Part shown: positions 1-35,675 of the stretch, one piece after another | Layout: each line of letters starts with the position of its first letter | Numbering within the stretch: the stretch's first letter is position 1 | Assembly: GCA_900556185.1 (NCBI GenBank) | Contig: USNN01000001.1 | Location: forward strand, 1-35,675 | Length of the DNA stretch: 35,675 nt | Source: an uncultured Eubacteriales bacterium | Lineage (GTDB): Bacteria; Bacillota; Clostridia; Christensenellales; UBA1242 | Direction: 5' to 3' | Made by a program: the position numbers and the translations under genes | Notes under the pieces: model-generated | What the model saw: the letters and a program-made list of their open reading frames with translations, nothing else | Told to the model about the DNA's origin: nothing | The model's database searches: none

Positions 1-67
1 TTGCGTCCGTGTACCAAAGTTCACAGTCGGTGTCTGTAAAAAATACACTACTCATAAATTGGTTCTC

Positions 68-640
68 CTATTTAACTATATTTTCTTTTTTTCTTAGCGT
101 ATTAAAGTGGATAAATAAAACACTGCTAATAAGTGCGGTTACAAGCCCAACACCAAATAAAATAAGGTTGGTGTCATCTTGCACTAAAAATTCTACTGGC
201 TTAGATTCACCATTAACTAAAACAGTAACTTCTGACACTCCCGTTGGAACAAAACCATACTTGTTTCCAACTCTTAAAACATCTTTACTTAAATCTATTT
301 TTTCGCCTGCTTTAACATTTTCTTTTACAACACTAGATACATACTCGGCTCGTTCGCTAGTTTTGTTATTTATGCCACTAAACTTAATATTTATAATTAC
401 ACTATTATAATCTTTTTCTGTATTATTTTTAAATTCGCCACTTAGTTTGACTTTATAATAAATTATGTCATTAATTTTTTCTGCGTCGCAACTTGCCATC
501 TCTAAATTATGAGAATAATCTGGCTCGTGGTAGTTAATGCTTTTAATGCTTGCCACGGTTAAAAAACCGACTGCTACAACAGCGAAAACTATTGCCACAA
601 TTAGTGTTATTAACTTTTTCTGCTTCACTTGAATAGTCAT
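68..640 (-). CDS. hypothetical membrane-anchored protein (single N-terminal TM helix)
   Basis: 190-aa ORF. It has an N-terminal Lys-rich stretch followed by the hydrophobic helix LITLIVAIVFAVVAVGFLTVASI. No recognisable catalytic motif. Confidence 0.55.
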   Translation of the reverse strand: MTIQVKQKKLITLIVAIVFAVVAVGFLTVASIKSINYHEPDYSHNLEMASCDAEKINDIIYYKVKLSGEFKNNTEKDYNSVIINIKFSGINNKTSERAEYVSSVVKENVKAGEKIDLSKDVLRVGNKYGFVPTGVSEVTVLVNGESKPVEFLVQDDTNLILFGVGLVTALISSVLFIHFNTLRKKENIVK

Positions 641-715
641 AAAATCCCTCTAACTAAATTATCGCACAATTATAAGCCCCGTGTCAATCTTTTTAATTAT
701 TAAAAAAAGCAACAA

Positions 716-1273
716 TCAAAGACTGTTGCTAAATGAAATTAGTTTATTATACGCATTTCTGGTTTTTGTAACCCTTTTAATGTAGTTTTTGGTTTCGGTT
801 ATCTCTATGCTTTCCACAATTTTTATATCTTCGCCGTTATATAGTTCTTGCATAACGCCTTCGCCCGCATTATACGAAAACAACACTTTGTTTAAATCGT
901 TGTATTTATTAAATAAATACCTAAGATAATAACACCCTATTTGAATATTAACATCTGGATTAAATAGCACACTTGAGTCATCGTAATCTAGCCCAAGTTT
1001 ATCTGCCACAAACTCGCCAGTTTTTGGCATTATTTGCATAAGCCCAATTGCCCCGCTTTTGCTTACAGATAGCGTGTTAAACCCGCTTTCTTCATTAATT
1101 ATAGAAAACACCAAACTCGGGTCTAGGTTATACTCATCTGAGTAATAAAACACTTCTTTCGAGTATGCAAATGGGTAGGCAAGTTTAATGTAACTTACCA
1201 CCCCTGCCAAAATAAAGCAACCTATGCTTAACCCCAGCAAAACTATTCTAAAAAACAAATATTTCTTTTTCAC
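716..1273 (-). CDS. lytic transglycosylase, SLT domain, N-terminal membrane anchor
   Basis: Classic SLT motifs are present: catalytic E-S in INEESGFN, then GLMQIMP and YNAGEG. An N-terminal TM helix is also present. Confidence 0.85.
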   Translation of the reverse strand: MKKKYLFFRIVLLGLSIGCFILAGVVSYIKLAYPFAYSKEVFYYSDEYNLDPSLVFSIINEESGFNTLSVSKSGAIGLMQIMPKTGEFVADKLGLDYDDSSVLFNPDVNIQIGCYYLRYLFNKYNDLNKVLFSYNAGEGVMQELYNGEDIKIVESIEITETKNYIKRVTKTRNAYNKLISFSNSL

Positions 1274-1311
1274 ACCATAATTGTAGCCGAGTTTTTATGG
1301 TTTTATTCATA

Positions 1312-3834
1312 TTAATGCCCTTCACTCCACCTATAACCTATGCTACCATCAGTATCTAGTGGAACACTTAATTTTATTGCGTTTTTCATACAATCTTTAA
1401 CTAATTTTAAAACCTTTTCTTGGTCTTCAGCTCTTGCATCCACAATAAGTTCATCATGCACCTGCATAATAAGATTTGCATCCAACTTTTGGTCTTTTAA
1501 CTCGTTAAACACTTTAACCATCGCCAGTTTAATAATATCCGATGCAGTCCCCTGAATTGGCATATTATAAGTTGCTCTTTCTGCTCTAGACCGTATTTGA
1601 TAGTTAGAACTATTAATATCGGTCATTTTTCTAGTTCTGCCTAAAATTGTGCTAACTCTACCCGTTTCTTTTGCGATCTCTACCGATTTTTCCATATATT
1701 CACGCACTTTTGGGTGAGCCGTAAAAAAGTTTTCTATGTATCGCTTTGCTTCACCAACCGAAATTTTAAGGTCATTAGATAAGCCAAAATCGCTAATTCC
1801 GTAAATAATACCAAAGTTAACTACCTTAGCTTGCCTTCGCATTTCACTGGTAACTAACTCACTTGGAACGCCAAATATTTCCATAGCGGTTTGCGTGTGA
1901 ATATCTAGGTTTTCGTTAAAAGCCTTTTTAAGTATCTCATCACCCGTAACATCGGCTAAAATTCTAAGTTCAATTTGAGAATAGTCCACATCAACCAAAA
2001 CTCTAGAAAAATCTCTAGCCACAAACATACTTCTAATTTCTCTAGATTCCGCACCCCTAATTGGCACATTTTGAAGATTAGGGTCAGATGACGAAAGTCT
2101 GCCAGTGCTTGTTAACGTTTGATTAAAACAAGTATGCACAAAGTCGTTATCGTCTAAATGCCCATACATATTTTTAATAAAACTATTCAAAAACTTTGCA
2201 ACTTTTCTATACCTAATAATTAATGGTATCATTGGGTGACGATCCACTATTTTTTCAAGTTCTTCACTAGCGGTGCTTTTCTTTTTAGACCTACTAAGCA
2301 TAAGGTCATCATAAATAATTTTAGATAATTGTTTTGGTGAATTTATATTAAACTCATACCCCACAAGGTCGTAAATTTCATTTGTTAACTCTTGTATCTC
2401 TTTTTCATACTTTCTGTCCAGTTCAACCAGCCTTTCTCGGTCCACCTTAAATCCAACTTGCTCCATATTAAATAGCACATCAGATAATGGTAACTCTAGG
2501 TCGGTGTATAGTTTTTTCATTCCCATACGCTCTAAATTTTCAAGATACTCTCCTTTTCTAGAAAGCATAACACTTGCCACTTCATTAATTTCGTCTGGGT
2601 GATTGAAAATGCTATTTACTTCGGTTACACTCTCACCAGATATTAAGTGCTTTGCTATCATACAGTCAAAAATATCGCCCTTTAACAAAACTCCAAACCG
2701 TGCTAAGACGTGCTTATCTTTTTTACTATCAAACACGACTTTTTTAATTTTTGCGTTTTCTAAGTATGGCTTTAAAGCGTTTATCACATCTTTTTCGTTT
2801 TCATTAGTTACCGCTAAAACAAATTCTGTTCCGCCCACCGATAAATGCAAACTCCCCGCACTAAAGAAAAACGCAAACTCCCCGCACCCGCTTAAAACCT
2901 TAGTTATATCGCTTGCATTTTCTAAACTAACTAGGTTAACTTTGTTAATTCTAACTTCGTTTGTTGCTTCGCTAGTTTCGAATATATCATCTCTTTTATA
3001 AAGAGATTTAAAGTCATTATATAAAAATAGTTCTTTAACTTCCTTACTAAATGGGAATTTAACTTCTAAGTCTTCAAGACTAACACCAAGGTCTTCATCG
3101 CACTTAATTTTAGCAAGTTTTAAACTCATATAAGCGTCATCACGGTAGGTTTCAAGTTTTTCTTTTAAACTACCCGTAATACTAGAAATATTTTCATAAA
3201 CGCCATCTAATGAACCATATTTACATATAAGGCTAAGGGCAGTTTTTTCGCCAACGCCTTTAACCCCAGGAATATTATCTGATGTATCCCCTTGCAACGC
3301 TTTCACATACACCATCTGGCTAGGCGTTAAATTAAACATATTAAATATTTCGGCTTCATCGAGTATTTTTATATCGCTTAAGCCTTTTTTGTTTAAATAT
3401 ACAACTGTGTTTTTATCCACAAGTTGGTAACTATCTCTATCTCCAGTAACAATAACTTTGTTTATATGTTTAAAGGTATTTACCAAACTACCAATAACAT
3501 CATCACCTTCAATACCCTGCTTTTCAACTATTTTAACACCCATAGTTTTAAGCATACTCTTAACTGGCTCAACTTGACTTCTTAGGTCTTCTGGCATAGG
3601 CTTCCTTGTGGCTTTATAACCATCATAAATACCATTTCTAAAAGTAATTTTGCCGGCATCAAAGGCAACCGCTAAATACTTTGGGCTATATTTTGTTATT
3701 ATTTCAGTTATAACCTTGCTAAAACCAAACAAAGCCCCCGTGTATTCGCCATGACGATTGGTTAGCCCAGGCAAAGCATAATATTCTCTATATAATATAC
3801 TGTTTCCGTCTATAATAAAAAGTGTGTTTTCCAT
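1312..3834 (-). CDS. polA: DNA polymerase I
   Basis: 840 aa. The N-terminal 5'-3' exonuclease/FEN region carries GDxSDNIPGVKGVGEKTA. Family A polymerase motifs are DYSQIELR, RRQAKVVNFGIIYG and QVHDEL. The central region shows no obvious DxE proofreading motif, so it is probably exo-deficient. Confidence 0.97.
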   Translation of the reverse strand: MENTLFIIDGNSILYREYYALPGLTNRHGEYTGALFGFSKVITEIITKYSPKYLAVAFDAGKITFRNGIYDGYKATRKPMPEDLRSQVEPVKSMLKTMGVKIVEKQGIEGDDVIGSLVNTFKHINKVIVTGDRDSYQLVDKNTVVYLNKKGLSDIKILDEAEIFNMFNLTPSQMVYVKALQGDTSDNIPGVKGVGEKTALSLICKYGSLDGVYENISSITGSLKEKLETYRDDAYMSLKLAKIKCDEDLGVSLEDLEVKFPFSKEVKELFLYNDFKSLYKRDDIFETSEATNEVRINKVNLVSLENASDITKVLSGCGEFAFFFSAGSLHLSVGGTEFVLAVTNENEKDVINALKPYLENAKIKKVVFDSKKDKHVLARFGVLLKGDIFDCMIAKHLISGESVTEVNSIFNHPDEINEVASVMLSRKGEYLENLERMGMKKLYTDLELPLSDVLFNMEQVGFKVDRERLVELDRKYEKEIQELTNEIYDLVGYEFNINSPKQLSKIIYDDLMLSRSKKKSTASEELEKIVDRHPMIPLIIRYRKVAKFLNSFIKNMYGHLDDNDFVHTCFNQTLTSTGRLSSSDPNLQNVPIRGAESREIRSMFVARDFSRVLVDVDYSQIELRILADVTGDEILKKAFNENLDIHTQTAMEIFGVPSELVTSEMRRQAKVVNFGIIYGISDFGLSNDLKISVGEAKRYIENFFTAHPKVREYMEKSVEIAKETGRVSTILGRTRKMTDINSSNYQIRSRAERATYNMPIQGTASDIIKLAMVKVFNELKDQKLDANLIMQVHDELIVDARAEDQEKVLKLVKDCMKNAIKLSVPLDTDGSIGYRWSEGH

Positions 3835-3969
3835 AAGTTTCTCCTATGGTTAGTATACCACAACGACTTGCTTGTTATCAATTTAAAATTTCCAGATTTT
3901 TAAAATGCTTGCAATATAAACGAGTTTTTTGTATAATAATAAGAACACTACAAAATTTTAGGATTAAAA

Positions 3970-5403
3970 ATGCGAAAATACTTAATAATTACAGTAACCG
4001 CAGGCGAAGGTCATAACTCAATGGCAAAAGCATTGCGTGAAAAATTAGAAGAAGACAAAAATAACGTTGTTAAAGTTATAGATATATTTAAAGCATACGG
4101 CAAACCAGGTAAAGTTGGCTTTATTAATGATGGCTACTTAAATGCGTGCAAATACGCTTTGCCACTATATAACCTTGTGTTTAGAAATATGCAACTAATT
4201 GACCCGCTAGAAAAAAATAATAGTATCGCTCAAAACTGGCTAGAATATGAAACACCTCTACTTATAAACGATATTTATAGTTTTAAGCCAGACGTTATTA
4301 TCGGCACCCACTTTTATAGTGGTATTATGATAACCAACCTAAAAAAGCGATTTGTTATTCCAGCAAAATCAGTTAGTTTATTAACCGACTACACCGTGCA
4401 CCCATTCCACGAATGTGCTACTGGCATAGACTACCTTATAACTCCAACAGAAATATTACACCCTCAACTTGAGTTTAAGGGTTATAAACCTAGCCAACTT
4501 GTGCCACTAGGAATACCAGTAAGAAAAGAGTTTTCGGTAGAAATAGACAAAACCACCGCAAGAAAAATGCTTAATATAAACCCAAATATGTTTACCGTAT
4601 TTATATCTATTGGCGGTGGCGGTTTTGGTGGTAGCGATAAGATACTTAAAAAATTATTAAAAATTGATAGCCCTATTCAAATTATAGTGGTAAACGGCAA
4701 AAACAAAGAAGCCTACAAAAGAATTAATAATATAATAGAAAACACCGAAACAAACCACAAAATAATCAACTACGGCTTTGTTAATAATATAGATGTTATA
4801 ATGAGTGCTAGTGATTGCATTGTGGGAAAATGTGGTGCAACTGTATTAAATGAAGCACTAAATAAACGCAAGGTTTTAATTTTAAATGATAAACTTGCCC
4901 AACAAGAATACGATAATATGATGTATCTGTCTTCAAATAACGCGTGCATAAGAGTTAGCAAATATTTCCCAGTGGAATTAATTGTTGAATATTTATCTAA
5001 AAACCCACAAATTTTAGATAAGATTGAGCAATACATAAACAAAATACGAAGACCAAACGCATTAACTGACATTGTAAACTTTGTTTCTGGTTTAAACTCC
5101 GACCCATACCCAGAAAACAGCACCATATTAACCGAGTCTGAAATAAAAGAACTCCGTCAAGAACTAAAGAAATTAAACACACTAGAAGCCCATTCTATAA
5201 AAGAGAATGTAAAACTACAAAAACAATTAGATAAACTATTTAAAGACAAGGCTATATTAAAAGCCGAAAAAAAACAGTCTAAAGAAAACAAAGACCAACT
5301 AAAGCAATTAATGAAACAAACAAAAAGCACAATATACACCGACCCAGAATACGCTTCCGACCACACCTCATCATTGCTTGGCGTTGAAAAACTAAAAAAT
5401 TAA
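3970..5403 (+). CDS. GT28 monogalactosyl/diglucosyl-diacylglycerol synthase-like glycolipid glycosyltransferase (UgtP/MGDG-synthase family) with a coiled-coil C-terminal extension
   Basis: The N-terminus LIITVTAGEGHNSMAKAL matches the MGDG-synthase G-x-GH signature. A C-terminal GT-B half follows (GGGGFG, GKCGATVLNEAL). The last ~90 aa are Lys/Glu/Gln-rich. Confidence 0.75.
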   Translation: MRKYLIITVTAGEGHNSMAKALREKLEEDKNNVVKVIDIFKAYGKPGKVGFINDGYLNACKYALPLYNLVFRNMQLIDPLEKNNSIAQNWLEYETPLLINDIYSFKPDVIIGTHFYSGIMITNLKKRFVIPAKSVSLLTDYTVHPFHECATGIDYLITPTEILHPQLEFKGYKPSQLVPLGIPVRKEFSVEIDKTTARKMLNINPNMFTVFISIGGGGFGGSDKILKKLLKIDSPIQIIVVNGKNKEAYKRINNIIENTETNHKIINYGFVNNIDVIMSASDCIVGKCGATVLNEALNKRKVLILNDKLAQQEYDNMMYLSSNNACIRVSKYFPVELIVEYLSKNPQILDKIEQYINKIRRPNALTDIVNFVSGLNSDPYPENSTILTESEIKELRQELKKLNTLEAHSIKENVKLQKQLDKLFKDKAILKAEKKQSKENKDQLKQLMKQTKSTIYTDPEYASDHTSSLLGVEKLKN

Positions 5404-5412
5404 AAGAAAATT

Positions 5413-5478
5413 AAAAAGCATTACCCGTTTTAAACTGTCCGCTTTTATGAGACAATTCATTGGGATAATGCTTTTTAT
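5413..5478. terminator. bidirectional hairpin between convergent genes
   Basis: The arms AGCATTACCC (5417-5426) and GGGATAATGCT (5462-5472) pair. An A-run precedes them and a T-run follows. The loop is long. Confidence 0.45.
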
Positions 5479-5922
5479 TTATATTTCTTCTTCAGATTCG
5501 TTAAGTAATTCATCGAATATTTCTAGTTCTAATTTTGCAGATTCAGGCTTATCTGATGAGTGAATAACATTTTCGGTCATTCTCATTTCCTTACCCAGCA
5601 TTTTTGGAATATCATACCTAATTGACCCAGCTTCAGGATTATTGGTTGGTCCTGCTAATTCTCTAATAACAGCAATTGCATTTTCGCCTTCTACTCTCAT
5701 TCCATAAGCCTTGTCGCCTGTTATGTATGCTTCTAGTTTTGGATAAAATTCTCGGTGTATGTGTTCATGATAGTGTCTTTTAGCACGGCTTTTATCGTAT
5801 CTAATAAAGCCTTCATCAAGTATTTCAATTCCGTTTGCTTTTAGTCTTGCTTTAACTTCGTCTATAACTCTTTGGTCGTTAGCAAATTCTGGTTTTACCA
5901 TTACATAAGATATTTGTTTCAT
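5479..5922 (-). CDS. ndk: nucleoside-diphosphate kinase
   Basis: NDK motifs are present: VMVKPE, HYxEH...FYP, GPTNP..A..GSIR, and NVIHSSD containing the active-site His. The usual form of that last motif is HGSD. Confidence 0.88.
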   Translation of the reverse strand: MKQISYVMVKPEFANDQRVIDEVKARLKANGIEILDEGFIRYDKSRAKRHYHEHIHREFYPKLEAYITGDKAYGMRVEGENAIAVIRELAGPTNNPEAGSIRYDIPKMLGKEMRMTENVIHSSDKPESAKLELEIFDELLNESEEEI

Positions 5923-6033
5923 AAATTCCTTCCTTATTGTTTTTACTAAAATATAATAACATAAAAATTTAAAACTTTCACTATATTTTAAAAATTTTTA
6001 TAAAAAATCTCCACTAAATTTAGTGGAGAAATT

Positions 6034-7638
6034 TTAACTATAAAGCATGAGCATTTTAGATGGATTAAACCCATCGCTAGGTATTTCTGCATATAATGAA
6101 ATATGTGAACTTGTGTAGTCTATTGTTGTTTCGCCAATTGTTGCTGGCAAGGTGTACTTATTGTTCTTTTCGTAGCCTAATGCTTTTAAGTCGTAAGTGT
6201 TACCTTCATAATTTAGTTTAAGGGTATACTTACTGCCATCTAGCACACCAGTTATAGGAGAACCGCCATTACTGCTTATAACTTTATTTGTATATTCAGC
6301 AAATAGTGTTGGGTTAATTTCCAGCCCTGCTTCTAATGATGTTATATTAAATTGCTTTGTAACATTTGTAAGCTTGTTTCTATAAATTGTAACAGGAACA
6401 TAGCAAACAAGGTTATTATAAACAAACTTAACCTTAACCGACCTAGACTCTGCGTTTTTAAAACTATCCACCCACAAAGCACTTATGTTACCCTTATTTA
6501 AGGTGTAACCCATACCCACGGTAGTTTCAGCAAAGTTAGATTCACTTAGGTTACTTGTTTCAATTCGGTCGTCACTATAATAGTAGGTCATTAGCATTTC
6601 TCTAGAATTAAAGTGCTCACCATCATAATACTCAAGTTTTGCATTTTCACCAATGCTAATGTAATATAAAACAAGGTCAATTTTTTTCTTACTAAAGTTA
6701 AACCCAACAAAAAAGTATACAAGCATACCAATAATATAAATACTGGCAAGGCTAAGTGCAACAACCCATGGCTTTAGTGGTTTTCGTTTCTTTTTAGGCT
6801 TTTTAACTACCACTGGTTCAGCCTTAGGCAAATCAACTGCAACTGAACTATTGCCAACTAAGCCATCTGCTATAGCGGTGCCTTTTAGGTTTGGTTTTTC
6901 ATTTGGGTTTATGGCGGTGCTGGTTATATGCGTACCCGTTTCACCCGAACGCACACCCTTACTAGAACTATTGCCAATTGTTCGGTTATATTTATCATCG
7001 GTAACGGCGTTTTCTAGTGCCACCACATCTTTATCTGGCTCCACTTCTGGCTCTGCCGATGAGTCCTCAATTTCCTCTACTAAATCGGTGTTAACGGCTT
7101 CCATAGGTTTAGAATTTTGCTCGTTAAACCCACCAACTCTCTCGCCCCGCTCTAACCTTTCAAGAAAAGCATATTTACTCATAAGCCTCTCTTTCTTTTC
7201 TTCTCTAGCTTCTTCCTTGGCTTCTTTTTCGGCTTCAATTTGGGCTGGTGTTTCTTTATTTAGGTCGGCTTCGGTTAGTTCCACCTCTGGTTCGTCTTCT
7301 ATTATCTCGTCTTCAATTACTTCTTCTTCTGGGTGCTTTAACCTAACCTTTTTTTGCTCGTTTTTATCTAAAACGGTTATATCCTTATCGGTTTCAGCGA
7401 CAAACACTTCGCCTTCTTCCATAAAGCCAAAAGTTTCTGGCAAAATGCCACTACTAGCGGTTCTTCTAACAAGCTTTCCTTCAACCGTTCGGACAACCAC
7501 ACTTTTTTCTTCTTTTTTAATAAGCCTTTCGTCTGGCTTAATTAGTGTTATGTTGGCAGAAGACTTGCTTCCAGCATTATTAAGTTTTGTGACTTCACTA
7601 TTACTCAATTTTTCTTCTCCCACCTTATCATTGGTCAA
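6034..7638 (-). CDS. hypothetical membrane protein: acidic, probably disordered N-terminal half, one TM helix, C-terminal beta-rich domain
   Basis: 534-aa ORF. The N-terminal half is Glu/Lys-rich. A KKPKKKRKPLKP stretch precedes the TM helix WVVALSLASIYIIGMLVYFFVGF. Confidence 0.7.
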   Translation of the reverse strand: MTNDKVGEEKLSNSEVTKLNNAGSKSSANITLIKPDERLIKKEEKSVVVRTVEGKLVRRTASSGILPETFGFMEEGEVFVAETDKDITVLDKNEQKKVRLKHPEEEVIEDEIIEDEPEVELTEADLNKETPAQIEAEKEAKEEAREEKKERLMSKYAFLERLERGERVGGFNEQNSKPMEAVNTDLVEEIEDSSAEPEVEPDKDVVALENAVTDDKYNRTIGNSSSKGVRSGETGTHITSTAINPNEKPNLKGTAIADGLVGNSSVAVDLPKAEPVVVKKPKKKRKPLKPWVVALSLASIYIIGMLVYFFVGFNFSKKKIDLVLYYISIGENAKLEYYDGEHFNSREMLMTYYYSDDRIETSNLSESNFAETTVGMGYTLNKGNISALWVDSFKNAESRSVKVKFVYNNLVCYVPVTIYRNKLTNVTKQFNITSLEAGLEINPTLFAEYTNKVISSNGGSPITGVLDGSKYTLKLNYEGNTYDLKALGYEKNNKYTLPATIGETTIDYTSSHISLYAEIPSDGFNPSKMLMLYS

Positions 7639-7743
7639 TTTTAATTACACTTAGTATATACTAAACTAAATTATTTAGTCAAACGAAATTGCCCACTTTA
7701 GACATTTTGCAAAAATTTTTACAACCCAAAACAAAGGTCAATA

Positions 7744-7772
7744 TTGACAATTAAAAACACCTATGATATACT
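7744..7772 (+). promoter_or_regulatory. sigma-70-type promoter for the 7812 gene
   Basis: TTGACA (7744-7749), a 17-nt spacer, then TATACT (7767-7772). A GGGGGA ribosome-binding site precedes the ATG. Confidence 0.65.
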
Positions 7773-7811
7773 AAAAATATAATAAAGCGAAGTAAAATCA
7801 AGGGGGAAATT

Positions 7812-8210
7812 ATGGAAAGAAATACCGATATTATCACCTGCCCAAACGGCATGAGTTTTTCACTTTTGGTATCTGCACGAAACGGAATTATTGAAGCACA
7901 AAAAAAAGGTTTGTCTCGTCAAAAATTTGTTCCATCTATGCAAGATATAATTAACGACTATTACGCGATGAAGTTTATTAATGACACAAGCATAGATTCT
8001 GTAGCCACACTTGTAAAGTTTTGTGATTTAACCAACCAATACCTAACTATTGTAAATCACATTTATCAAAGTGCAAAATTAACTCCAGAAGCCAGCAAAA
8101 CTTTGGCAGAAATTAGAGTTAGCACTGGCAAAATTTATCAAAAACTTCAACAGGAAGTAAATAGCACACTTGCCCACATTAAAGCGCAAGAACAAATCGC
8201 AAAAGAGTAG
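7812..8210 (+). CDS. hypothetical protein
   Basis: 132-aa ORF with its own promoter, a ribosome-binding site (AAGGGGGA) and a terminator. No recognisable domain. Confidence 0.6.
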   Translation: MERNTDIITCPNGMSFSLLVSARNGIIEAQKKGLSRQKFVPSMQDIINDYYAMKFINDTSIDSVATLVKFCDLTNQYLTIVNHIYQSAKLTPEASKTLAEIRVSTGKIYQKLQQEVNSTLAHIKAQEQIAKE

Positions 8211-8235
8211 AGAATTTTCTCTACTCTTTTCTTTT
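8205..8235 (+). terminator. rho-independent terminator
   Basis: GAGTAGAGA (8205-8213) pairs with TCTCTACTC (8218-8226) around a 4-nt loop. A T-rich tract follows. Confidence 0.8.
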
Positions 8236-8863
8236 TACTTTTCACCTAAATAGGTCATTGGGTTTACAGGGTTTCCATCTTTATAGGTTTCTAAATGAAT
8301 GTGATTGCCTAGTTTACTTTCACTCATACTAGAGTTAGACGCCGTGCCAATAACGTCACCCTTATTAACGGTTTGACCGACTTTAACGGCAACGTCAGAG
8401 CCAAGCGAAGAATACACCGTAGTTAACCCGTCTGCGTGTTCAATAGTTATAACTGTGCCAGTTAAATTATCATAGTCTATACACCAGCATAACACGCATA
8501 CACATTAGTGTCATCGGTTGCAACAAAATCTACACCAAGGTGAGTTGTCCATTCGCCAAGCGTTTCATTTTTGACAAGTTTGGTTTCTGAATATGTGTGA
8601 CCTAGTGTATAATTTTTTAGCGGAAACTCAAACACAATTTGTTCACTTGCAGTTGCTTGTGATTCTGGCGGATTGGTAGATACGACTTCTGATTGTGGGT
8701 CATCTATCGGAACTTTCTTTTTAGCATTATTAGCTCTTACAATTGCAGTAATACCTAAACTAAGTGCCAAGAAAAACGCACACCCCACAACTAAAAGTGA
8801 ATAACTATTTCTTTTTATAAACCCCTTTATCCTTTTTGATAATGATTGACTATTATTTTTCAT
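8235..8863 (-). pseudogene. M23 (LytM-type) metallopeptidase split by a 1-nt frameshift
   Basis: ORF 8477-8863 carries the membrane anchor and the HxxxD motif (HLGVDF), and ends ...VYACYAGV*. ORF 8235-8495 continues the family in another frame (IDYDNLTGTVITIEHADGLTTVYSSL...GNHIHLE, the HxH motif). Adding one nucleotide at GGTGTA|TAGAC restores a single frame. Confidence 0.8.
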
Positions 8864-8924
8864 AACGAACTCCTTTAAATTTCTAAACTAATGATAACCG
8901 CCGTTCGTTATTTTATACACACCA

Positions 8925-8957
8925 AATAAAAAAAGTAGGCAAAATTATTTACCTACT
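8925..8957 (-). terminator. rho-independent terminator overlapping the stop of the flippase-like gene
   Basis: AGTAGG (8934-8939) pairs with CCTACT (8952-8957). On the minus strand a T7 run follows. Confidence 0.65.
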
Positions 8958-10018
8958 TTAATTTCTTGGACTTTCCTTTTAAAGCAACTGGCTAGCAAGT
9001 TGGTTATGCTTAAAATAAAGCCTTGAATAATTGTCATATAATAACTTGCAAATCTCCAAATTAAAAATCCCCACACCACAAAGTTTGGTCCTATAATAGA
9101 ACTAAACAAAATAACAAAAGATATTTCCATCATACCCGTGCCCCCAGGCAAAGGAATGTAAGCGGATGCAAAATAACAAATATAATACTTAATTAAACAC
9201 TCACCCCAAAATTCAAAAAAGGCATAGTTAGATGCAAAAGTTATATCGGTAAGCCCAAGGGTTACAAAAAATGGAATAGACGCAAGTGCAAGCACCTCAA
9301 CTATAACTAACACAACAGATAATAATAATGTAACCATATGTCGCTTTAGATAGTCTATACTACTTCTATACTCGCTAACTTGGTTAATAATTTTTTTGTA
9401 TGCTGTGCGGTAGTTTTTAAATATGTGCAACTTATAGCCCACTTTAACCATAGTTCGGGCTAAACTTCGCCCCACAACCTTGCTGTTTGCAATAATAAAC
9501 ATAGCAAGAAAATACAAGGTATTTAATATAAGCCCAATGTACGCTAAAATTTCTAATATGCCAATTAAAATGTTAATAAATCCATTTCCGCCCGTAATGT
9601 TTGGAATATGCACCACAAACAAAAATATAGATACAAAAATAGTAGCAAAATTTATAAGCGTAACCCTAATTATAGGAATACTGGTTGCAACGCCGGGTGA
9701 AACCTTGTGTTGAGATAAATACACAATTTGTGCAGGTTGCCCGCCAAGGTTTAGTGGCGTAATGGCTTCGTAATATTTTCCAAGACTACTTGCCTGATAC
9801 GACACCCCAAACCTAAACTTTTTCGTTGTTGTTTTTAAAATTAGGGCAATTAGCAGAGTATCTGCAACCGTAACAATAATAAAGCATAAAATTGTCCACC
9901 ACAAATAATTAAGCCTGCCACCTTGAACATCAATAAGATTAGATAAACTTGCATCGTCCGCACTCTTAATTAGGTTAGACGCTAAAATATACACTAAAAA
10001 TAGGTTAACAAAAAGCAA
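8945..10018 (-). CDS. lysylphosphatidylglycerol-synthase-TM-like (flippase-like, UPF0104) polytopic membrane protein; the 5' end is probably interrupted
   Basis: Multi-TM protein with family-typical segments (LNLGGQPAQ, PLPGGTGMMEISF). The only start in this frame is a TTG inside the first TM helix. The frame stays open upstream to 10126 without an ATG, GTG or TTG. Confidence 0.75.
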   Translation of the reverse strand: MLFVNLFLVYILASNLIKSADDASLSNLIDVQGGRLNYLWWTILCFIIVTVADTLLIALILKTTTKKFRFGVSYQASSLGKYYEAITPLNLGGQPAQIVYLSQHKVSPGVATSIPIIRVTLINFATIFVSIFLFVVHIPNITGGNGFINILIGILEILAYIGLILNTLYFLAMFIIANSKVVGRSLARTMVKVGYKLHIFKNYRTAYKKIINQVSEYRSSIDYLKRHMVTLLLSVVLVIVEVLALASIPFFVTLGLTDITFASNYAFFEFWGECLIKYYICYFASAYIPLPGGTGMMEISFVILFSSIIGPNFVVWGFLIWRFASYYMTIIQGFILSITNLLASCFKRKVQEIKVGK

Positions 10019-10329
10019 AATGATGCTTGTAATTCGGCTACGGTGCTTTTTGCTTGGCGTGGTCGCACTTGCAACTTCTTCTAGTTTTTCTTTAACAATT
10101 TCATCTAATTTTTCTTTATTATATTTTTACCTAATTCTTCTTGTATCTTTTGTTCTTCTATTTGAGTTTCTTTTTCATAATTATCGACTAGAGCTAGTGC
10201 CAAATGTCTAAAATAATCAATAACACTACCATTATTAAAATCTATTTTTACAAGCATATCTTTTATTTTTGCTTGTTCATTTGTTGGTGCTACTTTTATA
10301 TTTTCTATAATGTTTCCAATTTCAAAAAT

Positions 10330-11009
10330 ATGCGAATTAAACTTAAAGACTTGAAACCATATCATATTGAAGTTTTTTATAGAACACTCTATGAAAAATG
10401 AAAGCAAAGACCAGCAATAGAACATTACCACTTTTGCCACAAGCGGAAGAACTACTGCTTAAACAAAAAGCTCTTATTGAAGTCAACAAACAAATGCTTG
10501 GAAAAAGTTATAACAAAAAATATTCGGATTATGTTTGTGTGGATAAGCTTGATAGACTAATTTTGCAAAATAGATTAACTCATAATTTTATAAAAATTAT
10601 TAAACGAAATCAATTAAGACATATTCGTTTTCACAACCTAAGGCACTCTTGTGCAAGTATAATGCTTAAAAATGGTGTTCCTATGAAACAAATACAAGAA
10701 TGGCTTGGTCATGCTAATTTCGGCACAACTGCGAATATTTATAGCCACCTTAACTACACAGCAAAACAAAATTCAGCGAATACAATTTCAAGTGTTTTTA
10801 ATTTTGTGGATAGTAAAGATAAAGTTGCAGAACAACCAAAGCAAGAGGAAAACGACAAGACTGAGAAACTAGAAGAAAAACTTGCAAGACTTGAAGAACA
10901 ATTAAGACAGCAACAAGAAGATGAAGAATATCATGAACTGAAGACACATTATTATAATCTACCAAGTATTGTGGCATTAACCGCAAACTCACGATTATTA
11001 AAATCTTAA
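10330..11009 (+). pseudogene. tyrosine recombinase (phage-type integrase) relic, 5'-truncated and internally deleted
   Basis: A core-binding fragment (LKDLKPYHIEVFYRTLYEK*) ends at 10401 and is out of frame with the catalytic C-terminal half. That half reads KTSNRTLPLL..., HNLRHSCASIML, EWLGHANFGTTANIYSHL. The segment that normally carries the first catalytic Arg is missing. Confidence 0.8.
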
Positions 11010-11020
11010 GTCAATACCCC

Positions 11021-12090
<1,070 letters not shown>

Positions 12091-12194
12091 TTAATAAATA
12101 ATTTATACCATAATTATAAACTTAACCACCGCCAACACGCAACTTTTTTTTAGGTTCTTTTTAATTATTGCCGTCAATAATTTTGTTTATTCAT

Positions 12195-12223
12195 TTGCTA
12201 AAACAAAACACTATGGGTATAAT
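12195..12223 (+). promoter_or_regulatory. sigma-70-type promoter for fba
   Basis: TTGCTA (12195-12200), a 17-nt spacer, then TATAAT (12218-12223). An AAGGAGA ribosome-binding site precedes the ATG. Confidence 0.65.
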
Positions 12224-12243
12224 TAATACATAAGGAGAATCCT

Positions 12244-13155
12244 ATGTATACAAACACAATAAAAATGTTAAGAGACGCCCGAAAAAATGGCTATGCAATT
12301 GGGGCATATAATATATATAACCTAGAAACAATAAAAGCGGTAGTCGAAGCCGTAAAACAAACCAACACCCCAGTAATATTGCAAGCAAGCGAGTCTGCCA
12401 TTAAATACGCTGGGGCTCAAAACCTTGTAGATATGGTTAAAAATGAAACTAAAGACCTGCCTACCCCAGTGGCATTGCATTTAGACCACGGCAAAGATTT
12501 AAACCTAATTGCCGAATGTATTAAAGCAGGCTTTTCGTCTGTAATGATAGACGCATCTAGCCTAGAATACGAAGAAAATATAAATAAGACCATTAAAGTC
12601 GTTAATATGGCTCACCGCCACAAAATTTCGGTTGAAGCAGAACTTGGAAGATTAAAAGGCACCGAAGATAATGTATCGTCAGACGCACACTACCTAACCG
12701 ACCCAAACCAAGTATTGGACTTCATAAAAAGAACAAAAGTAGATAGCCTAGCAGTTGCAATCGGCACCGCCCACGGCATAAATAAAGGCACTACAACTCC
12801 AAAAATCCATTACGAAATTTTAGCGGAAATTGAAAAACTAATTCCAGCCGACTACCCTTTAGTTTGCCACGGCGCTAGTAGCGTAGACGACACACTAAAA
12901 ACCAACTACCTAAAATCTGGCGGAAAACTAACAAATGCACAAGGTATTAGCCACGAAGACCTTCACAAAATGGCTACCACCACCCCAATATCCAAAATTA
13001 ATGTGGATACAGACCTAAGACTAACCTTCACCGCCACCTTGCGAACAAGTTTTAACGAAAACCCAGAAATTTTTGACCCACGCACTCACCTTAAAAAAGT
13101 TATGCAAGCCCTAACCGACCGAGTAGTCTTTTCCAGCACCAAACTATTCAAATAA
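12244..13155 (+). CDS. fba: class II fructose-1,6-bisphosphate aldolase (FbaA/tagatose-bisphosphate aldolase family)
   Basis: Family motifs are present: GAYNIYNLE, LHLDHG, the Zn ligands, GTAHG and CHGASS. Confidence 0.9.
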   Translation: MYTNTIKMLRDARKNGYAIGAYNIYNLETIKAVVEAVKQTNTPVILQASESAIKYAGAQNLVDMVKNETKDLPTPVALHLDHGKDLNLIAECIKAGFSSVMIDASSLEYEENINKTIKVVNMAHRHKISVEAELGRLKGTEDNVSSDAHYLTDPNQVLDFIKRTKVDSLAVAIGTAHGINKGTTTPKIHYEILAEIEKLIPADYPLVCHGASSVDDTLKTNYLKSGGKLTNAQGISHEDLHKMATTTPISKINVDTDLRLTFTATLRTSFNENPEIFDPRTHLKKVMQALTDRVVFSSTKLFK

Positions 13156-13286
13156 TCTCTCGCCCTTGACTATTCTCCTAAATTCACCCCAAACTAAAAA
13201 CTATCATATATTCAAAAACTCAAAATCATAAAATTTTTCAAGCGAAAGCCAGTTGAAAGTCATTGTAATAATTTATTACAAACAAT

Positions 13287-13327
13287 AAAAAACTCTTTAC
13301 CCCATCTTCAGGTAAAGAGTTTTAATT
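13287..13327. terminator. bidirectional rho-independent terminator
   Basis: ACTCTTTACC (13292-13301) pairs with GGTAAAGAGT (13311-13320), with an A-run before and a T-run after. Confidence 0.8.
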
Positions 13328-13903
13328 TTAATTGTCTAAATATTCACTTACAGATTTAACAAATTGTTTTTTAGCCTTGGTTACTTTCACACTAAATACA
13401 ATTGTGGTAACAAGTTTTCTAACGCCATCAATAATTAGCGACACACCAGCAAACACCATAACACTCTCAAAATTAGAGAACATAACCATCACGCCAAGAA
13501 TCGCAGTAATTATAGACAAAATCATTAAAATAATGCCGTCATAGACCTTAGCTTTTAATAGATACGCACTATCACAAATAGAACTAATAGAGTCAATAAC
13601 AATAATTAACCCAAACACAATAGTTAGTATCGCTTGAATAGATTTTGGGTAAATAAGCGTGAATATTCCAAGCACAAGCATAACAATGCTAATAACTAAA
13701 ATGTGGTCAGACAAAAATCTATCATACATAAAATATCTAACACAAGACACAAGCCCAGCAACAATTAGCATAATGCCAAATACAGTAATGGTAACATCAC
13801 CAGCCTTGCTTGGTAACACTACATATAAAACACCAACCGCAAGCATAAGTATAGATAAAATAATGCTATCCCACTTAATCTTTTTAAACAAATTTGTTTC
13901 CAT
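13328..13903 (-). CDS. DUF308/HdeD-like small polytopic membrane protein
   Basis: Repeated TM-hairpin pattern. I placed the start at the METNLF ATG (13903) because GGAGG lies 5 nt upstream. The track ORF begins further upstream, at 13969. Confidence 0.65.
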   Translation of the reverse strand: METNLFKKIKWDSIILSILMLAVGVLYVVLPSKAGDVTITVFGIMLIVAGLVSCVRYFMYDRFLSDHILVISIVMLVLGIFTLIYPKSIQAILTIVFGLIIVIDSISSICDSAYLLKAKVYDGIILMILSIITAILGVMVMFSNFESVMVFAGVSLIIDGVRKLVTTIVFSVKVTKAKKQFVKSVSEYLDN

Positions 13904-14094
13904 ATATACCTCCATTATTATACTTATTATTTTACCACCAGTTTGTTTTATTCGCAAAACAATCAACAAACAAAATGCACCAAACCTTAAACAATTATAC
14001 AGAAATATTAAACTTGTCTATTATTTGCCAATTTTAAATTTGGCGAAATCGACATCAACACGCCAACCAAACTGACTTACTTTTAACGCCTCTC

Positions 14095-14123
14095 TTGACA
14101 CAACCATCGCTTCATAGTATAAT
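14095..14123 (+). promoter_or_regulatory. consensus sigma-70 promoter
   Basis: TTGACA (14095-14100), a 17-nt spacer, then TATAAT (14118-14123). Confidence 0.75.
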
Positions 14124-14156
14124 AAACTAACTAAAGGGTAAAGGGGTAAATTTTTT

Positions 14157-14627
14157 ATGAAAAAAGCAAAACTACTATCAGAACATAACTCAAAAGGAGA
14201 ACTTATTGTTGAGCATACTGTTGCAAATCTGGTCACATTCACCGACATATTGCTAGAATACACACAAGACGAAGAACAAGAAGACAACTTGCTAGCCTTT
14301 CGTTCCACGCTATTAAACATATTCAGAGAACACAATAAAAACAAACGAGCCTACCATGTGGCAGAAATGACAGAGATGTTTCCAGAACTATCTCGCTACG
14401 AAATGGAGTTTAAAACCATTTTATACACCCACCGTGATGACAAAATGAGTTTGCGACAAAAACTTAACTACAATAAACTTGTGTCAGATAACAATAAATC
14501 ACTAAAAACCTACGAAGCGATGGACGACTCAGTTAATAACCTATACGACCATTTTAAATTTATAATCATCAAAAATGGTTACGAAAACACCACCGACAAC
14601 TTCCCACCAGAGTTCGATGACAACTAA
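14157..14627 (+). CDS. hypothetical protein
   Basis: 156-aa ORF with a consensus promoter, a ribosome-binding site (AAAGGGGTAAA) and a terminator. No recognisable domain. Confidence 0.6.
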   Translation: MKKAKLLSEHNSKGELIVEHTVANLVTFTDILLEYTQDEEQEDNLLAFRSTLLNIFREHNKNKRAYHVAEMTEMFPELSRYEMEFKTILYTHRDDKMSLRQKLNYNKLVSDNNKSLKTYEAMDDSVNNLYDHFKFIIIKNGYENTTDNFPPEFDDN

Positions 14628-14670
14628 ACTCTCAAGCCTAAAATAACAAAATAAAATTTTTTTCAAAACA

Positions 14671-14715
14671 AAAAACATATTGAACCAAAACAATTTCGTT
14701 CAATATGTTTTTATT
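14671..14715. terminator. bidirectional rho-independent terminator
   Basis: AACATATTGAAC (14674-14685) pairs with GTTCAATATGTT (14698-14709), flanked by A- and T-runs. Confidence 0.85.
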
Positions 14716-14721
14716 TTTTAA

Positions 14722-16524
14722 TTAATTGTCTTTATCGTCGGTCGTTGCGTCATCGCTCGCTATTTTAATATCTTTATTCTCAGAAACAACGTCTTCACTT
14801 GGCAAAGTTTCAGTTGAGTTATTTTCATCCATTCCTTCGCCTAAAGAATCAATCTCGCCCGCTACCACTTCGTTTTGCAATTCTTCGCCAACAATTTCGG
14901 TAGACTCGCCCGCTAAAACTTCAGCTTCAATAATCGCATTATCTACTGCTTGCTCAATACCCCCACTCATAGCCACCTTATGCTTTCGGTTTTTAAAACT
15001 GCTTATAAGTTCCTTTCCCCATGCAACGCATTGCTTAAACTCTGGCGTCCAGAAATAACACAACAACAGCAACAAATTAGGAACAATAGCACAAACAACA
15101 AACTTAATAAGTAGCCAGCCAATTCCACCACTAGGAATAAGCCCACAAACAAAGTAAGTTAGCGCCCCGCATATAACAGTCGCTAAAAAATACCTTACAA
15201 ATCTAAACCAATAAGTTTTAACTGACATTTTGAAATAATGTTTATATAACATAAGTGGAGAGTAAATAAATGGCACTAACAAACAACTAATCAAAGTACC
15301 CAAAATTACACCAATTGGACCACATAGTTTAACCAATATATAAGACACCACTATATTTAATAATGCTTCTATAATTGGAGCAAATCTATCTTGCCTAAAA
15401 ATACCCGCAGCCGTTTTAAAAGAAACGACCAACTGTCTAGACATATTGGTATAAAAGGTTAAAGCATATACAAGCACAAACCACATATCCCATGTATTTT
15501 GAGCCCCCCAAATGGTTGATATAAATGGATTATACAAACACAATAATGAAATTGCACAAAAACTTATAAGCCAACCATAAATAAAATTTAATTTATTAAA
15601 TATTGTATGAACATAACCTCTGTCATTCGTTGCAATTAGATTGCCGACACTGGCTTGCCCAGCTTCAATTAACATACAAACGACACTTACCAATGAAGTA
15701 TAAATAAGTAAATAATTTGAGAAAATACCCGAAATAACCAAACTACCTATAGCTATTTGCATTATCAGTGTATCTGTTGCATTAAGGGTAACTCCGCCAA
15801 TTTTATGCAAAAACATTGCTTTAGTATTTTTTATAATATCAGTTTTAGTTTGTTTATCTAATTGTACTGCATTCCCTTTTATTTCTGGGAACATTCTTTT
15901 TGTTATAACATATACAGAAACACTTTCAACAACGGCGATAATCAAATTTAGAGATAAATATATGTAATAATTTTTTATTGTCAATAAAACAATAATCTGC
16001 AAGATAGCCAACAATACATTAGTTATTAATGTCAATGTTACTTCAATGTATTGATTTTGACTTGTGTATAACAAAGCCCTTCTATGAGCCATTAAATAAC
16101 TTAAAACAGTACTGCTTAGCGGAATCAAATAAAGAATAACAATATTCAAATTCCCAATTGTGCTAACATCTATTATTTTTGATAAAAACGGGATTAATAG
16201 CAACCCAATACATAAAACAATAACTGCAATAGTAAAATAAAAGCGTTTATATAAATTTAATAACGACTTCAATTTTTCCGTATCGCCTTCTGCCATAGGC
16301 TTATACATACTAAAGACTATTGCACTACCAATTCCAAGTTCAGCCAGCGACAAAATCGTTAAAACATTGGAAAATATACTATTTAACCCTAAGTATTCAA
16401 CACCAAAAACTCTAATAAAAATAGTTCTAACAAAAAACAATAATAACACTTTAACTATGTAAAATATCATTGTCGCTATCATATTTTTTGTTGCTTTATT
16501 GGTTCTTGACCCACTTACATTCAT
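14722..16524 (-). CDS. wzx: Wzx-type oligosaccharide/polysaccharide flippase (MOP superfamily) with an acidic C-terminal tail
   Basis: About 12-14 TM helices in the usual PST-family pattern, located in a glycan operon. The last ~90 aa are soluble and Asp/Glu-rich. Confidence 0.8.
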   Translation of the reverse strand: MNVSGSRTNKATKNMIATMIFYIVKVLLLFFVRTIFIRVFGVEYLGLNSIFSNVLTILSLAELGIGSAIVFSMYKPMAEGDTEKLKSLLNLYKRFYFTIAVIVLCIGLLLIPFLSKIIDVSTIGNLNIVILYLIPLSSTVLSYLMAHRRALLYTSQNQYIEVTLTLITNVLLAILQIIVLLTIKNYYIYLSLNLIIAVVESVSVYVITKRMFPEIKGNAVQLDKQTKTDIIKNTKAMFLHKIGGVTLNATDTLIMQIAIGSLVISGIFSNYLLIYTSLVSVVCMLIEAGQASVGNLIATNDRGYVHTIFNKLNFIYGWLISFCAISLLCLYNPFISTIWGAQNTWDMWFVLVYALTFYTNMSRQLVVSFKTAAGIFRQDRFAPIIEALLNIVVSYILVKLCGPIGVILGTLISCLLVPFIYSPLMLYKHYFKMSVKTYWFRFVRYFLATVICGALTYFVCGLIPSGGIGWLLIKFVVCAIVPNLLLLLCYFWTPEFKQCVAWGKELISSFKNRKHKVAMSGGIEQAVDNAIIEAEVLAGESTEIVGEELQNEVVAGEIDSLGEGMDENNSTETLPSEDVVSENKDIKIASDDATTDDKDN

Positions 16525-16566
16525 CAGTTTTTATCACTCCCTAAATTCAGCAAATTAACTGTATAC

Positions 16567-17829
16567 CTAATTATCCATATTTTTCAATATATTAGCATAC
16601 ATATTTTTGCAAATATTCTCTACTCTATATTCAACTAAATTCTCAGTAGCATCTTCAAAATTAAGACAGACATTTTTATTTTTTTCACAAAATGCTTTTA
16701 AATTTTCTATATCTTCGCTTGTATAATTGTTTAAATTAATATTAAAAGCCAATGGATATTTTTTAAAATATTTTAAACTAATATCGTTTTCACTAAAATA
16801 AAAATTAACTATAGGCTTACCATAACTTATATATTCAAACACCTTACTTGGCATTTGATTTGTTATTGTATTACTTAAATTAATTAATATATTGCTATTA
16901 AATAACTTATTCAAGCACACCGAGTGCTCAACCCTGCCAAAATACTTAAACTTTTGATTATCATAATTCACATATTGATTTATTAAATCATTACACCCTT
17001 CACCATATATATGTAATTCATAACTTGCAGGCAATTCTTTAATTATTTCAAACATAATCTGTGGGTTTCTTATATCTTTGTAAAACAACCCCGCATAAGT
17101 CAAAACAATCTTATCCAACTTTTGGTTTAATGCAATATGGTTATTATCATCTTTTTTAAGATTAGGAATTGTAATTTCAATTATTTTGTTATGATACTCT
17201 GGGTTATAGCCTTGTCTCTTATTTTCAGCCATAACACCTTCTATTACAAATATAGTATCTGCAACAGACAATACATTTTCTGCAACTTTCTTTCTATAAT
17301 CAATTTTAGATTTTTTAAGTACCTTATTATACACAAATGGGTCTAAAAATATAGGGAACCATTTTTTTGCTACACCACGCTTAATTAAATTAACCGCCAA
17401 AACCTGCAAAGCAAATGGCGAACTAACACTCATAATAATGTCATAACTGCCACCAACATTTTTTATTTGCTTTGCAATTTTATTATAGTTAACAAGGTCA
17501 AATGAATTGTATTGAGTGTTTATTCGTGTTGGGTGTGTAAGTCTATACAATGTTCCAGCTCCAAACTTAAACAATTTAGGAAAATCTTCCCAGTTCTTAG
17601 CTTTAAACAATTTCCCAAAGCACCTTAACATTTTGTTGTGGTATGTTTTAAACTTAATTACTTTGCTACCATTATAACTATATAAGTCATTACCATCATT
17701 ACATACAAGTTCTGTAAGGACATCCACCTGATTACCTTGTTCCTGCAGGTATTTAATTATTTTTTCAGAGCAAACTGTATTTGCACTACTTTCTGGATAA
17801 TACTTGTCCACTATAAACAATATTTTCAT
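16567..17829 (-). CDS. glycosyltransferase, GT-B fold (GT4-like)
   Basis: The N-terminus MKILFIVDKYYPESSAN is typical of GT4. The C-terminal half reads HIYGEG...GRV...SKVFEYISYGKPIV. Confidence 0.65.
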   Translation of the reverse strand: MKILFIVDKYYPESSANTVCSEKIIKYLQEQGNQVDVLTELVCNDGNDLYSYNGSKVIKFKTYHNKMLRCFGKLFKAKNWEDFPKLFKFGAGTLYRLTHPTRINTQYNSFDLVNYNKIAKQIKNVGGSYDIIMSVSSPFALQVLAVNLIKRGVAKKWFPIFLDPFVYNKVLKKSKIDYRKKVAENVLSVADTIFVIEGVMAENKRQGYNPEYHNKIIEITIPNLKKDDNNHIALNQKLDKIVLTYAGLFYKDIRNPQIMFEIIKELPASYELHIYGEGCNDLINQYVNYDNQKFKYFGRVEHSVCLNKLFNSNILINLSNTITNQMPSKVFEYISYGKPIVNFYFSENDISLKYFKKYPLAFNINLNNYTSEDIENLKAFCEKNKNVCLNFEDATENLVEYRVENICKNMYANILKNMDN

Positions 17830-17834
17830 AAAAT

Positions 17835-19019
17835 TTATATTATTTCCTCATATTTTCTTTTGATATCAGAATTGTTATAAACATAATTACTAGTTAATAC
17901 TTTCTTTTCAGTAATCATATCGGTATTTTGCAATATCTTCTTTAACCCATCGTAAATTGCATCTTCGTTATTATCTACCACCCAACCATAATCGCCAACA
18001 AGTTCATCCGCACTTATAGTCCTTGTGGTAAATATTGGAGTGCCAAGCATTAGTGCTTCCCCATAAACCATTGGAGCAGCTTCATGATACGAATTAAGCA
18101 TCAACATATCCGCTTCCTTAAAATATGGAAACGGGTTACTTTGAGTGCCATATAACTTAATGTAATTTTCCAACCTATTTTCTTTAATAAAGTTTTCTAT
18201 TTCTGCTCGCTGTTCACCATCACCAAGTATGTGCCAGCAAAAATTATTAATACCTTCACTAACTAGTCTTTTTATTACATTTAATGTTCGCATATAGCCT
18301 TTTAATTCAGTAAGCCTAGAAGCAGACACCAAATTAATTAGCGACTTATCCATATTTACTTGTGGCTGTTCTTCAGCCATTTTAATTATGTTTTTGTCGT
18401 CCTGAAAGTTTAAAATGCCAATAAGTTTATCTTTATACTGTGGGAACAACTCACACATTTGGTTATTTAAACTTTCACTTACAGAAATAATTTTATCATA
18501 TTTAGAGTATTCTTTTATAAAAAACTTTTTATCGTAATTATTAGCAACAAAATCACCGTGAATAACCAAAAACTTCTTATTAGCCTTAACCCCATACATG
18601 CTAGACATATGGCATAATCCACCTGCCCCTTTGCTACCGCTATCCATATCGTTATTTATAACGCAATCATAATGTGGGTAATGTTTGAATTCTTTCTTAA
18701 CAAGACGCTTTGTTAAGCCATTACACAATCCAAAACGACCCAAGGCACCTATAAACAACCTAAAAAGTCTTTTGAATATATTTTTTTCTTGATTAGAAAA
18801 CTCTGCTACTGTTAAATAGTAATATTTAGCAAGTTTATTAGACACATACTTTATATTTACATTTTGAGGCAATCTGTTTTCTAGCACGCCCCCTTTTTCC
18901 ATCAAAAGAAGGTCTATATCATAATCTTCACTTAAGTTACTAATTAGGTTTGCAGCAGCAATTCCAACGCCACCCAAACAAAACTTATAATCAACAACTA
19001 AAAGTTTTTTCTTAGTCAT
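17835..19019 (-). CDS. glycosyltransferase family 4 (GT-B)
   Basis: C-terminal E-x7-E-type motif (YHEAAPMVYGEALMLGTPIF). The start overlaps the upstream stop in ATGACTAA. Confidence 0.75.
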   Translation of the reverse strand: MTKKKLLVVDYKFCLGGVGIAAANLISNLSEDYDIDLLLMEKGGVLENRLPQNVNIKYVSNKLAKYYYLTVAEFSNQEKNIFKRLFRLFIGALGRFGLCNGLTKRLVKKEFKHYPHYDCVINNDMDSGSKGAGGLCHMSSMYGVKANKKFLVIHGDFVANNYDKKFFIKEYSKYDKIISVSESLNNQMCELFPQYKDKLIGILNFQDDKNIIKMAEEQPQVNMDKSLINLVSASRLTELKGYMRTLNVIKRLVSEGINNFCWHILGDGEQRAEIENFIKENRLENYIKLYGTQSNPFPYFKEADMLMLNSYHEAAPMVYGEALMLGTPIFTTRTISADELVGDYGWVVDNNEDAIYDGLKKILQNTDMITEKKVLTSNYVYNNSDIKRKYEEII

Positions 19020-20142
19020 ATTTTCTCCATGTGTTCATATTGACAATTTTTGTGTAACTTTGAATTAATTTTACGACTTTAACTGATGTGTTATCGTCTA
19101 CATAGTCTAAAGCTGGATACATAATTTCATTGTTATCACTCATTTTTTTAGATAGTTCTACTGCTTGAAGAACATCTTTTTCCTTCACGCCACCTAAAAC
19201 AAATGCACCTTTATCCAATACTTCTGGTCTTTCAGTGCTAGTTCTAAGCGAAACTGCAGGAAATTTTAAAATTGCACTTTCTTCTGCTAGCGTGCCACTA
19301 TCTGAAAGCACACAATAACTATTAAGTTGCAAATTGCAATAATCAAAGAAACCAAAAGGCTTTAAGTTTTTAACTAATGGATGGAACTTAAAGTTTCTCT
19401 TTTCAATAAATTTAGCAGTTCGTGGATGCGTAGAATAAATTACAGGCAACCCATAGGTTTCTGCAATTTTATTTATGCTGTTCATTAATTCAAAAAAGGT
19501 TTCTTCATTATCTATATTTTCTTCTCTGTGTGCAGACACAAGGAAATATTTGTTCTTTTCTAAGCCTAATCGCTTTAATACATCACTATTTTCTATTTGC
19601 TTACCATACAAATTTAAAACTTCTTTCATTGGGCTACCAGTAACAAAAGTTTGCTCTGGCTTAAGCCCTTCGTTTAGTAAATAGCGTCTAGCATGTTCAG
19701 TGTAAGGCATATTTATATCTGAAATATGGTCAACAATTTTTCGGTTAATTTCTTCTGGAAGGTTTTCATCAAAACAACGGTTCCCCGCTTCCATATGAAA
19801 AATTGGCACCTTTAGTCTTTTTGCTGCAATTGCTCCAAGTGCCGAATTTGTATCACCCAAAACCAAAAACGCATCTGGCTTGGTTTCAAGAAGCATATTG
19901 TATGTTTTTTCAATAACATTTCCCATGGTTTGCCCCAAGTTATTACCAACAACTCCAAGGTAATAATCCGGTTTTCTTAAGCCTAGGTCCTTAAAAAATA
20001 TTTCGTTTAGTTCGTAATCATAATTTTGACCAGTATGCACCATAACTAAATCAAAATATTGGTCGCATTTTTTTATAACTTCGCTTAATTTTATTATTTC
20101 AGGTCTTGTGCCCATTAAAACAACAACTTTTAATTTACTCAT
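19012..20142 (-). CDS. UDP-N-acetylglucosamine 2-epimerase family protein (non-hydrolysing; FnlC/QnlC/WbvD-like)
   Basis: The N-terminus VVVLMGTRPEIIKL, then LVLGDTNS, HMEAGNR and SDSGTLAEE match the epimerase_2 family. It sits directly after the dehydratase and reductase genes. Confidence 0.88.
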   Translation of the reverse strand: MSKLKVVVLMGTRPEIIKLSEVIKKCDQYFDLVMVHTGQNYDYELNEIFFKDLGLRKPDYYLGVVGNNLGQTMGNVIEKTYNMLLETKPDAFLVLGDTNSALGAIAAKRLKVPIFHMEAGNRCFDENLPEEINRKIVDHISDINMPYTEHARRYLLNEGLKPEQTFVTGSPMKEVLNLYGKQIENSDVLKRLGLEKNKYFLVSAHREENIDNEETFFELMNSINKIAETYGLPVIYSTHPRTAKFIEKRNFKFHPLVKNLKPFGFFDYCNLQLNSYCVLSDSGTLAEESAILKFPAVSLRTSTERPEVLDKGAFVLGGVKEKDVLQAVELSKKMSDNNEIMYPALDYVDDNTSVKVVKLIQSYTKIVNMNTWRKYD

Positions 20143-21013
20143 CTTGTTTTTCCCCTTGTGAATAATGTGGATACATATTTTTATGATTATTTATCCACTT
20201 TGCCATTTCTTTTACCATATCTTCATAACTAGGAACAGTGTAATCAAAATCAAAATTAGTTCTAATTAAAGATTTATCGCAACTAAATTTATCGTCTGGA
20301 TTTATACAAATATCACTTTTGTTCATATACTTTTTAAATAAGTTTAAAAGTTCATACTTGGAAATAGTTGAATTATTTACACAGTTAAATAGCCCTACTG
20401 CATTTGCATTAATTGCCTTTTCCATAGCATTCGCTAGTTCGGTTGTAGTTACGCCAGTCCAAATTGCTTTTGTAAATCCATTTATATTTCCATGTTGCTT
20501 CATAAACCAGTTAAATAGACCAATACCATTAATGTTCACATCAGGACCCACAATACTGTTTCTAAAAGTTAAATTTTTATCGTCATTCAACTCGCCCATA
20601 GCTTTGGTTCTATCATACCAAGTAGCACCATCAGGCAAATCTTTTTCCGTGTAAGAACCCTTTTGTCCACTAAACACGCAATCAGTGCTCATTTGGAATA
20701 CTCTTGTTTTTGTATTTTTTGTTACGCTTGCTAAATGATGTGGCAATAATGAATTTAATACTAACGCTAATTCCTTATTTTCTTCAGCAGACTTATTTAA
20801 AATACCAATACAGTTAATAACCACATCATAATCGCCAGAAAGAATAACTTGGTCTAATTTTTTAAAATCCGTTGCATCACAAGCAATAATATTGGGGTCG
20901 TTAGAATCTTTTGCTAGTCCAACCACATCATACCCCTTTTCATGTAAGTGTGTATAAATGGTTCTGCCGGCCATACCATTGGCACCAAGAATCAATATCC
21001 GCTTAGTATTCAT
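20135..21013 (-). CDS. RmlD-like SDR 4-reductase (QnlB/WbvR-like)
   Basis: Rossmann motif ILILGANGMAGR. STDCVFSG and YDRTK (the YxxxK motif) are present. I placed the start at the MNTKRIL ATG (21013), which overlaps the upstream gene by 11 nt. The longer track ORF (to 21082) would overlap it by 80 nt. Confidence 0.75.
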   Translation of the reverse strand: MNTKRILILGANGMAGRTIYTHLHEKGYDVVGLAKDSNDPNIIACDATDFKKLDQVILSGDYDVVINCIGILNKSAEENKELALVLNSLLPHHLASVTKNTKTRVFQMSTDCVFSGQKGSYTEKDLPDGATWYDRTKAMGELNDDKNLTFRNSIVGPDVNINGIGLFNWFMKQHGNINGFTKAIWTGVTTTELANAMEKAINANAVGLFNCVNNSTISKYELLNLFKKYMNKSDICINPDDKFSCDKSLIRTNFDFDYTVPSYEDMVKEMAKWINNHKNMYPHYSQGEKQDE

Positions 21014-22037
21014 TAAAAATCCCCTTAAGTGCGTTTTTAACATAAGATGTTGTAAGTAACTTTTCTTTAATACCTTCAACATCTAATCGTTTTGTATTAT
21101 CTGAATTAAATTCACCAAGATGTGTTTTCACATCCGAACCATTCACTTCATAAAGTTCATAGTTTAAATCTCTAGCATCCATAGGAACTCTATAATAGTC
21201 GCCCATATCAATAGCCTTAAATGCTTCTTCCTTTGTAAGCAAGGTTTCATACATTTTCTCGCCATGACGAATACCAATTGTTCTATACTTGCCATTGCCA
21301 CCAAACATCTCAGAAACAGCCTGAGCCAAATCTCCAATTGTAGAAGCATCTGCTTTTTGAACGAATAGGTCGCCAGGTTTGCCATTTTGGAAAGCATATA
21401 ACACAAGTTCAACCGCTTCATCTAGGTTCATTAAAAATCTGGTCATTTTAGGTTCTGTTATTGTCAACTCTTTGCCTTGCCTAATTTGGTCAATAAACAA
21501 AGGAATTACCGAACCCCTAGAACACATAACATTTCCATATCTTGTGCAACAAATAACAGTGTCATGTTGGTTTCTTGCATTTGCAACAATAACCTTTTCC
21601 ATCATAGCCTTGCTAATACCCATTGCGTTAATTGGATAAGCCGCCTTATCTGTAGACAAGCAAACCACTCTTTTTACACCACATTGAATAGCGGTTTGCA
21701 AAACATTGTTAGTCCCAAGAATATTTGTCTTAACTGCTTCAATTGGAAAAAATTCGCAACTTGGCACTTGCTTAAGTGCAGCAGCGTGAAAGACATAATC
21801 TACTCCCTTCATTGCAGGAACTATAGACGCTTGATCTCTTACATCGCCAATAAAAAACTTTAATTTTTCATTGCCGTATTTTTTTCTCATATCGTCTTGC
21901 TTTTTCTCATCACGTGAAAAAATTCTAATTTCCTTGATATTAGTTTTTAAAAATCTTTGAACTACGGTATTACCAAACGAACCAGTTCCCCCTGTTACAA
22001 GCAAAACCTTACCTTCAAATAAATCTTTTGTTTCCAT
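21003..22037 (-). CDS. UDP-GlcNAc 4,6-dehydratase/5-epimerase (FnlA/CapE/WbvB family)
   Basis: LLVTGGTGSFGN, the polysaccharide-biosynthesis Polysacc_synt_2 pattern (STDKAAYPINAMGISKAMMEK), and RYGNVMCSRGSVIPLF. Confidence 0.88.
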   Translation of the reverse strand: METKDLFEGKVLLVTGGTGSFGNTVVQRFLKTNIKEIRIFSRDEKKQDDMRKKYGNEKLKFFIGDVRDQASIVPAMKGVDYVFHAAALKQVPSCEFFPIEAVKTNILGTNNVLQTAIQCGVKRVVCLSTDKAAYPINAMGISKAMMEKVIVANARNQHDTVICCTRYGNVMCSRGSVIPLFIDQIRQGKELTITEPKMTRFLMNLDEAVELVLYAFQNGKPGDLFVQKADASTIGDLAQAVSEMFGGNGKYRTIGIRHGEKMYETLLTKEEAFKAIDMGDYYRVPMDARDLNYELYEVNGSDVKTHLGEFNSDNTKRLDVEGIKEKLLTTSYVKNALKGIFNEY

Positions 22038-22265
22038 TTCTCTCCTTGATACCCTTTTGTATAAAAATTATTTAACCAACAAAACCCCAAATTGTGCTTT
22101 AAGATTTATTATAGTCATTAATATTATTATAATATATCCGTGTCCAAAAAACAAGGATATTTTATTACAAAAATCTTACTCTACCAAATCTTAGACACGC
22201 CAAGAAATATTGGTTTCAACCCACAAGCAAACTCACCCAACACTAAACCATCTCACCTTTTTGTT

Positions 22266-22306
22266 AATAAAAAACCCACCCACAGGAAATCTCCCATAGG
22301 TGGTTG
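22266..22306 (-). terminator. rho-independent terminator after the 22310 gene
   Basis: On the minus strand, a CCACC...GGTGG hairpin is followed by a T6 run immediately after the stop codon. Confidence 0.6.
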
Positions 22307-22309
22307 TTT

Positions 22310-22873
22310 TTATTCTCGCTCTTCAGTGGTTGTATCTGAATTTTCTAGTTGTTTCATTTTATCTTTTATACATTCCCAGCACGCATTATACAACGCTTTC
22401 TCGGTGTACTCGCCCGTTTCCACATTCATAAAACAAGGGGTACTACTCATATTTCCAATTGCGGGCAATAATTGCACATTTGCCGAATCAGAGACACCCG
22501 TGGCGGGGTTTATTTTCTCGTTGCCAAACAACATATACTTAAGGTCAACAAGTAAAATGCTTCTGTCATCACAAACAGCATACGCCTTATAAAACTGACG
22601 CACCGCACCATAGTTTGGAACCGCCTCATTTTTAAGGTCAGACGATAATTTCCAATAGTCTTGGTTAGCGGAATTAAGGTTTTCTACACACGCATTAACA
22701 AATTTGTTCGCATTAACCGTAAAACATTCCTTATACGAATAAAGGTCGGCACACACTTCGTTAAATTCTTCCACAAACGCACGATGCCCCACTTCTTCCT
22801 TTCTTATTCTTTTCAACTCGGACTTCAAATCAAAAAAGTTCCGAACTTTGTCTTGCAATTCAAAAAACTCCAT
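22310..22873 (-). CDS. hypothetical protein, no recognisable domain (Cys-containing, soluble)
   Basis: 187-aa ORF with a ribosome-binding site (AGAGGGAAAAGTT-ATG), a perfect consensus promoter ~90 nt upstream, and its own terminator. Confidence 0.65.
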   Translation of the reverse strand: MEFFELQDKVRNFFDLKSELKRIRKEEVGHRAFVEEFNEVCADLYSYKECFTVNANKFVNACVENLNSANQDYWKLSSDLKNEAVPNYGAVRQFYKAYAVCDDRSILLVDLKYMLFGNEKINPATGVSDSANVQLLPAIGNMSSTPCFMNVETGEYTEKALYNACWECIKDKMKQLENSDTTTEERE

Positions 22874-22969
22874 AACTTTTCCCTCTTACCCGGTTAACTA
22901 TTCTCTCACTAATTTACGCCAAACAAACTATCCTAGCCTCTAGTGGCATAAATTTATATTTCTACAAAA

Positions 22970-22998
22970 ATTATACTAAACCATCCTCCTTTTGTCAA
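22970..22998 (-). promoter_or_regulatory. perfect consensus sigma-70 promoter
   Basis: On the minus strand: TTGACA (22998-22993), a 17-nt spacer, then TATAAT (22975-22970). This implies a leader of about 90 nt before the ATG at 22873. Confidence 0.75.
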
Positions 22999-23138
22999 CC
23001 CCAACATACCTGAATTACTACACCCGCACCCAAATAAAAAAACGACTTAGCTCCAATCCCAACAAGTAAAAATAATCACTTATAACACCCCACCACAAAA
23101 TAGAGTAACACTAACCACACCTTTAATATTTAGATTAT

Positions 23139-23175
23139 CACAAAAGACCGCCCATACACAAATAGGCGGTCTTTA
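23139..23175 (-). terminator. rho-independent terminator after the WYL/FtsK-gamma operon
   Basis: AAGACCGCC (23144-23152) pairs with GGCGGTCTT (23165-23173). On the minus strand a T-run follows. Confidence 0.8.
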
Positions 23176-23177
23176 TA

Positions 23178-23540
23178 TTACTCATTTTCAAATATCTTTT
23201 TGTATTCTTCGATTGTTATATACACATCTCTGCCTTCAGGCTTAAATTCAGATATAAACCCGCAAGACTCCATTTGGTCTAAAATTTCCGCTGCTCTAGC
23301 ATAACCAATCATAAACTTTTTTTGAATCATCGCCGTCCCAATTGTTTTAGACTTTATTGCAAGACTAACCACTTCTGGCATTAATGGGTCAAGGTCAGCC
23401 ACACCAAACCATTTTAGGTCTATATCTGAAAACTTTGTCGCACTTCCCGTTTTACTGGTTAATTCGTCAAGCGTTTCTTCAAACACTTTCGTTAAACGCT
23501 CTCTCCATACCGAATTTACTTGTTCATCTTTTTCACTCAT
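23178..23540 (-). CDS. small standalone FtsK-gamma (winged-helix, KOPS-reader type) domain protein
   Basis: The C-terminal 65 aa (DPLMPEVVSLAIKSKTIGTAMIQKKFMIGYARAAEILDQMESCGFIS) follow the FtsK gamma consensus (DpL...a...v....kaS.s.lQr...IGY.RAa.l.d.mE..G.v). The start lies 2 nt after the WYL gene stop. Confidence 0.8.
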   Translation of the reverse strand: MSEKDEQVNSVWRERLTKVFEETLDELTSKTGSATKFSDIDLKWFGVADLDPLMPEVVSLAIKSKTIGTAMIQKKFMIGYARAAEILDQMESCGFISEFKPEGRDVYITIEEYKKIFENE

Positions 23541-23542
23541 AA

Positions 23543-24535
23543 CTACACCCCATATTTATTACAAATTAAACTTAATTGCTCTCTAATTTTTTCTCTTGTG
23601 CTTTCAGGACTTAAAACCTCAACACTAGTGCCATATTGCAACGCCCAATAAACCAACGCCTGCTCATTCACCTTAAGCATAACTTCAATTCCCTCGCCCG
23701 CTTCTTTTATCCTAACCTTATCCCCAAACCAATCAATAACATCATTAATCGCTTTTTTGTTGTTTAATTTAATCACTGCATCCACCGATTCGCCCGCCAT
23801 CATATAAATGTGTTCGTTAATGTAAGCGTCTTGCTTAAAGTTCTCCATATTCGGTAAAGACTTAATTGGCTTAACATCATCAGTTAAAATTTCAATGTTA
23901 CTAATATTTTCGACCTTGTAGTTTGCAAGATTGTCGTATTTATCATAATTACAAACCAGATAATACTTGCCGTTGTTGTTCACCAAAAAGTATGGGTTCA
24001 TAATAAACACCTTTCCGTCAGCCCTTGGCGTAAACATTTTCATTGCATTATACTCATTATATTGAAACGCAACTTTTTTGCCTTGCTCTATTGCTCGGTC
24101 TAAAACCTCAATATTTTTAAACATTTCAGCACTTCGCTTTCTAGAGACCTCATCCACCTTGTATATGTGCTTATATTTTTTCACATCATACTTATTTCTA
24201 CCCCTAATTAGCTTTTGAATAAGAATTTTCGCTTCTCTAGACGAAATACTTTTAGACGAATAAATTGCATCAACTAAATACATCACTTCGGCATCATCAA
24301 AATCTCGCTCTGCTAAATAACAACCCTTTTTGTGTACCTTTTCAATTATATCCCCCGCATCAATCAAAGTGTCCACATTCCGAGCCACACTTTTCACGTC
24401 TGGGCTAATTCCATACAACATTTCAAGTTTAGCCACAATATCCGCATATGTTAACACATGGTTACAATCTGAATAATATTTTAAAATATCCAGCACATAC
24501 AATAAAATTATTTTCTTATCGCTTTCTGACGCCAC
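23543..24535 (-). CDS. WYL-domain transcriptional regulator (HTH-WYL-WCX architecture; BrxR/CapW/PafBC-like)
   Basis: N-terminal wHTH region. The central WYL-type beta domain reads KVAFQYNEY...NPYFLVNNNGKYYLVCNY...LANYKVENISNIEIL. A C-terminal extension follows. The start is GTG, preceded by an AAAGGAG ribosome-binding site. Confidence 0.8.
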   Translation of the reverse strand: MASESDKKIILLYVLDILKYYSDCNHVLTYADIVAKLEMLYGISPDVKSVARNVDTLIDAGDIIEKVHKKGCYLAERDFDDAEVMYLVDAIYSSKSISSREAKILIQKLIRGRNKYDVKKYKHIYKVDEVSRKRSAEMFKNIEVLDRAIEQGKKVAFQYNEYNAMKMFTPRADGKVFIMNPYFLVNNNGKYYLVCNYDKYDNLANYKVENISNIEILTDDVKPIKSLPNMENFKQDAYINEHIYMMAGESVDAVIKLNNKKAINDVIDWFGDKVRIKEAGEGIEVMLKVNEQALVYWALQYGTSVEVLSPESTREKIREQLSLICNKYGV

Positions 24536-24625
24536 TTCGCTCTCCTTTAAAGAAAATTAAAAAATTTTATAAAACATTCAAAGTTATTTATTTCAAAACA
24601 TAGCCACACACAAATTTCTCATTTG

Positions 24626-24655
24626 ATTATACCACACCCACAACACTTGTTTCAA
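24626..24655 (-). promoter_or_regulatory. extended -10 sigma-70 promoter for the WYL operon
   Basis: On the minus strand: TTGAAA (24655-24650), an 18-nt spacer, then TGgTATAAT (-10 at 24631-24626). Confidence 0.65.
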
Positions 24656-24793
24656 ATTAAATTACTTCACCGCAATATGTTATTATTGAAAGTCGCAAAC
24701 ATCAACTCATTGGATAATCGCCAATAACAAACAATTACCCAAACTTTAATGTTAACATAAAACAAACCCGCATTTTGTACCACACAACCAATA

Positions 24794-25126
24794 CTACATC
24801 TCAAAACTTTCAGACTCTTTTAATTGAGATGCTACAACTTTAAGCAGATACTTAACCCTTTTCCTTTTTAGTTTTCTGCATAAACTTTCTAGCGTCCGCC
24901 TTAGAGTGTTTACATTCACCTTATCTGCCACCATTTCTTCGTCATAATTAACCCCACAATTATTGTAGTGGTCAGAGATTCTTAAAGTTACAATTGCCCC
25001 ATCAAAATGAATATACACATACACCGAAGACGACAACCCGCTTTTCACCACATCAAACGTATACCCATTATATTGCTTAACCACCTGACTAGTAATTGCT
25101 TTAATTTTGTTATAGTCTATGCCCAT
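24794..25126 (-). CDS. hypothetical small protein
   Basis: I placed the start at MGIDYNK (25126) because AAGGAGA lies upstream. The product is 110 aa with a basic C-terminal helix (CRKLKRKRVKYLLK). No recognisable domain. Confidence 0.55.
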   Translation of the reverse strand: MGIDYNKIKAITSQVVKQYNGYTFDVVKSGLSSSVYVYIHFDGAIVTLRISDHYNNCGVNYDEEMVADKVNVNTLRRTLESLCRKLKRKRVKYLLKVVASQLKESESFEM

Positions 25127-25318
25127 AATCTTTCTCCTTACACGCATATAATAACAAAACCGAAATCCCAAAAATCGGATTTAAAATATTATTTTTAAAA
25201 AATAATTAAAAAAGTGCCAATATAATCACAACCCGCTAGGGCATCATACATTGACACTTTTAATGATAATTTTATGCTAATTGCGACATTTTGAGAGTAT
25301 TTCACAATTGAACGCTTA

Positions 25319-25819
25319 TTATAATTCTATTTCGGTAAACATCAATCCTGATAATTCTCCATCTTTTATTTGGGTATATGCATTGTTAAAAAATTTATAC
25401 GTTATATTTTCAGAATTAATGTCGCCAATTTGTAAAATTTTTTGTTCTTGGTCGTAAATTATATTACTGGTGTTAAATTCTATATAACTTCCAGTACCTG
25501 GGTATAATTTGTCTTCAGTACTAAGAGTTAAGATGGCGTCTTTTATAACACTTGGTAGTTTTAGTTTCATAATTTTTATTTTGTTACTAGTTAACTCTCC
25601 ATCAAAAGACGAAACCCTTTTTGTTTCATCATCAATATTTAGATTGAAAAATCTATCTTCTAAATACAACGAAAAACTTCCGCCACCATGCAAAGATAAC
25701 AACAATATTTCGCCATCCACATCCTTTTTGTATATCCGAACCGCTTGGTATGCTTCTAAAGTCCGCATATCTACATTTTCTTCGACTTTAAATTTGTAAT
25801 TTTTATACCTACTTTGCAT
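25319..25819 (-). CDS. hypothetical protein (possible orphan immunity-type protein)
   Basis: 166-aa ORF with a GGAG ribosome-binding site. It is acidic and soluble, with no recognisable domain. Confidence 0.55.
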   Translation of the reverse strand: MQSRYKNYKFKVEENVDMRTLEAYQAVRIYKKDVDGEILLLSLHGGGSFSLYLEDRFFNLNIDDETKRVSSFDGELTSNKIKIMKLKLPSVIKDAILTLSTEDKLYPGTGSYIEFNTSNIIYDQEQKILQIGDINSENITYKFFNNAYTQIKDGELSGLMFTEIEL

Positions 25820-25863
25820 ACCACGTTCTCCATAATCAAAAACAATTATAACGAGTACCAGCC

Positions 25864-26496
25864 CTACTCCATAACATCTTCTTCGGCTTGGGTATCTTGG
25901 TCGCTTAAGGTTAAATGGCTTACCTTAAAGTTTGCCACCTTATAGTCTAAATCTTCTTCGTTGTATTCCATAATTGAATAATCATCATAACCATACCCAC
26001 CAAGCCCAAACTTCCCAGCTATCGACTTATCGCCGACAACCGTCCAATTCTCGTGTTCGTAATCAAAGCCAGTATCAAACATTCTATATATTTGCTTTAG
26101 TGTTAAGTTAGATGGCAACACCAAATCAATATCGGCATCGTTATCAAATGAACCGTAATCTAACATTATTGAATTTTCAAATGGAACAATAATTTTTGCC
26201 TCTTTCAAACCTCTAAAACAACCATCGCAAATTTTTACACTTCCAGTAATATAATTTCGCAATTCTCTTTTTGTAATAAACCCAACAGTCCCACAAGAGT
26301 TTTTTTCATTTATGCTTGGCATATCTAACTTAACATCTTCAACCAATTTTGGTAAAACTATCGTGTCAAAATTTTTGTCTGATAAAAGAATAAATCTTTT
26401 TATTTTATTATCTTGAACCTCAAAACCATACTCAGGTTGATTAGTATCCTTGCTAAACTTAATATACATATTTCCACATCTTCTTGGCAAATTCAT
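25864..26496 (-). CDS. hypothetical protein with weak resemblance to BspA-type leucine-rich repeats
   Basis: I placed the start at MNLPRR (26496) because TAGGAG lies upstream. Segments such as IVLPKLVEDV, VKICDGCFRGLKEAKIIVPFENSIMLDYGSF and LVLPSNL recall LRR_5 repeats. The C-terminus is acidic. Confidence 0.5.
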   Translation of the reverse strand: MNLPRRCGNMYIKFSKDTNQPEYGFEVQDNKIKRFILLSDKNFDTIVLPKLVEDVKLDMPSINEKNSCGTVGFITKRELRNYITGSVKICDGCFRGLKEAKIIVPFENSIMLDYGSFDNDADIDLVLPSNLTLKQIYRMFDTGFDYEHENWTVVGDKSIAGKFGLGGYGYDDYSIMEYNEEDLDYKVANFKVSHLTLSDQDTQAEEDVME

Positions 26497-26654
26497 TTTC
26501 TTACTCCTACACGCTTTAATTTCTTGTTTAATTACATAAAGCATACCATAGAAATAGAACTATTTCAATTCCTATTTTTAATATACCCATAAAACCTTTT
26601 TGCTTATATGTTTTTAACAAACTCCCGCCCAGCCGAAACATCTCCTTGTTTTAT

Positions 26655-26690
26655 ATTACAAAAACCACCAATATTAAAATTGATGGTTTT
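26655..26690 (-). terminator. rho-independent terminator ending the protease/toxin/immunity transcription unit
   Basis: AACCACCAAT (26663-26672) pairs with ATTGATGGTT (26679-26688), with one G-U pair. On the minus strand a T-run follows. It lies about 25 nt past the stop at 26715. Confidence 0.7.
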
Positions 26691-26714
26691 CTTTTATTAT
26701 TCTATTTATAATAT

Positions 26715-27251
26715 TTATTTTGAATTACAAGTTTCTGAATTATTAAATTTTTTAGTCATCGCATCAAAAGGCTTGCTAAAATTATACATTTTAAATAGTT
26801 TTTCGGAATAGTTGCCGACACTATCATTTACAAACTGTTTAGGATTGTTAGAAATATATTCAACTATATTATCTGTGATTATATTTTTTCTTCCATTAGA
26901 AGTAAGAATACTAAAAGAATCTTTATTTTGTTCGGCATATAAAACAATCGTCTGTTTCTTATACTCAAAAACAATTTTTTTAGGCAAATTTATTTCAGTT
27001 AGCAAACTTTTATCTATATTGTAACCAGTATAATTTTCTATCTCACCAATACACATATTTAATGCGTCTTGCTCATTTTTCCCAACTCCTACAGCAGCTC
27101 CCCACGTTTCGTCATTATCTAAAAATAATAAATTTGACTTTACAGAATAACTCGTTTTCTTAAACATATTATCTTTACTAAATTCGATAATAATTTTGTG
27201 AGGTCCTGCATTTAATTGTAAATGCTTATATCTATAATCATATTCAATCAT
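26715..27251 (-). CDS. hypothetical protein, putative cognate immunity protein
   Basis: 178-aa soluble ORF with no signal peptide. It starts 9 nt after the stop of the toxin-like gene, and a terminator follows it. Confidence 0.6.
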   Translation of the reverse strand: MIEYDYRYKHLQLNAGPHKIIIEFSKDNMFKKTSYSVKSNLLFLDNDETWGAAVGVGKNEQDALNMCIGEIENYTGYNIDKSLLTEINLPKKIVFEYKKQTIVLYAEQNKDSFSILTSNGRKNIITDNIVEYISNNPKQFVNDSVGNYSEKLFKMYNFSKPFDAMTKKFNNSETCNSK

Positions 27252-27260
27252 ATTTTTCTC

Positions 27261-28346
27261 CTAGTATAGCCCAAATGAAACTATTATTATTTCTTTTGCG
27301 GTTTTTGCCATATCAATATAAAATTTTCCCACCTTATATCTGTATACATTTGCTGTGGCACCTTCAACCAATTTTTTAGCAACTATGTTTTTGTCGACAA
27401 CTTCTTTTGCTGTTTGAGCAGCCATTCTAGAATATTCTTTAACGTTGGATGCGCCCACTTGTGCCCCGTGTTTATTGAAATGATAATTTAAACACTCTTT
27501 AGATGAATTAAATGACCCTTTACCAAATCCAACAGTCATTTTAGAACCTGCACCCATAATGGTCCCCACGGACCATCCTGTTAGACCACCCAACACAGCA
27601 CCGCCAATTAAACCTCCTACAACTGCCCAAATTTGCACTTCACCTGTTTCTTGATAAGAAATAACTCCTCCAGCAACACCGCCAGTAAGTCCACCAGCCA
27701 CAGCACCAGCTGCAATGCAGGCACCTAAACCTGCACCACATGTTGCTACAACCGCAGCAGCTACCGCTGATACCACAACGACCGCAACCACCGCTACCAC
27801 AACTTTTTTCCACAATTTCTTGAACCATCCGCAATTAGCAATCATTCCAGCATCTTGCATTTCACTTAATAAGACACATTCACCATCTACATCTAAGTAA
27901 GCATCGATTTCCCCATTTTCATTATAAAATGCAATCCCTTGAATTTCATCAATTTCTATTTTGCCGTCAGAATTAACGGTTACAGCAGATAGAGTTACAA
28001 GTCCAGTTTCAGCATCAAAACTAAAATTATATTTGACTTGCACATTCAAATTATCTTGGGAGCTCGCATCCGCAACTAAATCAAGCTCACCAAAATCGCC
28101 CAAATTAAGTGTTTGGAATCCTTCAAAGGTTGTTAAACTTCCCTCTGTAACTAATTTAGCATCTTCAAATTCTTCAAAAATACTTTCATAGTCAATTGAA
28201 TTTTGCGTAACTTCAATAGTCCTAGTTACTTCTTGATTGCTATTTGTAGTTGGCGTATCAATATAAGATGATGAGCAACATACAAACCCACACAAAAACG
28301 CTAGTACAAATGAAATAAACGCAACATGAAATTTTTTAATTTTCAT
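27261..28346 (-). CDS. exported/membrane protein: signal peptide, N-terminal beta-rich domain, Gly/Ala/Val glycine-zipper (pre-toxin-TG-like) region, C-terminal toxin-like module
   Basis: Strong ribosome-binding site (AGAGGAGGG). The N-terminal hydrophobic leader ends in CGFVCCSSS. Residues 181-267 are almost purely G/A/V with repeated GGLTG motifs. Residues 280-361 form a distinct soluble module carrying YHFNKHG. Confidence 0.75.
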   Translation of the reverse strand: MKIKKFHVAFISFVLAFLCGFVCCSSSYIDTPTTNSNQEVTRTIEVTQNSIDYESIFEEFEDAKLVTEGSLTTFEGFQTLNLGDFGELDLVADASSQDNLNVQVKYNFSFDAETGLVTLSAVTVNSDGKIEIDEIQGIAFYNENGEIDAYLDVDGECVLLSEMQDAGMIANCGWFKKLWKKVVVAVVAVVVVSAVAAAVVATCGAGLGACIAAGAVAGGLTGGVAGGVISYQETGEVQIWAVVGGLIGGAVLGGLTGWSVGTIMGAGSKMTVGFGKGSFNSSKECLNYHFNKHGAQVGASNVKEYSRMAAQTAKEVVDKNIVAKKLVEGATANVYRYKVGKFYIDMAKTAKEIIIVSFGLY

Positions 28347-28409
28347 AATTTCCCTCCTCTTTGAAAATTAATATATTTACAATCTTACATGTAGCAAAAT
28401 TGAAAATAT

Positions 28410-29129
28410 CTAGTTTGTTCCCACATACTCCATCACAACACTTATTGGGATACAGTAAGAAATACCATAAACAATATTGTTAGATTTGTCTTTTAGCCTA
28501 AATGTTGTAAGACCTATAAGTTCACCATTAGAATTTATTAAAGCACCACCACTATTACCATCTGAAATTGTTAAATCGCACTGAATAACATTTCTCACAA
28601 TATTATTGTATGAAACATTAATATGCGGTATAGATACAACTCCTTGAGTTAAACTCAATCCATAATTGCTCATATTCCCAACAGCATAAACTTTATCGCC
28701 AACTTTAAGTTTGCTGTCATCTCCGATTTTTATTGGTTTCAACACCCTGCCTGTATTATTTAATTTCAATACTGCGATATCCTGTTCGATATCATATTTT
28801 ACGACATCAACTTGCCTATAATCTTCTTCATCCACAAATCTGATAAAAATTGTTTCAAACAAATAAGTTTCAGACAGTTTGGTATATGTAATTACATGTG
28901 CATTAGTAACAATCATTCCATCTTCAGCAATAATTTCACCAGTCCCATAACTTGTTCCTATAGATTCTGTTTCCGCTTTAATTTCAATTATTGAATTTTG
29001 ACACATATTAAAAATGCTACTAGCCGTGAAGGGTCTAGTAGCTAAAAAATAGATGTTAAGCCCAAGACTTACCATACTAATAACTATTGGAACTATAATC
29101 AAAATTGCAAAAATATGTTTTCTTTTCAT
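28410..29129 (-). CDS. trypsin-like (S1/S1C) serine protease with N-terminal membrane anchor, no PDZ domain
   Basis: The catalytic triad context is present: TNAHVI (His), DIAVLKL (Asp) and GNSGGALIN (Ser). The N-terminal TM helix is IFAILIIVPIVISMVSLGLNIYFL. Confidence 0.85.
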   Translation of the reverse strand: MKRKHIFAILIIVPIVISMVSLGLNIYFLATRPFTASSIFNMCQNSIIEIKAETESIGTSYGTGEIIAEDGMIVTNAHVITYTKLSETYLFETIFIRFVDEEDYRQVDVVKYDIEQDIAVLKLNNTGRVLKPIKIGDDSKLKVGDKVYAVGNMSNYGLSLTQGVVSIPHINVSYNNIVRNVIQCDLTISDGNSGGALINSNGELIGLTTFRLKDKSNNIVYGISYCIPISVVMEYVGTN

Positions 29130-29139
29130 AATAGTTATG

Positions 29140-29167
29140 ATTATAGCACAAAAATTTAAGAAGTCAA
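29140..29167 (-). promoter_or_regulatory. extended -10 promoter placed only ~10 nt upstream of the protease ATG
   Basis: On the minus strand: TTGACT (29167-29162), a 16-nt spacer, then TGcTATAAT (-10 at 29145-29140). Only cataactatt separates the -10 element from the ATG at 29129, and there is no Shine-Dalgarno sequence. Confidence 0.55.
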
Positions 29168-29857
29168 CTAAATTTTAAATATTTATTTTCGCATAGTTCC
29201 AAATAAATTTTGTATTATCAATAGTCTAAAATTATAAAATTTTAACAAACTTAAGAACTTGTATTTTAACCATTTTGCAGATGTGTTTACATCTCCTACT
29301 ATATATTGCTTTCCAAATAATTAACTTTCTTGTTGGTTTTTATTGCGTATCCAATTTCAGATTTTGTGCTACGGCAAAGCGTTATTTATCACCTTATACT
29401 TCCAAACCAATATTATCAGCCTTACCTCTAACATCTGTTTTTACGACCCCAAAAGCATCACTTGAAGTTATTTTTAACCAAATCTTGGACCTTCATTTTG
29501 ATAGTATAAATTCATATCTATATTATAACTATCAGCCAAATATATTTGCCATTCATTAGAAAAATCTTTTTCTTTTTGGTCTACAAACACCATAAAAGAA
29601 TTTTTACCAACGCAAAAAAAATTCTTTCTTTTCGATACTTGTCATCAAGATTTATAAATAATGTTCCATTACTCGACTTATCAAAATCGACACCCAATTC
29701 CGTTAAATTAGCATTAATTTTAGGTCCAACAAGCCTTATAAAATTATGTATATTATTTAAAGATATTTTTTGTTCTACCTTACAAACTCCTTAAGTGGTT
29801 TTTAAGTTAAAATTACTACTCTGAAGCCACTCCTTATCCTGCAATAAAATTAACTAT

Positions 29858-30202
29858 TTACTCCATTGTTAAATTATCATTTCTCTGTTCCAATTCTTTT
29901 AATTTTCTAAGTGTTTCTTTATATCGCTTATCTATTAGTGCTTTATATTCTTCATAGGTTGACACAATTAAAGCATTATCAATCTTATTAGCGTCTTCTC
30001 TTAATAACTTATAAACTTTATATGTTAAATCTTTATTTACTTCATTTAGATGGCGAGATACTTTTAATGCCACTATAGGATTTGTAAAAAATACGCCTGT
30101 GTTTTCACTACGAAACATTACGGCACTATCATATTGCTTTAATGTCCTATTAGCAATTTTCGCCCCTTTTTTATTTGTTTCATATTTAATAGCAAACAAC
30201 AT
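29858..30202 (-). CDS. hypothetical protein
   Basis: I placed the start at MLFAIKY (30202) because AAGGAG lies 7 nt upstream. The product is 114 aa with a coiled-coil C-terminus and no recognisable domain. Confidence 0.55.
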   Translation of the reverse strand: MLFAIKYETNKKGAKIANRTLKQYDSAVMFRSENTGVFFTNPIVALKVSRHLNEVNKDLTYKVYKLLREDANKIDNALIVSTYEEYKALIDKRYKETLRKLKELEQRNDNLTME

Positions 30203-30422
30203 ATCAACACTCCTTAATTGCTTTAATATTAACATATTACAGAAAACTTTTCAATATTAATTTTGACATTAGTCTAATACTTTTCTAATTAATTTCATTA
30301 GGCACAAAAAACATAATATCAACCTCAACTTTTCTTTCTTCACTCTTATTTTTTATTTCTAAAATAATCCGAGAATGTAATGAAAAGTGAAAAACTAAAA
30401 AATAAAAATGAAAAATACAAAC

Positions 30423-30453
30423 TAAAAAAATCCGAACCACTTGGCTCGGATTA
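30423..30453 (-). terminator. rho-independent terminator after tRNA-Ser
   Basis: ATCCGA(a)CCA pairs with TGG(c)TCGGAT (30430-30452). On the minus strand a T7 run follows. Confidence 0.8.
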
Positions 30454-30461
30454 TTTTAGTT

Positions 30462-30552
30462 TGGCGGAGAGTTCGGGATTCGAACCCGAGCGGCAGTTTC
30501 CCACCCTAAGGCCTTAGCAGGGCCTCCTCTTCGGCCTCTTGAGTAACTCTCC
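30462..30552 (-). tRNA. tRNA-Ser (anticodon GCU), class II with long variable arm, CCA encoded
   Basis: Folded by hand from the reverse complement GGAGAGT-TA-CTC...GAG-G-AGGCC-CTGCTAA-GGCCT-(19-nt variable arm)-TCGGG-TTCGAAT-CCCGA-ACTCTCC-G-CCA. The acceptor stem (7 bp) and the anticodon and T stems (5 bp each) all pair; the D stem is the 3-bp CTC/GAG. Confidence 0.9.
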
Positions 30553-30604
30553 AAAGTTAAATTTTCACCATTCGTGTGGACCGCCCACGAATTGCTACCC
30601 TTTT

Positions 30605-30633
30605 ATTATACTAACCTAAGCGATAAATTGCAA
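30605..30633 (-). promoter_or_regulatory. sigma-70 promoter for tRNA-Ser
   Basis: On the minus strand: TTGCAA (30633-30628), a 17-nt spacer, then TATAAT (30610-30605). This sits about 50 nt upstream of the tRNA 5' end. Confidence 0.7.
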
Positions 30634-30751
30634 CCCTTTTTTGAAAAATTATCTGATAAATTTACCAGAGTTTAGTGCGAGTTGAAATTTAAGATTTTTA
30701 GTTAAAACCTCAACTCGCAAACACTAAAACACAAAACCCATAAACACAAAA

Positions 30752-31099
30752 TTAGTCCAATAAAAAACTTATTGGCAAAACCATAACCGTGCCCTTAGCG
30801 TCGCTTTTAAAATTGGCTATAGCGTAAATTTCTTTAACTATTGGGTATGCTAGTTCTTCTTTTACCACTAGTAGCACCATTTCCTTTTCGGGAGCAATTT
30901 CCATACCAAATAACCGTTTTTTACTAACTGTTTCGCCCCGACCGTTCACAATCATAGCACCTTTCCCACCTGCATTTGTGGCACTCTTAACCACTTCGTA
31001 AGCGTATCCCTTTTTAACGATAGCCACCACAAGTTTATGTTGTTGTTCTTTTATTTCGTCATTAAAAATTAAGTCGTTTGGTGTTGTTTCTTTTTCCAT
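30752..31099 (-). CDS. P-II-like (GlnB-fold) small signalling protein
   Basis: 115 aa. The beta-alpha-beta pattern (KLVVAIVKKGYAYEVVKSATNAGGKGAMIVNGRG...KEMVLLVV) is typical of P-II family proteins found next to DUF1538 genes. Confidence 0.7.
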   Translation of the reverse strand: MEKETTPNDLIFNDEIKEQQHKLVVAIVKKGYAYEVVKSATNAGGKGAMIVNGRGETVSKKRLFGMEIAPEKEMVLLVVKEELAYPIVKEIYAIANFKSDAKGTVMVLPISFLLD

Positions 31100-31108
31100 A
31101 ACTCCCTC

Positions 31109-31474
31109 CTAAATAAATAAACCCTTAGACCCCATATATCCGTCTACATCCAAGGTAAACCCAAGCCCATTACCAGGTTCGGCAAAATTAAATTCGGCAT
31201 TAAGTGCAACAAGCAAGTTGTCTGCGTCTTCTTTTCTTGCACACGCAAACACAAGCACATTTTTAATAGTTTGAATACCAAGTAACTCCAAACTCTTATT
31301 TTTACTAATACCTTCGCCAACGGCACTAATAACCACTCTGCCACCAAGTTCACCTATTCGCCTTATTAAGTTCTTTTCAAATTCGGGCTTAACAATAATT
31401 ACAATAAACTTTAACTCGTCTATTTCGTCTAGTGTAAAAACTTTTTTTACACTGCCATTATCTTTAACTTTCAT
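31109..31474 (-). CDS. P-II-like (GlnB-fold) small protein, divergent paralogue
   Basis: 121 aa with FIVIIVKPEFEKNLIRRIGELGGRVVISAVGEG...VLVFACARKEDAD. Its start abuts the DUF1538 stop with no spacer. Confidence 0.6.
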   Translation of the reverse strand: MKVKDNGSVKKVFTLDEIDELKFIVIIVKPEFEKNLIRRIGELGGRVVISAVGEGISKNKSLELLGIQTIKNVLVFACARKEDADNLLVALNAEFNFAEPGNGLGFTLDVDGYMGSKGLFI

Positions 31475-32992
31475 TTATCTTTCCCCCAACACAAATTGGT
31501 CGTGCACCTTTTGTAGTTTAGATATATTAGAATATTCATCTTCAGTTCTAGACAAACTAACCAAAATTTTAGCGGTCTTCCTCGCTTCTCTAGATAGTAA
31601 CACTCTATACGCAATACCAAGTATTTCCATAACTAAAATTGGAGTCATACACAAAATGGCTATCATTCCAAAGCCACCCAAACTAGACCCGCTTAGTCCC
31701 ATAATTATTGGGAACAGAAATGCGACTGTCATAGTGCCAGTTGCAACGCCCGAACTATCAAAAGCAATGGCAACAAATAGGTTTGGCGTGAACGCCATAA
31801 GCAAAAACGCAAGCCCATAAATAATGCCAACATACCACCAAATAGAAATTCCAAATCTAACTTTTAAAACGCAAAGCACCATAGACGCCATCACCGAAAC
31901 AGCAATAGCTACCACAACAACCCCGCTTTTTATGTTTCGGTTTGTGGTTTCTTCAATTTGGTTTGCTAAAATTCGGATAGTTGGTTCACTAAACACAATT
32001 AAAAACCCAAGTAATGCACAAATTAAAATAATTATGCCAGTGTTATTAATATTTCTCAAAATTCCACCTAAACATTCACCCATACCAGAAAGCCCATAGT
32101 TAATGCCAAACAAAAATAGATAGAACCCAACAAAAGTAATAAGCGAGCCAACAATAAGTTTCTTCTTTTCTTGCTTAGATATTTTAATGAAAATGGCTTC
32201 AAATATAAAGAATACAATAACCAGTGGAACAATTGAAAAACTTACATCTTTAAGCGTTTCTAGCCATAGTGGAGTGCTAGATGTTTCCACCACTTCGCCC
32301 CCGTTAGACCTACCAGTAATTATAGTTAAAATAAGAACGGCGATAATAGGACCAACGGACGACATTGCAATAAAGCCAAAATTGTCTTCATCTTTTCGCT
32401 TCGCACCCGAGGTTATACCAGCAATACCAACACCCAAGGCTAGTAAAAATGGCGACGTAACAACGCCAGTGGTGTTCCCACCCGTATCTAAACTCATACT
32501 AAGCGCATCGCTTCCAGCAAATATTGCAAGAATAAAGCATACCGCATACGAAATTAAAAGAGTTAATTTTAAACTAAATTTGGTTGCCACTCTAATTAGT
32601 GCAAGCGATATATACACACCCACACCAACACCAGCAACAATTAAAAACACGAACTTGTTAAAATTGAACCCTGCCCCAATAACTTCACCTGCAAACACTT
32701 GCATATCTGGCTCGGCTATGGTTGAAAAAATTCCAAACACAAGTCCAAATATTATATAAACAAAAAAGTGATTATTAGACTGCACCGAACCGCCGACAAA
32801 CTCACCCATCGGTTCAATACTTTTTTCAATACCAATTAAAAATATTACTTGCCCAACAATTAAAATTCCGCACCCAATAAAAAAGTTGACAAAAGTATTT
32901 GTGTCTATTTTCTGCACAAATAAGTGCATAACAAGCACAAACACAATGATTGGTAAAAGAGAAAACAAAATTGTTTTAAATTTTTTAATCAT
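31475..32992 (-). CDS. DUF1538-family polytopic membrane protein (two-repeat putative transporter)
   Basis: 505 aa with about 12 TM helices in two similar halves. The genomic pairing with P-II-like genes is characteristic of this family. Confidence 0.7.
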   Translation of the reverse strand: MIKKFKTILFSLLPIIVFVLVMHLFVQKIDTNTFVNFFIGCGILIVGQVIFLIGIEKSIEPMGEFVGGSVQSNNHFFVYIIFGLVFGIFSTIAEPDMQVFAGEVIGAGFNFNKFVFLIVAGVGVGVYISLALIRVATKFSLKLTLLISYAVCFILAIFAGSDALSMSLDTGGNTTGVVTSPFLLALGVGIAGITSGAKRKDEDNFGFIAMSSVGPIIAVLILTIITGRSNGGEVVETSSTPLWLETLKDVSFSIVPLVIVFFIFEAIFIKISKQEKKKLIVGSLITFVGFYLFLFGINYGLSGMGECLGGILRNINNTGIIILICALLGFLIVFSEPTIRILANQIEETTNRNIKSGVVVVAIAVSVMASMVLCVLKVRFGISIWWYVGIIYGLAFLLMAFTPNLFVAIAFDSSGVATGTMTVAFLFPIIMGLSGSSLGGFGMIAILCMTPILVMEILGIAYRVLLSREARKTAKILVSLSRTEDEYSNISKLQKVHDQFVLGER

Positions 32993-33015
32993 TTGTCAAC
33001 TTTCCTTAGAATTAA

Positions 33016-33567
33016 TTAAAAACTATCGCCACCACCGAAATCGCCAGTAATAATGTCTATATCAATACCCTTTTTCTTTTTTGCTGGCTTTTTAGCCTTT
33101 TCCTTTTTAGGTGGTTCTGGTTTTACTTCTTCTTTTTTAGGTTCATCATCAAATAAACTTTCTTCTGGTTCGTCTTCCAATTTTTCGTCATCTATAGACT
33201 TAAACAATTCGTCAAATAAATCACGAGTAGGCTTTTTCTTTTCACCACCGCCATCCGTCACAAGGTCAATAGGCTTAATTTTTGGAGTTTCAGTTGGCTT
33301 AACGTAACTACGAACATCCACGACCTTACTACTTGCAAGTTGTCCATTAGAAACCCCAATATACTTAGTACCATACATTTTTGCAATGCTTTTAGGTGTT
33401 TCAATATTTTCAGCAAAAGGGTTAATAATTTTGTCATCTCGTTCTTTTTTAATTACATCCATCATATTGTCGGATGAAACAACTGCATTATTATCTGCAT
33501 TTTCTACCGAAACCTTATTTTCTTCTTTTTTATTATCTTTTTTCTTTCTATTAAAAAACCAACCCAT
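33016..33567 (-). CDS. hypothetical Lys/Glu-rich low-complexity protein
   Basis: 183-aa ORF. The N-terminus reads MGWFFNRKKKDNKKEENK and the C-terminal region is a charged KPEPPKKEKAKKPAKKKK stretch. No enzyme motifs. Confidence 0.55.
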   Translation of the reverse strand: MGWFFNRKKKDNKKEENKVSVENADNNAVVSSDNMMDVIKKERDDKIINPFAENIETPKSIAKMYGTKYIGVSNGQLASSKVVDVRSYVKPTETPKIKPIDLVTDGGGEKKKPTRDLFDELFKSIDDEKLEDEPEESLFDDEPKKEEVKPEPPKKEKAKKPAKKKKGIDIDIITGDFGGGDSF

Positions 33568-33577
33568 ATGGCTCTCC

Positions 33578-35675
33578 TTAGTATTTTATTTCAAGCACTA
33601 ATTGCTTCCCAGGTGCAAGCACAATATTTTCAATCCTAGGACTAGTAACATCAATTTGGTAATTTTTAACTTTTTTCACGCCTTTAGGTAAAATTAGGTT
33701 AAACCTAGTTTGCTTGGTAGCTTTTAGAGTAACTACCATATTGCCACGCTTATCATCAAACGAAACATCAACTAAACAATTTTGCCTTGTTAGCACATTT
33801 TTAATAGACCCTTCCACAAAACTAGATGGCTTGGCTGGCAAAACCATAATGTTGTTATTATAGTCTAGCACCATACTCTCCATAATAGTTGTGCAAAATA
33901 GCATATTGCCCGCTAGATTTATAAAGTTATCACCATCAACAAACGCACAATAGTTAGACTTGTCCGCATTTAAAAACATTAGATTGTCGCCCAAAAAGTT
34001 GTTAATTAAATATCTTAGTATTGTGTTAGATGCCACTCCTTGACCCAAAATTGCAGACACTTCTGCCATTCTCCCAAGCGATGTTAGATTCTGCGAAAAT
34101 AACGCCTTGTCTACCTTATACGCAAGCGTATTTAAGTAAGGTGCAATACTTGTTGCATTAGCGTTACTATTAACTTCGTGCTCACCATACACACCAAAGA
34201 ATTGTAGATACCCCGAACTAAGAGTGCTATTTTCTTCATCTCTAAATTCTTTTATTTCGTTCTTTTCAATAGGAAGAACGGGCATTTTATTTAAAAAGTT
34301 TTGATACTCTACAATCTTTTCGACAGTTACAGCGTAAATATTAGCAACATTCATAATATTGTTTAAAAGCGTTCTTACAACAACAAAGTCGGCTGTTGAG
34401 TTAGCGTAAACTCCAATATCTCTGTTTTCAAAATACTTAGATTTTCCACATGGTGAAAAACTAGGCACACTATTTAGTTTGCCATCTGCACCAACAAAAA
34501 AGTAATTTAGGTAAAAGTCTGCCACACTAGTCATAAATGGCAACGCTTCATTTTTCAAAAACTTAAGGTCTTTGGTGTATAAAAAGTAATCATAGAATAA
34601 ATTTGCAATAACCGCCCCGCCAGTAACTATGCTTATATCTGCACTTTTAATAGATGCAGGTAACCCACTATCTGAAACAAAATATTCTGGAACCATAAAA
34701 CCCTTAGACTTATACACTCTATAAGCGTTTTTCTTAAGGTCGTCTTGATATTTTAAAAAGTATTTAATAACCGAATACATTTTATCTAACCCACCAAACA
34801 TAAACGCAGGCGAATATAAAGCGGTAAGGTTTGTGCTAGTGCCGGCTAAGGCTCGCTTATTATCGTAGTGCTTACCCCAAAGCCCAGTTACCATTGGTGC
34901 AAAAAAATCATTTGGCAAACCAACAGCAAATAAATACTTGCCAAAATTAAACAACTTTTCATAAAGCAGTGTAGAACTATCATTAAACTCTGCAAGCAGG
35001 TTTTCAATTGCATCGTCCTTTTCTTTAGATACATTAAGTTCAACCGCTGGCAAACATTTAGAAAAAATAGATAAATGCTTTTTAAATGAATTAATGTAAC
35101 TAAGTTGACGCATAGAAAGCAGTTCGTGCTTATATTTTTCTATCACCTTTTCTTTGGCTTTAGCGACATAAGTTTTAACTATAATTAAAATCTTTTCGGC
35201 GTTTTCAATTTTTAATTTATCGTCAGCAATTTGCAAAATAGCTTTAGTATCCACAACCACCCTTGCAAGTGCACCATACACCATTCCAGCATACTCAAAC
35301 TCGTAGCCAAGCAAAGACCCCGTTACCGTTTTGTTTTCATTATCAAAGTCAACACACCTAGTATCGTCAAAAATAGAATTGGTTTTATCATGATTAACCA
35401 CACTAAGGTTAACAGCAATTGGCGACGCGCCAACCTTATTTAGTTCAAAATACACAAGGTCATCATCAAACGAAACAAAACACTTTCTTTCAAACTTTGT
35501 GCCATTAGATGTAAAATTAACGCTAGCTTCTTCGTCGGTTAAACTTAAAACTCTAGAGTATGCACTAAGTTTAGCAGGAATAGTCTGTTCCATAATTAAA
35601 TCACAAATAGGCACCATAGAATATTTAACTGGGTTGTATTTTTTATTTTCAAAAGCACGCTCTAAAACAGCCCCC
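33578..35675 (-). CDS. GH95-like glycoside hydrolase (alpha-L-fucosidase family), 5' end beyond the window
   Basis: The frame stays open from the listed Met (35617) to the window edge (GAVLERAFENKKYNPVKYS-MVPI...). The N-terminal beta-sandwich segment (YSRVLSLTDEEASVNFTSNGTKFERKCFVSFDDDLVYFEL) and the large alpha-helical body resemble the GH95 layout. Confidence 0.6.
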   Translation of the reverse strand, partial: GAVLERAFENKKYNPVKYSMVPICDLIMEQTIPAKLSAYSRVLSLTDEEASVNFTSNGTKFERKCFVSFDDDLVYFELNKVGASPIAVNLSVVNHDKTNSIFDDTRCVDFDNENKTVTGSLLGYEFEYAGMVYGALARVVVDTKAILQIADDKLKIENAEKILIIVKTYVAKAKEKVIEKYKHELLSMRQLSYINSFKKHLSIFSKCLPAVELNVSKEKDDAIENLLAEFNDSSTLLYEKLFNFGKYLFAVGLPNDFFAPMVTGLWGKHYDNKRALAGTSTNLTALYSPAFMFGGLDKMYSVIKYFLKYQDDLKKNAYRVYKSKGFMVPEYFVSDSGLPASIKSADISIVTGGAVIANLFYDYFLYTKDLKFLKNEALPFMTSVADFYLNYFFVGADGKLNSVPSFSPCGKSKYFENRDIGVYANSTADFVVVRTLLNNIMNVANIYAVTVEKIVEYQNFLNKMPVLPIEKNEIKEFRDEENSTLSSGYLQFFGVYGEHEVNSNANATSIAPYLNTLAYKVDKALFSQNLTSLGRMAEVSAILGQGVASNTILRYLINNFLGDNLMFLNADKSNYCAFVDGDNFINLAGNMLFCTTIMESMVLDYNNNIMVLPAKPSSFVEGSIKNVLTRQNCLVDVSFDDKRGNMVVTLKATKQTRFNLILPKGVKKVKNYQIDVTSPRIENIVLAPGKQLVLEIKY

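Follow-up and report, generated by a model that had tools for sequence, protein, structure and literature searches.

What does a short, motor-free FtsK-gamma protein do next to a WYL regulator, and is the association of the two genes more than chance? WYL regulators control, as switches, many systems that act against phages or in DNA damage. So far they have been described as sensors made of a single protein; PafBC consists of two paired WYL proteins. The locus that raises this question lies in a 35,675-nucleotide stretch of DNA from an uncultured Eubacteriales bacterium, a member of the gut Clostridia, which we refer to as the window. The features discussed below are listed in Table 1.

Table 1 Features of the WYL-gamma locus (positions are those of the window).
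Feature	Position	Strand	Description
Gamma gene	23178..23540	minus	Orphan FtsK-gamma protein, 120 aa, ATG start
WYL gene	23543..24535	minus	Predicted wHTH-WYL-WCX transcription regulator, 330 aa, GTG start
c13	24794..25126	minus	Conserved protein of 110 aa; follows the predicted operator and precedes the WYL gene
Intrinsic terminator	23139..23177	minus	Predicted; directly after the gamma stop, ends the WYL-gamma transcription unit
WYL proximal promoter	24626..24655	minus	Predicted, sigma-70-type; TTGAAA-18-TGgTATAAT, 11/12 matches plus upstream TG; no operator
Extended -10 element	25148..25156	minus	Candidate; TGtTATTAT of the predicted operator-controlled promoter, with the palindrome in the -35 position
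Predicted WYL operator	25163..25182	.	Perfect 20-bp palindrome AAATCC-N8-GGATTT; minus strand AAATCCGATTTTTGGGATTT

The WYL regulator

The first-pass annotation of this DNA described the larger protein as a regulator with HTH, WYL and WCX parts, and this layout is borne out. Pfam recognizes the WYL domain (PF13280) at residues 141-216 (E=5.5e-9, 36.3 bits against a gathering cutoff of 21.8) and the WCX domain (PF25583) at residues 251-321 (E=1.3e-7, 32.3 bits against a cutoff of 23.9), and the PADLOC WYL profile matches the protein with E=1.9e-27. No Pfam match was obtained for the HTH. An AlphaFold2 model of the protein (pLDDT 83) was aligned by Foldseek over its full length, about 340 columns, to DriD, PafBC, CapW and BrxR with a probability of 1.00, and the N-terminal wHTH that Pfam had missed was confirmed through these matches of the modeled fold. 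We predict that the protein is a wHTH-WYL-WCX regulator of the DriD/CapW/BrxR kind. At least 1776 homologues were found, and the dN/dS of the gene is 0.056. The sequence 5' of the start codon is AAAGGAGAG.

The orphan FtsK-gamma protein

The smaller protein matches FtsK_gamma (PF09397) at residues 49-108 (E=5.7e-16, 58.4 bits against a gathering cutoff of 30.6) and the solved gamma domain 2J5P (E=3e-8 in a PDB sequence search), as expected from the winged helix assigned to it earlier. No Pfam match to the FtsK_SpoIIIE motor (PF01580) was obtained, also in agreement with that assignment, and the NCBIfam FtsK equivalog scored 32 bits against a cutoff of 1566. While the protein shares the winged helix with the gamma domain of FtsK/SpoIIIE (2J5P, 2VE9), it has no alpha/beta motor, membrane anchor or linker and carries a conserved N-terminal helical region of its own (about residues 4-28). 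It is therefore not an FtsK/SpoIIIE translocase. Its partner is a WYL regulator, in contrast to the native ftsK locus beside recA (L167, L169).

Orthologues of the gamma protein are 46-51% identical to it with the N-terminal region included, and the gamma domains of full-length FtsK in related Clostridia are 45-51% identical. The dN/dS of the gene is 0.11, a sign of purifying selection on gamma in the window, where it has no defence system beside it. The AlphaFold2 model of the protein was poor (pLDDT 51) and was used, cautiously, for secondary structure alone. When the 120-aa protein was used by itself in a word-index search for homologues, the only match was one protein of 97% identity, and further homologues were reached by profile and other routes. 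Among the best 150 gamma-domain cluster representatives, 85 are of 350 aa or less, most of them with two gamma repeats.

The DNA-reading helix is kept in the gamma orthologues (RASRIIDQLE versus RAARIIDQME). KOPS recognition by E. coli FtsK requires R1300, E1303 and E1306, and the R1300A variant is defective in it (PMC2680272). The equivalent residues are E/D/E in the window protein and R/D/E in FtsK of related Clostridia, and the arginine is retained in gamma orthologues from other species (L001, L002, L016, L020). With glutamate at the R1300 position, the protein of the source species may read DNA differently or no longer at all, and the earlier description of the protein as KOPS-reading is not established. 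TEKRKA, which we take to be the XerD-contact stretch of E. coli gamma, is not conserved in the window protein according to the alignment. In a scan of the window for KOPS/SRS-like motifs, GGGNAGGG occurred once and GAGAAGGG never, 35 kb being too short for calling skewed octamers. G/T-rich words of the type GTGTGG(T) are clustered in both intergenic regions flanking the WYL-gamma pair; they were rejected as gamma sites since they are not conserved in orthologous cassettes. Comparison of the window with these cassettes gave no conserved candidate gamma-binding site.

Coupling and transcription of the pair

The junction of the two genes reads AAA TAT GGG GTG TAG tt ATG AGT, which agrees with the earlier observation that the WYL stop codon lies 2 nt ahead of the gamma start. 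A Shine-Dalgarno-like run, GGGGTG, precedes the gamma ATG by 5 nt, and the 2-nt spacing is also found in L002/L003 and L081-84. The extended -10 promoter ascribed to the WYL gene was recovered in a promoter scan of positions 22200-25400, together with a promoter at 22998..22970 that has 12/12 matches. The terminator hairpin has a folding energy of -21.3 kcal/mol (z = -5.6, with 0/200 shuffles as stable) and is followed by UUUUGUG in the RNA fold. Judging from these signals, WYL and gamma appear to be a co-transcribed and translationally coupled unit.

The WYL-gamma pairing recurs in related bacteria

We found a gamma gene in 22 of the 80 genome loci that carry a relative of the WYL protein, and all 22 were confirmed by Pfam. 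These genes lie upstream or downstream of WYL genes whose products range in identity from 72% to about 36%; 21 are on the same strand as WYL, and 21 are without a motor. As a control, 546 kb of DNA flanking 74 unrelated gamma genes contained 0 additional gamma ORFs. Three short metagenomic gamma orthologues (L086-88) all stand beside relatives of the window WYL protein, and the gamma orphans P0001, P0275, P0277 and P0283 all adjoin such relatives. The closest short gamma orphans sampled are thus all neighbors of the WYL family of the window. Two further gamma orphans, P0299 and P0289, proved to be native-locus ftsK genes that are split or truncated, and were left out of the co-occurrence count. 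No gamma gene was present within the fetched flanks of 58 of the 80 WYL loci, which indicates that gamma is an optional partner.

The pairing is therefore recurrent in related bacteria and is neither a one-off nor a decayed fragment. The first-pass annotation had reserved the latter for a pair restricted to a single genome with no conserved neighborhood; the pair occurs in other species and has conserved neighbors. It had also not recognized the pair as a described module, and the retrieved papers give the same picture. In the papers on WYL regulators found by full-text search, FtsK is unmentioned except in a BREX survey, which deals with HerA/FtsK translocases and not with gamma. In the ShosTA paper, FtsK gamma appears only within a reference on XerD.

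A conserved palindrome as the predicted operator

The palindrome AAATCC-N8-GGATTT is present as a single exact copy in the whole window. It is found exactly in 19 related loci, where it nearly always lies at the beginning of the WYL operon or 36-130 bp ahead of the WYL gene, and in these 19 loci it is always fused to TGnTATAAT. The spacer is T-rich, with an orientation that matches the operon. Alignment of 21 non-identical sites in register gave the consensus AAATCC.TTTTTTtGGATTT-(5-6 nt)-TG.TAT.AT. The palindrome precedes operons with WYL and/or gamma, for example in L020, L024, L029, L039, L163 and L001-3, and is shared by gamma-less loci (L004-7, L033-35). The predicted recognition helix contains K[ST][IV]A in each of the 19 WYL proteins that have an operator with no more than one mismatch, and this motif is absent from most WYL loci without the operator. 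The presence of the operator in gamma-less loci, together with its co-variation with K[ST][IV]A, points to WYL rather than gamma as the binder. DriD, CapW and BrxR are all dimers, and the co-variation of a palindrome with the recognition helix is consistent with the WYL protein binding a specific operator as a dimer, with ssDNA as the putative ligand of its WYL domain.

The first gene behind the predicted operator is c13, which modifies the extent of the unit. The WYL-gamma pair as first annotated stands, while its boundary does not, since a conserved gene precedes WYL and carries the predicted operator. Homologues of c13 adjoin the WYL gene in L001, L005, L015, L016, L081, L085 and L160-162. 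The protein has no Pfam match and no PDB relative, and the dN/dS of its gene against L081 is 0.37. The spacer between c13 and WYL is 258 bp long, and no terminator is predicted within it. With the operator upstream of c13, and WYL-gamma having a strong operator-less promoter of its own, autoregulation of WYL and gamma would need read-through across this spacer. In relatives, the first genes under operator control encode hydrophobic peptides of 21-38 aa or an 80-aa membrane protein.

A small membrane protein is encoded between c13 and WYL in relatives. A 45-aa ORF of the window (24667-24804) was considered as a remnant of this protein and was rejected for lack of BLASTP similarity.

The neighboring genes had been proposed as a regulon under promoters at 22970-22998 and 29140-29167 and the WYL proximal promoter. 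No operator-like site (at most 3 mismatches) lies near any of the three, so two of the three are not supported as members.

Genomic setting

The placement of WYL regulators in defence islands, put forward in the first-pass annotation from general knowledge, applies to the relatives. In related Clostridia the cassette lies at the border of restriction-type defence systems. Among the neighbors of the relatives are IetA-like ATPases, McrBC-like genes, a HEC-05/GmrSD-like nuclease, BrxA/B/C, and HKD/SNF2, DUF4391, HEPN and Type III methyltransferase genes. Behind the gamma gene of the closest relatives come first a resolvase gene and next an operon of HKD/SNF2 helicase, DUF4391, HEPN and Type III methyltransferase genes, and in relatives the pair has a serine recombinase at its side. 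The gamma domain is fused to an Mrr_cat nuclease in P0297 and adjoins an FtsK/Mrr_cat nuclease gene in L165. In the window, no recognized defence system adjoins the pair; the downstream neighbors are a 187-aa ORF without assignment and then a polysaccharide operon. Gamma-bearing cassettes without nearby defence genes are those of the window, L163 and L168.

The window cassette stands alone in a block of ORFans (22.3-30.4 kb) that adjoins tRNA-Ser. No integrase, capsid, terminase or replication genes and no compositional break were detected for this block, which is found in both strains compared. Searches of 2.9 million IMG/VR contigs gave no WYL relatives and only 5 weak matches to gamma, confined to the gamma domain. 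Matches of gamma to PHROG reached E=1e-8.

Comparison with known systems

The predicted fold relates the WYL protein to three characterized regulators. BrxR, the WYL regulator of BREX and other defence islands (PMC9122601, PMC9122589), is likewise of wHTH-WYL-WCX type and is aligned structurally over the full length (7qfz/7t8k, E about 1e-6). As with BrxR, relatives of the window protein lie directly upstream of BREX (L010), Type III-like R-M/SNF2 (L085, L160), GmrSD-like (L057) and McrBC-like (L037) genes, and a predicted palindromic operator is located at the promoter of the protein's own operon. The two differ in that the sequence identity is 10-13%, a 29-member family profile gives no match to a PDB chain of BrxR at E<=1, and the window copy has no recognized defence system alongside.

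DriD, which acts in the SOS-independent damage response of Caulobacter, is the best structural match (8tp8, E=4e-13, TM 0.54, 343 aligned columns) and gives a weak sequence match to the window family over WYL-WCX. Further likenesses are the position of the predicted operator in the -35 region and, in the regulon of the relatives, membrane proteins of small size that are comparable with didA. The identity is 16-18%, and DriD differs as an activator with a chromosomal regulon. Extended -10 promoters of the window type should work without an activator, which suggests repression, unlike DriD. We know of no gamma partner of DriD.

CapW, the CBASS repressor (7tb6, 9c5g), has the same three-domain fold as the modeled WYL protein at about 11-13% identity, while the window is without CBASS genes. 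CapW is a repressor beside an immune operon that is de-repressed on ssDNA binding (PMC11662680). The CapW mode serves as a working model for the window cassette. The FtsK-gamma partner distinguishes the window regulator from BrxR, CapW and DriD alike; "FtsK" has 0 occurrences in the papers on these regulators that were retrieved.

Gamma domains outside translocases are found in the Bacillus phages Sam46 and Sam112, standalone or fused to a small terminase (PMC8190038). Those are phage genes, whereas the window cassette is chromosomal, WYL-linked and not found in IMG/VR. XafT of the TLC-phi satellite is reportedly not homologous to gamma. This small mobile-element protein stands in for FtsK gamma in one of its tasks, activating XerD (PMC6744903, PMC9226527), and is a precedent for a gamma function in trans by analogy only. 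Neither Xer genes nor a dif-like site were identified in the window.

Proposed mechanism and alternative explanations

With modest confidence we favor an autoregulated cassette of the BrxR/CapW/DriD type with a recurrent DNA-binding partner, in which c13, the WYL regulator and the orphan gamma protein would make up a self-contained unit of three genes. The WYL protein is the most likely binder of AAATCC-N8-GGATTT. In the extended -10 promoter this operator stands where a -35 element would be, and its occupation would be expected to block transcription. Against repression, operators in the -35 position are also used by class II or "sigma adaptation" activators, and DriD is itself an activator. 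Repression would be lifted once a ligand occupies the WYL domain, and by analogy with CapW, DriD and PafBC this ligand may be ssDNA from DNA damage or from restricted phage infection. Repressors located next to defence systems are known in BrxR and CapW (PMC9122601, PMC9122589, PMC11662680). Sensing of ssDNA is established for CapW, DriD and PafBC. Gamma would be made together with the regulator as a selected, translationally coupled partner. Derived from the winged helix of FtsK gamma and provided with a conserved N-terminal helix of its own, it is probably a small protein that binds DNA. Most likely it serves as a second DNA-binding co-factor that works on DNA either alongside the WYL switch or as a later step.

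Gamma might instead be the effector of the switch, competing with host FtsK/SpoIIIE for polar guide motifs or engaging Xer-type recombinases. Chromosome translocation and division would then stall or recombination would be triggered, as a checkpoint analogous to the division inhibitors controlled by DriD, with the tiny hydrophobic peptides of the regulon acting on the membrane or divisome. The similarity to clostridial FtsK gamma, the retained DNA-reading helix in orthologues, the operator-controlled peptides and the stand-alone cassettes without a defence system (window, L163/L168) all fit such a role. Isolated E. coli gamma alone activates XerCD-dif (PMC3130261), and DriD, the closest structural relative, activates the cell-division inhibitor didA. 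We nevertheless consider this role unlikely, as the source species has glutamate at the position where R1300A impairs E. coli FtsK, the TEKRKA stretch is not conserved, and a single gamma binds KOPS weakly, three being needed per site (PMC3384302). Moreover, WYL and gamma also have an operator-less promoter in the window, so gamma may be constitutive. Somewhat more doubtful is a role as a DNA-targeting accessory of neighboring defence systems, in which gamma would read chromosome-specific polar motifs or dock nucleases or helicases on DNA for self/non-self discrimination and the window copy would be a remnant from the time before the adjacent system was lost or replaced. The operon order in the closest relatives, the Mrr_cat associations (P0297, L165) and the IetA-like, GmrSD-like and McrBC-like genes of other WYL-gamma loci favor it. 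Yet the type of adjacent system varies, gamma tracks the WYL gene and the operator and no single system, some gamma cassettes have no defence genes, and purifying selection acts on the window gamma without an adjoining system.

An origin of the cassette in a prophage, satellite or integrative element, for which it would be the regulatory module (a repressor with a DNA-binding or packaging accessory) and not a host regulator, is improbable. Phages do encode FtsK_gamma genes, both standalone and fused to a small terminase (PMC8190038), and the PHROG matches, the adjoining tRNA-Ser and the serine recombinase beside the pair in relatives point the same way. The IMG/VR result, the missing mobile-element genes, the even composition and the occurrence of the block in both strains argue against it. 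Least credible, and largely refuted, is the alternative that the ORF is a C-terminal piece of ftsK/spoIIIE, duplicated or in decay, that stands next to WYL by chance. It could draw on the strong resemblance to gamma domains in FtsK from the same lineage and on split or truncated ftsK genes, which do give rise to short ORFs with a gamma domain at the native ftsK-recA locus (L167, L169). Those that were aligned carry the motor end, and the conserved N-terminal region of the orphan is not seen in them. The ORF is intact in several species, its dN/dS is low, the 2-nt coupling is kept, the association with WYL loci contrasts with the control flanks, and no motor remnants were found nearby in the window.

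Implications for WYL switches and orphan gamma proteins

A far-reaching interpretation, which we hold to be rather unlikely, is that orphan gammas are widespread trans-acting "guide-motif readers". Here they would be WYL-controlled with tiny membrane peptides, either as a damage or infection checkpoint on FtsK/SpoIIIE pumping or Xer recombination, or as marks of host versus foreign DNA for neighboring restriction systems. The role of orphan gamma-domain proteins has been stated as unknown, even in phages (PMC8190038), and a first functional handle on these numerous proteins would follow from the pairing described here. A recurrent, selected partner derived from the sequence-reading domain of FtsK would give WYL switches a second DNA-reading component. 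The predicted operator, AAATCC-N8-GGATTT with the extended -10 element, makes the system directly testable and allows regulon prediction in hundreds of uncultured gut Clostridia.

The WYL–gamma gene pair and its setting

At the junction of the two genes (GGG GTG TAG tt ATG), 2 nt separate the WYL stop from the gamma ATG and a GGGGTG ribosome-binding run lies 5 nt 5' of that ATG, in support of the translational coupling claimed in the first-pass annotation. Pfam recognizes WYL (E = 5.5e-9) and WCX (E = 1.3e-7) in the regulator and FtsK_gamma (E = 5.7e-16) at residues 49-108 of the gamma protein, whose gamma part also matches the solved E. coli domain 2J5P (E = 3e-8). The N-terminal HTH of the regulator was not detected by Pfam; an AlphaFold2 model (pLDDT 83) aligns over its full length to DriD (E = 4e-13), and PafBC, CapW and BrxR are also full-length structural matches. 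Both proposed domain assignments are thus upheld, the HTH through the full-length alignment. The gamma protein was further described as lacking a translocase motor; Pfam found no motor domain in its 120 residues, and it scores 32 bits on the NCBIfam FtsK equivalog against a cutoff of 1566. The extended -10 promoter ascribed to the WYL gene and a second promoter near the pair proved to be consensus matches.

Features of the window and of related loci
Feature	Position	Strand	Remarks
UDP-sugar/polysaccharide operon	14.7-22.0 kb		borders ORFan run on one side
Other promoter near pair	22998..22970	minus	consensus match
Terminator hairpin	directly 3' of gamma stop	minus	-21.3 kcal/mol, z = -5.6, then UUUUGUG
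gamma ORF	23540..23178	minus	ATG start, 120 aa
WYL ORF	24535..23543	minus	GTG start, 330 aa
WYL promoter	24655..24626	minus	TTGAAA-18-TGgTATAAT, consensus match
c13, conserved 110-aa gene	25126..24794	minus	driven by predicted operator-promoter
Predicted operator AAATCC-N8-GGATTT	25163-25182		perfect palindrome, single exact copy in window
178-aa ORF	26715-27251		within region variable vs L081
361-aa ORF	27261-28346		within region variable vs L081
Trypsin-like serine peptidase	28410-29129		region variable vs L081; Pfam Trypsin_2 6.7e-25
tRNA-Ser(GCU)	30462-30552	minus	borders ORFan run on other side
First genes after operator in relatives	L006 ~1518-1590; L024 ~5208-5270; L029 ~5601-5663; L001 883-1122; L163 4310-4411		hydrophobic peptides or membrane protein

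The window has 33.5% GC and a strong skew, with a G-rich minus strand, and is most closely related to uncultured gut Clostridia and Christensenellales-type MAGs. The pair sits inside an ORFan run (22.3-30.2 kb), at which neither an integrase nor a GC break was seen. The same-species contig L081 (91-97% DNA identity) has the identical c13-WYL-gamma-187aa order and is without the window segments 26528-27212 and 27274-29463. This strain-variable insert, which carries the peptidase gene, possibly represents a small defence cassette built on a protease. The peptidase also hits the protease portions of PADLOC RT-Protease_XI, PDC-M35A and Avs1b. A second HTH_11-WYL-WCX regulator gene is found at L081 1-360, just past a GH95 glycosidase gene, a position that would fall just outside the right end of the window. 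Both contigs have a conserved trio of a DUF1538 membrane protein gene followed by two P-II-like genes (115 and 121 aa; window 30752-32992).

Recurrence of the pair

The WYL regulator family comprises at least 1776 proteins at E ≤1e-3. One genome per GTDB species was scanned, yielding 161 loci, and every ORF of the 80 loci analysed was subjected to an iterated search for gamma-like ORFs. These were present in 22 of the 80 loci; all 22 passed Pfam FtsK_gamma at E ≤0.01 and a single one had a motor. The gamma ORF is on the WYL strand in 21 of the 22, mostly directly 5' or 3' of WYL, with WYL identity ranging between 72% and about 36%. Control sequence around 74 unrelated gamma genes (546 kb) contained no second gamma ORF, so the co-occurrence of WYL genes with short gamma genes, which had been proposed for mining, does recur. 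A WYL gene also adjoins all three short gamma orthologues from metagenomes, the remaining 71 metagenome gamma matches being mostly full-length FtsK, and the orphans P0001, P0275, P0277 and P0283 all adjoin this WYL family. The P0286 gamma gene pairs with an FtsK/Mrr_cat nuclease gene (L165 3237-4667). P0299 and P0289 were rejected as orphans, since each comes from a split or truncated ftsK gene in its native position next to recA.

That gamma is a decayed FtsK fragment is largely refuted, because it is under purifying selection (dN/dS 0.11; WYL 0.056) and orthologues share a conserved stretch over the N-terminal 45 residues (S-WRERLE-VFEETLD).

A predicted operator

Comparison of the upstream regions of orthologous cassettes revealed the palindrome AAATCC-N8-GGATTT. 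At ≤2 mismatches the window holds 5 matches versus 2.5 expected by chance. The exact motif is present in 19 of the 80 loci, and the 700 bp 5' of the WYL start contain 32 sites at ≤2 mismatches (26 loci), where about 7 would be expected given 102 sites over 850 kb overall. Since the consensus AAATCC.TTTTTTtGGATTT-(5-6 nt)-TG.TAT.AT emerges in register from 21 non-identical sites, the palindrome occupies the -35 position before an extended -10; its T-rich spacer is oriented with the operon. It lies immediately 5' of WYL in L024, L029, L033-35 and L039, and 5' of the first gene of the WYL and/or gamma operon in L001-3, L005-7, L020, L029 and L163. Some loci that lack gamma have the palindrome too. 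In each of the 19 cases with an operator at ≤1 mismatch, the WYL protein carries K[ST][IV]A in its predicted recognition helix, from which most loci without the operator differ. The position of the site, its presence without gamma and this co-occurrence make the WYL protein the probable binder. The motif search returned no operator-like site at 24626-24655, 22970-22998 or 29140-29167, the promoters named earlier as candidate targets.

In the window the operator precedes c13, homologues of which adjoin WYL in L001, L005, L015, L016, L085 and L160-162; no Pfam or PDB relative of c13 was found. The first genes after the operator in relatives often encode short hydrophobic peptides (21-38 aa) or a membrane protein of 80 aa, which are candidate toxins or division inhibitors in the WYL regulon.

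Neighbourhoods in other genomes

The neighbours of the WYL gene vary among loci, and some are clear defence systems: an operon of HKD/SNF2 helicase, DUF4391, HEPN and Type III methyltransferase genes accompanied by a serine recombinase (L085, L160), BrxA/B/C (L010), a HEC-05/GmrSD-like nuclease (L057), McrBC-like genes (L037) and IetA-like ATPases. In this the WYL relatives behave like BrxR-type regulators, for which such neighbourhoods have been described (PMC9122601). The L163 and L168 cassettes, like that of the window, stand alone amid housekeeping genes. In the closest relatives, an oppositely oriented serine recombinase gene lies 3' of WYL-gamma (L085 11595-20993, L160 5479-10285, L002 8158-12432), and beyond it are HKD/SNF2 helicase, DUF4391, HEPN_Cthe2314 and two Type III-like methyltransferase genes. 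The arrangement may be a recombinase-switched restriction-type system. No relatives of the WYL protein were found in IMG/VR, and gamma had just five weak domain-level matches there.

The gamma domain and its possible role

The gamma domain shares 45-51% identity with its counterparts in full-length FtsK of related bacteria. The E. coli residues R1300, E1303 and E1306, needed for KOPS reading (PMC2680272), correspond to E/D/E in the window protein and the 97%-identical P0001, versus R/D/E in related full-length FtsK; orthologues from other species keep the Arg. Because the R1300 equivalent is Glu, the label "KOPS-reading" is not established for this copy. One KOPS is bound by three gamma monomers, and covalent trimers bind better (PMC3384302). 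Many natural gamma orphans carry two to four gamma repeats; the single-gamma protein of the window may depend on its N-terminal helix for oligomerisation. Orphan gamma proteins are numerous and varied. Among the top 150 cluster representatives (P0122-P0271), 85 are ≤350 aa, most with two tandem gamma domains, and gamma is also found fused to a MarR/TrmB HTH or an Mrr_cat nuclease (P0273, P0297). G/T-rich GTGTGG(T) words cluster in both intergenic regions flanking WYL-gamma (23114-23120, 24604-24609, 24631-24637 and 24779-24785, minus strand). Of the six GTGTGGT copies in the 35.7-kb window, three lie in these regions, and one of the three overlaps the WYL -10 region; orthologous cassettes do not share this clustering.

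The WYL protein on the palindrome would most likely shut the extended -10 promoter and a ligand would release it, ssDNA being proposed by analogy, with gamma predicted to be a co-expressed DNA-binding partner. It is attractive to regard gamma as an effector or decoy acting on FtsK/Xer, and E. coli gamma on its own is able to activate XerCD-dif (PMC3130261). A targeting factor for adjacent defence systems is possible. We favour gamma as a co-regulator or partner of the WYL protein, because coupling implies that the two are produced jointly, because gamma follows the WYL gene and operator and not a particular defence system, and because WYL and gamma in the window also have an operator-free promoter.

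The WYL-regulator papers retrieved in full-text literature searches never mention FtsK, bar one BREX survey, which covers HerA/FtsK translocases and not the gamma domain; this agrees with the initial view that the pair is not a described module. The sole discussion of standalone gamma genes found in the literature search states their role to be unknown (PMC8190038). The WYL protein is predicted to be a defence or damage switch of known type, and the recurrent gamma partner and the predicted operator are new.

Follow-up and report, generated by a model that had tools for sequence, protein, structure and literature searches.

We propose that three co-directional genes on the minus strand of a contig from an uncultured Eubacteriales bacterium (USNN01000001.1) encode a polymorphic toxin-immunity system that is linked to a protease and serves competition between bacteria, an identity that comparison with related loci makes highly probable. 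The genes lie in a window of 35,675 nucleotides, by which we mean the whole stretch of DNA that was analysed, and specify a trypsin-like serine protease, a toxin with an exchangeable C-terminal tip, and a candidate immunity protein. An initial annotation had arrived at the same core reading, that of a tip toxin with an adjacent immunity gene, a dedicated protease and an unusual maturation, and the comparative evidence agrees with it. The closest known system is ABP/S8-PTS, which consists of a subtilisin, a BetaH-toxin and an immunity protein (AbpP-AbpT-AbpI). The mechanistic steps, namely the cleavage site, diffusible release and RNase activity, are each less certain than the overall identity, with chances that lie around even.

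Organization of the locus

The three minus-strand ORFs are present at 28410-29129 (protease), 27261-28346 (toxin) and 26715-27251 (downstream ORF), as first annotated. Whether the trio recurs in related genomes had been put forward as a check, and our genome survey finds it kept across 49 genome loci; because of this conservation, chance is ruled out as its source. The proposed sigma-70-type promoter at 29140-29167 (minus strand; TTGACT-16-(TG)-TATAAT) proved to be the top-scoring site of the region in our scan, matching at 11/12 positions and carrying the extended TG. The protease ATG lies 10 nt past the end of the -10 hexamer and inspection of the upstream sequence revealed no Shine-Dalgarno; the protease mRNA is therefore probably leaderless or almost so. 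An equivalent promoter stands ~9-11 nt 5' of the protease ATG in 13 other related loci, surrounded by intergenic sequence that has otherwise diverged.

At the other end of the cassette, a hairpin followed by a U-run (26660-26691, minus strand) probably serves the three genes as their intrinsic terminator. Folding supports the element, which had been placed at 26655-26690: the hairpin has 13 bp, a free energy of -14.1 kcal/mol and a z score of -4.83, and none of 200 shuffled sequences folded equally well. A consensus terminator scanner, however, called no terminator at 26660-26691. Farther downstream, at a distance of 2 kb, stands a gene for a WYL/WCX regulator.

A conserved serine protease accompanies the toxin

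The first gene (28410-29129, minus strand) encodes a toxin-linked S1 serine protease of 239 aa, HtrA/DegP-like in its core. Pfam assigns it to Trypsin_2 (E 6.7e-25), with a further match to Trypsin, and its best NCBIfam matches are the protease cores of DegP/HtrA/DegS, confined to positions 49-236 of the 239 aa and every one scoring far under the full-length cut-offs. The catalytic triad of H78 (TNAHV), D117 (DIAVL) and S193 (GNSGG) is that of the trypsin-fold HtrA/DegP (S1C) proteases. Members of that group also carry at least one C-terminal PDZ domain, which the NCBIfam search did not find in this protein. Together with a TM-like segment at residues 2-31, these features bear out the earlier description of a membrane-anchored S1 protease with an intact triad and no PDZ domain. 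Both the triad with GNSGG and the N-terminal TM-like segment are present in all 33 distinct toxin-linked homologues (33/33). Searches against PADLOC returned a weak likeness to the protease domains of some models, all of them generic trypsin-like domains.

The idea that this protease is dedicated to the toxin also holds up. Its gene accompanies the toxin in 40/47 genome loci, directly upstream in 32/47 and at most 3 kb downstream in 8/47; the seven loci without a linked protease (7/47) are contig edges, partial genes or the continuation of an array. In practically all loci that permit assessment, then, protease and toxin go together.

A constant region joins an acidic domain to a glycine zipper

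The toxin ORF (27261-28346, minus strand; coordinates verified) encodes 361 aa, and all four parts attributed to it, a leader, an acidic beta-rich domain, a hydrophobic stretch and a C-terminal module, could be located. Residues 1-28 (28263-28346) combine a basic n-region with a hydrophobic leader, judged by hydropathy and charge and conserved in relatives, and are presumably a Sec signal peptide or signal anchor. Residues 29-170 (27837-28262) form an acidic beta-rich N-domain that is conserved in more than 120 homologues, with a net charge of -26 in the window toxin and a family mean of -22.8. Its AF2 model has seven strands at a pLDDT of about 85-92. The top 50 Foldseek matches of this domain included no convincing structural neighbour and neither ColN-RBD nor TipC; a very weak match to SciW with the Rhs1 transmembrane domain (9mvg; rank 46, probability 0.14) is not evidence of relatedness.

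The acidic domain ends at a junction (residues 171-182; 27801-27836; delimited by alignments and AF2) in which NCGWF is followed by the cationic KKLWKK. Its sequence, NCGWFKKLWKKV, has a net charge of +4; N171, C172, G173 and F175 are invariant in the family alignments, a dibasic pair occurs within 10 residues after NCGWF in 145/161 family members, and the first long AF2 helix begins inside the junction, at residue 176. We regard this NCGWF-KK junction as a processing-site candidate.

Residues 183-268 (27543-27800) constitute a glycine-zipper hydrophobic region with small-xxx-small repeats, a Kyte-Doolittle maximum of 3.18 and AF2 helices at 176-202, 207-234 and 239-263. The initial annotation called this stretch almost pure Gly/Ala/Val with repeated GGLTG motifs; GGLTG does occur twice, but the Gly/Ala/Val content is 66% and the purity was overstated. 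Among 68 family members scanned, relatives of the toxin gave weak Pfam matches to glycine-zipper families. Membership of PT-TG (PF14449), the pre-toxin module that the stretch had been thought to resemble, found no support, as neither the window toxin nor the 68 family members matched it at E<=0.1. The region is probably a membrane-insertion or translocation module. Pfam also found no LXG, RHS, MuF or CdiA domain in the window, in agreement with the annotation, and TPS and PAAR heads are likewise absent.

The C-terminal tip is exchangeable and has a predicted BECR fold

The toxin family comprises 123 homologues in which residues 1 to about 268 are constant. Those homologues that align with the query over its N-terminal 40-70% only have tails unlike that of the window toxin, and according to the alignments and tail listing the final ~90-200 residues alternate among at least 11 unrelated tail classes. 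Several relatives end in known toxin domains, with Pfam matches to Ntox35 (1.1e-9), Tox-REase-5 (1.4e-11) and DUF4258 (6.6e-6), all above the Pfam cut-offs. Net charge is zero or below in 34/144 family tails, and tandem toxin-immunity arrays occur in loci L043 and L044. A constant N-terminal region followed by exchangeable, unrelated C-terminal toxin domains is the architecture of polymorphic toxins, and the discrete C-terminal tip noted in the window is one instance of this variation.

In the window toxin the tip spans residues 269-361 (27264-27542, minus strand), as delimited by AF2, Foldseek and profile searches, with a net charge of +8. A discrete folded module had been recognized here, although it begins near residue 271 and not at residue 280. 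The AF2 model (pLDDT 95.8) has the topology beta-alpha-alpha-beta4, and its top 50 PDB matches in Foldseek are dominated by toxins of the RelE/ParE/YoeB/YafQ type and include a CdiA-CT; the best reach probabilities of 0.9-0.98, E about 1e-2 and a TM-score of about 0.5. By this moderate fold match, the confidently modelled tip is RelE/ParE-like (BECR) and is predicted to be an RNase. The matched superfamily also takes in ParE, which poisons gyrase and is no RNase.

Conserved tip residues are H289, F290, K292, H293, R336, Y337 and S357. H289, K292 and H293 are invariant in one alignment (A3), and a 144-member alignment (A5) conserves H, H, R, Y and the last-strand Ser of VSFG at 90% or more. This pattern of basic/His helix residues with a last-strand Ser/Thr fits the original guess of a colicin-D/BECR-type RNase tip, as does the Foldseek result. 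Conserved helix His residues, along with a Ser/Thr of the fourth strand, are often employed by BECR RNases (PMC9424270, PMC13556192). The tip has no Pfam match at E<=1, hence no named RNase or BECR family model, and no PDB sequence match; its profile reaches the CdiA-type structure 8ey4_A at E 0.024.

An exhaustive profile search with the tip returned 475 cluster representatives at E<=1e-3, and we examined the 144 listed matches. Among these, in proteins of 77-2194 aa, the domain is always C-terminal, at most 16 residues from the end. It is joined to PT-HINT in 30 and to RHS repeats in 15, and in single proteins to TPS/PT-VENN (CdiA-type) or DUF4280, such that one tip is shared by other trafficking architectures, as is characteristic of polymorphic toxins. 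Judged from this sequence context, the tail of the window toxin is a mobile toxin tip.

Downstream genes follow the tail

The third gene (26715-27251, minus strand) has its own RBS, starts 9 nt past the toxin stop and encodes a 178-aa protein that is soluble, with no TM-like segment by hydropathy. It is our candidate for the cognate immunity gene, a role already suggested by its position. Its family is narrow (27 clusters), and in the genome loci its homologues stand after toxins with the same tail (L001, L005), as a nearby orphan (L004) or as a fragment (L001). Across the family, tail class and downstream ORF class map consistently in 45 pairs, which answers the annotation's question of whether the two vary together; an adjacent downstream gene that co-varies with the tip is a further property of polymorphic toxins.

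Orphan immunity genes downstream are another such property. The ORF at 25319-25819 (minus strand) encodes a 166-aa protein homologous to the ORF directly 3' of toxins with a '...KWTVEG...VHFLF' tail in other genomes (phmmer E 1e-82 to 1e-11 against ORFs next to such toxins in L002, L003, L006, L009, L023 and L024), and in L005 a homologue stands after that of the 178-aa protein. By this homology, it is an orphan immunity gene for a tail class other than that of the window; no orphan toxin tips were found within the window. Between the two immunity genes, an ORF at 25864-26544 (minus strand) encodes an acidic, soluble protein of 226 aa that has no match in Pfam, NCBIfam or PADLOC and no homologue in the 49 loci. 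It is present in all three contigs with an identical toxin, at 226 aa (L050) or 210 aa (L051, L052), and may be a further orphan immunity gene.

A proposed mechanism and its alternatives

In the mechanism that we propose, toxin and protease would be exported or inserted via Sec through their N-terminal hydrophobic segments, and the acidic and protease domains would come to lie beyond the cytoplasmic membrane. The protease would then cut the pro-toxin, with the neighbourhood of the NCGWF-KK junction as the most plausible site, and free the acidic domain from the cationic and hydrophobic helices, much as the S8 protease acts on BetaH in ABP systems. The exposed glycine-zipper helices would enter the membrane of a target cell and bring the tip into its cytoplasm, where it would cut RNA by metal-independent acid-base catalysis via H289, K292, H293 and S357. 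In the producer and its kin, the cytoplasmic 178-aa protein would bind and block the tip, and the downstream orphan immunity gene would guard against the different tail made by neighbours.

Topology bears on how the toxin might leave the producer. By its hydropathy (3.18), the first hydrophobic helix should, in the producer, work as a stop-transfer segment; in the model, an exported N-domain followed by three helices would leave the tip in the producer's cytoplasm; the KK-x-x-KK cluster ahead of the first helix is also compatible with a cytoplasmic location. Granted the overall identity, an unlikely but by no means negligible sub-variant is that the toxin does not diffuse, its helices anchoring it in the producer membrane, that it acts on contact or via vesicles, and that the part played by the anchored protease is limited to arming it by trimming the acidic domain. 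So strongly hydrophobic a segment should stay in the Sec translocon, all 33 protease homologues share the long N-terminal TM-like segment, and many tails are not cationic, unlike those of diffusible ABP toxins. Yet searches of the window found no adhesin, filament or secretion machinery encoded near the cassette, the closest analogous system is diffusible (PMC13556192), and an odd number of helices would point the tip toward the producer's own cytoplasm.

That same cytoplasmic placement of the tip would suit an intracellular defence role, in which a membrane sensor would carry an RNase effector, an antitoxin would restrain that effector, and the protease would release or activate it when phage or envelope stress arises. 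Toxins of toxin-antitoxin pairs typically have a RelE/ParE-like fold, the WYL/WCX regulator gene is only 2 kb away, and some PADLOC models have protease domains with a weak likeness to the protease. Tail swapping with matched downstream genes, orphan immunity and tandem arrays are nonetheless a signature of competition and not of Abi; RHS, PT-HINT and CdiA toxins use the same tail, and PADLOC has no system that matches the toxin or the 178-aa protein, the protease resembling generic trypsin-like domains only. The protease-triggered abortive-infection effector offered as an alternative by the initial annotation is thus very unlikely. The coupling of downstream gene to tail, and not to the constant zipper region, also makes it extremely improbable that the glycine zipper is itself the toxin, a membrane-depolarising pore like TelE, EsxX or TspA, with the variable tails as accessory or targeting elements. 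Small-xxx-small repeats are present in the window toxin, and T7SS LXG effectors reportedly have membrane-depolarising glycine-zipper C-termini (PMC10434224, PMC12744356), but the candidate immunity proteins are soluble, with no TM-like segment, and bona fide nuclease toxin domains occur among the tails.

Returning to the protease-linked competition system, we tentatively suggest, at somewhat less than even likelihood, that it represents an independently evolved, S1-protease-activated delivery module. Its acidic beta domain would be a built-in chaperone that shields the glycine-zipper helices; once the dedicated HtrA-like protease had cleaved the toxin, these helices would enter the membrane of a neighbour and bring interchangeable tips into Gram-positive gut anaerobes. 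If so, a dozen or more interchangeable tips, most of them undescribed, would be directed at gut anaerobes by a self-translocating cargo carrier that uses no secretion machine beyond Sec, and evolution would have found a second, convergent answer to the problem solved by ABP systems.

Comparison with known systems

Classical polymorphic toxins (Zhang et al. 2012, PMC3482391) share with the cassette a constant trafficking head with exchangeable C-terminal toxins, an adjacent immunity gene and orphan immunity genes, and their PrsW-peptidase-dependent class likewise ties a processing peptidase to release. The window toxin differs in having no LXG, RHS, TPS, PAAR or MuF head, and the peptidase of the cassette is a protein of its own, an S1 enzyme predicted to lie outside the cytoplasm, in place of a fused domain of the intramembrane PrsW, HINT, ZU5 or caspase-like kind. 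Trypsin, HtrA and glycine zippers go unmentioned in Zhang et al. 2012 (PMC3482391). With the BECR RNase toxins (colicin D/ColD-like, Ntox35, RelE/YoeB/YafQ) and the ParE branch, the tip shares the helix His/Lys/His and the last-strand Ser. Unlike them, it has an additional strand at its N-terminus as well as a second helix; no named-family sequence model matches it, and the TM-score is only about 0.5.

T6SS effectors such as Tde1, and the prePAAR/Rhs TM domains held by Eag chaperones, also place hydrophobic or glycine-zipper helices 5' of a nuclease-type tip. In Tde1, the glycine zipper is required for translocation according to PMC10240207, and by analogy such helices could take the tip through the target's cytoplasmic membrane. 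The locus encodes no T6SS, PAAR or Eag components, however, and delivery would be Sec-based and protease-dependent; the very weak Foldseek match to SciW noted above is the sole structural connection to these effectors. The umbrella toxin particles of Streptomyces reportedly also encode a trypsin-fold protein, UmbA, with a polymorphic toxin in a Gram-positive host, a likeness to the cassette, although UmbA is said to act as a structural spoke, with a lectin attached, within a particle of several proteins. The protease described here is small and putatively membrane-anchored, with an invariant catalytic triad, and there are no Umb-type partner genes at the locus.

The delivery or maturation arrangement, rightly singled out as atypical in its protease-linked route, is less isolated than it appeared: reports of polymorphic toxins that are protease-activated and exported by Sec, the ABP/S8-PTS systems, go back to 2022 (Li, Tan & Zhang 2022, PMC9424270; Mwangi et al. 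2026, PMC13556192; also Colautti et al. 2025 PNAS, as cited in PMC13460014), with cleavage and toxin activation shown experimentally (PMC13556192; review PMC13460014). The present family differs in its protease, which is S1 (HtrA-like) and not S8, whereas control ABP loci L053-L058 carry S8 peptidases. It has an additional ~85-aa glycine-zipper hydrophobic region before the tail, and its hosts are uncultured gut Clostridia, versus Staphylococcus or Bacillus for ABP. Its tails are not uniformly cationic, and because 34/144 have a net charge of zero or below, ABP-style electrostatic entry may not apply. The BetaH model NF038340 (SAR2788 family) recognizes genuine control ABP toxins at 6.9e-46 and 2.9e-58 but, at E<=1, matches neither the window toxin nor three relatives; in hhalign, our N-domain profile (A2) and a BetaH profile (A6) align with 19.8% probability across 36 columns.

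There are also likenesses. Both systems are three-gene units of a serine protease, a Sec-leader polymorphic toxin and a cytoplasmic immunity protein, with the protease gene 5' of the toxin in most cases and behind the immunity gene in some. As in ABP, hydrophobic N-terminal segments are predicted on the toxin and the flanking protease (33/33) and none on the immunity protein. In both, an acidic domain (about 120-140 aa and ~seven strands in ABP; PMC9424270) precedes a helix with a dibasic motif, and the tail repertoires overlap in Ntox35, REase-type and BECR-type domains. A tail from a Priestia ABP toxin and the window tip have in common the motif H-x-x-(K/D)-H-x-x-E-(F/V)-G...Y...A, and hhalign joins the two tails with 69% probability (E 4e-5), a weak profile link to a genuine ABP toxin that again fits the BECR assignment.

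Toxin architecture and polymorphism

Our computations define the modular architecture of the cassette's 361-aa protein, the co-variation of its tail with the immunity gene, its linkage to the protease, and the fold of its tail. Residues 1-28 of the protein are its leader. Next come an acidic domain (29-170) with a net charge of -26 and a cationic junction (NCGWFKKLWKKV). Residues 183-268 are hydrophobic, consist of Gly/Ala/Val to 66%, and contain small-xxx-small repeats; the tail (269-361) is basic, with a charge of +8. A database search identified 123 homologues, which in alignment are alike from the leader to ~residue 268 and unrelated beyond that point, with N171, C172, G173, and F175 among the invariant residues. 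By our own count at least 11 tail classes follow residue ~268, bearing out the initial annotation's proposal of a discrete C-terminal tip. The 361-aa protein is a predicted polymorphic toxin.

The constant region keeps its acidic character across the family (mean N-domain charge -22.8), and 145 of 161 members have a dibasic pair no more than 10 residues past NCGWF. An AF2 model of the N-region, of moderate quality (mean pLDDT 74), shows seven strands (pLDDT 85-92) and, after them, helices. Foldseek with this model returned no credible structural neighbor, and matches to lipocalin, PRELID, and SciW (low probability, TM-scores ~0.2) were set aside. We abandon the suggested PT-TG membership of the Gly-rich region, for which Pfam gave no match in the window protein or in 68 diverse members. 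A lipoprotein leader is rejected as well, its cysteine lying outside the canonical lipobox and missing in several relatives.

Our own Pfam scans of relatives' tails detected Ntox35 (1.1e-9), Tox-REase-5 (1.4e-11), and DUF4258 (6.6e-6), all above curated cut-offs; a Pfam toxin domain at cut-off was found in the tails of only 8 of 68 diverse members. The commonest tail superfamily ends '...GY(F/Y)xHYH...H(A/C)F(Y/F)(G/Y)' and has no Pfam model (examples are L005 10605-11813, L008 6998-8101, L010 6992-8095, and L021 6220-7413, L numbers denoting genome loci of toxin relatives). Each of its subclasses goes with a distinct class of downstream ORF, and the superfamily is an undescribed candidate toxin domain that may bind metal.

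Immunity genes

We surveyed immunity genes in 49 genome loci, collected by searching with the toxin's N-terminal profile. The 178-aa ORF had been proposed as an immunity gene from its position, a reading strengthened by 45 toxin/downstream-ORF pairs in which every tail class goes with a downstream class of its own; this rests on a per-class table, used in place of single-linkage clustering, which merged several classes (ARI only 0.24). Homologues of the 178-aa protein form a narrow family of 27 clusters. They lie directly after same-tail toxins in L001 and L005, as an orphan two genes past a different toxin in L004, and as a fragment in L001, and none was found in other settings among the 49 loci.

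Downstream of the cassette, the minus-strand ORF at 25319-25819 (166 aa) is homologous to ORFs directly following '...KWTVEG...VHFLF'-tail toxins in six other loci (E 1e-82 to 1e-11), and is therefore a predicted orphan immunity gene for a tail class absent from the window. Orphan immunity genes are a classic trait of polymorphic toxin loci. Two further small, soluble minus-strand ORFs downstream of the cassette (25864-26544, 226 aa; 24794-25171, 125 aa) may be additional orphan immunity genes; they had no library match and no homologue in the 49 loci. tblastn found no orphan toxin tips or extra N-domains within the window.

The protease and its gene cluster

The three co-directional minus-strand ORFs lie exactly at the coordinates first assigned to them, and the 178-aa ORF, which encodes no hydrophobic segment, starts 9 nt past the toxin stop. 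The promoter claimed for the cluster is the top consensus match of the region in a promoter scan. Its claimed terminator was missed by the consensus scanner, but RNA folding recovers a 13-bp hairpin followed by a U-run (-14.1 kcal/mol, z = -4.8).

The protease gene (28410-29129, minus strand; 239 aa) matches Pfam Trypsin_2 at 6.7e-25. NCBIfam matches are limited to the protease cores of DegP, HtrA, and DegS, far under full-length cut-offs, so the enzyme appears to lack a PDZ domain. Its triad is H78, D117, and S193, the last within GNSGG, and residues 2-31 form a TM-like segment. Among 47 loci having a toxin ORF, a protease homologue lies directly upstream of the toxin in 32; in another eight the toxin gene comes first, then the immunity gene and then the protease gene, all on one strand, with the protease within 3 kb downstream. 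The seven loci without a protease involve contig edges, partial genes, or a tandem array begun by a protease. All 33 distinct protease sequences (40-69% identity to the window's; 232-280 aa) keep H, D, S, and GNSGG and have an N-terminal TM-like segment. The protease is a conserved, putatively active, and dedicated enzyme of the system. A degenerate scaffold is ruled out by retention of the triad and GNSGG in 33/33 sequences, and a housekeeping HtrA next to the toxin by chance is ruled out by the linkage across the 47 loci.

At the protease promoter (29129-29167, minus strand), the -10 hexamer ends ~9-11 nt ahead of the ATG. The protease gene lacks a Shine-Dalgarno sequence, whereas the toxin and immunity genes have strong RBSs. 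TTGACA-N16-18-TATAAT occurs at equal spacing before the protease genes of 13 other loci (L001, L004-L008, L010-L013, L039, L041, and L046). The closeness of the -10 to the ATG, the missing Shine-Dalgarno, and conservation of the arrangement in 13 loci imply a putative leaderless protease mRNA, which might hold the protease-to-toxin ratio low.

The tail of the window toxin

The window tail had no match in Pfam and no sequence match in the PDB, and a PDB sequence search with the 178-aa immunity protein likewise returned nothing. A word-index search with the 88-aa tail found only four short proteins, the index being too coarse, and was replaced by an exhaustive profile search, which placed at least 475 cluster representatives (50% identity) in the tail family at E<=1e-3, a family that has no Pfam model. 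In all 144 listed matches examined (P0125-P0268 in our protein numbering), proteins of 77 to 2194 aa, the domain stops no more than 16 residues short of the C-terminus, and 94 of them have it exactly at the end. Upstream domains in these 144 include PT-HINT (n=30), RHS repeats (n=15), TPS, Fil_haemagg, DUF637, and PT-VENN (one or two each), and DUF4280 (n=1); Peptidase_S8 shares a protein with the tail in two of these listed matches. Because of its C-terminal placement and varied upstream domains, the window tail acts, judged by sequence, like a mobile toxin tip.

An AF2 model of the tail built from 23 sequences (pLDDT 95.8) has a beta-alpha-alpha topology followed by four strands. Its Foldseek matches in the PDB are nearly all RelE-, ParE-, YoeB-, YafQ-, and HigB-type toxins, plus a CdiA-CT, the best at probability 0.9-0.98, E ~1e-2, and TM ~0.5. 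Conserved positions are H289, F290, K292, H293, G298, Y305, R336, Y337, and the Ser and Gly of VSFG. This pattern fits published descriptions of BECR RNases, in which catalytic histidines lie within a helix and colicin D-like members have Ser/Thr in the fourth strand (PMC13556192, PMC9424270). A motif lookup in the Zhang 2012 survey found no HxxKH-type motif. Two weak links come from a marginal match of the tail profile to the CdiA-type PDB chain 8ey4_A (E 0.024), on which the literature added nothing useful, and from hhalign against a Priestia ABP toxin's tail (69% probability, E 4e-5 over 36 columns, hhalign E-values being pairwise and uncorrected for database search).

Taken with the Foldseek matches and the conserved residue pattern, these links lead us to call the window tail a BECR-fold tip, probably an RNase. 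The first guess of a colicin-D/BECR-type RNase tip is thus backed in its BECR fold by model, Foldseek, and conserved residues. Because ParE has this fold yet poisons gyrase, RNase activity itself stands as a prediction.

Distribution and genomic setting

All 49 loci come from metagenome-assembled genomes, most labeled Clostridia, Christensenella or Christensenellaceae, Candidatus Onthoplasma or Candidatus Coproplasma, and a few Acholeplasmataceae or Anaeroplasmataceae. In some genomes there are several cassettes, or toxin-immunity pairs stand in arrays of at least seven. L043 (2066-13428) and L044 belong to one Acholeplasmataceae-labeled contig, CAUTQZ010000010.1, where one protease gene precedes a tandem array of at least seven such pairs, all toxins having a single tail class, with a protease fragment mid-array.

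The window is chromosomal DNA of a low-GC Firmicute, with genes for PolA, GAPDH, aldolase, and polysaccharide synthesis, and metagenome scaffolds carry an identical cassette locus. Minus-strand positions 23178-24535, just past the downstream end of the toxin island, encode a WYL/WCX regulator (330 aa) and, directly after it, a 120-aa FtsK-gamma DNA-binding-domain protein; upstream of the cassette (30752-32992, minus strand), a gene for a 505-aa DUF1538 membrane protein is followed by tandem P-II-like genes (115 and 121 aa).

Proposed mechanism

We propose that the toxin would be exported through Sec and cut by the protease outside the cytoplasm, near the NCGWF-KK junction (residues 171-182). 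The freed hydrophobic helices could then insert into the target-cell membrane, the tip would cleave RNA, and the 178-aa protein would neutralize the tip. Topology is the weak point of this mechanism. Judged by sequence, the producer's membrane should hold back the first hydrophobic helix. With three helices, as modeled, the tip would end up on the cytoplasmic side of the producing cell, and the lysine cluster ahead of the first helix also suits a location in the cytoplasm; a toxin acting by contact or vesicles rather than by diffusion is therefore a serious rival. That the cassette is instead an intracellular defense module is very improbable, with tail polymorphism, the orphan immunity gene, and tandem arrays arguing strongly against it.

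Comparison with known systems

The nearest known system is ABP, or S8-PTS, in which a BetaH-toxin fusion exported through Sec is encoded with an S8 peptidase that is secreted and an immunity protein that stays in the cytoplasm (PMC9424270). It was predicted in 2022 (PMC9424270) and demonstrated experimentally in 2025-2026 (PMC13556192, PMC13460014). BetaH is an acidic domain of ~120 aa, a seven-stranded sheet wrapping a C-terminal helix with a dibasic cleavage motif at its end (PMC9424270); its cleavage by the protease frees a cationic amphipathic helix together with the toxin, thereby activating it (PMC13556192, PMC13460014). The peptidase gene is mostly upstream of the toxin and sometimes past the immunity gene (PMC9424270). 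The window family likewise has an acidic domain, seven modeled strands followed by helices, a dibasic pair after NCGWF, and both gene orders.

Its parts differ. The protease is S1 rather than S8, and ~85 very hydrophobic glycine-zipper residues are inserted before the tail. Six genuine plasmid-borne ABP loci served as controls: the BetaH model NF038340 scored 1e-46 and 1e-58 for two toxins among them, whereas it gave nothing at E<=1 on the window family; profile-profile comparison of the N-domain with BetaH reached only 19.8% probability. Neither trypsin nor HtrA is mentioned in the 2012 polymorphic toxin survey, the S8-PTS paper, or the ABP review, and glycine or glycine-zipper terms are absent from the survey and the S8-PTS paper. 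We found no description in the literature of an S1 protease, acidic/zipper toxin, and immunity arrangement, and PADLOC gave generic protease-domain matches only, with none for the toxin or immunity protein.

If our reading is correct, Sec-exported polymorphic toxins activated by a protease would gain a second protease family and another kind of toxin head, and their range would widen from the Staphylococcus/Bacillus ABP to uncultured, abundant human and animal gut Clostridia, making the activation principle look general rather than a one-off. Toxin entry without a dedicated receptor is posed as an open question by the ABP review (PMC13460014), and the glycine-zipper segment would offer a handle on such entry across the Gram-positive cytoplasmic membrane. 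The scarcity of tails with a Pfam domain and the size of the unmodeled tail family also mean that new families of toxins and immunity proteins can be drawn from this group. Given its likeness to ABP, its S1 protease, zipper, and lack of a match to the BetaH model, and the absence of a prior description, we regard the arrangement as a known grammar written with different parts.
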